Shown here: one piece after another, positions 1 to 64,000 of the stretch
Layout: every line of letters begins with the position of its first letter
Numbering within the stretch: position 1 is the stretch's first letter
Source: an uncultured Desulfobacteraceae bacterium
GTDB lineage: Bacteria; Desulfobacterota; DSM-4660; Desulfatiglandales; B25-G16
Length of the DNA: 64,000 nt
Reading direction: 5' to 3'
Assembly: GCA_964655655.1 (NCBI GenBank)
Contig: CAZZPR010000001.1
Coordinates: 2,633 to 66,632, forward strand
Program-made: the position numbers and the translations under genes
The notes under the pieces: model-generated
Told to the model about the DNA's origin: nothing
Seen by the model: only the letters and a program-made list of their open reading frames with translations
The model's database searches: none

Positions 1-224
1 TCGATGGTTTTGTTGGCTCTCCCTTGGTTCTTCAGCTTTGCAATATACCCTCGATATGTCCCCTGGTTGAGACTCTCAAAATCCCGGAAACCTTTCCTGG
101 CTGCGTGCCGCAGGAAATTTTTAAAATGGGCTTCACGAAGGCGCACGTATCCATTCGGATTTTTTTGATCTCTTCTCGGGACAATCCACTCCCGACGCCG
201 TTGAAACTCACTTAGTAAGGACAT
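1..224 (-). CDS. N-terminal 74 codons of an ORF that runs off the left edge; unknown function, possibly a SAM-like N-domain of a tyrosine recombinase
   Basis: Reverse-strand ATG at 224-222 opens a frame that stays open to position 1 (MSLLSEFQRRREWIVPRRDQKNPNGYVRLREAHFKNFLRHAARKGFRDFESLNQGTYRGYIAKLKNQGRANKTI...). It is absent from the ORF track because it has no stop in the window. The recombinase resemblance is weak pattern recognition only. Confidence 0.3.
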   Translation of the reverse strand, partial: MSLLSEFQRRREWIVPRRDQKNPNGYVRLREAHFKNFLRHAARKGFRDFESLNQGTYRGYIAKLKNQGRANKTI

Positions 225-277
225 AATTCGCCTGGTTTGAGTTTGCAGCTTATCTGGACGCACTTATCCAAGTGCGC

Positions 278-309
278 CCAAAAAAGCCGCAACCTGGTGA
301 GAGGTTGCG
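278..309 (-). terminator. Rho-independent terminator-like hairpin (minus strand)
   Basis: Stem cgcaacct (288-295) pairs with aggttgcg (302-309) around a 6-nt loop. On the minus strand it is followed by ggcttttttggg (complement of 276-287). Confidence 0.45.
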
Positions 310-370
310 TCTTGTCCTAATCATCCCGCAGGCGGAGGATTAAGACGGTTTAACATCCGTTAATCTGGTT

Positions 371-416
371 GTGCTGATTGCGCCTGCGCAAACAGCACAC
401 CCTATTTTTATATTTT
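371..416 (+). terminator. Terminator-like hairpin followed by a T-rich tract (plus strand)
   Basis: gtgctg-a-ttgcgc-ct-gcgcaa-a-cagcac (371-398) forms a 12-bp interrupted stem, followed by ccctatttttatatttt. Confidence 0.4.
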
Positions 417-1290
417 GATGCCGGATCCGGAGCCTCAGCCATAAAAGGAGGTCAAAGGTTGGTTGGGCAGTCTTGCGACCTGCACATAAGCCCGTGCGCA
501 TTGGTACTGAGGTTTTCGACAGAGCAAGGATGGTGTCTTATCGACCGGTGGTAAGGCATCTCGATTTTTTGCCTGGTACTTTGAAATCCACTACAAATGC
601 CAAAAAAGCAGTGAGTGGATTCCTACGTTTTTCCCAGTGATTTTTTTGTTCATAGCCATGGCTGGCGTGTCTCTGCGGCTTGAGTCTCTTTGTTTTTCAC
701 TTCGTTCAAAAAAAGAAACTCAAGCTGATTATGTGGTGTCCTTATTTTTTGTTAAGGACAGCCATTTTTATCGAGATTTTGTATTGGATTTGGCAATTAC
801 TTTTTTGCCTTGATGGTGGGCGGTCGAATCCAAAATAGATTCGATCGATTTTGTGGTGGATTTCTTCTCTTTCGAGTGCTGTCGTCACTCCGACAGCAAT
901 CCAGCCCGGGACAGGCGTAAAAAAGCCCCAATGCACAAGGCATCCGAGCTTGAGACATACCTCTCCTGCTGTTTTTTCGCCCCTTTCAGGGGCTTATTTT
1001 CTCGCAATGGTGCTTAGCCGTTGCTCCCCACGCCACGGGGTGGTTGATCCAGGCAGCGTTCAGCCCTGGAACTTGGTCCACTTTTTTGAAAGCGGAGTCT
1101 CCTGTTAAGGAGTAAGATGGTTTTATTGTACGGGTGGAAGAAAAAGATGTCAAGGGAAAAAAAGTTGAATATGATTTTTTTCGGGTTAAAGGGTGGGTGA
1201 GGGGAAGGGGACCGGTGGGATCACCAGGAGGTCTGGCTTCGTGTTTTTGCCGGATACGGTGGCAACTCTGCCGGACCAACGCTTCGCTCT

Positions 1291-1321
1291 ATCCCCCGGC
1301 CCTGGGGCCCGGGGGATTTTT
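1291..1321 (+). terminator. GC-rich hairpin plus T-run (plus strand)
   Basis: atcccccgg...ccgggggat forms a 9-bp stem (1291-1316), followed by ttttt (1317-1321). Confidence 0.4.
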
Positions 1322-1389
1322 GATGCCGGGCACGGAAGCGATCCAGTTAACGAGATGGGCATTTTGCCTATACCTACCCCTTGCCCAAA

Positions 1390-1614
1390 TCAAAATCGTT
1401 TATTCTCGGGCGATTTTGAGCTTCTGATACCCCTTATAATTTCCTTTTTTGCTCCACCAAATTTTTCGACGTTGGCATCATCCTCCGGGTCGGGGTCAGA
1501 GGTCCAATATGGGACCTGGTCAAGTGCATACGTAAGTTCTCTGTAAAAACACCCCGCCTCCTGGTAGCTGCCGTTGTACTCATCAAACTTAGCAATATCT
1601 TTGGTTTTGCCCAT
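1390..1614 (-). CDS. Hypothetical acidic 74-aa protein, downstream partner of the RHH gene
   Basis: ORF track entry. It lies 10 nt downstream of the RHH ORF on the same strand. No motif recognised. Confidence 0.4.
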   Translation of the reverse strand: MGKTKDIAKFDEYNGSYQEAGCFYRELTYALDQVPYWTSDPDPEDDANVEKFGGAKKEIIRGIRSSKSPENKRF

Positions 1615-1624
1615 TTTTCCCTCC

Positions 1625-1810
1625 TTATTGTCGTTGGTTAAGTGGTTGGTTTTGCTCCAAAAACTGCGTTATAGCCTCCTCAAAGAGCACAAATATAGGC
1701 ACGTTCTTTGCGGCGGCCATCATCCGGATCTGCCGCCATAACTCCGGGGCCATGGCGGTAGTTACCGGGGCTTTTTCCACATGTTTATGTCCTTTTTTGT
1801 TTCGGTTCAT
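1625..1810 (-). CDS. Ribbon-helix-helix (CopG/Arc-like) DNA-binding protein
   Basis: 61 aa. A basic N-terminus is followed by a beta-strand-like VTTAMAPELWRQIRMMAA and two helices (VPIFVLFEEAITQFLEQ), a typical RHH layout. Confidence 0.55.
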   Translation of the reverse strand: MNRNKKGHKHVEKAPVTTAMAPELWRQIRMMAAAKNVPIFVLFEEAITQFLEQNQPLNQRQ

Positions 1811-1846
1811 GATTTCCCTCCTTTTTAAATGCTTGTTTTTAACATA

Positions 1847-1893
1847 AAATCCTCATAAATTTCCAAGAAATCAATAATATTCAAACTACCTTC
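1847..1893. repeat. 47-bp segment 100% identical to 48864-48910 (inside the intact primase-helicase gene)
   Basis: aaatcctcataaatttccaagaaatcaataatattcaaactaccttc occurs at both sites in the same orientation. Here it is an insertion relative to the otherwise colinear but diverged alignment with 48380-48420. Confidence 0.9.
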
Positions 1894-1904
1894 ACATATT
1901 ATTA

Positions 1905-1975
1905 GTATTATTGGGGGGGGTTTAAGGGGGGGGGTATATAGGACCCTCCGAGAAAACCCGCTTTTTACTCCATTT
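1905..1975. other. Conserved origin-proximal block (G8-tttaa-G9, gtatataggaccc, aaacccgctttttactc) shared with 48408-48480
   Basis: Alignment by eye with the intact element: ttattgggggggg(t/-)tt(ta/ct)a(g)ggggggggtatataggaccc...aaaacccgctttttactc. Confidence 0.75.
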
Positions 1976-2027
1976 TTTAAAAAGTTGACACTCTTAATTG
2001 CTATAATTTTCAAGTGCTTAAGCTCTA

Positions 2028-2121
2028 AGTTGACATAGTTGACATAGTTGACATAAGTTGACATAAGTTGACATAAGTTGACATAAGTTGACAAAGTTGA
2101 CATAGTTGACATAGTTGACAT
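2028..2121. repeat. Iteron array: 10 tandem copies of AGTTGACAT(A), period 9-10 bp, plus a solitary copy at 1983-1991
   Basis: Read directly: aagttgacatagttgacatagttgacataagttgacataagttgacataagttgacataagttgacaaagttgacatagttgacatagttgacatg. It sits immediately 3' of the replicase fragment, the same position as the GTAAACA iterons of the intact element. Confidence 0.85.
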
Positions 2122-2125
2122 GAGT

Positions 2126-2283
2126 TTATTCTGTTCCCCACTCATCCGATTCGATTAATTTTGCCCCGGCTATGATCTTATATTTGATCCTTTTCCCCCT
2201 CGGGTTTTCCTTGGTTTTCCAGTTTTTCGCAGATACGATTTTTAACTCCCCACCTTCCAGGGCAAGCGCAAGCGGGAAGAGAA
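2126..2283 (-). pseudogene. C-terminal fragment (about 50 codons) of a primase-polymerase/helicase homologous to 48584-48740
   Basis: The reverse translation LALALEGGELKIVSAKNWKTKENPRGKRIKYKIIAGAKLIESDEWGTE* aligns with LALAMESGKLKIVSAKNWKTAENPRGKRINFKIIAGSKLIESDEWSMEE* of the intact gene. Homology ends near 2283 and no upstream coding part is present. Confidence 0.8.
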
Positions 2284-2415
2284 GAGCAGGGCAAATTTTC
2301 TTTGACTGGATTGCGTAAAATTGCCAATCAACCGCCAGAGGACAAAACCACCCAAACCCAAATACCTACTCAGCCAGGGCCAAAATAGGGATACCACTTA
2401 TCTATTTTTTCCATT

Positions 2416-2439
2416 AGGGGTTCGATACCCCTTAGATTG
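2416..2439 (+). other. tRNA-like T-arm/3'-end fragment (aggggttcgataccccttagattg), a possible vestigial att site
   Basis: GGGGTTCGATACCCC is a canonical T-stem/T-loop. There is no 5' half, D-arm or anticodon arm upstream. Its orientation and position mirror attR of the intact element. Confidence 0.3.
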
Positions 2440-2478
2440 TGCCCTCCTAAAATTTTTCATTTTCGGGCCAAAGGCTGG

Positions 2479-2522
2479 TTGTTTCCAACCCCCCCCCCTT
2501 TAGGGGGGGGGGTTGGAAACAA
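2479..2522. repeat. Perfect palindrome with 20-bp arms and a 4-nt centre, containing C10 and G10 runs
   Basis: ttgtttccaacccccccccc ttta ggggggggggttggaaacaa. An imperfect extension reaches about 2467-2537. Confidence 0.9.
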
Positions 2523-2560
2523 ACCGTAAGGCTTTGGATTTTTCCCTACAAAAAATCCAT

Positions 2561-2722
2561 AAAAAAGCAGTGATATCAACATATTAGTCATTGTCGGTTT
2601 TTTGTTAGTCATTGTTACTTCCTCAAGTTTCCAAAAAAGTTTCCAAGCCGTTTTGCAAAAAAGCAGTGATATCAACATATTAGTCATTGTCGGTTTCCAA
2701 GAGTTTCCAAAAAAGTTTCCTC
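2561..2722. repeat. Repeat-dense region upstream of the integrase gene
   Basis: A 40-bp perfect direct repeat, aaaaaagcagtgatatcaacatattagtcattgtcggttt, occurs at 2561-2600 and 2657-2696. TTAGTCATTGT occurs three times (2584, 2604, 2681). GTTTCCAA occurs at 2627, 2639, 2693 and 2703, and also at 2481 and inverted at 2513. Confidence 0.85.
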
Positions 2723-2794
2723 CTTTATCGTAGTCGGCTTTTAGGTGTTTTTTAAAAAAAAATATGTTAAAAAAATAACAAAACCAGGTGAAAA

Positions 2795-3877
2795 ATGGCG
2801 ATACGAAAAAGAGGGCGAGGCTATCAGATTGATTATTATGATCCGAGTGGGAAGCGGATCAGGAAAAATTTTAAGAAAAAAAAAGACGCAGAGAATGAGC
2901 TGGCCGCAAGGAGGTTGGCAAAGGAGGATGGAAACTATTATGAGAAAAAGAGGACTTACACAGTTATCCTCAAAGAATTGCTCGAAAAATACAAAGAAAA
3001 TTACTGCAATCAGCGGAGTTGGGAAACTTACAAAAAATATGGAATCGAAAGCATAGAGGAATACTTCGGGAGGGATAGATGCCTTTCAGAAATACGTTAT
3101 ATCGATATTGAAACATATCAAAATCATTTAAGGAAAAAATTGACAAAAAGTGGAACCATAAGGAAAGAGGCCAGCATAAACCGGGAAATGGCTATTCTGC
3201 GCCACATGCTCAATAAAGCGGTTGAGTGGGATATGATGGAGAAAAGCCCATTTGATAGAGGAAAGAGTTTGCAACTAAAGGAGAATAATAAAAGGTTACG
3301 CTTTCTTTCCCATGAGGAAATCGAAAAACTCTTGCCGGAGTGTCCAACCTATCTCCGGCGGATTGTTGTTTGTGCCCTCAGCACCGGCATGAGGCGGGGA
3401 GAGATTCTAAGCCTAAAATGGGAGCAGATTAGGAACGGATTTATCTATCTCCAAAGGACCAAAACCAACGAGGGACGGGAAATTCCTATCAATGACACCC
3501 TCGAAGCGCTATTCGAAGAAATCCGCCAGGAAAGACATCTGAGATCAGAATATGTTTTTACTTACCAGGACCGGCCCTTACATGAGCTAAAAAGGGCCTT
3601 TGGAGGCGCTCTCAGAAGGGCAGGAATCCAGGACTTTAGATTTCACGATTTGCGCCACACCTTTGCGTCGCACCTGGTTATGAACGGGGCCTCTATCAAG
3701 GACGTACAAGAACTCCTGGGCCATAAAGACACCAAAATGACAAACAGGTACGCTCACCTAAGCCCGGAGCACAAAACAAAAGCGGTCAGGCTCCTTAATG
3801 ACCTGACCGCCTCCGCCAAACAAAATGGTCACAAAATGGTCACAAAATCGGAAACTAAAAAATCAAAAGTAAGCTAA
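2795..3877 (+). CDS. Tyrosine recombinase / phage-type integrase
   Basis: 360 aa. Catalytic-domain motifs are present: GMRRGEILSLKW (Arg), HDLRHTFASHLV (H-x-x-R) and LGHKDTKMTNRYAHL (His...Tyr). The gene ends 15 nt from the 3' end of tRNA-Ala. The RBS aggtga precedes the ATG. Confidence 0.9.
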   Translation: MAIRKRGRGYQIDYYDPSGKRIRKNFKKKKDAENELAARRLAKEDGNYYEKKRTYTVILKELLEKYKENYCNQRSWETYKKYGIESIEEYFGRDRCLSEIRYIDIETYQNHLRKKLTKSGTIRKEASINREMAILRHMLNKAVEWDMMEKSPFDRGKSLQLKENNKRLRFLSHEEIEKLLPECPTYLRRIVVCALSTGMRRGEILSLKWEQIRNGFIYLQRTKTNEGREIPINDTLEALFEEIRQERHLRSEYVFTYQDRPLHELKRAFGGALRRAGIQDFRFHDLRHTFASHLVMNGASIKDVQELLGHKDTKMTNRYAHLSPEHKTKAVRLLNDLTASAKQNGHKMVTKSETKKSKVS

Positions 3878-3891
3878 GGTGTTGATTTTAT

Positions 3892-3967
3892 TGGTGGAGC
3901 TGAGGGGGCTCGAACCCCTGACCTCATGACTGCCAGTCATGCGCTCTCCCATCTGAGCTACAGCCCC
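3892..3967 (-). tRNA. tRNA-Ala (anticodon GGC), CCA encoded
   Basis: The reverse complement GGGGCTGTAGCTCAGATGGGAGAGCGCATGACTGGCAGTCATGAGGTCAGGGGTTCGAGCCCCCTCAGCTCCACCA folds as a cloverleaf. The anticodon loop is CTGGCAG, and the G3:U70 Ala identity pair is present. Confidence 0.95.
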
Positions 3968-4163
3968 TAATAGATTATACTATACCAAATATATTTAACA
4001 AACAGGCAACATGGTGTCAACAGGTTATTTATTTCAATAGCCTTTAAAACCCTGACTCCATGGATTGTTTGAGATAATCCCCGGAATGGTATCTTGCCCT
4101 GTTGCATCAAAAACCCATTATGGTTATTATCGGCCTGAAATGAATAAAAGAAAATAGGTTGCA

Positions 4164-5624
4164 ATGATGACGAGACACAGTACTGTTTCTAAACCAATTA
4201 AAACCAATAAAGTTCTTTTGGTAAACCCCAATCAGATGAGACCACCTGTAGCCCCCCTGGGAATTGACTACCTTCACGGCGCACTGGAGGACCAGGGCTT
4301 CGAGGTGGAGCTTCTGGACCTTGCCTTTTCGGAAGACATGGAGGCGGATATCGGTAGGGTGTCCGAAGGAAATTATATATTTACCGGAGTAACCCTGCGA
4401 AACGTGGATGACTCATACCTTGCCAGCCAGGATTTTTGCCTGGCAAAAAGCCGGGAGATCATACAGCGTATAAGGGAGCTGTCCGGTTCCCCAGTAGTAT
4501 TGGGAGGGGTAGGGTTTTCCATATTCCCATTGGAGGTAATGGAGTATTGCGGCGCGGATTTTGGCGTATACGGAGACGGAGAGTCCGCGCTTCCTCGTCT
4601 GGCTGGTGCGCTCAGGGACGGTAAAGATTTTACCTCCATTCCGGGCCTTGTATACATGGCCGGCGATAAATACAGGATGAACAATCCGGATTTCACAGAC
4701 CTTAGGAAGGGAATTTACCGAAGAAGGCTCGTTGACAACCGCCGGTACTTTCGAGAGGGCGCAATGGTAGGTTTTGAGACCAAGAGAGGTTGCGACAGGC
4801 CGTGCATTTATTGCGCGGACCCGGTCGCCAGGGGCAGGCGGGTAAGGATGAGAGACCCTGAGGACGTTGCCCGGGAGCTTCAGGACCTTCTGGACATGGG
4901 CATAACCCATTTCCATACAGGGGACAGCGAGTTTAATCTTTCGGAGTCCCATGCAATGGATGTATGCCGGGCAATAATAGGTCGCGGACTGGGGGAAAAA
5001 ATCCGGTGGTACGCCTATTGCCTGCCGGTTCCCTTTTCCGAAGAGCTAGCAGGCCTAATGAGACGGGCCGGGTGCTCGGGAATAGACTTTACCGTGGATT
5101 CGGGCAATGATGAACAGCTTCGACGTCTGGGGCACCGGCACACTTCAGAGGATGTAAGAAACCTCTCCCTGGTCTGCCGGAGAAATAATTTTTCGGTTAT
5201 GTTTGATCTATTGATAGGAGGGCCCGGAGAGAACAGGGCATCAACCAGGGAAACACTGGAATTGATGAAAAACTCCGGGGACATAATGGTGGGGATCAGC
5301 CTGGGAGTAAGGCTTTATCCCCGCACAAAGCTGGGTTCCCTCGTCATTAAGCAGGGACTCGATAAAGGAAACCCCCATCTCAGGGGAACGGTAAACGGAA
5401 ATAAAGGCCTTTTGAGGCCCATATTTTATCTGTCTGCGGATGCAGGACCCGATATAGGCAGATATATATCGGATATTATAGACGGGGACCAAAGATTCTT
5501 CTTTGCAGCCAGGGACCAGGTTCCCCAGAACTATAACTACAACGAGAATTCCCGGCTCATGGATGCAATCAAGCAGGGATACCGAGGGGCATTCTGGGAT
5601 ATTCTAACCCGGATTGTTCAGTAG
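4164..5624 (+). CDS. B12-binding-domain radical SAM protein
   Basis: 486 aa. The N-terminal VLLVNPNQ...PLGIDYL segment fits a cobalamin-binding-domain pattern. The CxxxCxxC cluster motif is KRGCDRPCIYCAD. Confidence 0.8.
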   Translation: MMTRHSTVSKPIKTNKVLLVNPNQMRPPVAPLGIDYLHGALEDQGFEVELLDLAFSEDMEADIGRVSEGNYIFTGVTLRNVDDSYLASQDFCLAKSREIIQRIRELSGSPVVLGGVGFSIFPLEVMEYCGADFGVYGDGESALPRLAGALRDGKDFTSIPGLVYMAGDKYRMNNPDFTDLRKGIYRRRLVDNRRYFREGAMVGFETKRGCDRPCIYCADPVARGRRVRMRDPEDVARELQDLLDMGITHFHTGDSEFNLSESHAMDVCRAIIGRGLGEKIRWYAYCLPVPFSEELAGLMRRAGCSGIDFTVDSGNDEQLRRLGHRHTSEDVRNLSLVCRRNNFSVMFDLLIGGPGENRASTRETLELMKNSGDIMVGISLGVRLYPRTKLGSLVIKQGLDKGNPHLRGTVNGNKGLLRPIFYLSADAGPDIGRYISDIIDGDQRFFFAARDQVPQNYNYNENSRLMDAIKQGYRGAFWDILTRIVQ

Positions 5625-5681
5625 CCGGCTGCTGCAAAATGCGGGCTTACCACGAGACCTTGCACAACTCATCTTCTTAAA

Positions 5682-5802
5682 TCCAGATTGTGCAGCAGCC
5701 AACTACCGCGGCCTGAAAAACCTTGCTGTAACGCTCTTTTCGCAATTCGCGTTTCGCTTGGGTTTTTCAACCCTCGCTACGATGTCTACCGCACAATCTG
5801 GG
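5682..5802. mobile_element. MITE-like palindromic repeat, short copy (121 bp), flanked by TTAAA on both sides
   Basis: The terminal inverted repeats are tccagattgtgc...gcacaatctggg. It is the reverse complement of 40627-40800 minus a 53-bp central segment. TTAAA lies at 5677-5681 and 5803-5807. Confidence 0.65.
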
Positions 5803-6216
5803 TTAAAAGAAATACCACCGTGTCCGGCATGCCCGAAATATTCGGGGTTTACTCATGGGAGTCTTTAGTCTTTAAAATTTTTTTAAATCCCGAATATGAG
5901 GGCACACGCTTTAAGGCCAGTAGATATTGCCTTGAGGAAATGGGCAGGTCTTTGGGGAGGAGGGGTGCCTATTAGCAATTAGGATTCTAAATAATAAACA
6001 GAAAAGCAGGAAAAGACCTTCGCCTCGTTCGGCCTGGAGGCTATAGACAGGCTCCGGCTTAGCCGAGCTAGTTGCGGGCCCCCGGTTTCTGCAAAAAACG
6101 CCAGTATCTTTTTTGAAAGACAAAAATTGTAATGTTTGCAAAGTCTCAACCCGGGAAGGATGAATTTTCCGGCTTTTTTGCCCGTGCTTTTTTCAGGCAA
6201 GGCTAAAATTTTATTT

Positions 6217-9200
6217 CTAAGCCAGTATATCTTTTATTTTTCCGGAAAGCTCTGCAATGTTAAAGGGCTTTTGTATAAAGCCGTTACATCCATTCTGCAG
6301 TATAATGTTTGAATGGCCGTTGAGGGAGTATCCGCTTGCAAGCAGGACCCTTGCACCGGGGTCGATTTCCTTTATCTTGTCGAAAGCCTCGGTGCCGCTC
6401 ATCTCCGGCATTATCATATCCAGAATTACCAGGTCTATACTGTTTTTTTCTTTTTGAAAAATTTCTACCCCTTCTTTTCCGCTATTGGCTACCAGCACGT
6501 TATAACCCAGTCTTTTTAACATCGCACAGCCCACCTCGGCAACCAGTTCCTCGTCGTCTACAATAAGAATAGTGCCCTCGCCCTTTTGAATGCCTTTTTC
6601 TTTCGGTCCTTTAGAGGCTTTTAAAAAAGGAGACCCAACCGCGGGCAGGTAAATATTAAAGGTGGCTCCTTTGCCTTTTTCGCTGTATACGTTTATGGTT
6701 CCCCCGTGGTTCTTAATTATTCCGTAGACAGAGGAAAGGCCCAATCCGGTGCCCCTGCCCATTTCTTTTGTAGTAAAAAACGGATCGAATATCTTCTGAA
6801 GGGTTTCCTCGTCCATTCCCTCCCCGTTGTCTGTAACGGATATCCTTACATAATTGCCCGGATTCATTCCAAGGGGATCGAGATAGTCTTTTTCAAGAAC
6901 CACGTTTGCCGTCTGAAGATACAAGTTTCCCCCTTGCTCCATAGCCTGCCAGGCATTCACAAAGAGATTCATGAGCACCTGTTCCATTTGGCCCTGATCC
7001 GCCTTAACCGGCCATAAGTTTTTCTTGTATTTCCTGTGTATTTTTATTTCCTTTTTGGCCCGGGAGAAAATATCCGAGGATCTTGTTATGATCTCGTTTA
7101 TATTAACCACCTGTTTGTTGTGCATTCCGCCCCTTGCAAAGCCCAGGAGCTGCGAGGAAAGGTTCGCCCCGGATCGAACCTGGTCTTCCACGCGCTTTAA
7201 TTTTGTATGAAGCGGGTCTTCCGGGTCTATATCCATAAGCATCAGGGAGACATAGCCCTGGATACCCATAAGCAGGTTGTTGAAGTCGTGGGCTATCCCT
7301 CCGGCCAGAGTACCTATGGACTCCATCCTCTGGGCATGCTGAAGCTGTGCTTCCAGTTTGTGTGCCTCCGTTATATCCCTGGCTGTGATTGCGAGGCCGG
7401 AGATTGTGCCGTCCTCTTCATAATAAGGGTAAAAGGCTATGTCCAGGTATCTCTTGCCCGTCGCTGCGAAATTGAACCACTCTTTATAATGGACTTCCTC
7501 CCCTGCAAGGCAGCGGTCCATCTGGTTCTTTATCTTTTCTTCAAAGACATCCTGGCCCAAAAATTCCGGGACGGTATGACCCAAAACCTCTTCCTTGGTT
7601 TTTTTATGCCAGCTAAGGTAGGCATCGTTTACTGTTATGTATGTGTAATTTTTGTCAACAAGGTAGATAAGCTCCCTTGTAGCGGAAGTTATGCGCTTAT
7701 ATCTTCTGAGTTTTTCCTCGTTATTCTTCCGGTCCGTAATGTCGATAAGGGCCACCTGGGCCGCGGGTTTTCCCCGGTATTCCACCCGGCTTGCAAAGGC
7801 CTCAACCCACCTGACGGAACCGTCCTTGCGTATCACCCGGAATTCATATCTCTGGGGCATGTCGCCGCCTTTCACCCGTGCATGGTAACGGCCCCATACC
7901 ATTTGGCGGTCTTCCGGGTGTACCAGGCCCCTTACCTTCTCCGGCGAAAGGGAAAGGAGCTCGTCTTCAGTGTATCCCAAAATCTTTGCATAAACATCGT
8001 TTACGAATACCTCGCGGTCATCCTGCAGGATATGCAGGCCCTGAAGGGAACGCTCCATGACGGAGATATACCCTTCCTCGGCGTTTTTTCTCTCCGTTAT
8101 ATCCGAAATAAAACAAAGGGCGGCTGGCCTCTCCTCCCAGGAGAACAAAACCACATTTATTTCCACCCACTTGATATTTCCCTGTTTGCCTATGATCCTA
8201 AAGGGGTAGAAACTGGGAAGCTTTTCACCCTTGAGTCTTTTCCAGTGCCGCTCTTCCACGAGTTTTCTTTCGTCCTTGTGTATGAAACTCTTTAGATCCC
8301 TGGAGGCGAGTTCTTGACGTGAATAACCGAATACCTGCTCGGCCTTGGCGTTTGCGAATTTGAATACACCGTCCTGGGCCACCAGGATGGCCTCGTTAGC
8401 GTTTTCCACAAGGGTATGGTATTTTTCCTCGCTGTTTCTAAGGGCCTTTTCGGATACTTTTTTATCCGTTATATCAAAAAATGAGGACATGACGCTGATG
8501 GGACTTCCGGTTTCATCCCTTATAACAGTGGCAAAAATATGTACATCAAAAACGGAGCCGTCTATTCTTCTTGCCCTGAGCTCTCCTATCCATTTTCCTG
8601 AGCTTAAAAGTTTCTGGAGTCTTTTCGAGGCCTCTTGGCTGGATTCCCAAAATTCAGTTACGTGCCTTCCAAGGACCCCTTTCCTGTCCTTGCAACCCCA
8701 GGAACTTAAAAAAGAGGGATTTGCATAAGTGATTATCCCGTCCAGGTCAGCAATGATAAAGCAGTTTGCCGAGGCCTCCAGTGCGGCTTCCTTTATCCGG
8801 GTTTCCTCTGTAAAATAACCGCGGTCCGTTGTGTCGCGGACCATGTTAATGGCACCCAGGATGTTTCCATGATTATCCAGAACAGGTTCCGCATTTATTT
8901 CCCAGGTTTTTCCACCGGGGGTGGTTAGAAATTTATGATCGGGTTGTCCGGTGTTTATGACATTGAGAACCGGGCATTCCTTGCAGGGCTCATTCAGGCC
9001 GTGCCATAATCTGTAACATCTGGAGCCCCGCAATTTTCCGGGGGATTTGCCCACGAAAAGGCCCGTCGCCTTGTTGGCCCACTGCACGGAAAGGTCCCTG
9101 TCCAGAAATACCACCATGTCCCTTATTGCATTGAGGATGGCCTTTTTTTCCGCCTCGGATTTGCGCAGTGCTTCATCCGCCTGGCCCATTGGGACTATCA

Positions 9201-9279
9201 CCTCTTTCAGCTTTTGCCCGCGGCTCTGGTAATCAAGGGTTTGGTCACCTTGCTGGCACTTTGTTCTGGGCTTTCTCAT
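6217..9279 (-). CDS. Multi-PAS hybrid sensor histidine kinase with a C-terminal receiver domain
   Basis: 1020 aa. Several PAS/PAC-like repeats are present (DITERK, DITDRK, DITDKK boundaries). Other motifs are the HisKA box GGIAHDFNNLL, the HATPase G-boxes DNGEGM and GTGLGLS, and a receiver with ILIVDDEE...DLVILDMIMP. Confidence 0.9.
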   Translation of the reverse strand: MRKPRTKCQQGDQTLDYQSRGQKLKEVIVPMGQADEALRKSEAEKKAILNAIRDMVVFLDRDLSVQWANKATGLFVGKSPGKLRGSRCYRLWHGLNEPCKECPVLNVINTGQPDHKFLTTPGGKTWEINAEPVLDNHGNILGAINMVRDTTDRGYFTEETRIKEAALEASANCFIIADLDGIITYANPSFLSSWGCKDRKGVLGRHVTEFWESSQEASKRLQKLLSSGKWIGELRARRIDGSVFDVHIFATVIRDETGSPISVMSSFFDITDKKVSEKALRNSEEKYHTLVENANEAILVAQDGVFKFANAKAEQVFGYSRQELASRDLKSFIHKDERKLVEERHWKRLKGEKLPSFYPFRIIGKQGNIKWVEINVVLFSWEERPAALCFISDITERKNAEEGYISVMERSLQGLHILQDDREVFVNDVYAKILGYTEDELLSLSPEKVRGLVHPEDRQMVWGRYHARVKGGDMPQRYEFRVIRKDGSVRWVEAFASRVEYRGKPAAQVALIDITDRKNNEEKLRRYKRITSATRELIYLVDKNYTYITVNDAYLSWHKKTKEEVLGHTVPEFLGQDVFEEKIKNQMDRCLAGEEVHYKEWFNFAATGKRYLDIAFYPYYEEDGTISGLAITARDITEAHKLEAQLQHAQRMESIGTLAGGIAHDFNNLLMGIQGYVSLMLMDIDPEDPLHTKLKRVEDQVRSGANLSSQLLGFARGGMHNKQVVNINEIITRSSDIFSRAKKEIKIHRKYKKNLWPVKADQGQMEQVLMNLFVNAWQAMEQGGNLYLQTANVVLEKDYLDPLGMNPGNYVRISVTDNGEGMDEETLQKIFDPFFTTKEMGRGTGLGLSSVYGIIKNHGGTINVYSEKGKGATFNIYLPAVGSPFLKASKGPKEKGIQKGEGTILIVDDEELVAEVGCAMLKRLGYNVLVANSGKEGVEIFQKEKNSIDLVILDMIMPEMSGTEAFDKIKEIDPGARVLLASGYSLNGHSNIILQNGCNGFIQKPFNIAELSGKIKDILA

Positions 9280-9704
9280 ATGGCAGGGTTTTCCTAGTAT
9301 TTTAAAAGTATAAGCAATCTATCCGGAAGATAATGTTCGAAAAGTCTTCCTTAACGATCAACGAGAAAAAATGAAAGGCTCATTGCTGACGGTCGCCTGA
9401 TTATAGATTTTAATTAAGAATAGAGATAAATTAAACTAGATAGCCGGCTGGCAGGGCCAGCGTTTCATCTATCTATAACAGTCTAATATTATATTTTTTC
9501 CATGTAAAGACTTAAGTGACATAAATTTTTACAGCCTCCGGTCTTCAGTAAATACCGCGAGTACCCGGTAGGCATTTTTTTCCTCCGGGGGGTTAAATAT
9601 TTCTCCCTTTTTAATAAGCCAGTATGAAGAATCGGTTTAGTGAACCTGTCTTTTTAAGCAGTCCACCCCTAATGCAGGGCAGCTCGGGACTGCCGGCTTA
9701 TTTT

Positions 9705-9720
9705 TGGCATCAATATTGCT
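9705..9720 (+). promoter_or_regulatory. Sigma54 (-24/-12) type promoter upstream of flgF
   Basis: TGGCATcaataTTGCT compared with the consensus TGGCAC-N5-TTGCW shows exact GG-to-GC spacing. It lies 46 nt upstream of the flgF TTG start, which is preceded by the RBS gaggtgggg. Confidence 0.6.
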
Positions 9721-9765
9721 GTTTAAATTAAGCAAAAGATGCGGATATAAAAATGAGGTGGGGAA

Positions 9766-10452
9766 TTGATAACAGGAACGCATAACTTGATAGATGCTTG
9801 TTTGATACAGACCTACAGGTTCGACAATGTATCCAATAACCTCGCCAATGTCAATACAAACGGGTTTAAAAAGGACGTTATTTCCTTTGATCAGGCCTTG
9901 AAGATGAATAACATCCCCCATGTTGATTTGACTCCCGGCCCCGTTGTTTACACTGGAAACAAGCTTGATCTTGCCCTGGAGAAAACCGGATTCTTCAAGG
10001 TTCAAACACCCATGGGCATAAGGTACACAAGGGACGGTTCCTTTGTAGTGAATGCGGAGGGCGCACTCACGACCAAACAGGGTGATTCGGTGCTGGGAAA
10101 AAACGGACGGATAAGGATAGAAGGGACCGATATCGAGGTGAATGAAAACGGGCAGGTCACCTCGGGGGACAATCCGGTGGACAGGATATCGGTGGTGGAT
10201 TTTAAAAACCGCCAGCTTTTAAAAAAAGAGGGGGCCTCATATTTTATGTACCGGGGTTCGAGAGAGGATATTGTTTCGCCCGAGGATGTTCAGGTGCGGC
10301 AGGGCTATTTGGAAAAATCCAATGTGAGCTCCGTAGAAGAGATGATAAAAATGATAGAGACCCTCAGGGTGTTTGAAGCGGGGCAAAGGGCTATCAAGTC
10401 CATGGATGAAATGAACCACAAAATGGTAAATGAAGTGGGCATAGTACAATAA
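9766..10452 (+). CDS. flgF: Flagellar basal-body rod protein FlgF
   Basis: The N-terminal rod motif is [17 protein letters not shown]. The C-terminal motif is [28 protein letters not shown]. It sits upstream of flgG. Confidence 0.88.
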
Positions 10453-10465
10453 GGGAGGATTAATA

Positions 10466-11248
10466 ATGTTAAGGGGATTATGGTCGGCAGCCTCCGGAAT
10501 GGTTGCTCAGAAACTGGCGATAGATGTTATTTCCAATAACCTTGCCAACGTCAATACAGTAGGCTTCAAAAAGAGCCGGTCCGATTTCCAGGATCTGATG
10601 TACCAGACTATAAGGCAGGCGGGATCTATAACCTCGGCAGGGGGGCAGATACCCACCGGAATCCATGTAGGAATGGGGACGATGCCCGTTGGTGCGCAAA
10701 AAATGTTTATTCAGGGAGATTTCAAAGAGACCAAAAACGAGCTGGATCTGGCTATAGAAGGAAAGGGCTTTTTCAGGGTCCTGAGCAACGAAGAGGAGCT
10801 TTATACCAGGTCCGGAAATTTCAAAATGGACAGCGAGGGTAACATATGCACCCCGAACGGTGACCTGCTGCAGCCGGCCATGACTGTGCCCTCGGAAACG
10901 GTTTCCATAAATATTGACAAGACCGGTACGGTTACGGTCTTTGACCCGGAGGGGACCGGCACCACACTCGGGGAGATAGAGCTGTATACGTTTCCGAACC
11001 CCGCGGGACTTTATTCCCTGGGCCACAACCTGTACCGGTCTACGGATGCCTCGGGCGAGGCGGTTACAGGAACCCCCGGTTCAGAAGGGGTGGGGACCAT
11101 TGTTCAGGGGTTTATAGAGATGTCCAATGTGGACGTGGTGGAGGAGATGGTCTCCATGATCATGACCCAAAGGGCCTATGAAGTAAACAGCAAGGCAATA
11201 CAGACAGCGGACAACATGCTCCAGATAGCAAACAACCTAAAGAGATAA
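10466..11248 (+). CDS. flgG: Flagellar distal rod protein FlgG
   Basis: 260 aa. Motifs are [29 protein letters not shown] and the C-terminal [26 protein letters not shown]. Confidence 0.93.
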
Positions 11249-11252
11249 TTAA

Positions 11253-11993
11253 ATGAAAAGAACGATAAATATAATAATAACCTGCATGTTGTTATTTATC
11301 ATGCCCGCGGCTATCACATACGCCGATAACCATAGGGCCGCGAACAAGCAACACCAGGAGGTTTCTCAGGAAAAGTTTCGTGCCCTGTTTAAGGGTTACC
11401 TGTGCGAACATCTGGATAAGGAGGAACCGGAAATAATCATATCCAGGTTTAAGGTTATGGGAAACGAGCCTTTGCCCCGGGGCAAGTTAGATTTCAGGCT
11501 TTTCAAGAGAAGCCAGAGGGAACTCTCGGGTTATGTGAAGCTGACCTGCATTATCAGGGTTAACCGAATAGCGGAGAACGAGGTAAGGCTTTCAGGTTGG
11601 GCGGATGTATTCGGAAACGTGGTGTGCCCCAGCAGGGACATTGAAAGGGGCGAGGTGATAGGCAGGGAAGATGTTTATTTGGCGAGGAAGAATATTTCAC
11701 GCCTTTCCTCCGGAATAGTGACCGATGTCCGGGAGGTAACCGGGCTTATGGCGAAGCATAACCTGAGGGCGGATGTTTGCATAAAGGATTATATGCTCGA
11801 GAGGAAACCGGTGGTGGAAAGGGGAGACATGGTTACAATTTTGGCGGAATCCTCCGGACTGAGGCTGACTGTGCCGGGAAGAATACAGGAAGACGGGTAC
11901 TCCGGAGAGCGGGTAAAGGTTAGAAACACTATGAGCAAAAAGGAAATATATGCAATGGTAGTCAATGGATCCACCGTGAGGGTGGAATTTTGA
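11253..11993 (+). CDS. flgA: Flagellar P-ring assembly chaperone FlgA
   Basis: It has a signal peptide and a SAF-like C-terminal domain (RGDMVTILAESSGLRLTVPGRIQEDGYSGERVKVRN). It lies between flgG and flgH. Confidence 0.8.
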   Translation: MKRTINIIITCMLLFIMPAAITYADNHRAANKQHQEVSQEKFRALFKGYLCEHLDKEEPEIIISRFKVMGNEPLPRGKLDFRLFKRSQRELSGYVKLTCIIRVNRIAENEVRLSGWADVFGNVVCPSRDIERGEVIGREDVYLARKNISRLSSGIVTDVREVTGLMAKHNLRADVCIKDYMLERKPVVERGDMVTILAESSGLRLTVPGRIQEDGYSGERVKVRNTMSKKEIYAMVVNGSTVRVEF

Positions 11994-12003
11994 GGAAGGC
12001 GCT

Positions 12004-12717
12004 ATGATAATCAAGAGATATATCGGAATGTGTGTTGCCATATTTTTATTAACAGGCTGTGCCGCATGGCCCACAAACACCTCCCATGTGCCCGAGGTCA
12101 GGGAGATACAGGAACCTTATTACCCGGATTACCATCCCCCTGAACCGGAGGAGGGATCACTTTGGTCGGATTTAAGCGGCACTACGCTCTATAATGATAC
12201 CAAGGCAAGAAAGCCCGGGGATATCGTCACCGTCCGGATCGTGGAGGACCCTGAGGCGGAACTGAATGCAAATACAAAGGCCACTAGGTCTTCGAGCCTT
12301 TCTGCAAAATTGAAATTTTTGGGGTATATGAAAAACCTGGCCGAAAGTCATCCCAGGCTGGCACAAAACCCCGGAAAGGATGATTTGATAAAGGCCGCGC
12401 TGGAATCGGGGTTTGACGGAAAAGGCAAAAGCGACAGGGACGGGCACGTTAAGGCATATATTTCCGCGGTGGTGGTGTCGGTGCTTCCCAACGGCAACCT
12501 GTTTATAAACGGAAAGAGAGAAATAAAGGTTAACAACGAGATTCAATACATAACCATCTCGGGGATTGTGAGGCCTGAGGATATCAGCTCTTCCAACGAG
12601 ATTTCTTCCGTTTACGTGGCCAATGCAAAGATTGCCTATTCAGGTATAGGGCCGATTGCGGATAAGCAAAAACCCGGCTGGTTAGGGAGGATTCTTGATC
12701 ATGTCTGGCCCTTTTAA
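12004..12717 (+). CDS. flgH: Flagellar L-ring lipoprotein FlgH
   Basis: The lipobox is LLTGC. Conserved segments are GDIVTVRIVE and ISAVVVSVLPNGNLFINGKREIKVNNEIQYITISGIVRPEDI. Confidence 0.92.
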   Translation: MIIKRYIGMCVAIFLLTGCAAWPTNTSHVPEVREIQEPYYPDYHPPEPEEGSLWSDLSGTTLYNDTKARKPGDIVTVRIVEDPEAELNANTKATRSSSLSAKLKFLGYMKNLAESHPRLAQNPGKDDLIKAALESGFDGKGKSDRDGHVKAYISAVVVSVLPNGNLFINGKREIKVNNEIQYITISGIVRPEDISSSNEISSVYVANAKIAYSGIGPIADKQKPGWLGRILDHVWPF

Positions 12718-13867
12718 ATTTTTTATGGCCGTCCTGTTTTTATTGAACCTTGCATTCGGATCTGTGGCAACAGGTGCGAGGCTGAAGGATATCGCCTCGA
12801 TCAAAGGAATAAGGGTAAATCAGCTGTTCGGCTATGGTTTGGTTACAGGACTGAACGGCAGCGGGGATAAGGGGGGAACGAGCTTCACCATTCAGGCACT
12901 TGCGAATATGATGGAGAAGATGGGCATACACGTAAGCGAACAGGACGTAAAGGTCAGCAATGTTGCGGCCGTAATAGTCAGCGCCAAGCTTCCGCCCTTT
13001 GCCAGGGCTGGCAAGAATATTGATGTGATAGTTTCTTCAGTGGGTGATGCCAACAGCCTTCAGGGGGGGACCCTTTTATTGACGCCCTTGAAAGGTGTGG
13101 ACGGAAAGGTTTATGCACTGGCCCAGGGCCCTCTATCCATCGGAGGCTACAGCGCGGGGGGGGCCGCAGGCGGGGGCGTGACGAAGAATCACCCCACTGT
13201 GGGCCGGATTTCCGGGGGAGCCACGGTGGAAAGGGAAGTTCCTTTTTCCCTGGATAATAAGAGGGAGTTAACCGTTTTAATTGATCAGCCGGATTTCAAT
13301 ACTGCCAGCAGGGCAGCGGGCCGGATTAACTCAAGGTTCGGAAAGGGGTTTGCAAGGCCGGTGGATTCAGGGACCATAAAAATAAATATACCCCGTGAGT
13401 TCGAGAGTAATGTGGTTGAACTGCTGGCCGAGCTGGAGAATACAGAGGTTACCCCTGACACCGTTGCAAAGGTGATCGTAAACGAAAAGACCGGTACAGT
13501 GGTAATAGGAGAGAAAGTGGGTATACAAACAGTGGCGGTGGCACATGGAAATCTCAGCATCCAGATCAAGGAAAGCAAGCAGGTTTCCCAGGCCCTTCCC
13601 TTTGCACCGTCCGGTGAAGTAGGAGAGGTATCTCAGGCGGAGGATGGCACGGTAGTCGCTCCCGGAGGCGCGACCGTGGTTACCCCTGAAACCGAGGTTG
13701 CAGTGGAAGAAGAAAAAAGGAGGCTTCTTCTGGTTCCGGAGGGAAAAACAATAGGCGAACTGGTAAGGGCCCTGAACGCAATCGGGGTGTCACCCAGGGA
13801 TCTTATTACCATACTGCAGGCAATAAAGGCGGCGGGTGCCCTGCAGGCACGGCTGGAGATAATCTGA
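12695..13867 (+). CDS. flgI: Flagellar P-ring protein FlgI
   Basis: It has a signal peptide followed by RLKDIASIKGIRVNQLFGYGLVTGLNGSGD and ends with the C-terminal LQAIKAAGALQARLEII. The start is uncertain (12695, or a downstream Met). Confidence 0.92.
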   Translation: MIMSGPFKFFMAVLFLLNLAFGSVATGARLKDIASIKGIRVNQLFGYGLVTGLNGSGDKGGTSFTIQALANMMEKMGIHVSEQDVKVSNVAAVIVSAKLPPFARAGKNIDVIVSSVGDANSLQGGTLLLTPLKGVDGKVYALAQGPLSIGGYSAGGAAGGGVTKNHPTVGRISGGATVEREVPFSLDNKRELTVLIDQPDFNTASRAAGRINSRFGKGFARPVDSGTIKINIPREFESNVVELLAELENTEVTPDTVAKVIVNEKTGTVVIGEKVGIQTVAVAHGNLSIQIKESKQVSQALPFAPSGEVGEVSQAEDGTVVAPGGATVVTPETEVAVEEEKRRLLLVPEGKTIGELVRALNAIGVSPRDLITILQAIKAAGALQARLEII

Positions 13868-13892
13868 TTAACCCAGACATAGGGGAGAAGAA

Positions 13893-14174
13893 ATGATTCA
13901 GGGAGTTTCGCCGGGAAATGAAACGGCTGCTTTTAATAAAGCGCAAAATGCTGAAAGGCTAAAAAGGACATGCAGTGAATTTGAATCGATATTTTTGGGC
14001 TACATGATGAAGACCATGCGAAAGACCGTGCCAGAGGGTATACTCGGAAGGAGCAGCGAGACAAAAATATTTAACGCCATGTTTGATGAAGGCCTTTCCC
14101 TGGAGATTGCCAGGGGAGGGGGAATAGGCCTCGGAAAAATGCTTTATGAAAGGCTCGGGGAATATGCGGAATGA
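13893..14174 (+). CDS. flgJ: Rod-binding protein (FlgJ N-terminal domain only, no muramidase domain)
   Basis: 93 aa. CSEFESIFLGYMMKTMRKT and FDEGLSLEIARGGGIGL match the FlgJ rod-binding domain pattern. Confidence 0.8.
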   Translation: MIQGVSPGNETAAFNKAQNAERLKRTCSEFESIFLGYMMKTMRKTVPEGILGRSSETKIFNAMFDEGLSLEIARGGGIGLGKMLYERLGEYAE

Positions 14175-14185
14175 GATATTATGGC

Positions 14186-14212
14186 TTAATTAACTGGAGT
14201 ATTCTCCGATAA
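14186..14212 (+). promoter_or_regulatory. Sigma28 (FliA)-like promoter upstream of flgN-flgK-flgL
   Basis: The sequence is TTAA-N15-TCCGATAA, compared with the consensus TAAA-N15-GCCGATAA. It sits in the 89-nt gap between flgJ and flgN. Confidence 0.45.
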
Positions 14213-14263
14213 ATATAGGTAGAGAAAAATGTTCAGGTTCAGGTTTCAGAGGGAGGTCCATTA

Positions 14264-14767
14264 ATGGAAAAGGCTACAGTGCAGGGACTTCACGAGATGT
14301 TCAGCAAAAAGCTTAATCTTTACCGGGGACTTGCGGAAAATTTCCAAAGGGAAAGGGAGTGCTTGATTAATGTTGATATAGATAAACTTTGGGAGGTGTC
14401 CAGGGAAAAGGAGGAACTGTGTTCCAGTATAGAATCCGTTCGGCGGGATATCGCCGGTTTCGTGGAAGGCCGTGACGGGGATGAGGAAACGGAGCATTCT
14501 TCATTTGATATAAACTGTGTGATGCCCGTGATACCCGAAGAGAATCTCCCCGGTTTTCAACGGCTTAACCGGGACATTCAGAGGCTTAAGATGGAAATTG
14601 AGAGCATGCGCCAGGAGAACATAATGTTTATCGAGGATTCCCTGAGCTTCCTGGATGATATGTTGTCCGCCATTCTTAGGGAGGCGAGGGCCGATACTGT
14701 TTACAACAGTAAACGCCATATCAACCGACCGCCGGGTACAAGTGCCATTTTAAGCAGGGGGGTTTAA
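14264..14767 (+). CDS. flgN: FlgN-like flagellar export chaperone
   Basis: 167 aa, helical, immediately upstream of flgK with a 1-nt gap. This is a context-plus-pattern call. Confidence 0.6.
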   Translation: MEKATVQGLHEMFSKKLNLYRGLAENFQRERECLINVDIDKLWEVSREKEELCSSIESVRRDIAGFVEGRDGDEETEHSSFDINCVMPVIPEENLPGFQRLNRDIQRLKMEIESMRQENIMFIEDSLSFLDDMLSAILREARADTVYNSKRHINRPPGTSAILSRGV

Positions 14768-14768
14768 G

Positions 14769-17039
14769 GTGTCGGGCGTAGGTTTTACCTTAAATATTGC
14801 AAAGACAGCACTTTTGGCCCAGCGTTACGCTATTGATGTCACCGGCCATAATATAGCCAATGTAAGCACACCCGGGTATTCAAGGCAGACTGCGGTTATG
14901 GACACCAATTTGCCCGTACCCTATGCAGGCCTGATCTTCGGTACGGGCGTAGATGTAGATGAAATAAAGCGAATAAGCGATGCCTTTATTGAAAAGCGGT
15001 TAAACGAACAAAAATCGGAGTTTTCCGAGATGTCGGAAAGTGAGACCTACATGAAGGTGCTGGAAGGACTCTTTGACGAGAGTTCCGAGATAGGTATTAA
15101 CGACAGTATGACGGAATTCTGGAATGCATGGTATGACCTTTCTATCAACCCCACGGGCACACCTGAGAGAACCGTGGTCTATGAGAAGGCCTCCCTGCTT
15201 TATCAAAAACTGAATTCCCTTAACAATAGTCTCTGGGCGATGCAAAATGATATAAACCTTGCCATAGACTCCGGCCTGGAGGAGATAAACCAGATAACCG
15301 CTGAGATCGCCTCCATAAACACTCAGATTGTGGGGATGGAGACAGGAAGGACCGCAAATGACCTGAGAGACCAGAGAAATACACTGCTGGGCGAGCTTTC
15401 TGAATATGTGAGCATCAGCTCTTTTGAGCAGGGAAACGGTTCGGTCACCGTGGTTGCCGGTAAGGGGTATGTACTGGTTCAGGAGAATGAAAATTATTCC
15501 CTCAGCATGGATGAGGGGGACATAAAACTTGCGATTTCCACTGATTCGCAGAGGGATGTTACCGACTCCATGGAAGGCGGTAAACTGGGCGCCTGGCTGG
15601 AGTTGAGGGACGCGTCTATTCCCGAATATAGAAATAATCTCGACGAGCTTGCCAGGTCCATTGTATTCGAGGTTAACAAGGCCCACAGCCAGGGAGTGGG
15701 ATTGAGATTATTTAACAGTGATATTACGGGAACCTATCAGGCGGATTCCAGCGGCCTGCTTTCCACACTGGCTTACGGGGACAAGATAGATTACACAAAG
15801 GATTTCAAGATGTGGATAAACGACGGCACTACAAATAATGCGGTTACCGTGGACATGGGAATTTCCACCTCAACCGCTACCAACTGGGCGGGCAGCGGGG
15901 GTGCCGACGATAAATACACATTTACGGTCACAACCGGGGGAACAGTGGGCACCGGGCAGCAGGCCATATACTATACAAATTCAGGCGGCACGGTAACAGG
16001 TACCATAAACGTCAGCGGTGCCGGAACTTACAGCACTTCTGACGGTATTGATTTCGACGTGGGGGCCGGCACCCTGGTAGCCGGAAATACATTCACGGTG
16101 AATACGGATGCAGCCGGTGGGCCCGATCCCCTGGATATGACGGTTTCGGGCACCGCAAATAATGTTTCTGATAACTATATATTCAATGTGACCACCGGGG
16201 GCGAGATAGGTACCGATACCCTGGAAGTTGAATGGTCTAATGATGTTACCGGGGGCACCTTAAGTATACCGGCCGCGGGCAGTTACACGGTGGACGGCAT
16301 GACATTGAATTTCACTTCCGGCACCCTTCAACAGGGAGACACATTTACCGTGGAGGCTGATTCAGACGGCTCGCCCGCCGCTGATTTACCGTCGGAGTGG
16401 CACTGGACGATGGATTCCTTCGGGGACAGGTTCAACAACCTTGCCACCGGGATTACTGCATCAGTAACATCCGATAATAAACTTAAGTTTTCACCGGGTT
16501 CGGGTTACAGTTTCGGATTCTGTGACGATGAGTTCGAGGCAAGCGGTCTTCTTGCGGCCCTGGGCATAAACACCTTTTTCGAGGGATATTCCGCGGGATC
16601 TATCGATATGAATTCCCAGACACAGAACAAGGATTTTATTGCAGCGGGAAAAATTGATGCGGATACCGGTGATCTGGCAGTAGGTGACAATTCCAATGCC
16701 GTGGACATAGCGGATATTCGAAGTTCCTCTGTGGCCATACGTCAATTTAACTGCAACAGGGGTTCTGATACCACCTCGACCAGTTCGACAATGCCCCTGG
16801 ATGATTTTTACAACACCCTGGTAAGCTCCGTGGGTATAGAATCCGCGAGCATAACAAGATCAAAGGAATTTAATAATGTACTGGTCAGCCGGCTGAAGGA
16901 AATAAGGGAGGGCATATCAGGTGTATCACTGGACGAGGAAATGACCAATATGATAAAATTCCAGCATGCATACGTGGCGGCTGCAAAACTGATAAGCACC
17001 TCGGACCAGATGTATGCGACCCTGCTGGCAACGAGATAA
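14769..17039 (+). CDS. flgK: Flagellar hook-associated protein 1 FlgK (enlarged, 756 aa)
   Basis: GTG start. The N-terminus is LNIAKTALLAQRYAIDVTGHNIANVSTPGYSRQ and the C-terminus is SLDEEMTNMIKFQHAYVAAAKLIS. Confidence 0.92.
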   Translation: MSGVGFTLNIAKTALLAQRYAIDVTGHNIANVSTPGYSRQTAVMDTNLPVPYAGLIFGTGVDVDEIKRISDAFIEKRLNEQKSEFSEMSESETYMKVLEGLFDESSEIGINDSMTEFWNAWYDLSINPTGTPERTVVYEKASLLYQKLNSLNNSLWAMQNDINLAIDSGLEEINQITAEIASINTQIVGMETGRTANDLRDQRNTLLGELSEYVSISSFEQGNGSVTVVAGKGYVLVQENENYSLSMDEGDIKLAISTDSQRDVTDSMEGGKLGAWLELRDASIPEYRNNLDELARSIVFEVNKAHSQGVGLRLFNSDITGTYQADSSGLLSTLAYGDKIDYTKDFKMWINDGTTNNAVTVDMGISTSTATNWAGSGGADDKYTFTVTTGGTVGTGQQAIYYTNSGGTVTGTINVSGAGTYSTSDGIDFDVGAGTLVAGNTFTVNTDAAGGPDPLDMTVSGTANNVSDNYIFNVTTGGEIGTDTLEVEWSNDVTGGTLSIPAAGSYTVDGMTLNFTSGTLQQGDTFTVEADSDGSPAADLPSEWHWTMDSFGDRFNNLATGITASVTSDNKLKFSPGSGYSFGFCDDEFEASGLLAALGINTFFEGYSAGSIDMNSQTQNKDFIAAGKIDADTGDLAVGDNSNAVDIADIRSSSVAIRQFNCNRGSDTTSTSSTMPLDDFYNTLVSSVGIESASITRSKEFNNVLVSRLKEIREGISGVSLDEEMTNMIKFQHAYVAAAKLISTSDQMYATLLATR

Positions 17040-17087
17040 GAAAGTTTTTGACCATGAAATTTTTCAAATTTCAGCCTGTAAATAAAG

Positions 17088-18710
17088 ATGAGAGTAGCAA
17101 ACAAGACTATATATGACTCCATTAAGTTCGATTTATCCCGTTTCACGGAGGAGTTGAACCGGGCGAATAAAGTGGTGTCGAGCGGCAAAAAAATAATCGA
17201 GATATCTGATGATCCGGTTGGTCTCAGCCAGGTCTTGAACATAAGATCATCCCTTGCGAATATCGAACAGATGGGCAGGAATATAGACCTGGGGAAATCC
17301 TGGCTTGGTACGTCTGAAAACGCTTTAAATAACGTGCAGCAGCTCGTTTCCAGGGCAAAGACATTGAGCAACCAGATGGCCACGGAGACTATGGGGGCCT
17401 CCCAGAGGGCCTCGGCAGCGGAGGAGGTCCGAAATATACTGGAGGAAATAGTATCCCTTGCGGATACGGAGGTAAACGGCCAGTATATCTTTGCAGGAAC
17501 AGAAACCAGGACTTCCCCCTTTTCCCTGGATGACCCGGACAACCCCACCAGTGTAGCATACTCCGGCAATCATGACACATTTTCCGTAAAGATAGGCAAG
17601 GACACCAGCGTTGCTGTAGGAAGGGACGGCGAGGATATATTTCTGGACCAGGTAATCACCATAGACACCACCAACAACAAGATAGATTTCATGGAGCATT
17701 CACTGGGAGCAAGCAGTGCCGAATTGAACGCGGCTATAGCAACCGGGGAATATACCCACGCGGAGCTTGCGGCCGCAGTGGAGCAGGCGATGGAGACCGT
17801 TTCGGCCCAGTCGGGCCTGAATGCAGGTTACACCGTTTCATATGACAGCGACACCAAGAATTTTACCATTCAGGACGACGGTACAACCGCTGGTTTCGAG
17901 GTGGAGCTGTTATGGAACACGGGGTCCAATTCGGATACGAGCCTGGCAACCGATATGGGTTTTGATAAAACAGACCTGAGGGACGGCCTGATCTCCAGTG
18001 ATAACGCTGTAGTCTCCGTTACCGTAGATGCGACAAATGATACCATAGAGTTCAAGGAGGATTTAGGCGACGGCCTTGGTTCCACCCTGACTGCCACACT
18101 TGCCCATGGTGTTTACAATACGGATGTACTGTTGGGCAACCTGGCGGCGGATATAGAGACACAGATGGAGGCGGCCTCAGCAGCAGCCGGCAACAATGCG
18201 GATTACGAAGTGACATACGATACAGTAAATGATAGGTTTATAATAGAAGAACAGGGACCGAATCTTCAACTCAAGGAGTTGCAAATACTTTGGACCAGCA
18301 GCTCCGCAGCCACGGACCTGGGCTTTGACAATGCCTCGGATGATATATATAACCCTCCTGCAAGCGATAACGATGTTGAGTGGGGGATATTTAACACATT
18401 ACTGGATTTAAAGGGCTTCCTGGAATCTAATGACCTAGAAGGAATATCGAGGTCCATAACCAGGCTTAACACCAACTTTAACCAGATAAATACCAAGATA
18501 TCGGACCTGGGATCAAAACTGGTTAGAATGGAGAACAAGAAGAATATATACCAGGACTTAAACCTGACCAATACGGACAGGCTTTCCAAGATCGAGGACG
18601 CAGATGTGGTGGAGGCCATAACCGATCTGAAGGAGAAGGAAGTTGCCTATAAGTCCGCGCTTTCAGCTTCGGCCAGGGTTTTGGAGTTGAGCCTGATAAA
18701 TTATATGTAA
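17088..18710 (+). CDS. flgL: Flagellar hook-associated protein 3 FlgL (enlarged, 540 aa)
   Basis: It has an N-terminal flagellin-like helix (MRVANKTIYDSIKFDLSR...), a C-terminal helix (DADVVEAITDLKEKEVAYKSALSASARVLELSLINYM), and follows flgK. Confidence 0.88.
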   Translation: MRVANKTIYDSIKFDLSRFTEELNRANKVVSSGKKIIEISDDPVGLSQVLNIRSSLANIEQMGRNIDLGKSWLGTSENALNNVQQLVSRAKTLSNQMATETMGASQRASAAEEVRNILEEIVSLADTEVNGQYIFAGTETRTSPFSLDDPDNPTSVAYSGNHDTFSVKIGKDTSVAVGRDGEDIFLDQVITIDTTNNKIDFMEHSLGASSAELNAAIATGEYTHAELAAAVEQAMETVSAQSGLNAGYTVSYDSDTKNFTIQDDGTTAGFEVELLWNTGSNSDTSLATDMGFDKTDLRDGLISSDNAVVSVTVDATNDTIEFKEDLGDGLGSTLTATLAHGVYNTDVLLGNLAADIETQMEAASAAAGNNADYEVTYDTVNDRFIIEEQGPNLQLKELQILWTSSSAATDLGFDNASDDIYNPPASDNDVEWGIFNTLLDLKGFLESNDLEGISRSITRLNTNFNQINTKISDLGSKLVRMENKKNIYQDLNLTNTDRLSKIEDADVVEAITDLKEKEVAYKSALSASARVLELSLINYM

Positions 18711-18738
18711 AAAACCCTGAATGTGCCATGGAAGGCTT

Positions 18739-18993
18739 ATGCTGATACTGACAAGGAAGTTAGGTGAAAAGATTACTATCGGGGATAATATTACCATTAC
18801 CTTGCTGGAGGTGAAGGGTTCCCAGGTAAAACTGGGTATAAAGGCGCCTGAAGGAGTAAGCGTTCACCGTCAGGAGATATACGATAGGATCAGGGAGGAA
18901 AATCTTAGGTCCGCGGGTGTAAACGTATCCGATCTCTCGGCTGCGGCTTCCCTTTTGGACATAAAAAAGGGTTCAGGAGGTGATAAAGGATGA
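18739..18993 (+). CDS. csrA: Carbon storage regulator CsrA (flagellar type)
   Basis: [48 protein letters not shown] is the canonical CsrA fold sequence. The start is placed at the internal ATG at 18739, after the RBS ggaagg. Confidence 0.93.
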
Positions 18994-19427
18994 AGATACA
19001 GACTACAAGGTTTGGTAACATCGAGATAGGAGAAGAAAATGTGATTCAAATGCCTTTCGGCATGCTTGGTTTTCCGGATAAAAAATGTTTCGTCATCATA
19101 AGGCATGGACAGGATTCTCCCTTTTTGTGGTACCAGAGTGTTGAGGAGCCGGAACTCGCCTTTGTTATAGCCAGCCCCTGGATCTTTATGCCGGATTACA
19201 AGGTAAACCTGGAGGATGTGTTAGAGCAGATGTCATGGAAAAATGGGGGCGGAAATAAACTGGAACTTTACGTGGTGATTAATGTTCCCAAGGATTCGCC
19301 GGAAAAGATGACCGCAAACCTTGTAGGACCCGTTTTGGTGAACACAGAAACCAAGCAGGCCGTACAGGTGGTGGTAACGAACAGCCAGTATTCCCACAAA
19401 CACCGCCTTCTGGGAGGAGATAATTAG
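18990..19427 (+). CDS. fliW: Flagellar assembly factor FliW (CsrA antagonist)
   Basis: The sequence is [28 protein letters not shown]...[20 protein letters not shown]. It overlaps csrA by 4 nt. Confidence 0.9.
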
Positions 19428-19705
19428 ATTTGTATCCGCCTTATCTCCGGGGTTTATCCTTGATAATCAAGAGATTTATTAAAGAGCCAGCTTTATAAGG
19501 GTAAGTATTCCCAGCAGGCAAGTGGCTACACCCACGCATGAACGCACTAATCTCTCCGGTAATTATTAAAGACCGGAGTGTTGCAAAGGATCAGGTAAGA
19601 GGTGAAACCCGTTGGGAAATTTATGCACAAGCGGTGCCTTCTTGCTTGACATGGGGCCTGCATTTAAATAGTGTTCTTTTCACCGGTTAACAAAAAAAAG
19701 GATTA

Positions 19706-20155
19706 ATGATGAAGGTAAGGGATATCATGACAAAGAAGCTCATCACTGTCTCGCCTGACACGGAAATAAACAAGGCTGCAGGGCTTCTTATGGGCAAGCA
19801 TATAAACGGGGTGCCCGTAGTGGATAAGGACGGAAGACTGTTGGGGATATTGTGCCAGAGCGATCTGGTTATGCAGCAGAAAAAGCTGCCTCTACCTTCA
19901 TTTTTTACCCTTCTGGACGGTTTTATACCTCTTACATCCGAACGAAAAATCGAAAAAGAGATCCAGAAGATAGCTGCGACTACCGTGAAAGATGCAATGA
20001 CGCCGGACCCGGTAACCATAAGCCCGGATGCAACATTAGATGAGGTGGCCTCAATAATGGTTGAGAATAAATACCATACCATTCCTGTGTTGGATGAGGA
20101 AAAACTGGTAGGGATTGTGGGCAAAGAGGATGTGTTGAAGGTATTGATGCCATAA
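19706..20155 (+). CDS. CBS-domain pair protein
   Basis: 149 aa with two CBS repeats: VRDIMTKKLITVSPDT...GVPVVDKDGRLLGIL and VKDAMTPDPVTISPDA...HTIPVLDEEKLVGIV. Confidence 0.85.
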   Translation: MMKVRDIMTKKLITVSPDTEINKAAGLLMGKHINGVPVVDKDGRLLGILCQSDLVMQQKKLPLPSFFTLLDGFIPLTSERKIEKEIQKIAATTVKDAMTPDPVTISPDATLDEVASIMVENKYHTIPVLDEEKLVGIVGKEDVLKVLMP

Positions 20156-20188
20156 GAAAATCTCTATTATGGAGAAAGGAGTTTAGCT

Positions 20189-21097
20189 ATGTGTAGATAT
20201 AAACGTATTCTGGCAGGGGTTTCCCTCGGCAAGCAGGACGGGGCCTCTATTAGGTATACCGGGATGATAAGCAGGATGGCGGAATCCGAGAAGATCATCT
20301 TTCTCCATGTGGCAAGCACGGTTGATGTTGCAGAGGAATTGCGAGAGGAATACCCGGATTTGCTCAAAACCGATAATGAGCCTGCAAAAAAGGAAACCGA
20401 GGATATTGTAAATAGATTTTTCGAGGGACATCCCCGGACAACGCTTGAATACAGAGTGGTTGAGGGGGCCCCGTTGATAGAGTTTCTTCGTATTGCAAAG
20501 GAGGAGGAGATAGATCTGATTGTATTGCGGAAGAGGGGAACCACCGACGGAGGCGGCCTTTTTGAAAAGCTGGCCAGAAAGGCCCCCTGCTCCGTGCTTT
20601 TTGTACCTGAGGGGACAAAGGCATGGTTCAGGGACATAGTAGTACCTGTAGATTTTTCCGAGAATTCCGGGGACGCTGTGGAAACGGCTGTAAATTTTGC
20701 TCTATCCTCGGAAAAAAAGCAGATATATTGCCTTCATATTTACACTGTGCCCATTGGCTATTACAAGACCGGGAAGACCTATGAGGAGTTCGCCGAAATA
20801 ATGAAGGGCCATGCGGAAAAGAATTTCAGAAATTTTATTAATGGTATAGATCTAAAGGGGGTTTCCGCTGTTCCTTTGTTTAAGCTGGAAAAAAAGGAAT
20901 ACGCCGGAATAGAGAAGGCTATTGAAGAATACCCCAGATGCCTGCTGTTGTTGGGTGCCAGGGGAAGAAAGGCGGGAGCGGGCGTACTGCTGGGAAGCGT
21001 GACAGAGCAATTGATCAAATCAACCTCTGTTCCATTGATTGCTGTAAAAAAGAAGGGGACCGGTCTGGGCATTCTGGACGCGTTGCTGAAATTATAG
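20189..21097 (+). CDS. Tandem universal stress protein (UspA family)
   Basis: 302 aa with two Usp-like halves, each ending in a G-x2-G-x9-G(S/T)-like segment (RKRGTTDGGGLFEKLARKAPCSVLFVP; GARGRKAGAGVLLGSVTEQLIKSTSVPLIAV). Confidence 0.8.
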   Translation: MCRYKRILAGVSLGKQDGASIRYTGMISRMAESEKIIFLHVASTVDVAEELREEYPDLLKTDNEPAKKETEDIVNRFFEGHPRTTLEYRVVEGAPLIEFLRIAKEEEIDLIVLRKRGTTDGGGLFEKLARKAPCSVLFVPEGTKAWFRDIVVPVDFSENSGDAVETAVNFALSSEKKQIYCLHIYTVPIGYYKTGKTYEEFAEIMKGHAEKNFRNFINGIDLKGVSAVPLFKLEKKEYAGIEKAIEEYPRCLLLLGARGRKAGAGVLLGSVTEQLIKSTSVPLIAVKKKGTGLGILDALLKL

Positions 21098-21182
21098 GCT
21101 CCAAAGGAAAACCCTGACACAATTACTAGAGCCTGACAGACAGTAAATGATCTTTTCTTTTTGAACCTTCAGGAGATAATAA

Positions 21183-21449
21183 ATGAGATTACCCAAGAAC
21201 ATCAATAAGGACTATTTTCTTTGCGAAAAGTGCCACAATAAAAATTTTACCAAGATCTATAATTTTGCCCTACGTTTCCGGGAGGTGAACTTTTCCGACG
21301 AATTGATATACGAGGAGAAGATCGAGGAGATATATCAATGTACGCACTGCAAGACTACATATTCAGAGAAACAGATTGATGAGAGTTTAAAGGAAATGAT
21401 AAATGAGAGGCAAAAATCTTTGAATAGTAAAGAAGGGGTTAGAGGTTAA
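21183..21449 (+). CDS. Small zinc-ribbon protein
   Basis: 88 aa with paired CxxC motifs (CEKCHN ... CTHCKT). Confidence 0.5.
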   Translation: MRLPKNINKDYFLCEKCHNKNFTKIYNFALRFREVNFSDELIYEEKIEEIYQCTHCKTTYSEKQIDESLKEMINERQKSLNSKEGVRG

Positions 21450-22393
21450 AGGGCCATGCCGCTGAGTTCTTGATCCCTTTCTTCATTCCATTTTATCCAT
21501 TCCGTTTGTCTTTCCTTTTCATAGTCAAAGGAAAAGGCCTTCCCGGCACCCTCTTTGCTGACCATGATCTGATAGTATTGTCTTAAGAGTATCTGGGTCC
21601 ATTGCTCCTCGGTAACCCTGTGAGGACCTTTTACCCTGCGAGGTTCTTTGTAATCCTTTATAACTCCCGACTCGGGCATCTTTTGTAATGGATTATATAT
21701 CTCTACCTCTCCCTCGAATACCTTAATAACCGTGGATTGGTCGGGGCTCAGCATCATGTCGTAGGCGGTACCCCTTACCCCTGCAATCACTGTTGGGGTT
21801 GCTACATACATCTCAGCCTTGCTGAATAATTGCGTTTTCAATAACTTGCCCCATATCTTGCCGATAAAAAGCCTGAATTTACCGACTACGGCGTTTTCGC
21901 TTTGATTTATTTCCAGCTCGCCTATCTTTAGCCTTGAACCCTCATCCAGCCGTAGGATCCTTCCGCCACTCATTATTAATTCCGCCCTGCCGCCTTTGCC
22001 CACCTTTAAAAAATCTTCTTCTTCGAGAATTGAATTGATTTGGGCCTTTTTATAAGTATTATTGTCCCCCCTTTTTATGGAAACCGGCTGTTTTAAAAAA
22101 GTAATAACAACCCTATCCTGCATTTGCTCGGGTATCATGCGGTCCATTTCTTTTCTGGCAAAAAATTTAATAGCTACATCCGTGGGCAGCTTGTTCCAAT
22201 CATTTATATGTGGGTTTATTTTAGTAAGCTGGGTCAGCATTTCAGGCAGGAACCCTCTGTATATCTTAAAGCAAAGAAGGCTTATGGAATCATGCTTCCT
22301 GACCTTTGCGGTAAGGAAATCTTCTTCCGATGCCCATGTGTTAAGGGCAAGTAGGAGAGAGAGTAAAAAAAACAGCACATAAAATTTTTTCAT
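21446..22393 (-). CDS. Secreted FecR-domain protein with an N-terminal LysM-like segment
   Basis: It has a signal peptide (MKKFYVLFFLLSLLLALNTWA), a LysM-like segment (HDSISLLCFKIY...INDWNKLPTDVAIKF) and a FecR-like segment (GGRAELIMSGGRILRLDEGSRLKI). Confidence 0.6.
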   Translation of the reverse strand: MKKFYVLFFLLSLLLALNTWASEEDFLTAKVRKHDSISLLCFKIYRGFLPEMLTQLTKINPHINDWNKLPTDVAIKFFARKEMDRMIPEQMQDRVVITFLKQPVSIKRGDNNTYKKAQINSILEEEDFLKVGKGGRAELIMSGGRILRLDEGSRLKIGELEINQSENAVVGKFRLFIGKIWGKLLKTQLFSKAEMYVATPTVIAGVRGTAYDMMLSPDQSTVIKVFEGEVEIYNPLQKMPESGVIKDYKEPRRVKGPHRVTEEQWTQILLRQYYQIMVSKEGAGKAFSFDYEKERQTEWIKWNEERDQELSGMAL

Positions 22394-22417
22394 GCATTTA
22401 CCTTACCGATATCCTGC

Positions 22418-23134
22418 TTAATCTTCACTGTCCTGGGTATAGAATTGAAATTTATATGAGCCTATCTCAATGGTGTCAAAATCCTTTAAAAAATGACTAT
22501 CCTTTATTTCCTGGTCGTTTACCTTTATTTTGGGTTTGTCGCTGGTAGCGCTTATTGCATATCCATTAGGCCTGCGGCTGATGGTGGCTGCAGTAGGAGG
22601 CATAAAGAAACCGCCAAGCCTTATTTCAGATGTTTCGGCCTTTCCTATTTTGGTGAGTTTCTTTTTGAGAGGAATTTCACTTTGATCGGTGTCGTCAAGG
22701 GATGTAAGAATACCAATTTTTTCCTTTTTCTGTGGTTCTTCCGATGCTTTTTTCTGTCCGCCCTTTGACAGCATGTCCTTTTGTTTGGCAGTGTCAAGTA
22801 TCATGGTTTTATCAAGATCTCCTTCCTCCGCCTTTGCCGCCTCTTCTTTGGACATGGCAAAGTATAGAATATGCTTGCCGATGGCTATCTGGTCTTTGTG
22901 CTTTAATTTGTGGGAGGCTATTTTGTTTTTGTTGACGAAGGTGCCGTTTGTACTTTGCAAATCCGTAAGAATATAACTTTCTCCGGTTTTGTCTATTCTG
23001 GCGTGGAAACCCGATACTGCCATGTTGTCAATTGCAATGTCATTCTCCTTATCTCTCCCTATTGTCATAGAATCCTTTTCAAAGGGATATTCCTTGATAA
23101 CCTTGTTATTGAATACCAGAATAACTCTTGCCAT
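22418..23134 (-). CDS. FHA-domain protein (N-terminal FHA plus a second FHA-like C-terminal domain)
   Basis: TIGRDKENDIAIDNMAVSGFHARI...LTDLQSTNGTFVN is a canonical FHA pattern. The C-terminus KIGKAETSEIRL...IKVNDQEI...IEIGSYKFQF is FHA-like. Confidence 0.85.
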   Translation of the reverse strand: MARVILVFNNKVIKEYPFEKDSMTIGRDKENDIAIDNMAVSGFHARIDKTGESYILTDLQSTNGTFVNKNKIASHKLKHKDQIAIGKHILYFAMSKEEAAKAEEGDLDKTMILDTAKQKDMLSKGGQKKASEEPQKKEKIGILTSLDDTDQSEIPLKKKLTKIGKAETSEIRLGGFFMPPTAATISRRPNGYAISATSDKPKIKVNDQEIKDSHFLKDFDTIEIGSYKFQFYTQDSED

Positions 23135-23169
23135 GATATACGCCCCTTTTTAATAGGGTTAATACATGA

Positions 23170-24006
23170 TTATTTTTTGAAAAATTGCCAAAATTTTTTC
23201 TTTGGCCTGGCTACCTTAATACAAACCAATGCCACTGTTACGTTGTCGTGACCGCCTCGTTTATTTGCCTCGACCACTAAATCCCTGCAAAGTTGATTCG
23301 GATCGTCGCCGTTTCCGATAATATTCAATATATCATCATCTGAAACAAGGTCTGTTAATCCGTCGGTGCAGAGAAGATAGCGATCATTGTCCATGGGTTC
23401 GATTTCAAAAACATCCACATCAACCGATTCCGAGGAACCGAGATTTCTGGTAAGCACATGCTTTAAAGGGGAATTTTTTGCCTCCTCCTCGGAAATAAGG
23501 CCCATTTCTAATTGTTCCGAGACCATTTTGTGCTCCCTGGAGAGAAGCTCTATACCTCCACCTCTGAGTAGATAGATTCTGCTGTCACCTACATTTGCGG
23601 TAATTACAGAATTTGGCATTATTGACAGGGCTACAATAGTGGTTCCCATACCCTTGTATTCATCGTACTCATTTGCCATTTCATAAATAACTTTATTAGC
23701 AAGTTTTATACCGCTCGAGAGATAGTTTCCACTCTTGCTAAGGGTGTTGTCCGGCATGTCGAATAATTCATCTTCATGGCTATTGTTGGCTATCCAATTT
23801 TTTACGTTTTTATTTATTATTTGAACCGCCACCTTGCTGGCTACCTCTCCTGCCAGATGGCCGCCCATTCCATCCGCCACTAAATACAAACCGATAGAGT
23901 CATCTACTGAAAAAAAGTCTTCGTTGATCTCCCTCCTGCGTCCTACATCGGAAAGGCTGGCGGATATTAATTCTACCATTTGTCCTTTAGCTTTATTTTT
24001 GGCCAA
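23170..24006 (-). CDS. PP2C-family Ser/Thr protein phosphatase
   Basis: Motifs are SDVGRRREINEDFF, LVADGMGGHLAGEVAS, LCTDGLTD and GGHDNVTVALV. Confidence 0.9.
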   Translation of the reverse strand: MAKNKAKGQMVELISASLSDVGRRREINEDFFSVDDSIGLYLVADGMGGHLAGEVASKVAVQIINKNVKNWIANNSHEDELFDMPDNTLSKSGNYLSSGIKLANKVIYEMANEYDEYKGMGTTIVALSIMPNSVITANVGDSRIYLLRGGGIELLSREHKMVSEQLEMGLISEEEAKNSPLKHVLTRNLGSSESVDVDVFEIEPMDNDRYLLCTDGLTDLVSDDDILNIIGNGDDPNQLCRDLVVEANKRGGHDNVTVALVCIKVARPKKKFWQFFKK

Positions 24007-24174
24007 TGCGATACTTATAAAAGATCAATAATTATTATCACGGTTGTACTGCAAAGTCAATATTGCAGCGATACCCAGTGAATATATATATTATATCCCG
24101 GAGAAATTGTAAATTTATCATCTTTGATGGAAAAATTCGATAATTAATAATAAATTTAATGAAATAACAATAAG

Positions 24175-25140
24175 TTACTTATAATAATCCAAGTACCAGT
24201 TTAGAAAATTTTTCACACCCTCTTTTATAGTGGTCTTTGGGGTATATCCCAACATATCCTTTGTCTTTTTTATATCTGCGCAGGTTTCAGGGACATCACC
24301 GGGTTGCATTGGAAAAAATTTCTTCTTTGCCTCTATGCCCAGCTCATGCTCTATTAAATTTATAAGATCCATAAGCTCAATACAAATAGAGCTTCCGAGA
24401 TTAAATATCTCGTATTCAAAGGGGATGTAAAGGGCGGACACGGTTCCCTCGATGATATCGTCTATGTAGGTAAAATCCCTTTTCATTTTTCCATAATTAA
24501 AGATATTGATAGGCTTTCCTTTGAGTATAAAATCGGTGAAGATAAATAGCGCCATGTCCGGCCTTCCCCATGGACCGTAGGCGGTAAAGTAACGAAGACC
24601 CACCAAGGGTATCTTGAATAGATGACTGTAAGTATAGGCCAGCAATTCATCGGCCCTCTTGGTGGCTGCGTATAAGGAAATAGGGGTGTCTACCTGATCG
24701 TCTACGCTGAAGGGGAGCTTTTTATTGTTGCCGTATACGGAAGAGGAGGATGCAAACACAAAATTTTTTACCGGATACTTTTTCGCCATCTCCAGCAGGT
24801 TGAGAAATCCTCCTATATTGCTTTCCTGGTATGCAAAAGGATTCTGGAGTGAATATCTTACCCCCGCCTGTGCAGCGAGGTTGCAAATTTTTTCTATCCG
24901 ATGATTGCCGAACACTGTTTCAAGTTCATTCAGATTGTTGATGTCCTGATGGTAAAAGACGAAATTCGGATGGGAGTTAATCTTTTCAAGCCTGGCCTTT
25001 TTTAGCGAGACGTCATAATAGGGGTTAAGGTTGTCTATCCCTATTACCACATCACCTTTTTCGAGCAAGGCTCTTGCGGTGTGAAACCCGATAAAACCAG
25101 CTACTCCTGTAACAAGGATGGAATTCTTAGCTTTTTTCAT
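24175..25140 (-). CDS. NAD-dependent sugar-nucleotide epimerase/dehydratase (UDP-glucuronate 4-epimerase-like)
   Basis: The Rossmann motif is ILVTGVAGFIGFH and the catalytic YxxxK is SLYAATKRADE. Confidence 0.8.
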   Translation of the reverse strand: MKKAKNSILVTGVAGFIGFHTARALLEKGDVVIGIDNLNPYYDVSLKKARLEKINSHPNFVFYHQDINNLNELETVFGNHRIEKICNLAAQAGVRYSLQNPFAYQESNIGGFLNLLEMAKKYPVKNFVFASSSSVYGNNKKLPFSVDDQVDTPISLYAATKRADELLAYTYSHLFKIPLVGLRYFTAYGPWGRPDMALFIFTDFILKGKPINIFNYGKMKRDFTYIDDIIEGTVSALYIPFEYEIFNLGSSICIELMDLINLIEHELGIEAKKKFFPMQPGDVPETCADIKKTKDMLGYTPKTTIKEGVKNFLNWYLDYYK

Positions 25141-25158
25141 AGGAGATTTGAATGCATG

Positions 25159-26352
25159 TCAACTTCTGTAACCTGCATTAATCTTTACGTAGTCATAGGT
25201 AAGATCACAGGTCTTTAAACTGTATTCGAAGTCACCCTGATTCAATTGAATGGTGATGGTTATTTTATCCTTTTTCATTTTATCAAAGGCCTCTTCTTCA
25301 CTTTTCTTTCCCGTTCCCAGGCCCCGGTCTGCTATCAACACATTATCAATCCAGATCTGTACCAGGTTTTGCTCCATGCGGATTTCAGACCTTCCAAGGG
25401 CGGCCATGATTCTGCCCCAGTTTGGATCGCAACCGAAAAGGGCGGTTTTTACAAGAGGTGAGTTGGCCACCGCCCTTGCAGCCCTGGTGGCCTCCTCTTT
25501 TGCATAGGCCCCTTTTATTTGTATTAGCACAGTTTTGGTTGCACCCTCACCGTCTTTTATTATCATATCGGCCAGATCTTCCATAACCGCTTTTAAACCC
25601 TTCTGGAAATCTACAAGGCAAGAATCGCTCAAAGAAACGTTGCCCGCCTTTCCGTTAGCCAAGATCAGCACCATGTCATTGGTACTGGTCTCACCGTCCA
25701 CGGTGATTCGGTTAAAGGTGGAGTCCACTGAAGGCCGAAAAACATTTATTAATTCCCGGTGGCTGATATTTATATCCGTTAGGATAAAAGAGAGCATGGT
25801 GGCCATGTTGGGCATAATCATGCCTGCTCCCTTGGCAAGACCCAATATTCGATAGGGATGTTGACCCGCCTTCCCTTCGAAATAGCTCATCTTTGGAAAT
25901 GAATCCGTGGTCATTATGGCCCTGGCCACGGATGAGAACCCATGAGGGGAGAGGTCTTTTATCAATCCGGGTATGGCCTTTTCCATAAGGTTAAGGGGCA
26001 GGGGAACACCGATTACCCCTGTGGATGCAACCATTATTTCCTCCGGGTTGATATTCAGGCCCTCGGATACAATATCAGCTGTTTTTACGGCGTTGATGAG
26101 GCCTCTTTCTCCGGTACATGCATTTGCGTTACCCGCGTTGGCAATAATCGCCCGTATGGAGCCTTTTTTTATCCTCTCTTTGCCCAATAAAACGGGGGCG
26201 GCTTTAACCATGTTTGTGGTAAATACGCCATCTGCTACCGATTTGGTTTGAGAGAATATAAGAGAGAGATCCGGTTGACCGTTATCCTTTAGGCCGGATG
26301 AGGTTGTAGATGCCAGAAATCCCGGAACTGAATAGTGATTTACCTTGTTCAT
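25159..26352 (-). CDS. argJ: Bifunctional ornithine acetyltransferase / N-acetylglutamate synthase ArgJ
   Basis: 397 aa. The autoprocessing-site motif is [13 protein letters not shown] and the C-terminus is [16 protein letters not shown]. Confidence 0.93.
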
Positions 26353-29186
26353 CTACCGCAACAGTGTTTGTATTTTTTTCCGCTTCCGCACGGACACGGA
26401 GCATTTCTGCCTACTTTGGGCGTTTCCCTTTTTACCGGAGCACTGGCTCCGTCGTCGCCTCCGTGACTGAGCACCATTTCTTTTTCAGGAACCACAGTAG
26501 AAGGCATTTCCCGGGTGGGTACCCTGATCCTGAAAAGGGTCTTAAGGGTATTCTCCTTGATCTTTGCCACCATGGAGATAAACATGCCGTAGCCCTCTTT
26601 CTGGTATTCCTTAAGGGGATCCATATGGCCGTAGCCCCTAAGCCCTATACCTTCTTTAAGCTGATCCATGGCCAGAAGATGATCCACCCACAGTTCGTCG
26701 ATCGCCTGCAACATGGACATTTTTTGAAGAAATAAAAAGGAATCAGGGTCTATCTCGGTTTCCCGTTTTTGGAAGATCTCCATAGCCCTTTGTTTTAGCA
26801 TGTCAATCAGCTCTTCCTGGTTCATCTCCTTTATCTCGGACTGGGAGAAGCGCGGCAGAAATCCGAATATGTTGTATATATAATCATAAACAGGCCTGAG
26901 GTTCCAGTCTTCCGGAAAGGATTTAGGGTCGGTATTTTCAAGGACCACATTTTCTATCAGCTCATTGATTATATCCATAATGGTATCTTTGAGGTTGTTT
27001 CCATTTAAGGCTTCCGCCCTCTGAGAGTATATTATCTTTCTTTGCTGGTTCATGACATCGTCAAAATCCAGAAGGTTTTTCCGGATATTGAAGTTCATTC
27101 CCTCGACCCTTTTCTGGGCGCCTTCAATCGCCCTTGAGATCATCTGATGTTCTATTGGCTGGTCTTCCTCCATGCCCAGCCTGTCCATTACAGAGGCAAT
27201 TCTTTCCGACCCGAAGACCCTCATGAGATCGTCCTCAAGGGAAAGATAAAACCTGGAAGAGCCCGGATCTCCCTGGCGGCCTGAACGGCCCCTTAGTTGG
27301 TTGTCGATTCTTCTGCTTTCATGTCTCTCGGTACCCAGGATGTGGAGACCTCCCAGATCAGGAACGCCCTTTCCCAGGACTATATCGGTTCCGCGGCCAG
27401 CCATGTTGGTGGATATGGTAACCGTGCCATTTTGTCCGGCCATTGCAATAATCTCTGCCTCTCTCTCGTGGTTCTTTGCATTTAATACCTGATGCCTGAT
27501 CCCTTCATTTTTCAGCATCTTGCTCAATTTTTCCGATTTTTCTATGGATATTGTGCCCACAAGCACGGGCTGCCCCTTTTCATGGAGTTCCCGGATTTCA
27601 TTGGCTACGGCCCTGAATTTTTCCTTTTCGGTCTTGTAGATAACATCCGGAAAGTCCTTTCTTATCATTTTTTTGTGAGTTGGGATAACAAGAACATCAA
27701 GGTTATAAATTTTCTTGAATTCCGGGGCCTCCGTATCCGCGGTTCCGGTCATCCCTGAGAGCTTGTCATACATCCTGAAATAGTTCTGGAAGGTTATTGT
27801 GGCCAGGGTTTGATTCTCGTTTGCCACATTAAGCCCTTCCTTGGCTTCAATGGCCTGGTGGAGCCCGTCACTCCATCTTCTGCCCGGCATAAGCCTTCCT
27901 GTGAATTCGTCTACTATAACTACCTTTCCGTCCTTGACTACATAATCCACATCCTTGTTGAATAGCCAGTATGCCTTTATTAGTTGTTGGGCTGCGTGCA
28001 TCCTTTCGGATGTTTCAGAATATTGTGCCTCTAATTTGCGCCTCCTTTTTTTCTTTTCCTTGAAATTAATATCAGGGTCGCTATCGATTTCTTGTAGGCC
28101 CTGGGCCAAATCCGGCAGGACAAAGGCGTCTCCCTCGTTTCCGGAAAGCAATCTTAGACCCTTGTCCGTCCAATTTGCGCTGTGATCCTGTTCTTCAATA
28201 ATACAGTACAGCTCTTCATCCAGTGAGTGCAATGCCTTCTGGGTGGAAAGAAAGGATTCCATCCTGTCTATACTTTTCTTTAAACCGGGGTTGCTCGCTA
28301 TTATGTTCAGGAAACTGGGATTCTTCGGGCTGCCTCTTTTTACCTTAAGGAGCAATTCTATGGTTTTATCATCCTCTATGCCTTCTTCTAGCCTTGTTTC
28401 TGCCTCGTTGAGTGTTTTTCTGATTATCTTGTCCTGGTGTTCTTTGAGTTTGAGTATGGATGGTTTAAGGTTTGCGTAATGCATATCCTCACTGCGCTCA
28501 ACCGGACCAGATATTATAAGGGGCGTTCTGGATTCGTCTATGAGTATGCTGTCAACTTCGTCTATAATAGCGAAATTAAGTTCTCTCTGAACATATTCCT
28601 CTATTGAGAATTTCATGTTGTCCCTTAGGTAATCAAAACCGAATTCGTTGTTGGTACCGTATGTTATATCCGAATTATAGGCCTCTTTTCTTTGCCTGTC
28701 GTCCATATCATGGAATATTACACCCACGGACATCCCCAAAAATCTGTATATGCCTCCCATCCACTCCGCGTCTCTCTTTGCAAGATAATCATTCACTGTG
28801 ACCAGGTGGCAGCCTTTTCCGGAAAGGGCATTCAGGTATAGCGGAAGGGTAGCGGCAAGGGTCTTGCCCTCACCTGTTTTCATCTCCGTTATTTTGCCTT
28901 GGTGCAGCACAATTCCGCCCATGATTTGCACATCAAAGTGCCTCATACCCAGTACTCTGACCGATGCTTCTCTGACGGTTGCATAAGCCTCGGGAAGGAT
29001 GCTGTCAAGGGATTCGCCTTTATCTATTCTCTCCCTGAATTCCCCTGTTTTACCACTGAGTTGGCCGTCTGTCATAAGCTTAAACTTTGCCTCAAGCTTG
29101 TTGACTTTTTCCACCAAAGGAGTAAGCTTTTTTAATTCTCTCTCGTTTTTGCTGCCTATAATCCCTTTAAATGCCTTTCCTATCAT
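26349..29186 (-). CDS. secA: Preprotein translocase ATPase SecA
   Basis: 945 aa. Motifs are the Walker [10 protein letters not shown], the DEAD-like [12 protein letters not shown], and the C-terminal zinc finger [14 protein letters not shown]. Confidence 0.97.
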
Positions 29187-29335
29187 TTATACTTCCCTTA
29201 CCAATAATCTCCCATTGGGGCCTGAAGAGATTTTATTTTAACCCTTTATCGGTTTTTTAAGGGCTTCCCGAAACAATAAAAACTTTCCTTAAATGTAATT
29301 AAACATTTAACAAATAGAATTCAAGCTACTTTTAA

Positions 29336-29357
29336 CCCAGATTGTGCAGTAGACATC
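29336..29357. repeat. Solo terminal fragment (22 nt) of the MITE-like repeat
   Basis: cccagattgtgcagtagacatc matches the first 22 nt of the copy at 40627 with one mismatch. The similarity then ends. Confidence 0.6.
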
Positions 29358-29493
29358 CTTTTATCTAACATGACCAAGTAAGTAACTTTGGTAAGAAAAC
29401 CTTGCCCGGCAGCAAAATCCTCTTGTTAAATTTTTCATCCGTGTTCCGAGGGCTGGCAGGAAACAACAAAAAGTATTTCAGGGGATTTTATAA

Positions 29494-30402
29494 TCAGTTT
29501 AGAATATAGCGGAGGGGGTTAACAGGCACACCGTTTAAATGCACTTCATAGTGAAGATGGGAGCCTGTACAGCGGCCGGTTTTGCCCACTTGGGCTATAA
29601 TTTGCCCTCTTTTTACGCGGTCACCCTTTTTTACTAAGATTTTATGCAGGTGCCCGTATCTGGTTTTCATGTTGAAGCCGTGATTCATGGAGATCATCTT
29701 GCCGTAATTGCCTTCTGCACCCGCGAAAACAACCAATCCATCGGCCGGAGCAATAACCTCCGTGCCTACCCTGGTTGCTATGTCCAGGCCCTTATGAAAT
29801 TCCCTTTTATTTGTAAAAGGGGATACCCTGTAGCCGAAACCTGAGGAAAACCATCCCTCGGTAGGTTTTATAGAAGGAGTATGAGCAAGCATAGATTTTT
29901 GCTCTTTTAAAAAGCTGCTTAGTTCTATTTGAGATATTGAGGCTACGGATATGTTTGTATCAAGCTCATCCAGGGATTTGTGCATGTCATGCATTAAAGA
30001 CTTTTGCACATCGTCCAAATCTAAGTTTGTATTAAGGGACGTGAAATCGGACCCTCCTATTCCCAGAATTTGCTCTTCTCCTTCTGGGCTTCCCAGGTCG
30101 GTCATAACTCTTAATTTGTGGCTGAACTCTTGAAGCTCGCACATTTTTTGATTTATTTGGTTGATCTTGCTGGTGAGGGATATCAATTGGGTCTTTTGAA
30201 ACTTGTTCTCTTTTTGCAGATGCCTGAGTTCAGGCACTTGTGTCTTGATCTTCCTGTAGTCATTGATAAGCCATCCCAATCCCAAGATTATCAGGATAAG
30301 GAACATGGAAAGAACAGATAATAATCTCCGGGGAACAACAACCCTTCTTATTTTATTTGTTTTTTGAGGAAATATAAGGATGGTTAATTTTTTAGCAGCC
30401 AT
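29494..30402 (-). CDS. M23-family (LytM-type) metallopeptidase with an N-terminal membrane anchor and coiled coil
   Basis: Motifs are HKGLDIA, GTEVIAPADGLV and GSHLHYEVHLNGVPVNP. Confidence 0.9.
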   Translation of the reverse strand: MAAKKLTILIFPQKTNKIRRVVVPRRLLSVLSMFLILIILGLGWLINDYRKIKTQVPELRHLQKENKFQKTQLISLTSKINQINQKMCELQEFSHKLRVMTDLGSPEGEEQILGIGGSDFTSLNTNLDLDDVQKSLMHDMHKSLDELDTNISVASISQIELSSFLKEQKSMLAHTPSIKPTEGWFSSGFGYRVSPFTNKREFHKGLDIATRVGTEVIAPADGLVVFAGAEGNYGKMISMNHGFNMKTRYGHLHKILVKKGDRVKRGQIIAQVGKTGRCTGSHLHYEVHLNGVPVNPLRYILN

Positions 30403-30424
30403 AACTAAAACTGTTTAGATTTAT

Positions 30425-30500
30425 TGGAGGCGGCAACCGGATTCGAACCGGTGTAAAACGGTTTTGCAGACCGCTGCCTTAGCCACTTGGCTATGCCGCC
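30425..30500 (-). tRNA. tRNA-Cys (GCA), CCA encoded
   Basis: The reverse complement is GGCGGCATAGCCAAGTGGCTAAGGCAGCGGTCTGCAAAACCGTTTTACACCGGTTCGAATCCGGTTGCCGCCTCCA. The anticodon loop is CTGCAAA and the discriminator is U73. Confidence 0.93.
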
Positions 30501-30506
30501 TTATGA

Positions 30507-30582
30507 TGGAGCGGGAAACCGGACTTGAACCGGCGGCCGTCACGTTGGCAACGTGATGCTCTACCAACTGAGCTATTCCCGC
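30507..30582 (-). tRNA. tRNA-Gly (GCC), CCA encoded
   Basis: The reverse complement is GCGGGAATAGCTCAGTTGGTAGAGCATCACGTTGCCAACGTGACGGCCGCCGGTTCAAGTCCGGTTTCCCGCTCCA. The anticodon loop is TTGCCAA. Confidence 0.93.
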
Positions 30583-30635
30583 TTGGCCTGTCATTCTAAC
30601 AATTTATTACCCTATGTCAATTAAAAAATAATTGA

Positions 30636-31193
30636 TCAAAGTATTGTTTTTTTGACCATCTTAAAGTACAAAAACCCAGACCACAATGCCAGTATCAAGG
30701 CGGCCCACAGAAAAAACATCCCCACTGCATGAAAATTGACCCGAAAATAGCTATAATGGAGGGAAAGTCCGATCAGGGCAACGGATTGAAATATTGTTTT
30801 AAATTTGCCCAGGATACTTACCTCAATGAATTTCCCTTCTATCCCGGCAGCACCCCTTAATACTGTCACCGCCATTTCCCTTGCTATTATTAGAATGGCA
30901 ATCCAAGCAGGCGCCCTGTTTATGGCAACCAGGATAATAAGCGTAGAAGATATTAAAAGTTTGTCAGCCAAGGGATCGAGAAATTTTCCAAAAGAGGTAA
31001 CAACCTTGAATCTGCGGGCGTAGTATCCGTCAAGCAGGTCTGTAAGTGCAGCTATTGAAAAAAATAGTGCCCCTAAAAAACTTCCCCATCTCCCGGTGAA
31101 ATGAAGGCAGATAATAACGGCAGGAATTAACAAAAGCCTGAGGGTGCTTAATGCATTGGGCAGGTTGTTTAAAAGGCCTTTATTTTTGTTCAT
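30636..31193 (-). CDS. pgsA: CDP-diacylglycerol--glycerol-3-phosphate 3-phosphatidyltransferase
   Basis: The CDP-alcohol phosphatidyltransferase motif is DLLDGYYARRFKVVTSFGKFLDPLADK. The protein is multi-pass hydrophobic. Confidence 0.88.
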   Translation of the reverse strand: MNKNKGLLNNLPNALSTLRLLLIPAVIICLHFTGRWGSFLGALFFSIAALTDLLDGYYARRFKVVTSFGKFLDPLADKLLISSTLIILVAINRAPAWIAILIIAREMAVTVLRGAAGIEGKFIEVSILGKFKTIFQSVALIGLSLHYSYFRVNFHAVGMFFLWAALILALWSGFLYFKMVKKTIL

Positions 31194-31212
31194 GACCTGA
31201 AACCTCGACCTT

Positions 31213-31794
31213 TCATTTTTTGAACCTATGGTAATAACCCATAACCCTTTTTACGAATCTCCTTGTTTGGTTCACGGGAGGTATAGAATTGTTGTGGCTG
31301 GATACCACCTCGGGGCCTATATTATAGGCTGCTACGGCCAGTTCTTTCTTATAGTTGAACCTCTTGAGCAGCAGGCTTAAATATCTTGTGCCTCCAAATA
31401 TATTTTCTTCCGGATCAAAGGGATTTTCAACCCGCATATCATTTGCAGTGGAGGGCATAAGCTGCATCAGTCCCTGTGCACCGCTTTCAGAAACGGCACT
31501 GCTGTCAAATGATGATTCAGCCATAATTACAGCCTTAATAAGGGAGGCTTCAACACTGAATTGCGCTGCCGCCCGGTTTATTATGTCCCCGTAGTCTACT
31601 ATGTACTGTTTGCCTTTTATACCCATAGTTTTCATGTAAAGGCGGTAACGCGGATCGGTGCGTATGTTGGTGAAGTGCCACACACCATTTTTGTCTTTGT
31701 ACCTGTAAATATCCGCCAGTGTGGATTCAAGGGGTAACAGGATTGAGGATGTGGCGAGAATGAAAATGTAAAGCTGAAATTTACGGATATACAT
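31213..31794 (-). CDS. Lytic transglycosylase (SLT domain) with a signal peptide
   Basis: The catalytic region is AVIMAESSFDSSAVSESGAQGLMQLMPSTA, followed by AAYNIGP. Confidence 0.85.
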   Translation of the reverse strand: MYIRKFQLYIFILATSSILLPLESTLADIYRYKDKNGVWHFTNIRTDPRYRLYMKTMGIKGKQYIVDYGDIINRAAAQFSVEASLIKAVIMAESSFDSSAVSESGAQGLMQLMPSTANDMRVENPFDPEENIFGGTRYLSLLLKRFNYKKELAVAAYNIGPEVVSSHNNSIPPVNQTRRFVKRVMGYYHRFKK

Positions 31795-31797
31795 GCT

Positions 31798-32439
31798 TTA
31801 ACTCATCTTTTTCCAGTCAGCCAAGAACCTTTCTACTCCTATCTTGGTAAGGGGGTGCTCACTCAATTGAAAAAGCACCTTATACGGGATAGTTGAAATA
31901 TGGGCGCCGATTAAGGCTGCATCAAGAACGTGCACCGGATTGCGGATACTGGCTACTATAATCTCTGTCTCGAATCCATAATTTTCAAATATGGTTACTA
32001 TATCCTCTACAATATCCATGCCCACACTGCTTATGTCGTCAAGTCTTCCGATAAAGGGGCTGACATAAGTAGCACCTGCCTTGGCGGCTAACAACGCCTG
32101 TAAAGGGGAAAATACGAGTGTAATATTCGTATCTATTCCCTCTTTTGAGAGTATTTTGGTGGCCTTTATTCCTTCAGGAATCATAGGTATTTTTACCACT
32201 ATATTTTCTGCAATTTTTGACAGGTGCCTGGCTTCCTTAATAATGCCTTCTGCATCGAGGCTGATCACCTCTGCGCTAACCGGTCCTTCTACGATTTTAC
32301 AGATTTCCTTGACCAGGTCCTCGAAGCCCTTGTTTTCTCTGGAGATAAGAGTTGGGTTGGTGGTTACCCCGTCCAAAAGCCCGAGTTCATTTGCATGTTT
32401 AATCTCTTGGATGTTCGCCGTGTCTATGAAGAATTTCAT
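31798..32439 (-). CDS. Fructose-6-phosphate aldolase / short transaldolase (type 3B)
   Basis: 213 aa. Motifs are [28 protein letters not shown] and [11 protein letters not shown]. Confidence 0.9.
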
Positions 32440-32942
32440 TTTACCTCCTTTAAGATTTGTACAGCCCCTTTGGTATGGGGTGGCAGATTATTTAAAAGAT
32501 GGCTTACGGTTCGATTCAGGAGAGGGTGCAACAGATCCGGAGCCAGCTGAGCCAGCGGTTCCAAGACGAACCTCCTTTTGTGGAGCAGGGGATGGGGAAC
32601 AGTTAGGCTGTCCGAATCTATTATCTCTCCGTCGAAGAAAAGAATGTCCAGGTCTATTATCCTGGGTCCCCAGCGTGTTTCCCTCACTCTTCTCATCTCC
32701 TGTTCAATTGCCAAAAGCCGTTTTAATAATTGTTGCGGTGAATAGGTAGTATCCCCTTTGACAACACAATTTGCATACCAATCTTGCCCTGAAACACCCT
32801 CCGGTTCTGTTTTAAATATAGATGAGCAGGCGCTTACCTGGAATCCCGGGGTCTGGTTTATCCTGTCTATTGATTGCTCGCAGTTAAAGACCTTGTTTCC
32901 AATATTTGAGCCTATGCCTAAATATGCCAAGTTGGTCTTCAA
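32436..32942 (-). CDS. folK: 2-amino-4-hydroxy-6-hydroxymethyldihydropteridine diphosphokinase (HPPK)
   Basis: Motifs are [25 protein letters not shown] and [18 protein letters not shown]. Confidence 0.9.
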
Positions 32943-32944
32943 CC

Positions 32945-34066
32945 CTAAAAACCGATATTCTCTATCCTGTCAATTGCCTCCAGGAGGCGTGTTTTTTCCC
33001 GTGTCAGTGCTATTCTAATGTAGCCTTCTCCGGGAGCACCAAAACCATTTCCGGGTGTTACTACTATACCTGCTTCTGTAAGGAGTTTCGAAGCAAGCCC
33101 TATCGATGTATATCCCTCAGGCACAGGTATCCAAAGGTAAAAGGTGGCCTTTGGCCTTTCTACTTCAAATCCGCATTCCCTGAGTCCCTTGACCATTATA
33201 TCCCTTCTTTCGCGATAAACTTCGACGATGGGGGGGGTGAATTCCTTTTCTCCCTTGAGGGCCTCTATGCCTGCTACCTGGATGGCCTTAAAAACACCGG
33301 AGTCGATATTGCTTTTAATTGCCCCCAATCCGTTTACGGCATCCGGGTTTCCCACTGCGTATCCTATTCTCCAGCCGGTCATGTTAAAGGTCTTGGAAAG
33401 AGAGTGGAATTCTATACATATATCCTTTGCACCCTCTATTTCCAGTATGCTCATGGGCCTGTACCCGTCAAAAGCGATTTCGCTGTAACAAAGATCATGA
33501 CATATTAGCAGCCCATATTTGTGGGCGAATTCAAGCAATCCCTGGAAATAATCCTTTTCAGCCACCGCCCCTGTAGGGTTATTAGGATAATTCAGCCATA
33601 TCATCTTGGCCTTTTTGCATATTTCTGAGGGGATGGAGGCCAGATCCGGGAGAAATCCGTTTTCCTTTAATAAGGGCATGTAATATGGATTTCCCGCGGC
33701 AAACATAACGCTTATGTCATATACGGGATAAGCGGGGCTGGGCACAAGGGCGAAGTCACCGGGGTTTATGAACGCCAGGGGTATATGTGCGATCCCTTCC
33801 TTTGCGCCTATCAGGGTAATGACCTCGGTTTCCGGATCGAGGAAAACGGAAAATCTATTCATATACCATTCGGCCACTGCCTTTTTAAATTCGCCGGATC
33901 CGGAATACGACGGATAATGATGATTGCCCGGGTCCTTAACCGCAGCAGACATTGCATCTATAATCCGTTGTGGAGTAGGGTGATCAGGATCTCCCACACC
34001 AAGATCGATTATGTCTACCCCCTTGGACCAAGCCTCGTTCTTTTTTTGATCTATTTCCTTGAACAA
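32945..34066 (-). CDS. Class I/II PLP aminotransferase, probably the diaminopimelate-pathway aminotransferase by context
   Basis: The PLP-lysine region is SLSKTFNMTGWRIGY. It sits directly upstream of dapB-dapF-lysA. The frame stays open upstream to about 34105 (LAERIKRLPPYLFKEID...) with the RBS aaggaggg, so the true start is probably a non-ATG codon upstream of 34066. Confidence 0.75.
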   Translation of the reverse strand: MFKEIDQKKNEAWSKGVDIIDLGVGDPDHPTPQRIIDAMSAAVKDPGNHHYPSYSGSGEFKKAVAEWYMNRFSVFLDPETEVITLIGAKEGIAHIPLAFINPGDFALVPSPAYPVYDISVMFAAGNPYYMPLLKENGFLPDLASIPSEICKKAKMIWLNYPNNPTGAVAEKDYFQGLLEFAHKYGLLICHDLCYSEIAFDGYRPMSILEIEGAKDICIEFHSLSKTFNMTGWRIGYAVGNPDAVNGLGAIKSNIDSGVFKAIQVAGIEALKGEKEFTPPIVEVYRERRDIMVKGLRECGFEVERPKATFYLWIPVPEGYTSIGLASKLLTEAGIVVTPGNGFGAPGEGYIRIALTREKTRLLEAIDRIENIGF

Positions 34067-34109
34067 ATAAGGCGGTAATCTCTTTATTCTTTCAGCCAGG
34101 TAAAAAATT

Positions 34110-34919
34110 TTATCCCTCCTTTAATCCCAGTACGTCCTGCATATCGTATATGCCCCGGGGTTGTTTTACCACCCAGGCGGCTGCCATAATCGCCCCCCGG
34201 GCAAAATTGTCCCTTGTATGTGCCCTGTGGGTGATTTCTATTCTCTCTCCCGTTCCTGCAAAAATAACTGTATGTTCACCCACTATATCTCCGGCCCTTA
34301 TGGAATGAATGCCGATCTCCCCGTGTTTCCTTATACCGGTAAAGCCTTTTCTACCGTAAACCGCGTCCTTTTCTATGCTTGTATTGGTTGATTCGGCGAG
34401 AACACGGGCCAGTTGAATTGCCGTGCCGCTGGGTGAATCCTTTTTAAGCCTGTGGTGGGATTCCAACACCTCCATATCATAGTCTTTTCCGAGGATTTTG
34501 GAGATGTCCCTTGCTATTTTGAATAATATATTTACCCCTAGACTCATGTTCGGGGATATAACACAGGGGATTTTTTGGGCAAGATGTTTTAACTCATTCT
34601 CCTTTTCGCCGGATATACCCGTGGTCCCGATTACCATTGCCTTGCCCATCTCCGCCATTTTCCTAATATTACCAAGGGTGCTGTCCGGCGTGCTGAAGTC
34701 AATCAAAACGTCCGCGTCGGTTATAGCCTGGTCTATGCTGCCTTTGAGCTCGATTCCTGCCTTGCCAAGGCCCAATAAATCCCCCAGGTCCCTCCCTATG
34801 TTAGGGTGATCGCTTCTTTCGAAGCCTCCGGAAAGCCGGATTTCCTCACTATCCTTGATAAGGCGTACTATCCTTGAACCCATCCTGCCGGCTGCCCCGG
34901 CGACCGCAATATTTGTCAT
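34110..34919 (-). CDS. dapB: 4-hydroxy-tetrahydrodipicolinate reductase
   Basis: Motifs are IAVAGAAGRMG, EVLESHHRLKKDSPSGTA and HSIRAGDIVGEHTVIF. Confidence 0.93.
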   Translation of the reverse strand: MTNIAVAGAAGRMGSRIVRLIKDSEEIRLSGGFERSDHPNIGRDLGDLLGLGKAGIELKGSIDQAITDADVLIDFSTPDSTLGNIRKMAEMGKAMVIGTTGISGEKENELKHLAQKIPCVISPNMSLGVNILFKIARDISKILGKDYDMEVLESHHRLKKDSPSGTAIQLARVLAESTNTSIEKDAVYGRKGFTGIRKHGEIGIHSIRAGDIVGEHTVIFAGTGERIEITHRAHTRDNFARGAIMAAAWVVKQPRGIYDMQDVLGLKEG

Positions 34920-34938
34920 TTTTACCTCTAATAACTTT

Positions 34939-35766
34939 TTATATATAGGCCTCCGGCTTAAGTCTGGCCTGATAAATTATCGATGTACCGCCCTCCAAAT
35001 AGACATCTCTGAAACCGGATCCATCCTTTTTAAACTCTATTTTCAGGATTTCTCCGCCGCTGGTATTTACCTCTACCGGAGATACGACAAGTTCTTTGTC
35101 CGCAGCCATAAGTGCAGATGCTACAGCACCTGTGCCGCAGGACAGGGTTTCTCCTTCAACCCCCCTCTCATATGTCCTTATTTTTATACTATTTTTCTCT
35201 CCCGCCTTCATGAAATCCACGTTGGTTCCCTGGGGACTGAATAATTCGTGATACCTTATTATCTTTCCCTGTTCAAAGACCGGATAGTTTTGCAAGTCTT
35301 CCACCATCACAACTATATGGGGAACCCCTGTATCTATAAAATCCTTGGCGTGGCCGTTTGACATACCCTGGATCTGGAGGCCTTTTTCAAGATAACGGAT
35401 TCCCGGAATAAGGATCTTGACCCTTCTTCCGCTTACAGAAGCATGTATTGGCCCTGCAAGAGTTTCAAACGTCATTTCCGGACCTGAAATGCCCATAAGA
35501 TAGGCAAACCTGGCCGCACAGCGGCCTCCGTTTCCGCACATCTCCGCCTCGGATCCATCGGAGTTGAGGTATTTCCAGGCAAAGTCATATTTATTTGAAT
35601 CCATTACAAGGATCAGGCCGTCCGCTCCTACTGATGTTCTCCTGGAGCAAACTTTTTTTACAAACCCGCTCAGGTCATCAAGAGCAACAACCCGGTTCCT
35701 GTTGTCAATAATAATAAAATCATTGCCACTGCCGCTGATTTTCCAGAATTCAATCTCCTGCATCAT
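34939..35766 (-). CDS. dapF: Diaminopimelate epimerase
   Basis: Motifs are ISGSGNDFIIIDN, MCGNGGRCAARF and SCGTGAVASA. The start is placed at the internal MMQEIEF, because the longer ORF (to 35814) would overlap lysA by 65 nt. Confidence 0.9.
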   Translation of the reverse strand: MMQEIEFWKISGSGNDFIIIDNRNRVVALDDLSGFVKKVCSRRTSVGADGLILVMDSNKYDFAWKYLNSDGSEAEMCGNGGRCAARFAYLMGISGPEMTFETLAGPIHASVSGRRVKILIPGIRYLEKGLQIQGMSNGHAKDFIDTGVPHIVVMVEDLQNYPVFEQGKIIRYHELFSPQGTNVDFMKAGEKNSIKIRTYERGVEGETLSCGTGAVASALMAADKELVVSPVEVNTSGGEILKIEFKKDGSGFRDVYLEGGTSIIYQARLKPEAYI

Positions 35767-37027
35767 CTTCTCCGATGAATCCGGGTATGGATTCTCCTCT
35801 GACCAGGTCTTCATAGGTTTCTCTCTGCCTTATGACAGAAAACTCGTTCCCTTTAACCATAACCTCTGCCGGCCTTGGACGTGAATTATAATTGGATGAC
35901 ATGGAAAATCCATATGCACCTGTGCTCATAAGGGCCAGGAAATTTCCGGGCGTCAAGGAAGGAAGGTCCCGGTCTTTTGCAAAAAAGTCCCCTGTTTCGC
36001 AGATGGGCCCCACCAAATCGGCCTTTATTGAATGTGAATAATTTTTTCTCAGGGGCCTTATCGCGTGGAAGGCGTTGTAAAGGGCTGGCCGGGTTAAGTC
36101 GTTCATTCCTGCATCTACTATGACGAAGTTTTTGCTCGCTGTGGATTTGGTATATAGTACCTTTGTGACCAGGATCCCGGCGTTTCCTATAATGACCCTT
36201 CCCGGCTCCAGAATAAGAGTTGATTTAAGCTCCCCTATTTCCTCCTTGATATGCCTTGCGTATTCGGAAGGAAGGGGAGGGGTTTCGTCGTTATAGGTGA
36301 TCCCGAGGCCTCCTCCTAAGTTGACAAAATCGATGTCTGTTCCAGTTTTTTTTAATTCTGAAAGGAATTCTTTCATTTTTCTTAACGCACCTATAAATGG
36401 ATATAATTCTGTAAGCTGACTGCCTATATGGCAGGAAACACCTTTTACGTCTACATTGCTCAATCTTCGGGCCATGGCGTATATATCAAATGCCCGGTGT
36501 ATTGGGGTGCCGAATTTATTTTCGCTTATACCGGTTGTAACATAGGGGTGTGTTCTGGATTTTACATCCGGATTGATCCGGATGGCGATCCTTGCAACAG
36601 AGCCCGTTTGTTTTGCAATGGTGTCCAGGTCCTTGAGTTCCTGTTCGGATTCGACATTGAACATAAGAATTTTTGATTTAAGCGCTTCCTGCATTTCCCG
36701 AGGTGTTTTTCCAACGCCTGAGAATACTATTTTTTCGGCCGGGATTCCAGCGCTTAAGGCCCTGAATAACTCTCCGCCGGATACTATATCCGCGCCCCCG
36801 CCCTGCAAATGAACAAGTCTCAATATTGCCAGGTTGGAGTTTGATTTTACCGAAAAGCATGTCAGATGCTCCAAATCTTCAAAGGCCTGTTCAAATACCT
36901 TGAAATGCCTTTTGATAGTACTGAAAGAGTAAAGATAAAAGGGGGTGCCAATCTCTTGGACTATGGATTCCACGGACAGGTCTTCGCAGTAAAGCTCACC
37001 ATTTTTATAAGAAAAGTGATGCATCAA
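35750..37027 (-). CDS. lysA: Diaminopimelate decarboxylase
   Basis: 425 aa. It has the PLP Lys region FSVKSNSN, HIGSQ, the GGGLGI loop, and CETGD/GAYGFSMSSNYNSRPRP. Confidence 0.93.
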   Translation of the reverse strand: MMHHFSYKNGELYCEDLSVESIVQEIGTPFYLYSFSTIKRHFKVFEQAFEDLEHLTCFSVKSNSNLAILRLVHLQGGGADIVSGGELFRALSAGIPAEKIVFSGVGKTPREMQEALKSKILMFNVESEQELKDLDTIAKQTGSVARIAIRINPDVKSRTHPYVTTGISENKFGTPIHRAFDIYAMARRLSNVDVKGVSCHIGSQLTELYPFIGALRKMKEFLSELKKTGTDIDFVNLGGGLGITYNDETPPLPSEYARHIKEEIGELKSTLILEPGRVIIGNAGILVTKVLYTKSTASKNFVIVDAGMNDLTRPALYNAFHAIRPLRKNYSHSIKADLVGPICETGDFFAKDRDLPSLTPGNFLALMSTGAYGFSMSSNYNSRPRPAEVMVKGNEFSVIRQRETYEDLVRGESIPGFIGEDDAGD

Positions 37028-37034
37028 ATAAACC

Positions 37035-38582
37035 CTATTCTATCTTTCCTTCAAAAATCTCGATTATTTCCCTAGCCGTGTCAGGTAACGGGTGCTGTCT
37101 GGAAGTTGGGGACTTTTTTATTTTTTGCCTTTTCAATTTAATCTCCAAATCCGGATGAAAGAATTCCCGTACAAGGGAAACAAGTTGTTCATGATTTTTT
37201 GGATCTTCAAAATAGTCTTTGGTGAAGGACCCTTCTCCGTAAGTTAGTTCAAGGGTATTTTTGTCGAATTTATAGGTATTTTCCTTTAACAAATTGGCCA
37301 TCACCCTGTTTTTGGAGGATATGAAATTCAAAAAGTCATCCCATTTCTTTCCGTTTTCCTTATGGACCTCTTTTAAGGGACGGGCAGTATCATTATCCAG
37401 GTATTCAGGACTTTTGGCATCCATTGCAGCATGGCCGGTTAGCCTTTTTTCTATATCCTGAATCTTTTCCATAAGCTCGCTGAATGAAAGGTATTCTTTG
37501 ATCCTGGCAAGTTTTATAAGGACTGCTTCCAGGGCTATTCTCGGATTACTTGTGTAGCGAATGTCCGATTCCCTGCTAATGAGAAAATTGAGAGAATGCA
37601 TGAGTCTTTCCATTCCTGTACCCTGTGCCAGATTTTTGGTTTCTTCAAGCTCATTATCAGGCAAATCCAGAAGATGTGTCGAATCTTTAGATATTATTGA
37701 GACGATCAGGTTCCGAAAATACTTCATTACCTCTTGGTAAAACTGCTTGATTTCATAGCCGTGATTGTAAATCTCATTAATTATTTCCAGGCAGGAGTTT
37801 ATGTCGCCCTCTATTACGGCCTTTGTTGTTTCATGTATAATTTCCCTGTCGATCAGGCCCAAGACATCGGTTATTTGGCCGTCCTCGATAACCGGACCTG
37901 TAAATGATGCTACTTGATCCAGAAGGCTTTCAGCATCTCTCATGCTGCCCTCGGCCTCTCTTGCAATTGTGGAGATGCCTTTTTTACTTATGCTTAAACC
38001 TTCCTTCTCAACTATTTTTCCTAGATGTTTTTCTATTTCTGCTATAGTAATTCGTTTGAAATCGAAACGCTGGCAGCGAGATAGAATGGTTACAGGTACC
38101 TTATGAGGCTCTGTGGTGGCAAAAATAAATTTGGCGTGATCCGGTGGTTCTTCAAGTGTTTTCAGCAAAGCATTGAATGCAGGAAGTGTCAGCATGTGAA
38201 CTTCATCGATGATGTAAATCCTGTATCTTCCCTCTGAAGGCATATACTTGATGTTTTCGCGAAGATTTCTTATCTCGTCTATTCCCCTGTTGGATGCGCC
38301 GTCGATCTCGTGTACATCCACTGAGGAGCTGTTGGTGATCCGTTTGCAGGAGTTGCATTCATTGCATGGGTTTCCTTGTTGAGGGTTGGGGCAATTCAGG
38401 GCCTTGGCCAGTATTCTGGCAATCGACGTCTTGCCTATTCCCCTGGAACCAGTAAACAGGTAGGCATGGGCCAATCTACCGGAAGACTGGGCATTTTTAA
38501 GTGTCCGGGTGACATGTTCCTGCCCTATGACTTCCTCAAATACTTGCGGTCTCCATTTTCTGGCTAGAATTTCATATTCCAT
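37035..38582 (-). CDS. dnaX: DNA polymerase III subunit gamma/tau
   Basis: Motifs are ARKWRPQVFEEVIGQEHV, the Walker A GSRGIGKTS, the zinc module CNECNSC, and IIDEVHML. Confidence 0.95.
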   Translation of the reverse strand: MEYEILARKWRPQVFEEVIGQEHVTRTLKNAQSSGRLAHAYLFTGSRGIGKTSIARILAKALNCPNPQQGNPCNECNSCKRITNSSSVDVHEIDGASNRGIDEIRNLRENIKYMPSEGRYRIYIIDEVHMLTLPAFNALLKTLEEPPDHAKFIFATTEPHKVPVTILSRCQRFDFKRITIAEIEKHLGKIVEKEGLSISKKGISTIAREAEGSMRDAESLLDQVASFTGPVIEDGQITDVLGLIDREIIHETTKAVIEGDINSCLEIINEIYNHGYEIKQFYQEVMKYFRNLIVSIISKDSTHLLDLPDNELEETKNLAQGTGMERLMHSLNFLISRESDIRYTSNPRIALEAVLIKLARIKEYLSFSELMEKIQDIEKRLTGHAAMDAKSPEYLDNDTARPLKEVHKENGKKWDDFLNFISSKNRVMANLLKENTYKFDKNTLELTYGEGSFTKDYFEDPKNHEQLVSLVREFFHPDLEIKLKRQKIKKSPTSRQHPLPDTAREIIEIFEGKIE

Positions 38583-38597
38583 AGGCTATTAAAAAAA

Positions 38598-38691
<94 letters not shown>

Positions 38692-38716
38692 CTTATTTGA
38701 TTTCTGGAACTTTATC

Positions 38717-38814
<98 letters not shown>

Positions 38815-38827
38815 CACCCAAAATTCA

Positions 38828-39322
38828 TCATCTCCTTTGCCGAAAGAATTCCTGGAGGAGTTCCCGGCATTTATCTTCCATTACCCCGGATATTATTTTT
38901 ACCCGGTGGTTCAGTTTTTTATGATTATACAAATTGGGTACAGAGCCAGCAGGACCCCGTTTGGGGTCGAGTGTACCAAATACAAGGGTTTCTATACGGG
39001 CATTGATAATGGCCCCCATACACATCGTACACGGCTCTACAGTAACAACTATAGTCATTTCATTTAATCTGTAATTATCAACTAACCTGGCCGCCTCTCT
39101 TATCGCCAATATTTCCGCGTGGGCGGTAGGGTCGTTAAAAGCTATACATCTATTGTGGGCTCTGGCCAATATATCATTGGCCCTGTTTACTACAAGAGCA
39201 CCTACAGGTACTTCCCCGTTGAGTTTCCCTTTTTGGGCTTCTTTTATGGCCTCAGCCATAAGGGTACTGTAAATTTGGTGTGTCGTTGGCTGAATATTAT
39301 TTTTTTTGTCCTGAATATTCAT
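38828..39322 (-). CDS. tadA: tRNA adenosine(34) deaminase
   Basis: The CDA zinc motifs are HAEILAIREA and PCTMCMGAI. Confidence 0.92.
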   Translation of the reverse strand: MNIQDKKNNIQPTTHQIYSTLMAEAIKEAQKGKLNGEVPVGALVVNRANDILARAHNRCIAFNDPTAHAEILAIREAARLVDNYRLNEMTIVVTVEPCTMCMGAIINARIETLVFGTLDPKRGPAGSVPNLYNHKKLNHRVKIISGVMEDKCRELLQEFFRQRR

Positions 39323-39512
39323 TTTCTATTATATCTTTCAGTAATCCCTTGGGTTTTTCCGGGTTTTCCAGATTATGCTCCCGGTCAACAATTAACATTT
39401 AGTCACCAATGAGTCAACTTGATAGAAGGCACCATTGCCGTTAAATCAAGATCAAGGGCATTGTGCACTGGAAGCGCCCAAATAAATGTTCCCGGACCGG
39501 GCAAACCGGTTT

Positions 39513-40250
39513 TCACTGTGAAAGCCCTTCTTCCACTGTTTTTATATCCTCCGGAGTGTCCACCTCTATGGAATCGTAAGAGGTTTTTACCATCTTTATT
39601 TTAAAACCGTATTCAAGGGCCCTCAGCTGTTCCAATTTTTCGGCCTTTTCCAGAGGGCCTGGAGATAATTTTGTAAATTCCGACAAAAAATATCTGCGGT
39701 ATGCGTAAAAACCCAGGTGTTTGTAATGGGTCTGGCCGGAAATTTTTTCCCTTACAAAGGGGATGGGAGATCTGGAGAAGTACAATGCGAATCCACGCTT
39801 ATCAACAACTACCTTTACATCATTAACATTATTCAATTCCCTTTCATCACTTATTTTGTGCATGAGGCTGCACATGGGAATTTCGGCATGTTTTTTAAGG
39901 TTTCTTACAAGTTCCGATATTATGCTTGGATGGAAAATCGGCTGATCGCCCTGGATGTTTACTACAATATCCTGGTCTTTCAGGTCTAATTTACCTATAG
40001 CCTCGGCTATCCTGTCGGTGCCTGAGGGGTGAGTTTTTTTTGTCAACAATGCCTTGCCTCCGAATGTGTTAACACATTCGTAAATTCTGGCGTCATCGGT
40101 GGCCACATAAATATCATCGATATCCTTGCATATTTGGGATCTTTGATACACATGCTGAATCATTGGTTTACCCGCTATCAAGGCAAGGGGTTTTCCTTTA
40201 AAACGCTTTGAAGAGTATCTTGCAGGTATTACAGCCACTGTTTTTGCCAT
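39513..40250 (-). CDS. kdsB: 3-deoxy-manno-octulosonate cytidylyltransferase (CMP-KDO synthetase)
   Basis: Motifs are AVIPARYSSKRFKGKPL, VNIQGDQP and EQLRALEYG. Confidence 0.92.
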   Translation of the reverse strand: MAKTVAVIPARYSSKRFKGKPLALIAGKPMIQHVYQRSQICKDIDDIYVATDDARIYECVNTFGGKALLTKKTHPSGTDRIAEAIGKLDLKDQDIVVNIQGDQPIFHPSIISELVRNLKKHAEIPMCSLMHKISDERELNNVNDVKVVVDKRGFALYFSRSPIPFVREKISGQTHYKHLGFYAYRRYFLSEFTKLSPGPLEKAEKLEQLRALEYGFKIKMVKTSYDSIEVDTPEDIKTVEEGLSQ

Positions 40251-40626
40251 GTTTTCCCTGTTTTAAAAACCGGTAATTGAGAAGTTAAAAATAATTTATA
40301 TGGCATAAAATATCAAGTAGCTTAAACATAAAACATTGTGGGAGCAAAATATAACGGCAAGGTTTTGATTTGACAAATTTCTGAATTGACCGTAAATTCA
40401 AATAGGATGGCAGGTTTTAAAAACCTGGAAGACTTTGTTGCATTTAAATAAATATGGGTTATGCAAAGGTGACGGACTCGAAAAAAGCTGGTTTATGCCG
40501 CAAGCGGCATCCTATGAGCAACGAACTTTATTAACACTTCGAGTTAAGTTCGTTAGAAGTCGAAGGTCTGGATTTTATTTTGCCTTTAGCTGTTTATCGG
40601 GTTTTCCATGCCATTAGAATTTTAAA

Positions 40627-40800
40627 CCCAGATTGTGCGGTAGACATCGTAGCGAGGGTTGAAAAACCCAAGCGAAGCGCGAATTTGGAGCAATTTTGAA
40701 CCGCAGGCATATTCATAAATATGTTGAGGATCAAAATTGCGAAAAGAGCGTTGCAGCAAGGTTTCTCAGGCCGCAGTGGTTGGCAGCTGCACAATCTGGG
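40627..40800. mobile_element. MITE-like palindromic repeat, long copy (174 bp), flanked by TTAAA on both sides
   Basis: The ends are cccagattgtgc...gcacaatctggg. It is inverted relative to 5682-5802 and carries an extra 53-bp centre bounded by aatt microhomology, containing the hairpin catattcataaatatg. TTAAA lies at 40622-40626 and 40801-40805. Confidence 0.65.
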
Positions 40801-40822
40801 TTAAAGATAAAGGGGTGATATA

Positions 40823-41290
40823 GTGTTTTCTTCAGAAATCGTGGATATTCTTGAAAACTGCGATATTTTCGGCGGCCTCAACAGGGAAGAAATCAAAAAG
40901 ATTTCTAAACTTGGCCGTATCGAGGAGTACGATTCAGGAGAACAATTGTTTAATCAGGGTGATTTTGGAGACGAACTTTATATAATCGCGGAGGGTCACG
41001 TACTCCTGGAAAGGGCTATCGATTTGGCTACAAAGAAGGGCAGTGCTGTAATTACAATATTGGGAAAAGGTAGGGCCCTGGGATGCTGGTCCACTCTTTT
41101 AGGTGAGCCTCATACCTTATTGTCCTCTGCCATATGCAGAAAACCCACAAAGGTATTTGTGCTCAAGGGCACGAGTCTCAGAAAAATGATGACAGGGGAT
41201 TCCCGGCTGGGGTTCAAAGTGCTGGAAAGGCTGTGTTTTATACTTCGCGAAAGAATACAGGGTGCATACGGAGCCATGGAAAATCTATGA
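40823..41290 (+). CDS. Cyclic-nucleotide-binding domain protein
   Basis: 155 aa with a GTG start. LFNQGDFGDELYIIAEGHV...GKGRALG matches the cNMP-binding beta-barrel pattern. Confidence 0.75.
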   Translation: MFSSEIVDILENCDIFGGLNREEIKKISKLGRIEEYDSGEQLFNQGDFGDELYIIAEGHVLLERAIDLATKKGSAVITILGKGRALGCWSTLLGEPHTLLSSAICRKPTKVFVLKGTSLRKMMTGDSRLGFKVLERLCFILRERIQGAYGAMENL

Positions 41291-41323
41291 TTATAAGAGT
41301 TGAGAGTTGGAGGCGGAGATAAT

Positions 41324-41782
41324 ATGGAAAACATGAGCAACGGGTCTGTGCAGATATTTACAGACGGTTCATGTGCGGGTAACCCAGGCCCGGGGGGATA
41401 TGGGGCAATAATCAGATACGGGGACAGGGAAAAGGAGATATCCGGGTTCTGCCAGGATACAACCAACAATAGGATGGAGCTTATGGCCGTTATAAAAGGC
41501 CTGGAATCCCTTGAGAGGCCTTCCAGGGTTACTTTATTTACTGATTCAAATTACGTTTACAAGGGAATAACTGTCTGGATAAAAAAATGGATAAGAAAGA
41601 ACTGGATCAATTCACAGAAAAAGCCGGTTTTAAACAGGGATCTCTGGGAGAGGCTGTACGCATTAACAAAGCAACATAAAATAGAATGGAGATGGATAGA
41701 GGCTCATAAGGGCCATGTGGAAAATGAACGATGCGACAGGATTGCCAAGCAGGCGATCAAAGATAACTTTGTAGCTATTTGA
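41324..41782 (+). CDS. rnhA: Ribonuclease HI
   Basis: Motifs are [39 protein letters not shown] and [14 protein letters not shown]. The start is chosen at the internal Met; the ORF is open from 41300. Confidence 0.9.
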
Positions 41783-41847
41783 CTCTTTGATTTTCATCCC
41801 AATAAATTCCTTGACATCATAGGAAATCCTTAAGTATATTTTCATCT

Positions 41848-42318
41848 ATGAAATGCCCGAAATGTAAGTATATCACTTATGATTATCTAAACACATGCCC
41901 TAGATGCGGAAAGGATCTGACCGCAGAAAAGGAGAGGCTTAATATTTCTTCCATTAAGCCGAATTCCCCGTTTTTTCTGGCTTCCCTGACAGGGGATATT
42001 GACGAAAAGGGCGTTGAGACGAAGGAAGCTGGCACAGCGGTGGAATTAGAGGAAGAGGTCTCCCAAAAAGAGGAAGAGGTATTCGATGATGGAACGGAGC
42101 TGGATATAGACATGGATGAAGGGCCGATTCAAGAGGAAGTTGGAGAAACAGAAGAGGAAACAGAGATCCAACTTGATGAAGGTTTTGGGATCGAGGAAAC
42201 AGCATCCGAGGGGGAAGAGGGGGTTATAACAGAGGAACCCGAGGAAGAACCGGTTAAAGGATTGGATGATTTGGAGTTGGAGCTAGACTTCGGGGAGGAG
42301 GAGGAAAAAGAAGAATAG
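41848..42318 (+). CDS. Zinc-ribbon protein with a long acidic tail
   Basis: MKCPKCKY...CPRCG is followed by a Glu/Asp-rich C-terminal half. Confidence 0.55.
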   Translation: MKCPKCKYITYDYLNTCPRCGKDLTAEKERLNISSIKPNSPFFLASLTGDIDEKGVETKEAGTAVELEEEVSQKEEEVFDDGTELDIDMDEGPIQEEVGETEEETEIQLDEGFGIEETASEGEEGVITEEPEEEPVKGLDDLELELDFGEEEEKEE

Positions 42319-42367
42319 TTATTGTTCCACCGAAAGGATAATCAACTACTAAAAATCAGTTAACAAT

Positions 42368-42440
42368 GCCGAGATAGCTCAGTAGGTAGAGCAGGGGACT
42401 GAAAATCCCCGTGTCCGCAGTTCGAATCTGCGTCTCGGCA
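42368..42440 (+). tRNA. tRNA-Phe (GAA); its 3' part is supplied by the integrated element (attL)
   Basis: The sequence is GCCGAGATAGCTCAGTAGGTAGAGCAGGGGACTGAAAATCCCCGTGTCCGCAGTTCGAATCTGCGTCTCGGCA. The anticodon loop is CTGAAAA. CCA is not encoded. Confidence 0.95.
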
Positions 42441-42444
42441 TACA
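42399..42444 (+). repeat. attL: 46-bp direct repeat (anticodon loop to 3' end of tRNA-Phe plus 4 nt)
   Basis: ctgaaaatccccgtgtccgcagttcgaatctgcgtctcggcataca is identical to 50957-51002. The flanking bases differ on both sides. Confidence 0.95.
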
Positions 42445-42468
42445 GAAAAAGGCAAAAGATTAAAGGGG

Positions 42469-43572
42469 TTAGCCGTCATTGCGGTTAGCCTCTTTTTTCT
42501 TAAAATTGCCGATTGTAACTAATTTTGTAACTAATTTTTCATTTTCAATATATTTTTCTTGCCTTTCCGCAGCCTCTTTTAAATCATTATCGGAGATAAT
42601 ATCATAGCGGTCAAATACGCTTCGACTTCTGTGTCCTGATATTTTCATAGCGGTATGCTCAGAAATTCCACTTCTAACCATATTTCTAACAGCGGTTCTT
42701 CTAAAATCATGAAAAATCTTGTTGCCTATGCCAGCTTCTTTACAGGCTTTCAACCAGGTCTTTCTAAAATCCCTAATTCTTTCGTTTCCTTTGCGATTTA
42801 AAAATACATAGGGAATAACCTTGCCGGCATGTTTTCTTCGCTCCTGGAGGCCCTCAAAAGCTCTTATAAGCTCTTTATCAAGGTATACAGTCCGGCCTCT
42901 ACCATTTTTAGTAGTCCCCGGCTCAAGCCTTACAATGCCTTGTCTAAGGTCAACTTGATTCCAGGTCAAACTGCTGATCTCTTCTTTTCGCCAACCAGTC
43001 TTATAGGCAAAAGTGCAAAAGCTTCTAAGATATTCTGGCAAAGCATTTTTTAAAGCCATATATTCTGCATATTCAAAAAAACCTTTGCGTGTATTATTTT
43101 CTGTAAGCATTTTAATAACAGGAACCTGGCTCATATCTACTTTTGGTGGTCGTTTTTTGGCTCCAAGATGAAATATTCTCTTTAAGGCGGATAATTCCCG
43201 GTTTATGGTAGCGTTTTTGGCTCCCTCGACCTTTCTGTGCTCGATATATCCCCGAATATGCGCATCTGTTATTTGTGTAATTTTCATCCCCCCGAAAAAG
43301 CCTTCTAAATGGTCTATACGCTTTTGGGCCTCTGTTGTACCTTGATTGTTTATTTGCCGATCCCATAGAAAGTCTTGAACCAATTCCCCAAAGTCTATCC
43401 GGTCAAAAACAACCCCGGGCAATTTGCCCCTTTGGATTTCACCCTCACGTTTCTTCAAAAGCTCCTGGGCAACCATCTTTTTTGAAGATCCCGAACTCTC
43501 GCAGTGGGCCTTCCTGTTGGAATAGTACTTGATCCAAAAAATGCTTCCTCGTTTGTAAATGCTTCCCATCAT
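42469..43572 (-). CDS. Tyrosine recombinase / phage-type integrase
   Basis: The start is at ATGATG after the RBS aggggg (MMGSIYKRGSIFWIKYY...). Motifs are GWRKEEISSLTW (Arg), HDFRRTAVRNMV (H-x-x-R) and SGHRSRSVFDRYDI (His...Tyr). Confidence 0.9.
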   Translation of the reverse strand: MMGSIYKRGSIFWIKYYSNRKAHCESSGSSKKMVAQELLKKREGEIQRGKLPGVVFDRIDFGELVQDFLWDRQINNQGTTEAQKRIDHLEGFFGGMKITQITDAHIRGYIEHRKVEGAKNATINRELSALKRIFHLGAKKRPPKVDMSQVPVIKMLTENNTRKGFFEYAEYMALKNALPEYLRSFCTFAYKTGWRKEEISSLTWNQVDLRQGIVRLEPGTTKNGRGRTVYLDKELIRAFEGLQERRKHAGKVIPYVFLNRKGNERIRDFRKTWLKACKEAGIGNKIFHDFRRTAVRNMVRSGISEHTAMKISGHRSRSVFDRYDIISDNDLKEAAERQEKYIENEKLVTKLVTIGNFKKKEANRNDG

Positions 43573-43792
43573 TTCCCCCTTTCTGCTTTTAGAGCATAAA
43601 AAAAGCCGTAAGACTTGCCAGGCGTACAAATATCCCCTGATGCCTCACGGCGGTCAGCATCTTACGGCTATATTTATTTATTGCTATCATTTTATACCTT
43701 TTGGCAATCTCTATACTTATACATAAACCCTTACATGCTATATGTCAATAAAAAATATTGCTTTTTTCTATATTCCATTGTAAAAAGCTTTT

Positions 43793-43957
43793 ATGCGAAT
43801 CCGGTATAGCACAACATTAGATGATAAATTGCTTGAAGATTTAAAGATTCGGGCTGTCAAGGAAAAGAAGCGTATTAATAATTTATTAGAGCAAGCTATC
43901 AGGGAATTTTTAAACAAGCCTCTCAAAAGCTCTGAGCAGCCCCCAGAATCCGACTAA
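43793..43957 (+). CDS. Small ribbon-helix-helix protein (54 aa, below the ORF-track cutoff)
   Basis: Translated by hand: MRIRYSTTLDDKLLEDLKIRAVKEKKRINNLLEQAIREFLNKPLKSSEQPPESD*. The beta-strand then helix-helix pattern is typical of CopG/Arc proteins. It is the only plus-strand gene in the element. Confidence 0.55.
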   Translation: MRIRYSTTLDDKLLEDLKIRAVKEKKRINNLLEQAIREFLNKPLKSSEQPPESD

Positions 43958-44155
43958 TTATCTTTATCCGACTTGAATTGCCATGGCGTATTGCGTCCCT
44001 GGATCGACCTTTTTCCCGTTCGGGAAATATTTCCCTAACGGGAGATTCTGTCCCCTTTATGGCCTTTTTTTGACATTCACGGCCACCTTTAGTTTTAGCC
44101 TAACCAATGTATTAAAAAATTGTAATCGTTGATTCTTGAAAGAAAAAAGCCCTTC

Positions 44156-44371
44156 CTACTGGCCATTTTTTTTATTTCTGCTGGTAGTCCTTGACGGATT
44201 TTTGCCAAGCCTAAAAGGATACAAAGGACAATTCTTGTCAGTGCATTCCCTAACCTCATAAGGCGACCAACAAACACACTCAAGACAGAATGCCCTTACT
44301 GCTGATAAAGGTGTTAGGTTGACTGGTTTTGTTTTCCCTGATTTTGTCCTTATTTCGTGCTTAATTGCCAT
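44156..44371 (-). CDS. Small Cys-rich (zinc-binding-like) protein
   Basis: 71 aa with the pattern CLECVCWSPYEVRECTDKNCPLYPFRLGKNP. This pattern recurs in small phage/plasmid proteins (recollection, not searched). Confidence 0.55.
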   Translation of the reverse strand: MAIKHEIRTKSGKTKPVNLTPLSAVRAFCLECVCWSPYEVRECTDKNCPLYPFRLGKNPSRTTSRNKKNGQ

Positions 44372-44642
44372 TTTCTCAGTACCTTCCCTTAGGTCAAATT
44401 ATAAAAATTGCTTCTCGGAGCTCTCAAGGCTTCTCAGGAGTATTCCCGGTTATGGGGTGGGAAGGTAGATGAAGGAAACCCACCCCGATAAACCGGACCC
44501 CCTTGGAATAGCAGGCACTGACCAGGGAGATACAGAATTGATAACCGCCGTGCCAGGGGTTCATAAATAAACCCCCGGTTTGGCAGTCCCCGCCGGCCTT
44601 GCGGGTGATACCAGGAAAGTTTCATCCAGCCTGCCCATAGAC

Positions 44643-45347
44643 TTACTTCCCCGGCCGTTCATTGACCTTTTTATCCCATTCTGGCAGGGGCGGGGTTGTC
44701 CAGCGTGCCTTACTATTCGAAGCCCTGGCCGCTTTGATGGCCTGACCTCGGTTCTTCCGCAATTCCCTAACCCACGGCCGGACAATGGTTTCAAAATAGT
44801 CAGCTACCTTCATGCCATTATAGGGTGACCGTTTATCATCAATTACAGGAATATTCTTTTCATCCAGTGCGACAACCTGGCCGTCAACCTGGTTAATAAC
44901 GCCGTCCCTAAGTGTTGACGATCCCTTTGGCCCATACGGTAAAACCTTTCTTGTAACCCCTTTCTGCTTGTCCTTTTCTTCAGCTTTTGCCAGGGCCTTT
45001 TTTACAGCCTGAATCTCCTCTTGCAAAATATCCGTTGCCGCTTCAGCTCTTTCCCAGGGCTCACGGTATTGAGAAGGCATCTGCTCAGGGCGCTTCCGGC
45101 CTGCATTAACCCGCTCTTGCTGGTAGTTCTTGAAGGCTTGCAAGGCATCTTCAACAGCCTGCTTTCGCTGCTCCAGGGCCTCATCCAGCATCTTCAAACG
45201 GCCTTTTAATTGACGGGAGGATTCCTGATCCCAGCCGAAATGAGAAAAATCCCCAGCGCCCCCGGCTTTGTTAATGTACGGACTATTGAATTTCTTTTCT
45301 GAATATTCCTGGATATAAAACTTGCCCAATCTTCTGTTGCGCTTCAT
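44643..45347 (-). CDS. Hypothetical protein with a central coiled-coil-like region
   Basis: 234 aa. It starts 1 nt after the stop of the upstream ORF. No motif recognised. Confidence 0.6.
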   Translation of the reverse strand: MKRNRRLGKFYIQEYSEKKFNSPYINKAGGAGDFSHFGWDQESSRQLKGRLKMLDEALEQRKQAVEDALQAFKNYQQERVNAGRKRPEQMPSQYREPWERAEAATDILQEEIQAVKKALAKAEEKDKQKGVTRKVLPYGPKGSSTLRDGVINQVDGQVVALDEKNIPVIDDKRSPYNGMKVADYFETIVRPWVRELRKNRGQAIKAARASNSKARWTTPPLPEWDKKVNERPGK

Positions 45348-45348
45348 C

Positions 45349-45819
45349 TTATCCCCTCCTCTTAGCTATATTAGGTGGAAGCAAAGGTTCTATCTTCTGC
45401 TCTCCACTGGTTGCTGGTTTACTTTTATGAGTTTTGCGGTTGTATTGAGTCAGGAGCAGAATCCCTCGTCGATCTGCCTCCGCCTGTAAGTTTTCCAGCC
45501 AATTTTCATCCTTCTCTTGCCTTATCATATTATTCAACATTGGTTCTATTTTCATCGCTCTTTCACCTCCTTTATTTATGCTTACTTGGTTATAGAAATC
45601 AAAATTCAACGGCCCGTAACGATTCCTTTCAATCGGTACTCTAAAAAACCGTGCATCACGGTCTTTGCCTATTGAATAGGTAAAATAATCTGTACTAATT
45701 TCCTCTAAAGAAGCATCCGGGTTGTGAAGCTCCAGCATTTCCTCAATCTCGCTTCGGAAGTCCATAGGCAAATGATTTTTAGGTTGTTGAATACTTAATA
45801 CGTGAAATCTTCTTTTCAT
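45349..45819 (-). CDS. Hypothetical protein
   Basis: 156 aa. Its start overlaps the stop of the upstream ORF by 4 nt. No motif recognised. Confidence 0.6.
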   Translation of the reverse strand: MKRRFHVLSIQQPKNHLPMDFRSEIEEMLELHNPDASLEEISTDYFTYSIGKDRDARFFRVPIERNRYGPLNFDFYNQVSINKGGERAMKIEPMLNNMIRQEKDENWLENLQAEADRRGILLLTQYNRKTHKSKPATSGEQKIEPLLPPNIAKRRG

Positions 45820-46718
45820 AAAATACCTCCATCATTTAAATATTCATTAACAGCATTTTCAACTTGCTCCTGAATCTGTAACTCCTCATCTCGTGCCTGT
45901 TGCGCTGCCATAAAATTATAATACTGCTCCAAACTCTCGTTGATAATTTCTCGTGCTTGCGTGTCTGTTAATGCCTCCCATTGATAACCTGGGTGCTCAA
46001 AGTTCTCAGGTATCTGATACTTTTCAACATGCTCCTGGGTGAGGCCACATCGTATAAAAGTAACCTTAGCATCGCACCAATTAGTAATGTCCTCTCTACC
46101 GGCATAAAAGATGTTCGATCCCGCTTCGTCCAGGTCGCCAAAATATAAGACAATAGCGTCCTTGCTATACTTTTCACACTCTTGCTCAATGTATTTCGCT
46201 ATATTCCACTTATAAGGAATTGAGGGTTGGCCTCCAAAAGGACACAAGGTTAACCCATGCGTATAAGTGCGGAATTGCTGCATCATGGCACGTGCCTCAA
46301 ACATGATAAGGCAAAAGTTGTGTTGATAATAATTCGGATCAATCTCATAGGAAAAGCGGTGAACATAATTTTCAGCCTGGTCTTTGTGATACTCAATTTC
46401 GCCTAAAGCCTCATCTTTTTGTTCCTCTATCAATAAAGAGATGTCAGGAGCAGGAATTTCTTCTCCCGCATTAACAAAAGCTTTCATTGATCTGGTATCA
46501 TCTGCCAGCGTTGAGGGAGACCAGTTGCCATACCAGTTTTTTCGAGCCCTGCTCGTTAGCATAATAAATTTAACGTAATCCTTTTTTTCGTTATAAAACC
46601 CCTCTTGCAATAAGCGGTAAAACACCCACCTAACAGATACTTGATAGGGTACGCTTTCGATATGCTCCATTGCTTTTTCAAGAATTGTTTTGGTTCTGCC
46701 GTAAGGTTGATAACTCAT
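45816..46718 (-). CDS. Stand-alone Spo11/topoisomerase-VI-A-like protein (putative 5Y-CAP winged helix plus Toprim)
   Basis: 300 aa. Motifs are VSVRWVFYRL (Tyr34), CLIMFEARAMM (Glu141), FGGQPSIPYKW and IVLYFGDLDEAG (DxD at 195/197). Their order and spacing parallel the Top6A/Spo11 and JetD/MksG type catalytic cores. Confidence 0.55.
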   Translation of the reverse strand: MSYQPYGRTKTILEKAMEHIESVPYQVSVRWVFYRLLQEGFYNEKKDYVKFIMLTSRARKNWYGNWSPSTLADDTRSMKAFVNAGEEIPAPDISLLIEEQKDEALGEIEYHKDQAENYVHRFSYEIDPNYYQHNFCLIMFEARAMMQQFRTYTHGLTLCPFGGQPSIPYKWNIAKYIEQECEKYSKDAIVLYFGDLDEAGSNIFYAGREDITNWCDAKVTFIRCGLTQEHVEKYQIPENFEHPGYQWEALTDTQAREIINESLEQYYNFMAAQQARDEELQIQEQVENAVNEYLNDGGIL

Positions 46719-46736
46719 ATTTTTCCCCTTTATGCT

Positions 46737-46973
46737 TTATAAATACTTTTCATGAGAATCAATCCATTCATCAAGCCGTTGAATATCAATCCAAATTTTT
46801 GACCGGTCTCCCAACTGGACTACCGGTATTTCACGTGCATAAACCAACTCCCGCAAAGAGGACACCTTTCGGCCCAGATATATTGCCGCTTCTTCTAACG
46901 TTAGCAGCCTGCGCATTGGATAGTGTATCCCCTGTGCGTCCTGAAACCCTTTATCCACCTGCCTTTTAGCCAT
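46737..46973 (-). CDS. Excisionase-like helix-turn-helix (MerR/AlpA-type) DNA-binding protein
   Basis: 78 aa. LLTLEEAAIYLGRKVSSLRELVYAREIPVVQLGDRSKIWIDIQRLDEWI is a typical Xis/AlpA winged-HTH pattern. Confidence 0.7.
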   Translation of the reverse strand: MAKRQVDKGFQDAQGIHYPMRRLLTLEEAAIYLGRKVSSLRELVYAREIPVVQLGDRSKIWIDIQRLDEWIDSHEKYL

Positions 46974-46994
46974 GTGTAACCTTTTTGTAACTAA

Positions 46995-47762
46995 TTATTT
47001 AAATATTTTTTTCCTTTGAACAGATATTTCGTACCTGCCCTGTGCTCCTGGAATTGTTTTACCGAAGACAGGTTTGACCGCTTCCCCTGATTCCTCTTCC
47101 TCTGCTGTCTCTTCTGTCTCTTCGAAGCCAACCTCTTCGCCTTCTTCCTCTTCAGGCTCTTCAGGTAAAACAACCCTCCCCTTTGGTTGTGTATTTTTTG
47201 GCTTTCTAAATTTAGGCCCTGCTTCAATAACTTCTCCCGTTTGCCCCTCAATTTTCGCAATTAACCTTTCCAAGAGCTGGAATTCAGGTTGTGTTAGCCT
47301 GTCAGCAGCCAGTGAAGCAGTTTTGCGGCCTTGCTCCTCCTTTTGCGTTTCGGATCTGTATATTTCAAGCTCCGCTTCCTGAAGTTTTGTTTGTTGCAAG
47401 CTAATTGCGATCTTGCTTAATAATTCGTAATGACCCCTTAAAGAATCAATTCCCTTAAAGGCTGTATTTAAATTCGCAGCCTTCTTATTTTTAGCGGCTT
47501 CTTCTGCCCAGGAAAGCAGGTTCTTCGTCCTGTCAATTAAGGACTCTATTTCTTGTAGCAGGTACTTATTTTCGACTAATTTTTCCGCCTCCTGAACTTG
47601 CATCATGTGCTGGGTAACATGGCCTGACTCCCAGTGCCGCCGTAGAGACTGAGCAGACACACCATAATTCCTTGAAATACTTTCATAACTCTTGCCCCGC
47701 ACCAGCTCCCTGTCCATCGATATTCTTTGAGAACTGTTGCAAATTTGACACACCATCCCCAT
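46995..47762 (-). CDS. Zn-ribbon plus HTH DNA-binding protein with a coiled-coil centre and acidic tail (small-terminase-like architecture)
   Basis: It has CQICNS...SYESISRNYGVSAQSLRRHWESGH, then a long helical region, then EEPEEEEGEEVGFEETEETAEEEE. The TerS-like assignment is inference from architecture only. Confidence 0.45.
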   Translation of the reverse strand: MGMVCQICNSSQRISMDRELVRGKSYESISRNYGVSAQSLRRHWESGHVTQHMMQVQEAEKLVENKYLLQEIESLIDRTKNLLSWAEEAAKNKKAANLNTAFKGIDSLRGHYELLSKIAISLQQTKLQEAELEIYRSETQKEEQGRKTASLAADRLTQPEFQLLERLIAKIEGQTGEVIEAGPKFRKPKNTQPKGRVVLPEEPEEEEGEEVGFEETEETAEEEESGEAVKPVFGKTIPGAQGRYEISVQRKKIFK

Positions 47763-47869
47763 CAGTATTCCCCCTTTCGGAAAATATAAATTGCATACGC
47801 TGAACCACCGACTGCGAGTATTAAGTAAATTCCAATTAAAAGGTTCATAACACCTCCTGCATGTAAAGG

Positions 47870-48310
47870 TTATCCACCGTTCTCAGCCAAAGACAATTTC
47901 TTCTCAAGCTCCCTTATGTACTTCGACAAAAGACTTTCAACCATCCGTGCCCCGTACTTCCGGTTTTCGCAAAAGAAAACAGGCAGCCTATATCTGACAG
48001 AAAAGGCCAAAAGGCTTTGAATCGCTGACTTTGAGCTCATTTGCGAGCGATAATGGCCGTTTACGAAGTCTGATAACCTCGCCTCTACAACCAAGGCAAA
48101 GTAGTCAAGGGCCCGGCCTTTGTGCAGCTCCTTTTCAAAGCGTTCACGGCCAGCAGTCAAACACCCTATAAGGTCGTTAAGCTCTTTCCGCTCGATAGCA
48201 ATATGATCTTCAAGGCCGGAAATAGAATAATCACCTACAGGTATTGCTCCTGTCTCCGAATCTTTAAATTCATACGGATGCTGTTCTCTGGTATCTATTT
48301 TAATTTTCAT
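47870..48310 (-). CDS. ERCC4/XPF-Mus81-type nuclease domain protein
   Basis: 146 aa. Motifs are DTREQ and GDYSISGLEDHIAIERKELNDL, which gives the ERCC4 signature GDxn-ERKxxxD. Confidence 0.8.
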   Translation of the reverse strand: MKIKIDTREQHPYEFKDSETGAIPVGDYSISGLEDHIAIERKELNDLIGCLTAGRERFEKELHKGRALDYFALVVEARLSDFVNGHYRSQMSSKSAIQSLLAFSVRYRLPVFFCENRKYGARMVESLLSKYIRELEKKLSLAENGG

Positions 48311-48407
48311 GGCTTTCGGCCCTTGAGCTTTGTCATGGTTTTCCTATTAGCAAGCTTATCTCAACCCCCCGCCTTTTAATGCTTGTTTTTGTTACACACA
48401 TATTAGT

Positions 48408-48480
48408 AGTTTTTTATTGGGGGGGGTTCTAGGGGGGGGTATATAGGACCCGACCAAAAAACCCGCTTTTTACTCTATTT
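48408..48480. other. Conserved origin-proximal block (G8-ttcta-G8, gtatataggaccc, aaacccgctttttactc)
   Basis: It is colinear with 1905-1975 of the remnant element. Confidence 0.75.
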
Positions 48481-48532
48481 TTCATGAAAATTACCATCAA
48501 AATTATTTGCAATATCAATTAATTAGCTAATA

Positions 48533-48579
48533 AGTAAACAAAGTAAACAAAGTAAACATTAGTAAACATTAGTAAACAT
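48533..48579. repeat. Iteron array: 5 tandem copies of AGTAAACA, period 9-10 bp, ending 5 nt from the replicase stop codon
   Basis: The sequence is agtaaacaaagtaaacaaagtaaacattagtaaacattagtaaacata. Confidence 0.85.
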
Positions 48580-48583
48580 AAGC

Positions 48584-50137
48584 TCACTCCTCCATGCTCC
48601 ATTCATCCGATTCGATCAGCTTTGATCCGGCTATGATCTTAAAATTAATTCTTTTGCCCCTCGGATTCTCCGCAGTTTTCCAATTTTTTGCCGATACGAT
48701 CTTAAGCTTTCCACTTTCCATGGCAAGTGCAAGCCGGGCTTTTTCAATACTGCCCTCTCCGCCAAATGCGAAGTCCCGTGCCTGGGGTTTTTGCAAAGCA
48801 ATAATGGCTACAGCCCCATCCAGTTTTTGCCAGATTTCAGCTATCCGCTTTTTCACCAACCAGAAATCCTCATAAATTTCCAAGAAATCAATAATATTCA
48901 AACTACCTTCTCCTGGTACGATAACATCATGAAAATTTCGATCTCTTTCATAAAATTTAACTTGCCGCCATCTTTCAAAATCAAAATCGAATAACTCACA
49001 TCGTGCCCGAAGTTCCCCGCCACCCATTTCAGAGCTAAAATAGTGCACATTGAATTTGTCCATATTGTCAGCCGCAATATTCAGGAGAAACGCTGTCTTT
49101 CCTGCATCCTTGGAACCGGATACAACTATCACATTGCCCGGCATAATCTGAACCATACCGCTAACTCCGAGCGGCAAAGTAATATCAACTAATCTGGTTT
49201 CGGTATCAAAAAGATTTATTTTAGTAACATCCCGCTCGATCCTTCGAAAACATCCTGTCCGCCTTCCTGCTCGCTCGATCAACCCTTCTGAGACCAATCT
49301 GGTCAAAATTATCGAAACTTTTTGTTTCTGCTCCTTTGGAATATCCAATATCTCAAAAACGTCTCTTGTTAAAAATTCGCCTTCGGTAGTCCCAATCCAA
49401 TCCCGGATTTTTTGAGTAAAATTTCGGCCACCTGCATTTAGTCTTTTGAAAGCAGATTCAACTTTTACAACCACTTCCTTTTCAGGGAAGGGCGGCTTGC
49501 AACTCCCGGCAAATTGACAAACAGCAGCTTGCACCTCTTCCTTGGGCATGCCCCCTTTGGCCAGGCTCAGGGCCATATGAAAAAGCGAATCATCACGCGT
49601 ACCTTTAGAAAAGTTTAAATTCTGCTTGGTGGATGCTTCGGGGGGCTCTTTTCTGAGCAAATCTTTAATGGTTCCGGGTAAATAGGCAAGTCCAACTTCG
49701 TTTAGGCTTAAACCAGCCATCCATGAGTAGCCTCTACTGGGCGGTGCTACGATGTACCCGCCGTCGCCTCGAAAATCACAATCCTTGAGAAACCCCGTAC
49801 CGTTGCCGGTGCCGTTTTCGGCCTTAAAGTAAAAATGCCAGCCGCCACGAGGAGTCCTGGTAGTTGGTGTCAAAAGGCTGTCCGGCAAGAGTTCCTCCAA
49901 ATTCTCGAGACCTTCCCGAGAATCCACATCAACAACATTGACCCCCGAAACATTACCCGTGACAATCCCAATATTTGCTTCGGGCCAATTCCCCCACCAG
50001 TCCCGGATCAACCGCTCAGATGCTTTTTCTTTCTGAAATTTTTCCCACTTCAAATAGGGCTTTTTGTCAGCTCGAACCGGGATCACGGAAAAACCCATTT
50101 TCTTGTATTTTAAAGCGGTTTCCAACTTATCATCCAT
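48584..50137 (-). CDS. Bifunctional primase-polymerase (Prim-Pol) / P-loop helicase-type replicase
   Basis: 517 aa. The N-terminal Prim-Pol motifs are GFSVIPV, NVVDVDSREG and GGWHFYF. The C-terminal half has the Walker A SGSKDAGKTAF and the Walker B SLNIIDFLE. Confidence 0.85.
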   Translation of the reverse strand: MDDKLETALKYKKMGFSVIPVRADKKPYLKWEKFQKEKASERLIRDWWGNWPEANIGIVTGNVSGVNVVDVDSREGLENLEELLPDSLLTPTTRTPRGGWHFYFKAENGTGNGTGFLKDCDFRGDGGYIVAPPSRGYSWMAGLSLNEVGLAYLPGTIKDLLRKEPPEASTKQNLNFSKGTRDDSLFHMALSLAKGGMPKEEVQAAVCQFAGSCKPPFPEKEVVVKVESAFKRLNAGGRNFTQKIRDWIGTTEGEFLTRDVFEILDIPKEQKQKVSIILTRLVSEGLIERAGRRTGCFRRIERDVTKINLFDTETRLVDITLPLGVSGMVQIMPGNVIVVSGSKDAGKTAFLLNIAADNMDKFNVHYFSSEMGGGELRARCELFDFDFERWRQVKFYERDRNFHDVIVPGEGSLNIIDFLEIYEDFWLVKKRIAEIWQKLDGAVAIIALQKPQARDFAFGGEGSIEKARLALAMESGKLKIVSAKNWKTAENPRGKRINFKIIAGSKLIESDEWSMEE

Positions 50138-50176
50138 GCTTTTCCCCTGTAAAAAAACTTTACAAGTCTTTTGAAA

Positions 50177-50566
50177 TTAGTATTGCTTTATCCCCGGCGG
50201 AAGCAGTGGCTTAGCTGACTCCGCTCCTGCCCGAGCATAGATCCTAAGCAGCCGCAAAGGGTCGCCTGTCCTGGAATCGCTTGCGATAGCTCTTTGCGAA
50301 AAATTCAAAACAGCTTGCAAAGGATAATTTTTTGCAAGGCCGGAGATCAGAAAAATAACCTCCTGTCTTTGCAAATCGTTAAGCTTTAGACGCCAATCGA
50401 CTCGAGAATCCAGCGTTTTTTCAAGATTTATCATGGCTGCCAGATCAAGCTGCCGAATCCCTGACTCATATTCCGATATATAAGGCGTCGGTATACCGAC
50501 TCTTTCTGCCAAAGCTCTTTGATTCAGCCCTGTTTTTTCTCGTATCTCCTTTAGTGTCAAAATCAT
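50177..50566 (-). CDS. XRE-family helix-turn-helix regulator
   Basis: The start is at MILTLKEIREKTGLNQRALAERVGIPTPYISEYESG, after the RBS ggagg. The longer ORF (to 50599) is less likely. Confidence 0.8.
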   Translation of the reverse strand: MILTLKEIREKTGLNQRALAERVGIPTPYISEYESGIRQLDLAAMINLEKTLDSRVDWRLKLNDLQRQEVIFLISGLAKNYPLQAVLNFSQRAIASDSRTGDPLRLLRIYARAGAESAKPLLPPGIKQY

Positions 50567-50956
50567 TTGTACCTCCAAAAAAAAGGGCCACCTTCGCAAA
50601 GTCGAAAATCTCTTTACGAAAATGGCCCTGATTAGCCGTGGGTCAGTCTTTTATTCCAAGCCCGGACACTGCCTGCCCTTAAATTTTAATTATACTATAA
50701 AAATTAAAAATTTAAAAGTCAAGAAAAAAGTTCAAGATATTGAATTTTTTTTGCCTGCCTACACAACATCTTGACAAGCTTCCTTATTTTGCATCTTTTA
50801 AAAAAATGTAGCTAAACTGTAGCTAAATTGTAACCATTACTAACCAAAAAAGACCTAAATTGACCACTATAAACCGCATTAAAAGATTTTGCTAAGTTTT
50901 TGTTAAAATTGAAAAAATACGTATTTCCAACAACTTGCAAAAAAGCCTGATTTGGT

Positions 50957-51002
50957 CTGAAAATCCCCGTGTCCGCAGTTCGAATCTGCGTCTCGGCATA
51001 CA
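50957..51002 (+). repeat. attR: 46-bp direct repeat (orphan 3' part of the original tRNA-Phe)
   Basis: It is identical to 42399-42444. No tRNA 5' half precedes it. Confidence 0.95.
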
Positions 51003-51008
51003 AGGAAA

Positions 51009-51046
51009 GGGGGCTTAGCCAAAATTATTGGCTGCCCCCTTTTTTT
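51009..51046 (+). terminator. Rho-independent terminator immediately after attR (ancestral tRNA-Phe terminator)
   Basis: gggggc-tt-agcc aaaattatt ggct-gccccc is followed by tttttttg. Confidence 0.7.
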
Positions 51047-51203
51047 GAAGCAGGAAAGAATTAGAGATTAAGCATTGTCCAAGGGGTGTTGTAATTCTCT
51101 ACTCATGCATACAATTTATTTTGACATTTTTTGTACTAAATTATATTTCTATCAAGGTAGTCTTAAAATGATATAAAAAACAGGCTTCATGGGGTATTTT
51201 CCA

Positions 51204-52319
51204 ATGAAAAAATTTCTATTTGTTGCACTTTTGTTGTTTTTTTTATTTACGGTCAACTTTTCATATGCTCAAAAGTTGATTGATGCAAAGGGAACAGCCG
51301 CAATACACAAAAACCATGTTGACATTGCAAGGGACAGGGCAATTTCAGACGCATTGAGAGTGGCTGTGGAAAAGTCAGTGGGGGTAATGATAAGCAATGA
51401 AACCCTGGTGGAGAATTACCAGGTTATATCAGATAAGATACTTTCAAAATCAAAGGGCTATGTTCAATCCTATGAATTGGTTTCTGATAAAAGAGATGAT
51501 GACATGTATACAGTAATCATTCAGGCCCTGGTAAGCGAGGGACAACTCAAAGATGATCTTGATGCTATACATAGCATTATAGCAAGAAAGTCTAAACCCA
51601 GGTTGATGATCGTATTTAAGGAAGACCATCAGGATGATTACATGGCGGAATCAAGCATGGTAAAATATTTTTTGTCCAAGGGGTTTAAACTGGTGGATCC
51701 TGATACAGTAAGGAAAAGTCTAAACATAAGTGAAATCGAGCGGATGATTGCTGATCCTGATGCTGCCTCCAAGATCGGACAAAGGTTTGGGGCGGAGGTC
51801 ATGATTATATGCAGTGTGGATACTTCCAGCAACCCTTTTAAAGTAGGCAATGTAGAAATGCACTCCAACAGCTCTACCATATCCGCAAAGGTGATAAATG
51901 TTAGCAACAGTAATATTATTTCCACAGGGTGCGAGACGAAAAGAGTGCCCGGCATAAAGGATGCAATTCAGGATCCTGTAGATCAGTCCAGCAAGGCACT
52001 TTCAAGCAGATTAATGGAAGGTATAATAACGAAATGGTCATCCGAACTAACCAATATGATGGAAGTAAAGCTTTTTGTCTCAAAGTTTCACTCCTACGAG
52101 CAATTTAATCATTTTAAAGAATTGCTTATGACGGAGGCAAGGGGTGTTGAGGATGTAAGACAGAGGTCCTATTCACACGGGAAGGCGGAGCTCGAGATAG
52201 ACCTTAGAGGCAACACCCAGGATTTAGCCGACGATCTTACCAGAATAAACTTGCAAGGCCGTTCTGTGGAAATTTTCGAGTTATCCCAGGGCATGATAGA
52301 AATAGAACTGTCTCCATGA
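51204..52319 (+). CDS. Secreted protein with an LPP20/FlgT-N-like domain, a CsgG-like alpha/beta domain and a C-terminal small domain
   Basis: It has the signal peptide MKKFLFVALLLFFLFTVNFSYA. AKGTAAIHKNHVDIARDRAISDALRVAVEKSVGV fits an LPP20/FlgT_N-type pattern. KPRLMIVFKED...GFKLVD...GAEVMIICSV fits a CsgG-like pattern. The ORF is open from 51189. Confidence 0.65.
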   Translation: MKKFLFVALLLFFLFTVNFSYAQKLIDAKGTAAIHKNHVDIARDRAISDALRVAVEKSVGVMISNETLVENYQVISDKILSKSKGYVQSYELVSDKRDDDMYTVIIQALVSEGQLKDDLDAIHSIIARKSKPRLMIVFKEDHQDDYMAESSMVKYFLSKGFKLVDPDTVRKSLNISEIERMIADPDAASKIGQRFGAEVMIICSVDTSSNPFKVGNVEMHSNSSTISAKVINVSNSNIISTGCETKRVPGIKDAIQDPVDQSSKALSSRLMEGIITKWSSELTNMMEVKLFVSKFHSYEQFNHFKELLMTEARGVEDVRQRSYSHGKAELEIDLRGNTQDLADDLTRINLQGRSVEIFELSQGMIEIELSP

Positions 52320-52448
52320 TCCATGGTTTGGGACAGTTCAAGCCCTTTGAATCTCTTTCTTAACCTCTTTCTTAAAGGGCAGAAGGGTGATAATTTTCAG
52401 TTAATTACGAGATATATCTAGTTTTTGTAAATAAAGCGGGGGGAGAAT

Positions 52449-54431
52449 ATGAGGTATAAATTATTTATTCCGTTATCCTTGTTTTTGCTGTTTATCCTGG
52501 GGTGCGTTGCCGGCCAGGAGAGTTTTGATGCGGCCCAGAGGCTTAGTAAGCAGGGTAGATTGGAAGAGGCGGTAAAATTCTATGAGAAGGCATTTAAGGA
52601 AAACCCGGAAAACGACCAATTCTCTAAGGCATTAAACAATGCAAAGGAGAAGTTGGCCATGATGCACTACAACAGGGCCGAGAAATACTTGGAGGAGAAT
52701 CCGGAACCCAATTTTCCGGAACTTACCAGAATCTTTAAGGATATAGATCGTGCCCACAGTTTAGACCCTGATAATGAGTCAATAAACAATATGTACATTG
52801 ATTTGAAAGGAAGGAAAGATAAACTGCTCCAAGATGTGAGGTTTTTGTATACGAAGACAGGGGAAGATTTGAATAGCGAGAAATGGTTGGAGGCAATAGA
52901 AAGACTCAAAAGGGTAAAACAGCTATTCCCGGGATACGAAGAGGTAGATGACAGGCTGGCCCTGGCAAGAGGTGAGGCCGTTAAGATTTTTTATAAACAG
53001 GGAGTTAAATTCAGCAAGGAAGAGGATTGGGGAATGGCCGTAGAGGCATTTAAGATAGGGGTTGAGCTTGATCCGGATTATTTTGATATACAAAGACTAT
53101 ACCAGATTGCAAAATCCAACGATAATATCGATTATTTTATAAACAAGGGCGAAGAGGCGATTAAGGCAAGAGATTGGGACAGGGCTATATCATTATACAA
53201 AAAGGCATTGGAATATGAACCGGGAAGCGAACGTTGGTCCAAGAGATTGGAAGCGCTAAAACTCAAGGCAGGGGAGGAGCATTTTGATAAAGCAATGAAA
53301 TTTTCCTCCCAAAGACAACTCACAAGGGCGGTCGAAGAGCTGGAGACCTCCCTGAAATATTCTCCCAATGTCCTGGATAGCCGGTTCTCCAAGGACTTTA
53401 TAAGCAGTCTGTGCCAGAAACTTGATCAGAGGAGCGATGTATATATTGAACTGAGAAAATGGGGAAATGCCCTTGTATGGTTAAAAAAACTGAATACAAT
53501 TGAACCCGATTACAAGGGGCTTTTTCACAAGCTTCAGCTGGTAAGGGACAAGATAAAAAACAGGATCAGAAAGTCCATCGCAGTATTTGATTTCTCCTCG
53601 CCCTCCGAAAACCAGGATTCAGGTAAGATTGTTTCCAATAAATTGATATCCTACCTTTCCAGAAATGCCAGTGGAGATATGAAGATTATCGAAAGAGAGA
53701 ACTTGCAATCCATTTTAAAAGAGATGCAATTAGGCCAGACTGGTTTGATAGATATGGATACGGCAAAGAAGGTGGGAAAGATGAGGGGTATAGACACCTT
53801 TATTTTGGGGGACGTTTTGCATTTTTCGTCCAAAAGCAAAAATTATCCCAGCAAAAACACCGTAAGGGTACAGATAGATGCCCGCTCGGAACCCAACCCT
53901 GAATTCGAGAAATGGCGGATAGTGCACCCAAAACCGACACAGGAGGAGATGGAAAAGGCACCCCCCATGAAGATAGAAAAACCCGTATACAAGCTCTACA
54001 CATATGAGACCGGCACAACAAAGATTGTAAGCTTCATGGAGATAGCCTATAAGCTGGTGAACACCATAACCGGCGAAAATATTTTCACCGACACTATATC
54101 CGGCAAGCTTACCGAGGAGGATGACTATCATCACGGTTTACCCGCAGCTGATATACAAGAAGATCCCTTGGAGCTTCCTACGGAACTGGAGGTTTTGGAT
54201 GAGCTGACAAACCAGAAGATATCGGAGGTGGGCTTAAGTGTCCTGAAACATTTTCAAAGCCTTGAGTTGGTTTATTTTAACCAGGCTGAGGAAAAGTATA
54301 AAAGAAGAAAATATGAAGATGCCATAGAAATGTACACGGACGCTATATTCGACGAGAGGCTAAAAGGCATATCAAGTCCTATTTCCAAAAAGTCCGAGGA
54401 GATGATTTCCAAGCTCGTGCAAAATATGTAA
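52449..54431 (+). CDS. Lipoprotein with an N-terminal TPR region and a C-terminal CsgG-like domain
   Basis: The lipobox is FILGC. It has multiple TPR-like helices (AVKFYEKAFKENPEN, AISLYKKALEYEPGS...). SIAVFDFSSPSENQDSGKIVSNKLISYLS...IIERENLQSILKEMQLGQTG...GIDTFILGDV matches the CsgG-family pattern. Confidence 0.7.
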   Translation: MRYKLFIPLSLFLLFILGCVAGQESFDAAQRLSKQGRLEEAVKFYEKAFKENPENDQFSKALNNAKEKLAMMHYNRAEKYLEENPEPNFPELTRIFKDIDRAHSLDPDNESINNMYIDLKGRKDKLLQDVRFLYTKTGEDLNSEKWLEAIERLKRVKQLFPGYEEVDDRLALARGEAVKIFYKQGVKFSKEEDWGMAVEAFKIGVELDPDYFDIQRLYQIAKSNDNIDYFINKGEEAIKARDWDRAISLYKKALEYEPGSERWSKRLEALKLKAGEEHFDKAMKFSSQRQLTRAVEELETSLKYSPNVLDSRFSKDFISSLCQKLDQRSDVYIELRKWGNALVWLKKLNTIEPDYKGLFHKLQLVRDKIKNRIRKSIAVFDFSSPSENQDSGKIVSNKLISYLSRNASGDMKIIERENLQSILKEMQLGQTGLIDMDTAKKVGKMRGIDTFILGDVLHFSSKSKNYPSKNTVRVQIDARSEPNPEFEKWRIVHPKPTQEEMEKAPPMKIEKPVYKLYTYETGTTKIVSFMEIAYKLVNTITGENIFTDTISGKLTEEDDYHHGLPAADIQEDPLELPTELEVLDELTNQKISEVGLSVLKHFQSLELVYFNQAEEKYKRRKYEDAIEMYTDAIFDERLKGISSPISKKSEEMISKLVQNM

Positions 54432-54443
54432 TGCAATGTAATT

Positions 54444-56732
54444 TTGGAGAATATTGTGAATAGAAGACCTTTTTTCCAGGTCTTGGCTTCCCTGATATTT
54501 TTGATGGTGGTGGGCCTGTACCCTGCTGTTGCGAGGCCCTACAGTGCCAAAATAGCTGTTTTCAACTTTAATCTCAAAAACTTGGAAGCCAGGGGTTATG
54601 ACGCAACAGTAACCAATATGCTCATCAATTATTTGGAAAGATCTTCATCATTAAATATTCTCAATCGCAAGGACCTGGAGGCATTTTTGGCCCTGAATGA
54701 TCTTCAGCAAAATGACGAACTTTCCAATGTGATAAACATAGGAAACCGGCTGGGCCTGGATATGATAATAGCAGGCAATGTAGAAAAGGAGAGGTCGGTT
54801 ATTAAGGTAGAATGCAAGGTTGCCAAAATAACGGAAAAAACATTTATTTTTAATAAGAGGCTCAGGTCTTTTGGGGATGCTGGTTTGAGGGAGGAAATAA
54901 GGCTACTGAGCCTGCATGTTTCCAAGGCAATTGAATCGAATATGGGAGAATTTAAGTCCTCGGCTGAAGCAGGGTTTAGTCTGGATACACCGAAAGGATT
55001 AACATATAGACCAGCCAGTTCAAAAATAATTCTGAGGTGGGAAAATGTCCAGGGTTCTTCCGGTTTTAAGATATTCCGGAGTCTATCGGAAGATGGTCCC
55101 TTTACAAAAATAGCCCAGATTTCCGCCACTGAATATTTTGATGAGGACTTGGAAAAAAATACAGAGTATTATTACAAGATAAAGGCCTTTGACAAGAAAG
55201 GCAGAGAAAGTGACCCTACCCTCACCCTTCTTGCCGAGACCTCCATGACTCCAAACCCGCCTATTATTCTCAGCATAGAGTCCCATTTAAGGAGTATCAG
55301 GATAATCTGGTCCCCAAGCCCGGTAAAAAGTGAGGATCTCAGTAAATTACTGGGGTACAAGTTATACAGGGCAAAGACCCAAGAAGGTCCATATTTGGAG
55401 GTGGCAAATTTACTGGGAAAAGATCTGGGCCTGGGTATTGATACTGGAACAACTTTGGACAAATTATTCAAGATAGATTATTTGGACAAGGAACTGGCAG
55501 ACGGAGAAAAGTATTATTACAGGGTTGGTGCTTATAATGAAAAAAATTTGGAAAGCGATCTTTCCACCCCCATGGAAGGGAAATGTATTCCAATCGTTAA
55601 GGGGGTGCATGCCCAAGGAGATATGATAAGAAAAATAAAGATTAGTTGGAATGTGGCTGATTCGGATCAGGTTCAGGGTTACTATTTATACAGAAGCATT
55701 TCAGAAAAGGGAGGATTCACCAAAATAAAGAAGCTTGTTGGCAGAGAGAATAACAGCTTTATGGATGAGAATGGCCTGAAGGATAAAACGACTTATTACT
55801 ACCGGGTTTCCCTTTTCGAGGATAACAATACCGAGGGTTCCATGTCGGACGTGGTGAGTGCCGTAACCAAGGGACCCCCTCCGATTCCCAGGGGTTTAAA
55901 GGTGGAAAGCGGAATAGCCAAAAAGGTGAAGCTTTTATGGGATATTTCCCCGCAAGAGGAGGTAAGGGGCTACAAGCTGTATAGATCAGAAGAAAGGGAG
56001 GGTGAATATAGGTTTGTTGCGAAGATAGAAAACAGAAGCCAGCACGATTATCTTGACTCCGGTACATATGAGAAACCGTTAGAGGACAATTTTACCTATT
56101 ATTACAGGATGACCTCTTACAACAAGGTGGACGTAGAGAGTGCCCCCTCGGAGACGGTTTCAGCAACCACCAAGCCGAGACCTGTAAAACCGGCCGGGTT
56201 ATCCGGGGAAAGTTTACACGTAAAGGAGATACCATTGAAATGGGAGCCCAACCCGGAAGACGATATAATAGGATATCACATATTCAGGAGTTTTGATGAG
56301 CATGAAAAATTTCATGAAATCGAAATGGTAAAGGAAAATACCTCCCTTGTTGATAAATCTCTGGAAGATGGAAAAGAGTATAGATATAAAATGCAAGCGG
56401 AAGACCGGGATGGTTTGCTGAGTGATTTTTCCAGGACCATTACTATTTGTACAAAACCCAGACCGAGATCTCCCCGTGGCCTTGAGTATGTGATAAGGGG
56501 CGGAGAAGTTGTGTTGACCTGGACACCCAACAGCGAACCGGATATAATATCTTATAATGTTTTTGAAAAAGGCTTTTTTGGGCTTAAAAAGATCGAAACA
56601 GTCAAGGATGCCAAATCCAGTATGAAGGCACCAAAGCCTGGGAAGAGCAAGGATTTCGCAGTAACGGCCATTGACAGGGACGGTCTGGAGAGCGATCCAA
56701 GCAAACCTATAACAGTATTCGGTAAGCAGTGA
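54444..56732 (+). CDS. Secreted protein: N-terminal CsgG/FlgO-like domain plus six fibronectin-type-III-like repeats
   Basis: It has a signal-like N-terminus. AKIAVFNFNLKNLEARGYDATVTNMLINYLE...LNRKDLEAFL...GLDMIIAGNV fits the CsgG/FlgO-like pattern. Six modules of about 95 aa follow, each with W...GY.LYRS...YYY(R/K)V...ES. The start is TTG at 54444, or GTG at 54456. Confidence 0.7.
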   Translation: MENIVNRRPFFQVLASLIFLMVVGLYPAVARPYSAKIAVFNFNLKNLEARGYDATVTNMLINYLERSSSLNILNRKDLEAFLALNDLQQNDELSNVINIGNRLGLDMIIAGNVEKERSVIKVECKVAKITEKTFIFNKRLRSFGDAGLREEIRLLSLHVSKAIESNMGEFKSSAEAGFSLDTPKGLTYRPASSKIILRWENVQGSSGFKIFRSLSEDGPFTKIAQISATEYFDEDLEKNTEYYYKIKAFDKKGRESDPTLTLLAETSMTPNPPIILSIESHLRSIRIIWSPSPVKSEDLSKLLGYKLYRAKTQEGPYLEVANLLGKDLGLGIDTGTTLDKLFKIDYLDKELADGEKYYYRVGAYNEKNLESDLSTPMEGKCIPIVKGVHAQGDMIRKIKISWNVADSDQVQGYYLYRSISEKGGFTKIKKLVGRENNSFMDENGLKDKTTYYYRVSLFEDNNTEGSMSDVVSAVTKGPPPIPRGLKVESGIAKKVKLLWDISPQEEVRGYKLYRSEEREGEYRFVAKIENRSQHDYLDSGTYEKPLEDNFTYYYRMTSYNKVDVESAPSETVSATTKPRPVKPAGLSGESLHVKEIPLKWEPNPEDDIIGYHIFRSFDEHEKFHEIEMVKENTSLVDKSLEDGKEYRYKMQAEDRDGLLSDFSRTITICTKPRPRSPRGLEYVIRGGEVVLTWTPNSEPDIISYNVFEKGFFGLKKIETVKDAKSSMKAPKPGKSKDFAVTAIDRDGLESDPSKPITVFGKQ

Positions 56733-56779
56733 GACTCCTTAGCCTTTGGGGAAGTCCTTGATTTAGAAAATAAAAGTAT

Positions 56780-57349
56780 TTGATCCTTTTTTCATTAAAC
56801 TGTTATTTTATGGATTATATATATTATTGGGAATTCATACACAGCGGAATAACGATACAGTTAGCATCTACTAGTATCGGAGCAGTCAGGGTCAGGTTGG
56901 GCTTTCATAGGGACAAAGGCCTTACGAATGAGCTGAGACACCTTAAACCGGGGTTTAAGGTGTCTCAGCATTTTTGGCCCAATGAAGCCCTGGCGGGCGC
57001 CTTAAGTTCCCATTTAAACGGGAATATTTTTAACATCAATATTCCATGGGATATTAACGCCACACCGTTTATGGTTGCTGTGTGGAAGGCTGTTTGCAAA
57101 ATACCATACGGCCAAACAAATACCTACCAGGATATTGCGTTAAAGTTAGGCAATAAAATGGGATCAAGGGCAGTAGGCAGGGCATTGAGTAAAAATCCTT
57201 TAATGATAGTTATACCATGTCATAGAGTTGTTTCTGCAAAAGGCTTGGGCGGTTTTAGTTCGGGCATAGAAGCAAAGAAATTTCTCATAGGTCTCGAGCG
57301 GATCAATCAAAAAGTTACTGGAAAAGGAGAAATGAATTATGCATGTTAA
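56780..57349 (+). CDS. ogt: Methylated-DNA--protein-cysteine methyltransferase (Ogt/MGMT)
   Basis: The active site is IPCHRVV, preceded by TYQDIALKLGNKMGSRAVGRAL. The likely true start is MDYIYYW at 56810. Confidence 0.88.
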   Translation: MILFSLNCYFMDYIYYWEFIHSGITIQLASTSIGAVRVRLGFHRDKGLTNELRHLKPGFKVSQHFWPNEALAGALSSHLNGNIFNINIPWDINATPFMVAVWKAVCKIPYGQTNTYQDIALKLGNKMGSRAVGRALSKNPLMIVIPCHRVVSAKGLGGFSSGIEAKKFLIGLERINQKVTGKGEMNYAC

Positions 57350-58424
57350 AACAGCTTATATATTTCCCGGTCAGGGATCTCAATATTTAGGTATGGGTAA
57401 AGATATTTACGATAACTTTGAGATTGCCTCTTTTGCATTTTATAGAGCTAACAGAGTCTTACACAGGGAATTCGAAAAGATCATATTCGGCAATATTTCG
57501 GATAAATTTTTTGATGGGGTAAGCCACGTAGATGACTTTGGAATTAAAAGGGGCGTTAAAACGCATTTGGACAGGCAGGTCCAGATTACTACATATATTA
57601 CTTCCTGGGCCTGTTTTTCCGCCTTTAAAGAAAAATTAAAGATCGAAGGGTTTGAATTGGCTCCGGAACTCACAATAGGGCACAGTTTTGGGGAATACAC
57701 CGCGTTGACCGCAGCGGATGTTATAAACTTCGACACAGGTCTTCAACTGGTAAATCAACGCGAAAATATCATGATCTCTTGTGCAAAAGATATAGACGGT
57801 GCCTTGATAGCAGTTGTAAATAAAAAGAGAAATATTACCCAGGAAGATGTAATTAACATTACTAACTATGGGGGACGTGAAATTTTATATATTGCACTTT
57901 ACAATGCCTCTAAGCAATTTGTATTCGGAGGGGTGAGCAAAAACATCAATGCAGCTAAACAATTATTAAAGGGATCCGAATTCAGGACCGCAGATCTTCC
58001 GGTTCTCGGGCCCTGGCATACACCTCTTATGAATAATGCAAAAGAAAGGCTGAAGAATTATATTGAGGGTGAAGGGTTTTCCTTCAGAGAGGCAAAAATA
58101 CCCATTATAGCGAATACCCTCACGGATGATGGTACAGATCCAAAAATAATAAGTCATCCCAGCGAAATAAAAGATGAGCTCATAAATCAGATGGATCATC
58201 CGGTCCTTTGGTGCCAGACGATCAAAAAACTGATAGAACAATACAAGATAAAAAGAATTTTTATATTCGGGCCCGGTAAAATAACCCAAAAAATTATAAG
58301 CAACGAATATCCGGATATAACAGTCCTTAGGGTTGAGGATTTAGCTACTTTGGAAGATGTTGTTCAGGAAATAAAGCAGCCGGGGAGCAGAAAGGAGAGC
58401 CCCGAACAGGGGAATAAATCCTGA
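57339..58424 (+). CDS. ACP S-malonyltransferase-like acyltransferase (FabD family, extended)
   Basis: Motifs are FPGQGSQYLGMG and the active-site GHSFGEYTAL. At 361 aa it is longer than a typical FabD, with an insertion after the GQGSQ motif. Confidence 0.7.
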   Translation: MHVKTAYIFPGQGSQYLGMGKDIYDNFEIASFAFYRANRVLHREFEKIIFGNISDKFFDGVSHVDDFGIKRGVKTHLDRQVQITTYITSWACFSAFKEKLKIEGFELAPELTIGHSFGEYTALTAADVINFDTGLQLVNQRENIMISCAKDIDGALIAVVNKKRNITQEDVINITNYGGREILYIALYNASKQFVFGGVSKNINAAKQLLKGSEFRTADLPVLGPWHTPLMNNAKERLKNYIEGEGFSFREAKIPIIANTLTDDGTDPKIISHPSEIKDELINQMDHPVLWCQTIKKLIEQYKIKRIFIFGPGKITQKIISNEYPDITVLRVEDLATLEDVVQEIKQPGSRKESPEQGNKS

Positions 58425-58434
58425 AAAGGTATGG

Positions 58435-58989
58435 TTATCTTGTGCTCTTTTCACCGGAACCTATTTTCTGATAAAAGAGTTGTTCGAGGGCGATTTCATA
58501 ATCCCGGGTTCCGGGAATAAGCGATTTTTTGTTTGCCAGTTGCCTTGCTACCTCTTTCTCGGTCCTTTCGAATCTTTCGTTGATATTGCTGATGATGTTT
58601 TCTATCAACGCGTAAATCTCCTGATCGGTTCCGTATATCTCAATAATATTTGGATCGTCTATAATGACTTCTAGGATATATTGTGTGAGATACAACGAAT
58701 AGGGATTCGGCCGGGGAACGAGTGTTCTTATGGGGGCTATAAAATATTTAAAATCGAACTCATTGCTTTTATATGCCTTATTAAGCCCCTGCATTATAAG
58801 GTCAGATACCGCCTGAGGGTTGTCGGTTTCAATTACCTTATTTAATAACAATGCCTGAGATAACTTGTTATGGATCTCTTTAAGTTTGAATTTAAAGAAC
58901 CTGTCTCTTCTTAAAGATTCCCTTCTTTCCTTTTTCTCTAATCTATCTATTAACTTGTCCTGGGTTCTTCCACTGTATCTATATTTCAT
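58435..58989 (-). CDS. Hypothetical protein (possibly DUF507-like)
   Basis: 184 aa, helical and charged. The C-terminal LIPGTRDYEIALEQLFYQ resembles the DUF507 pattern (recollection only). Confidence 0.5.
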   Translation of the reverse strand: MKYRYSGRTQDKLIDRLEKKERRESLRRDRFFKFKLKEIHNKLSQALLLNKVIETDNPQAVSDLIMQGLNKAYKSNEFDFKYFIAPIRTLVPRPNPYSLYLTQYILEVIIDDPNIIEIYGTDQEIYALIENIISNINERFERTEKEVARQLANKKSLIPGTRDYEIALEQLFYQKIGSGEKSTR

Positions 58990-59032
58990 CTCTTAGCTTT
59001 CATTCCATATTCTATTTATTTAAATTGAATTT

Positions 59033-59314
59033 CTATTGTGTTTGCTCACTGGATTCTTTTTTTGATGCCTTTTTTTCATCTTTATTGCCCGTTTGGGATT
59101 TTTTTGCTTTGCTTTCCGGCTTTTTTTCAGAGGATTTGGAGGCATAGTCTGTTACATACCAGCCTGTGCCCTTAAGGTGAAAAGAGTTTTGGGATATTAT
59201 CCTTTTAACGGGGCCTCCACAGGCCTCGCATTTTTCTAAGGGTGTATCAGAAATTTTTTGTAGTGCCTCCGTTATGTGTCCGCATCTGTTGCATTTATAC
59301 TCATAAACGGGCAT
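59033..59314 (-). CDS. FmdB-family zinc-ribbon protein
   Basis: [16 protein letters not shown]...[11 protein letters not shown] is the canonical FmdB/CxxC-CxxC N-terminus. Confidence 0.85.
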
Positions 59315-59847
59315 GTTTTACCCTCCTGCAAAAAAAGATAATCATTCCTGCTGTATGAATCCAGGATATATGAAATACAAGGCAGAGAAACATTTTTTAA
59401 TATATTTTGTGTTATCTGATGTACGATTTTTTCCTCTTTAATTCTGGTTTCAGTTTCTTCTGTATCGAATATAGCCTGGAAATTACAGAATCTCACAATA
59501 TGGACCAGCTCATGGGTCAGTACATATGCCAGAAGTGATAATAATTTGAGTTCCTGGTCCCTTTCAATCGCCTTCAGGATCTTATTTTCCTGAAGATATA
59601 TAATATAATAATCGCGCCTTTTAAATATCGGCTCTGTCTTTTCTATTCCGGGTTTCACGTACTTCTTGAGTACGGCAAATGCATTATTCTTTACATCTTT
59701 CCCGAAAAGGCCGGTTAGCAGCCTTATATCAAAAGGATGCCTCTTCCATTGAGAAGCGGATAATTTAAAATGGTTGCTGGTCAAGTCCTCGGCAATATCT
59801 GCCGCATCTCCCAATATACCCAGTTGTTTTTGGTTAAATTGGTTCAT
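59272..59847 (-). CDS. Hypothetical protein with an HExxH motif (possible metallopeptidase-like)
   Basis: 191 aa with the motif [10 protein letters not shown]. Its 3' end overlaps the FmdB-family gene by 43 nt. Confidence 0.5.
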
Positions 59848-59904
59848 TTCTTAAATAAAATGTAAAGCAAAAACTCGATTTGTCAACAATCTGAGATTTT
59901 TTAG

Positions 59905-59978
59905 TGGCGGTGCAGGGAATCGAACCCCGGACACTACGGATATGAGCCGTATGCTCTAACCAACTGAGCTACACCGCC
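59905..59978 (-). tRNA. tRNA with a CAT anticodon (elongator Met or lysidine-modified Ile2; not initiator)
   Basis: The reverse complement is GGCGGTGTAGCTCAGTTGGTTAGAGCATACGGCTCATATCCGTAGTGTCCGGGGTTCGATTCCCTGCACCGCCA. There is no C1:A72 mismatch and no GGG/CCC anticodon stem. CCA is not encoded. Confidence 0.88.
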
Positions 59979-60120
59979 GCTTGGATATTTTAGTATCTAA
60001 AAAATATTTTTTTGTCAATCAAATAACACCTAAATTATTTAAGTAAATACAATAAGTTTTGCAATATTTAATTTGATTTGCTATATTTGCTGAAAAATTT
60101 TCTTAACATGGGAGGAAAAA

Positions 60121-61029
60121 ATGGGTGAAAGCAGACTCGCTGGTTTGGTGGATATGGATAATCCGAAAAGCGTTCTCAACGAGGCTATAAAAATCTCTTC
60201 CCTGATGTACCCGGATTTTGAATTTGAAGCTTTAGAACGTGCGTTTAATGATATAGAAAGCCTGTTTAATGGAAAATATCCAGGATATAAAAAATGCAAT
60301 ACTGAATTTCATAACCTGAAACATACAACAGATACCTTCCTGGCTATGGCAAGGCTTATGCACGGCGCATTTGTTGCGGGCAATAAATTGCCCCCCGGAG
60401 ATGTGAAGATTGGTCTTATATGTGCACTGATGCATGATACGGGTTATATTCAGACTGATGAAGACGATGTCGGCACAGGGGGTAAATATACCCTGATGCA
60501 CATAGGACGCAGCATTATTTTTATGGACAAATATATATTCGATAACGGAATTTTCAGGGAGGATTTTAAGAATTTTTCCAATATCCTTTACTGCACAGGC
60601 ATGGATACCAAGATAAATGAGATCAGGTTTGAATCTCCTGAGGTAAAGCTTCTCTGCAAGATGTTGGGCACTGCAGATCTTTTAGGCCAGATGGCTGACA
60701 GGACTTACCTTGAAAAACTTTTGTTCCTTTTTTATGAATTCAGCGAGGGAGATGTGGTGGGATATGAAAGCGAGTTGGATTTATTAAAAAAGACCAAAAA
60801 TTTCTATGCGCTAACCCTCAAAAGGTTTTCCGGCGAGCTGGGCGAGGTTTACAAGTATATGCGGAACCATTTCCAGGCCAGGTGGGGAATAGATAGGGAT
60901 TTATATCTCGAGGCTATAGAAAAAAACATCAATTACCTGCAATATGTCTTGAAAAACCACCGGGATGAATATAGGAAATTTTTTAAAAGGGGGGAATTTG
61001 TAGCTAAACTTAAAGAAAGAGACCTGTAA
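60121..61029 (+). CDS. HD-domain (metal-dependent phosphohydrolase-like) protein
   Basis: The H...HD signature is FHNLKHTTDT and ALMHDTGY, with a later GTADLLGQMADR. Confidence 0.65.
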   Translation: MGESRLAGLVDMDNPKSVLNEAIKISSLMYPDFEFEALERAFNDIESLFNGKYPGYKKCNTEFHNLKHTTDTFLAMARLMHGAFVAGNKLPPGDVKIGLICALMHDTGYIQTDEDDVGTGGKYTLMHIGRSIIFMDKYIFDNGIFREDFKNFSNILYCTGMDTKINEIRFESPEVKLLCKMLGTADLLGQMADRTYLEKLLFLFYEFSEGDVVGYESELDLLKKTKNFYALTLKRFSGELGEVYKYMRNHFQARWGIDRDLYLEAIEKNINYLQYVLKNHRDEYRKFFKRGEFVAKLKERDL

Positions 61030-61259
61030 AAAGATATAACTGGTTAATAAAGAGAATGGGCCGCAACTTTAAGAAATGTTTTCTTGAGTGATTTTTCTGT
61101 AATTTATTGACAATATGCAGATGATTAACTAACCTAAAAGATTGTGTTTAACGGATGAGAGAAAAAACGTTTCCGTGGTTTTTTCTGTCCCGCTTCTTTC
61201 ACCAATTTGCTGTTTTAAAGTATCTTAAAAGGCCGATTAATCATGTTTGAGTCAATGCT

Positions 61260-61526
61260 ATGAAATGTCCATATTGCCATGAAGAATTAGGAGAGTGTAC
61301 CTGCCAGGATTGTAAAAGAACAATTCCCAAGGGCAGCAAATATTGCATGTATTGCGGTGCAGGGGTTGATGGTTGTGAAATGGAAGACAGCGCAACAGAT
61401 AATAACGATGAATTGATTGAAGATGATTTCGATGAAAGAGTTCCCTGCAGCGACGGAAACTGCATAGGTATAATTATTAACGGAAAATGCAATATATGCG
61501 GAAAGCCCTACAAAGGTAAGGCGTAA
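61260..61526 (+). CDS. Double zinc-ribbon small protein
   Basis: The cysteine motifs are MKCPYCHEELGECTCQDC...YCMYCG...CSDGNC...CNICG. Confidence 0.55.
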   Translation: MKCPYCHEELGECTCQDCKRTIPKGSKYCMYCGAGVDGCEMEDSATDNNDELIEDDFDERVPCSDGNCIGIIINGKCNICGKPYKGKA

Positions 61527-61552
61527 ATGGATTTGGCTGCACAAGGAAAATA

Positions 61553-61921
61553 ATGTACCAGGTAAATGTTGTTACTCACTTTTCAGGTGCTCACCAGTTG
61601 AGAAATTCAGGGGGTAAATGCGAGAGTCTACACGGCCATAACTGGAAGATAGAAATTACCTTAAAAGGCGAAAAATTGAATGAAACCGGCCTTTTGATGG
61701 ATTTCAGGGAAATTAAAGATATGACAAACGAGGTTCTTCAGGAACTGGATCATTCATTTTTAAATGAACTTCCCTATTTCAAGCAGAATAACCCATCTTC
61801 GGAAAACATTGCATTTTATGTGTTTGACAGGTTAGACAAAAAGTTGAACAACGGCAGTATAAAGGTTGCCGAGGTAACAGTTTGGGAATCAGACTTTACC
61901 AGTGCAACTTATATGGAATAA
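61553..61921 (+). CDS. queD: 6-carboxy-5,6,7,8-tetrahydropterin synthase
   Basis: FSGAHQLRNSGGKCESLHGHNWKIE contains the Cys and His-x-His zinc/catalytic motifs. 122 aa. Confidence 0.9.
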   Translation: MYQVNVVTHFSGAHQLRNSGGKCESLHGHNWKIEITLKGEKLNETGLLMDFREIKDMTNEVLQELDHSFLNELPYFKQNNPSSENIAFYVFDRLDKKLNNGSIKVAEVTVWESDFTSATYME

Positions 61922-62101
61922 AAAACCCGGTTTTAACCCTCCATGTCCTTGTTTTTCATTACCAGCATTAACCCGGAATAATTTGTGTCTTTCCGCCGAA
62001 CATTTTGGTTCAAAGACGGCTTTCCCGTTGACACCTAAACTCTGTTTACCTATACTTTCGACGGTCAAACCGTAATTTAAAATTTTTATGTGGGGTAGAT
62101 T

Positions 62102-63739
62102 ATGCGCTCAGATATTTTAAAAAAGGATATAGAAACCCTGCCGCACAGGGCATTGTTGATGTCCTCGGGCCTAAAAGAGGAGGACTTCGCTCCGGATAAG
62201 CCTTTCATAGGTGTAGCAAATAGCTTTAACGACATAATCCCCGGGCACATTCATCTTAATGATCTGACCCAGGAGGTAAAACGTGGCATCAGGGATGCAG
62301 GAGGAGTACCTTTAGAATGGGGGGTACCCGGTGTGTGCGACGGGGTGGCAATGTTTGTGGAGATGAGATTGAGCCTTCCCAGCAGGGAGCACATTGCAGA
62401 CAACATTGAAATAATGGTGCTCTCCCATTCCCTGGATGGTTGGGTCGGGGTAACCGACTGCGACAAAATAACCCCCGGAATGTTAATGGCTGCAGCACGC
62501 CTGAATTTACCCTCGATACTGATAACCGGAGGCCCGATGAAGGCCAATATCATAGAGGGGAAAAAGCACCATCCCATTGAGGGGTTTGGTATTGTTGGGC
62601 AGGTAAAAGGGGGTAAAATAAATGAGGAAGAGGCCAAAAAGATGTTGCCGATGCTGGCTTGCGGTGCAGGTTCTTGCGTGGGGCTTTATACCGCAAATAC
62701 CATGGCGGTGGTTACAGAGGTGATGGGCATGTCTTTAACAAGATGTGCTACCACTCTGGCGGTCGATCCCTTAAAAAGAATCCAGGCATATGAGACCGGT
62801 AAAAGGATTGTGGAACTGGTAAAAAGGGATCTCAAGCCAAGGGATGTAATGACTGAAGACGCCTTTGAGAATGCCATAAGGGTGGATATGGCCATGGGTG
62901 GTTCGACCAATACGGTTTTGCATATACCCGCGATAGGAAAAGAAGCCGGTATTGACATTGACATAGAAGATTTTGACAGGATATCAAGAGAGACCCCGAA
63001 TCTATGTTCCATTATACCTGCCGGGGAGTATGAAATGGCGGATATAGACAAGGCAGGGGGCATACCGGCAGTACTTTCCAGATTAGCTGACATGATAAAG
63101 GATTCAAAGACCGTAAACCGAAAATCGATACTTGACATAGCCAAGGCAGGTCGGGTGCTGGATGAGGATGCAATCAGGGAACTGAATAATCCTTATTCCC
63201 CTGAAGGCGGTATCGCTGTGCTAAAGGGCAACATTGCAAACACCGCTATAATAAAACAAACCGCTGTGGAAAGAGAGATGATGGTCCATTCGGGGCCTGC
63301 AAGGGTATTCTATACAGAAAGGGAATTGTTGGAGGCAATCGAGAAAAAGGAGGTGTCAGAGGGTGAAGTAGTGGTTTTGCCGTTTCAGGGACCTGCGGGA
63401 GCTCCAGGAATGCCGGAAATGTTGACACCTACCGATGCTATTAGGGGAGCCGGATATAAAAAGGTGGCACTTATAACGGATGGTAGGTTCTCCGGGGGTA
63501 CCTCCGGGCCCTGCATAGGGCATGTAGAGATGGAGGCCTATAACAAAGGTGCTATTGGTGCAATAAAAGACGGTGATATTATAGAGATAGACATCTCCAA
63601 GAGAAGTCTTAATGTTAGATTGAGCGATAATCAAATCAAAAAGAGATTGAAAGATCAAAGCATTCCGGAAAGAACTCTTACCCCTTTATTGAAATCGTAC
63701 AGAAATAAGTTCACCGGTGTTAATTGTTATGGGAAGTAG
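62102..63739 (+). CDS. ilvD: Dihydroxy-acid dehydratase
   Basis: 545 aa. Motifs are CDKITPGMLMAAARLN, GACGGMYTANTM-like (GAGSCVGLYTANTM) and TDGRFSGGTSG. Confidence 0.95.
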   Translation: MRSDILKKDIETLPHRALLMSSGLKEEDFAPDKPFIGVANSFNDIIPGHIHLNDLTQEVKRGIRDAGGVPLEWGVPGVCDGVAMFVEMRLSLPSREHIADNIEIMVLSHSLDGWVGVTDCDKITPGMLMAAARLNLPSILITGGPMKANIIEGKKHHPIEGFGIVGQVKGGKINEEEAKKMLPMLACGAGSCVGLYTANTMAVVTEVMGMSLTRCATTLAVDPLKRIQAYETGKRIVELVKRDLKPRDVMTEDAFENAIRVDMAMGGSTNTVLHIPAIGKEAGIDIDIEDFDRISRETPNLCSIIPAGEYEMADIDKAGGIPAVLSRLADMIKDSKTVNRKSILDIAKAGRVLDEDAIRELNNPYSPEGGIAVLKGNIANTAIIKQTAVEREMMVHSGPARVFYTERELLEAIEKKEVSEGEVVVLPFQGPAGAPGMPEMLTPTDAIRGAGYKKVALITDGRFSGGTSGPCIGHVEMEAYNKGAIGAIKDGDIIEIDISKRSLNVRLSDNQIKKRLKDQSIPERTLTPLLKSYRNKFTGVNCYGK

Positions 63740-63805
63740 CACTGATATTCCTGTGCCTTATTTTGCCGGATTTAAGCGGTTCCATTGAATGTATTGATAG
63801 AGATA

Positions 63806-63997
63806 TTATTTTTTTTGCGAGGATTTGGGTCTTTCTTCAGGGCCCTTGTGCTCGAATAGGAGACAATCCATTTTGGAGCTTGCGTAAACCACCGTAGAGG
63901 GGAATTCAAGACTTTTGAAGTTCATGGCCCGGCACCCATGGGGAAAATATTTATCCCAAGTTACATAGTAATGCACACATTTATGGCAATCAATCAT
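63806..63997 (-). CDS. Small Cys/His-rich hypothetical protein
   Basis: 63 aa: MIDCHKCVHYYVTWDKYFPHGCRAMNFK... It is complete in the window. No function recognised. Confidence 0.45.
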   Translation of the reverse strand: MIDCHKCVHYYVTWDKYFPHGCRAMNFKSLEFPSTVVYASSKMDCLLFEHKGPEERPKSSQKK

Positions 63998-64000
63998 GTC

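Follow-up and report, generated by a model that had tools for sequence, protein, structure and literature searches.

Filler DNA and NUMT capture occur in eukaryotes. In bacteria, 5′ protruding ends are filled in during nonhomologous end joining (NHEJ) by Ku and LigD, and genomic breaks can take up heterologous fragments in the process (PMC6379672). We analyzed a 47-bp sequence that is present twice in a 64,000-nucleotide stretch of DNA (the window), once inside the replicase gene of an intact integrative element and once in the leader of a second, decayed element. The copy in the decayed element resembles the filler capture described in Sinorhizobium meliloti (PMC6379672) in that a short fragment from a distant donor lies at a nonhomologous site, the junctions are blunt and lack microhomology, and the flanks carry a putative duplication of the kind expected from filled 5′ overhangs. 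It differs in that the donor was not transforming DNA but a sibling element resident in the same cell, in that we infer the mechanism from one natural scar, and in that no Ku/LigD genes were seen in the 64-kb window.

CRISPR spacer acquisition similarly inserts pieces of mobile elements, tens of bases long, into a chromosome with duplication of the target. However, no repeats, leader, or cas genes lie near the 47-bp insert, where the only tandem array consists of iterons; the duplication is 5 bp and not a full repeat; and there is a single insert, which lies inside the leader of another mobile element. Plasmid incompatibility and copy control, through counter-transcript RNAs or cloned iterons, also involve a piece of a replicon carried by a related replicon in the same cell. 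There, the piece consists of iterons, a leader, or an antisense region, whereas here it is internal coding sequence, in the sense orientation, with no promoter and not conserved in relatives. We also considered a TR/VR pair of a diversity-generating retroelement and rejected it, as there are zero differences between the two copies and thus none at adenines; no RT domain was detected among the element ORFs scanned.

The two elements and their relatives

As in PICI/SaPI elements and pRN1, the integrase of the intact element adjoins a tRNA att site. The tyrosine integrase gene (42469–43629, minus strand) is next to tRNA-Phe (42367–42441), and the two copies of a 57-bp att repeat (42396–42452 and 50954–51010) are 93% identical. 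PICI/SaPI elements also share the order of a regulator, a fused primase/helicase initiator, an iteron origin directly 3′ of it, and downstream genes in the same direction (PMC6092414). In the intact element, we find an XRE-type regulator (50177–50599), a 517-aa replicase (48584–50137, minus strand), 5.5 iteron copies of ATAAGTAAAC (48530–48582), a conserved G-tract block (48419–48475), and an ERCC4-type nuclease gene (47870–48310). Unlike in PICI/SaPI elements, no packaging or phage-interference genes were recognized, and there is one iteron array with a G/C-tract block, as opposed to two iteron sets flanking an AT-rich region. The replicase has PriCT_1 and DnaB-like helicase domains together with a Prim-Pol domain whose relative is pRN1 ORF904, and the pRN1 origin also lies just downstream of the replicase gene. 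The nuclease is 69% identical to that of the related locus L001 (6092–6520) and is conserved cargo downstream of the origin in the element family.

More than 1,300 relatives of the replicase were found, many on IMG/VR contigs; those with names come mostly from Desulfobacterota-type MAGs. The best full-length match is 62% identical. Many relatives (for example, L021, L045, and L058–L074) contain the helicase half only, with matches that begin at about residue 215–240, and some, such as P0074, have a different N terminus in place of the Prim-Pol domain.

The decayed element, which we call the remnant, lies near the left end of the window. Its tyrosine integrase gene (2795–3877, plus strand) adjoins tRNA-Ala (3892–3967, minus strand). 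All that is left of its replicase gene is the C-terminal ~50 codons (2127–2290, minus strand, ending in ...KIIAGAKLIESDEWGTE*), and homology to the intact gene ceases near 2285–2290. As in the intact element, iterons directly follow the replicase stop codon; the remnant contains 10.6 copies of TAAGTTGACA (2026–2126). Beyond these are a G-tract block (1913–1970; G8, G9, TATATAGGACCC, and AAAACCCGCTTTTTACTC), which is a candidate origin core or leader promoter, and the leader that contains the insert. The first gene downstream of this leader encodes a 61-aa RHH-type protein and is preceded by a GGAGG ribosome-binding site (1625–1810, minus strand). It is followed by a 74-aa ORF for which no family assignment was found (1390–1614, minus strand). 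A further minus-strand ORF (MSLLSEFQRRREWIVPRRDQKNPNGYVRLREAHFKNFLRHAARKGF...) has its start at 224 and extends past the left end of the window; it has no Pfam match at its present length. Since this replicase-origin-RHH module is directed away from the integrase and toward the ORF at 224, the remnant may be a rearranged or inverted module, or the region may comprise two elements that are head to head.

Between the replicase remnant and the integrase start are a 44-bp palindrome (C9 TTTA G10 flanked by GTTTCCAAC and GTTGGAAAC), a perfect 40-bp direct repeat, and several GTTTCCAA motifs (2479–2522, 2561–2600, 2657–2696, and 2624–2724), which may be arm-type sites or binding sites for regulators. 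A 9-mer shared with these repeats, TTTCCAAGA, is at chance level. The window also contains an intergenic repeat family that is unrelated to both elements, consisting of two inverted ~130-bp copies that are 90%–97% identical (5675–5808 and 40621–40807) and a 29-bp fragment at a third site (29329–29357).

Searching with the 48-aa C terminus of the remnant replicase yielded no candidates. Exact-protein look-ups of the RHH protein, the replicase, P0012, P0121, and P0122 matched no record. The RHH protein returned an identical protein and one relative (P0122, 84% identical), and a scan of viral contigs revealed no RHH relative. A 312-aa N-terminal replicase fragment (P0012) is 80% identical to the intact replicase. 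P0012 and P0122 each come from a 10,593-bp NCBI contig, in all likelihood the same one, which may be a circularly permuted intact sister element with both replicase and RHH modules and would be the best reference for the leader before the insertion.

Identity, position, and age of the 47-bp insert

By direct string comparison, positions 1847–1893 in the remnant match 48864–48910 in the intact element at 47 of 47 bases, with both copies in the same orientation. The identity stops abruptly on both sides: the match extends by 0 bases at either end, and the 12 bases beyond each end match at chance level. A search of both strands of the 64-kb window revealed these two copies of the 47-mer, ~47 kb apart, and no others (blastn E-value within the window, 5e-17). 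When positions 1–2800 were compared with the rest of the window, it was the longest exact match; the next longest, of 20, 18, and 15 bp, all fall within the conserved origin block. A chance origin of the match is excluded.

The copy in the intact element is native to the replicase gene. The reverse complement of the 47-mer translates to EGSLNIIDFLEIYED(F), which corresponds to replicase codons 410–425 (E410–F425, EGSLNIIDFLEIYEDF; 48864–48910, minus strand), and the insert (1847–1893, minus strand) is an exact, replicase-sense copy of these codons. In an alignment of 32 sequences, this peptide coincides with [ILV]NI[IV]D[FY]LE (NIIDFLEI here), which is conserved more strongly than any other block in the family. 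Since the block is collinear in all homologues, with no indel, the segment belongs where it is found in the replicase. Profile matches to DnaB structures cover the helicase core that adjoins the block, and the block itself resembles the DnaB Walker-B/H2 motif. A 106-aa ORF in the remnant (1825–2145, minus strand) also reads the insert in the replicase frame, but we judged it to be spurious because it runs through the iterons and C-tracts and lacks a ribosome-binding site.

To place the insert, we compared the leaders of four diverged elements: the remnant, the intact element, and the L001 and L021 types. All share one layout, consisting in the replicase-sense direction of the replicase stop codon, iterons, an AT-rich stretch, GGGTTTT-N10-11-CTATATACCCCCCC, a second C-tract 5–6 nt beyond CTATATACCCCCCC, a short leader, and the start codon of the next gene. 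The remnant leader, between the G-tract block and the RHH start codon, is collinear with that of the intact element on both sides of the insert. Extra sequence is present in the remnant only and is exactly the 47-mer; no insert interrupts the leaders of the other three. Thus, with the intact element as reference, the 47-mer was inserted into the remnant leader. A pattern scan for the origin block in metagenomes and viral contigs recovered the L001 type, the L021 type, and one chance match, none with a leader insert.

The comparison yielded several observations on the origin itself. The origin block (1913–1970, 48419–48475, L001 ~5086–5130, and L021 ~6461–6505) is strongly conserved, noncoding, and downstream of the iterons. 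It does not fit the sigma-70 consensus used in our promoter scan, and in one metagenome variant (L006/L091) the sequence that separates the C-tracts is missing. The iteron cores of the remnant (2026–2126), the intact element (48530–48582), L001 (~4975–5020), L021, and L045 have the form TATG-NNN-ACT and differ in the central three bases only. The remnant and L045 share TCA, and the intact element, L001, and L021 have TTT, ACA, and ATA, respectively. This pattern suggests a simple specificity code that covaries with the replicase C terminus. The remnant contains about twice as many iteron copies as the intact element (10.6 versus 5.5).

The DNA around the insert is far more diverged than the insert. 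The flanking homologous regions (1893–2276 and 48397–48737) are 68% identical, and the replicase C-terminal remnant is ~77% identical to the intact gene in DNA and 84% identical in protein. The initial annotation of this region had described a perfect 47-base identity in the same orientation, derived from replicase coding sequence and placed ectopically between much diverged flanks, and our analyses bear out each of these points. It had also proposed looking for the same 47-mer in other genomes; exact scans of viral, genome, and metagenome collections gave no match, and the scar is known from a single instance.

One explanation offered at that time, patchy gene conversion, is at odds with the sequence. 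The recipient site and the donor flanks are not homologous, the identity ends abruptly, and the patch is ectopic, in a leader as opposed to mid-replicase, rather than at the orthologous position within homologous flanks. We also rejected the reverse event, in which the intact gene was converted by the 47-bp copy, because that copy lacks flanking homology, and aberrant excision after integration at a secondary site, because the segment is far from the attP of the element.

In 171 loci that encode a related replicase, the homologous 47 bases are identical to the insert at no more than 38 of 47 positions. Synonymous codons replace one another freely in the motif (AAT/AAC, ATT/ATC/ATA, and TTG/TTA/CTG are examples), indicating that it is under no constraint at the DNA level. 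The probability of a 47/47 match is ~5e-6 at 77% identity and 0.007 at 90% identity. Together, the limited identity in the 171 loci and these small probabilities indicate that the insert is a direct copy of the intact replicase gene, or of a nearly identical one, and not a product of shared ancestry. With 0 differences in 47 bp, divergence since copying is at most ~6% (95% bound), versus 23%–32% in the flanks, which indicates that the copying was recent relative to the split of the two elements.

A different source would be the remnant's own deleted replicase gene, if that gene was a mosaic that was identical to its sibling here and the fragment moved ~300 bp in the breakage that truncated the gene at ~2290. 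Such a local donor is mechanistically easy, and the remnant is clearly rearranged, with its replicase cut to ~50 codons and its module directed away from the integrase. Moreover, its replicase C terminus is the closest known relative of the intact one (84% identical in amino acids). However, the surviving part of the gene, which ends ~120 bp from the position homologous to the 47-mer, has a DNA identity of ~77%. Since a 47/47 match is improbable across the range of 77%–90% identity (5e-6 to 7e-3), this origin requires an unobserved recombination boundary within 120 bp, and we regard it as doubtful.

Junctions and origin of the insert

The plus strand across the insert reads ...GTTTTTA-ACATA-[47 bp]-ACATA-TTATTAG.... 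The two ACATA repeats (1842–1846 and 1894–1898) form a putative 5-bp target-site duplication; in the intact element, ACATA occurs once at the corresponding position (48398–48402). The probability that a 5-bp flanking repeat arises by chance is ~0.001–0.002. The remaining leader is 25 nt long with both ACATA copies and 20 nt long with one, versus 28 nt in the intact element. The length with both copies is thus the closer to that of the intact element, and since the two leaders cannot be aligned unambiguously at this point, the ACATA pair could be ancestral sequence rather than a duplication. The remnant G-tract block begins 14 bp from the right ACATA repeat.

The donor flanks (...CCAACCAG on one side and TCCTGG... 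on the other) have no terminal bases in common with the target on either strand. We found no microhomology at any of the four possible junctions, where all terminal bases are mismatched, and no similarity between the mid-gene donor flanks and the recipient leader. A restriction site common to both donor ends was also looked for, and none was found.

These junctions bear on whether the insert could be an artefact of assembly or sequencing. The source contig is probably derived from a metagenome, and no second assembly was found that could confirm the insert. However, the insert is embedded in a collinear leader and bordered by a 5-bp repeat, and the donor and target flanks share no more than 5 bp, leaving no k-mer that could mislead a graph assembler, so that reads spanning the junctions must exist. 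An assembly chimera is therefore unlikely, and we give the artefact explanation as a whole very little weight.

We propose that the insert is probably the product of a one-off illegitimate insertion, likely neutral, in which end joining at a staggered break took up a piece of the sibling element. In this mechanism, a short double-stranded fragment of the sibling would be captured at a staggered double-strand break in the remnant leader; excision and replication of the intact element, or its degradation, would make such fragments abundant. At both ends, the 5-nt 5′ overhangs (ACATA/TATGT) would be filled in, and the fragment would be blunt-ligated between the filled-in ends, an outcome of Ku/LigD-type end joining with capture of filler or heterologous DNA. 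If this reading is correct, the two preserved junctions reveal the mode of repair as blunt joining after fill-in. The breakage history of the remnant fits a repair scar. An event of this type is of an already known kind; it involves no new mechanism and settles no open question.

The main rival is a replicative template switch, which the initial annotation had also raised. Template switches normally use 2–5 nt of microhomology. In a FoSTeS/MMBIR-like event, a fork would have stalled at the G8 and G9 tracts of the remnant and copied 47 nt from the sibling replicase gene, and the ACATA repeats would have arisen when the nascent strand returned 5 nt behind its point of departure. Two long G-tracts, a possible replication obstacle, do lie at a distance of 14 bp from the insert, which is short and has a precise template, and a strand that rejoined slightly upstream would leave what looks like a target-site duplication. 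FoSTeS, MMBIR, and Pol-theta-type end joining likewise produce short, exact copies of distant sequence, and here such a copy lies beside a likely replication obstacle. Yet the hallmark of these processes, microhomology at the junctions, is absent: terminal microhomology is zero at both departure and return, on either strand, at all four possible junctions. In addition, the donor is 47 kb distant or on an excised circle. A template switch thus keeps a place among the explanations without its hallmark, and we consider it unlikely.

Function and consequences of the insert

The insert adds 52 nt to the leader and leaves the ribosome-binding site and the RHH ORF untouched. A consensus scan detected neither a promoter made by the insert nor a promoter-like site for an antisense transcript, and scans for promoters and terminators revealed none that the insert creates. 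The folding energy of the 146-nt leader is −17.8 kcal/mol, compared with a mean of −21.2 for shuffled sequences (z = +1.0), and is thus no better than that of shuffled sequence; the 8-bp hairpin that the insert forms with the AT-rich flank is nothing out of the ordinary. Rfam matches in the window are limited to tRNAs.

We also compared non-replicase DNA with all replicase genes, first in 86 loci and then in 171 related loci (1.5 Mb). The insert in the window was the sole genuine ectopic match. Nothing points to selection on the insert, and from the absence of signals, the insert is most likely without function.

The initial annotation had speculated that the sequence might be selected at the nucleic-acid level, for example with RNA from the remnant pairing with the replicase mRNA or DNA of the sibling. 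More broadly, the sequence could be maintained because leader RNA or DNA acts on the replicase gene, transcript, or regulator of the sibling, or because it serves as an anchor for RecA-mediated co-integration. The perfect identity and the position in a probable transcribed leader, beside the origin block, would be consistent with such roles, and 47 bp suffices for low-level homologous recombination. However, the insert, the replicase gene, and the RHH operon are all on the minus strand, so a leader transcript would be replicase-sense and unable to pair with replicase mRNA. The lack of an antisense promoter and of a stable structure, the absence of comparable snippets in any other of the 171 loci, and the unconstrained synonymous sites of the motif across the family also argue against a function, while perfect identity is expected of any recent neutral event. 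Moreover, if the two direct copies recombined with each other, 47 kb containing six tRNA genes would be lost. We consider maintenance for a nucleic-acid function very improbable. Thus, from the first interpretation of this locus, the identity, the ectopic insertion, and the diverged flanks stand; gene conversion falls, and RNA pairing is weakened.

In its most specific form, the functional explanation would make the 47-bp tag a working device, either an anchor for co-integration or hitchhiking on the excised, replicating sibling, or a sense-RNA or DNA decoy that perturbs expression of the sibling replicase. We give this scarcely any credence. If true, such an anchor or decoy would let related integrative elements interact through sequence-specific cross-talk of a new type.

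If capture by end joining is the correct reading, the locus is a clean natural case of nonhomologous capture of sibling DNA in an uncultured Desulfobacterota-type bacterium. It also carries a caution, in that perfect short ectopic identity inside diverged mobile DNA is not, on its own, a sign of selection. The 47-bp direct repeat left by the event could mediate rare deletion or co-integration. The same reading would mean that DNA fragments pass physically between two integrative elements that reside in one cell.
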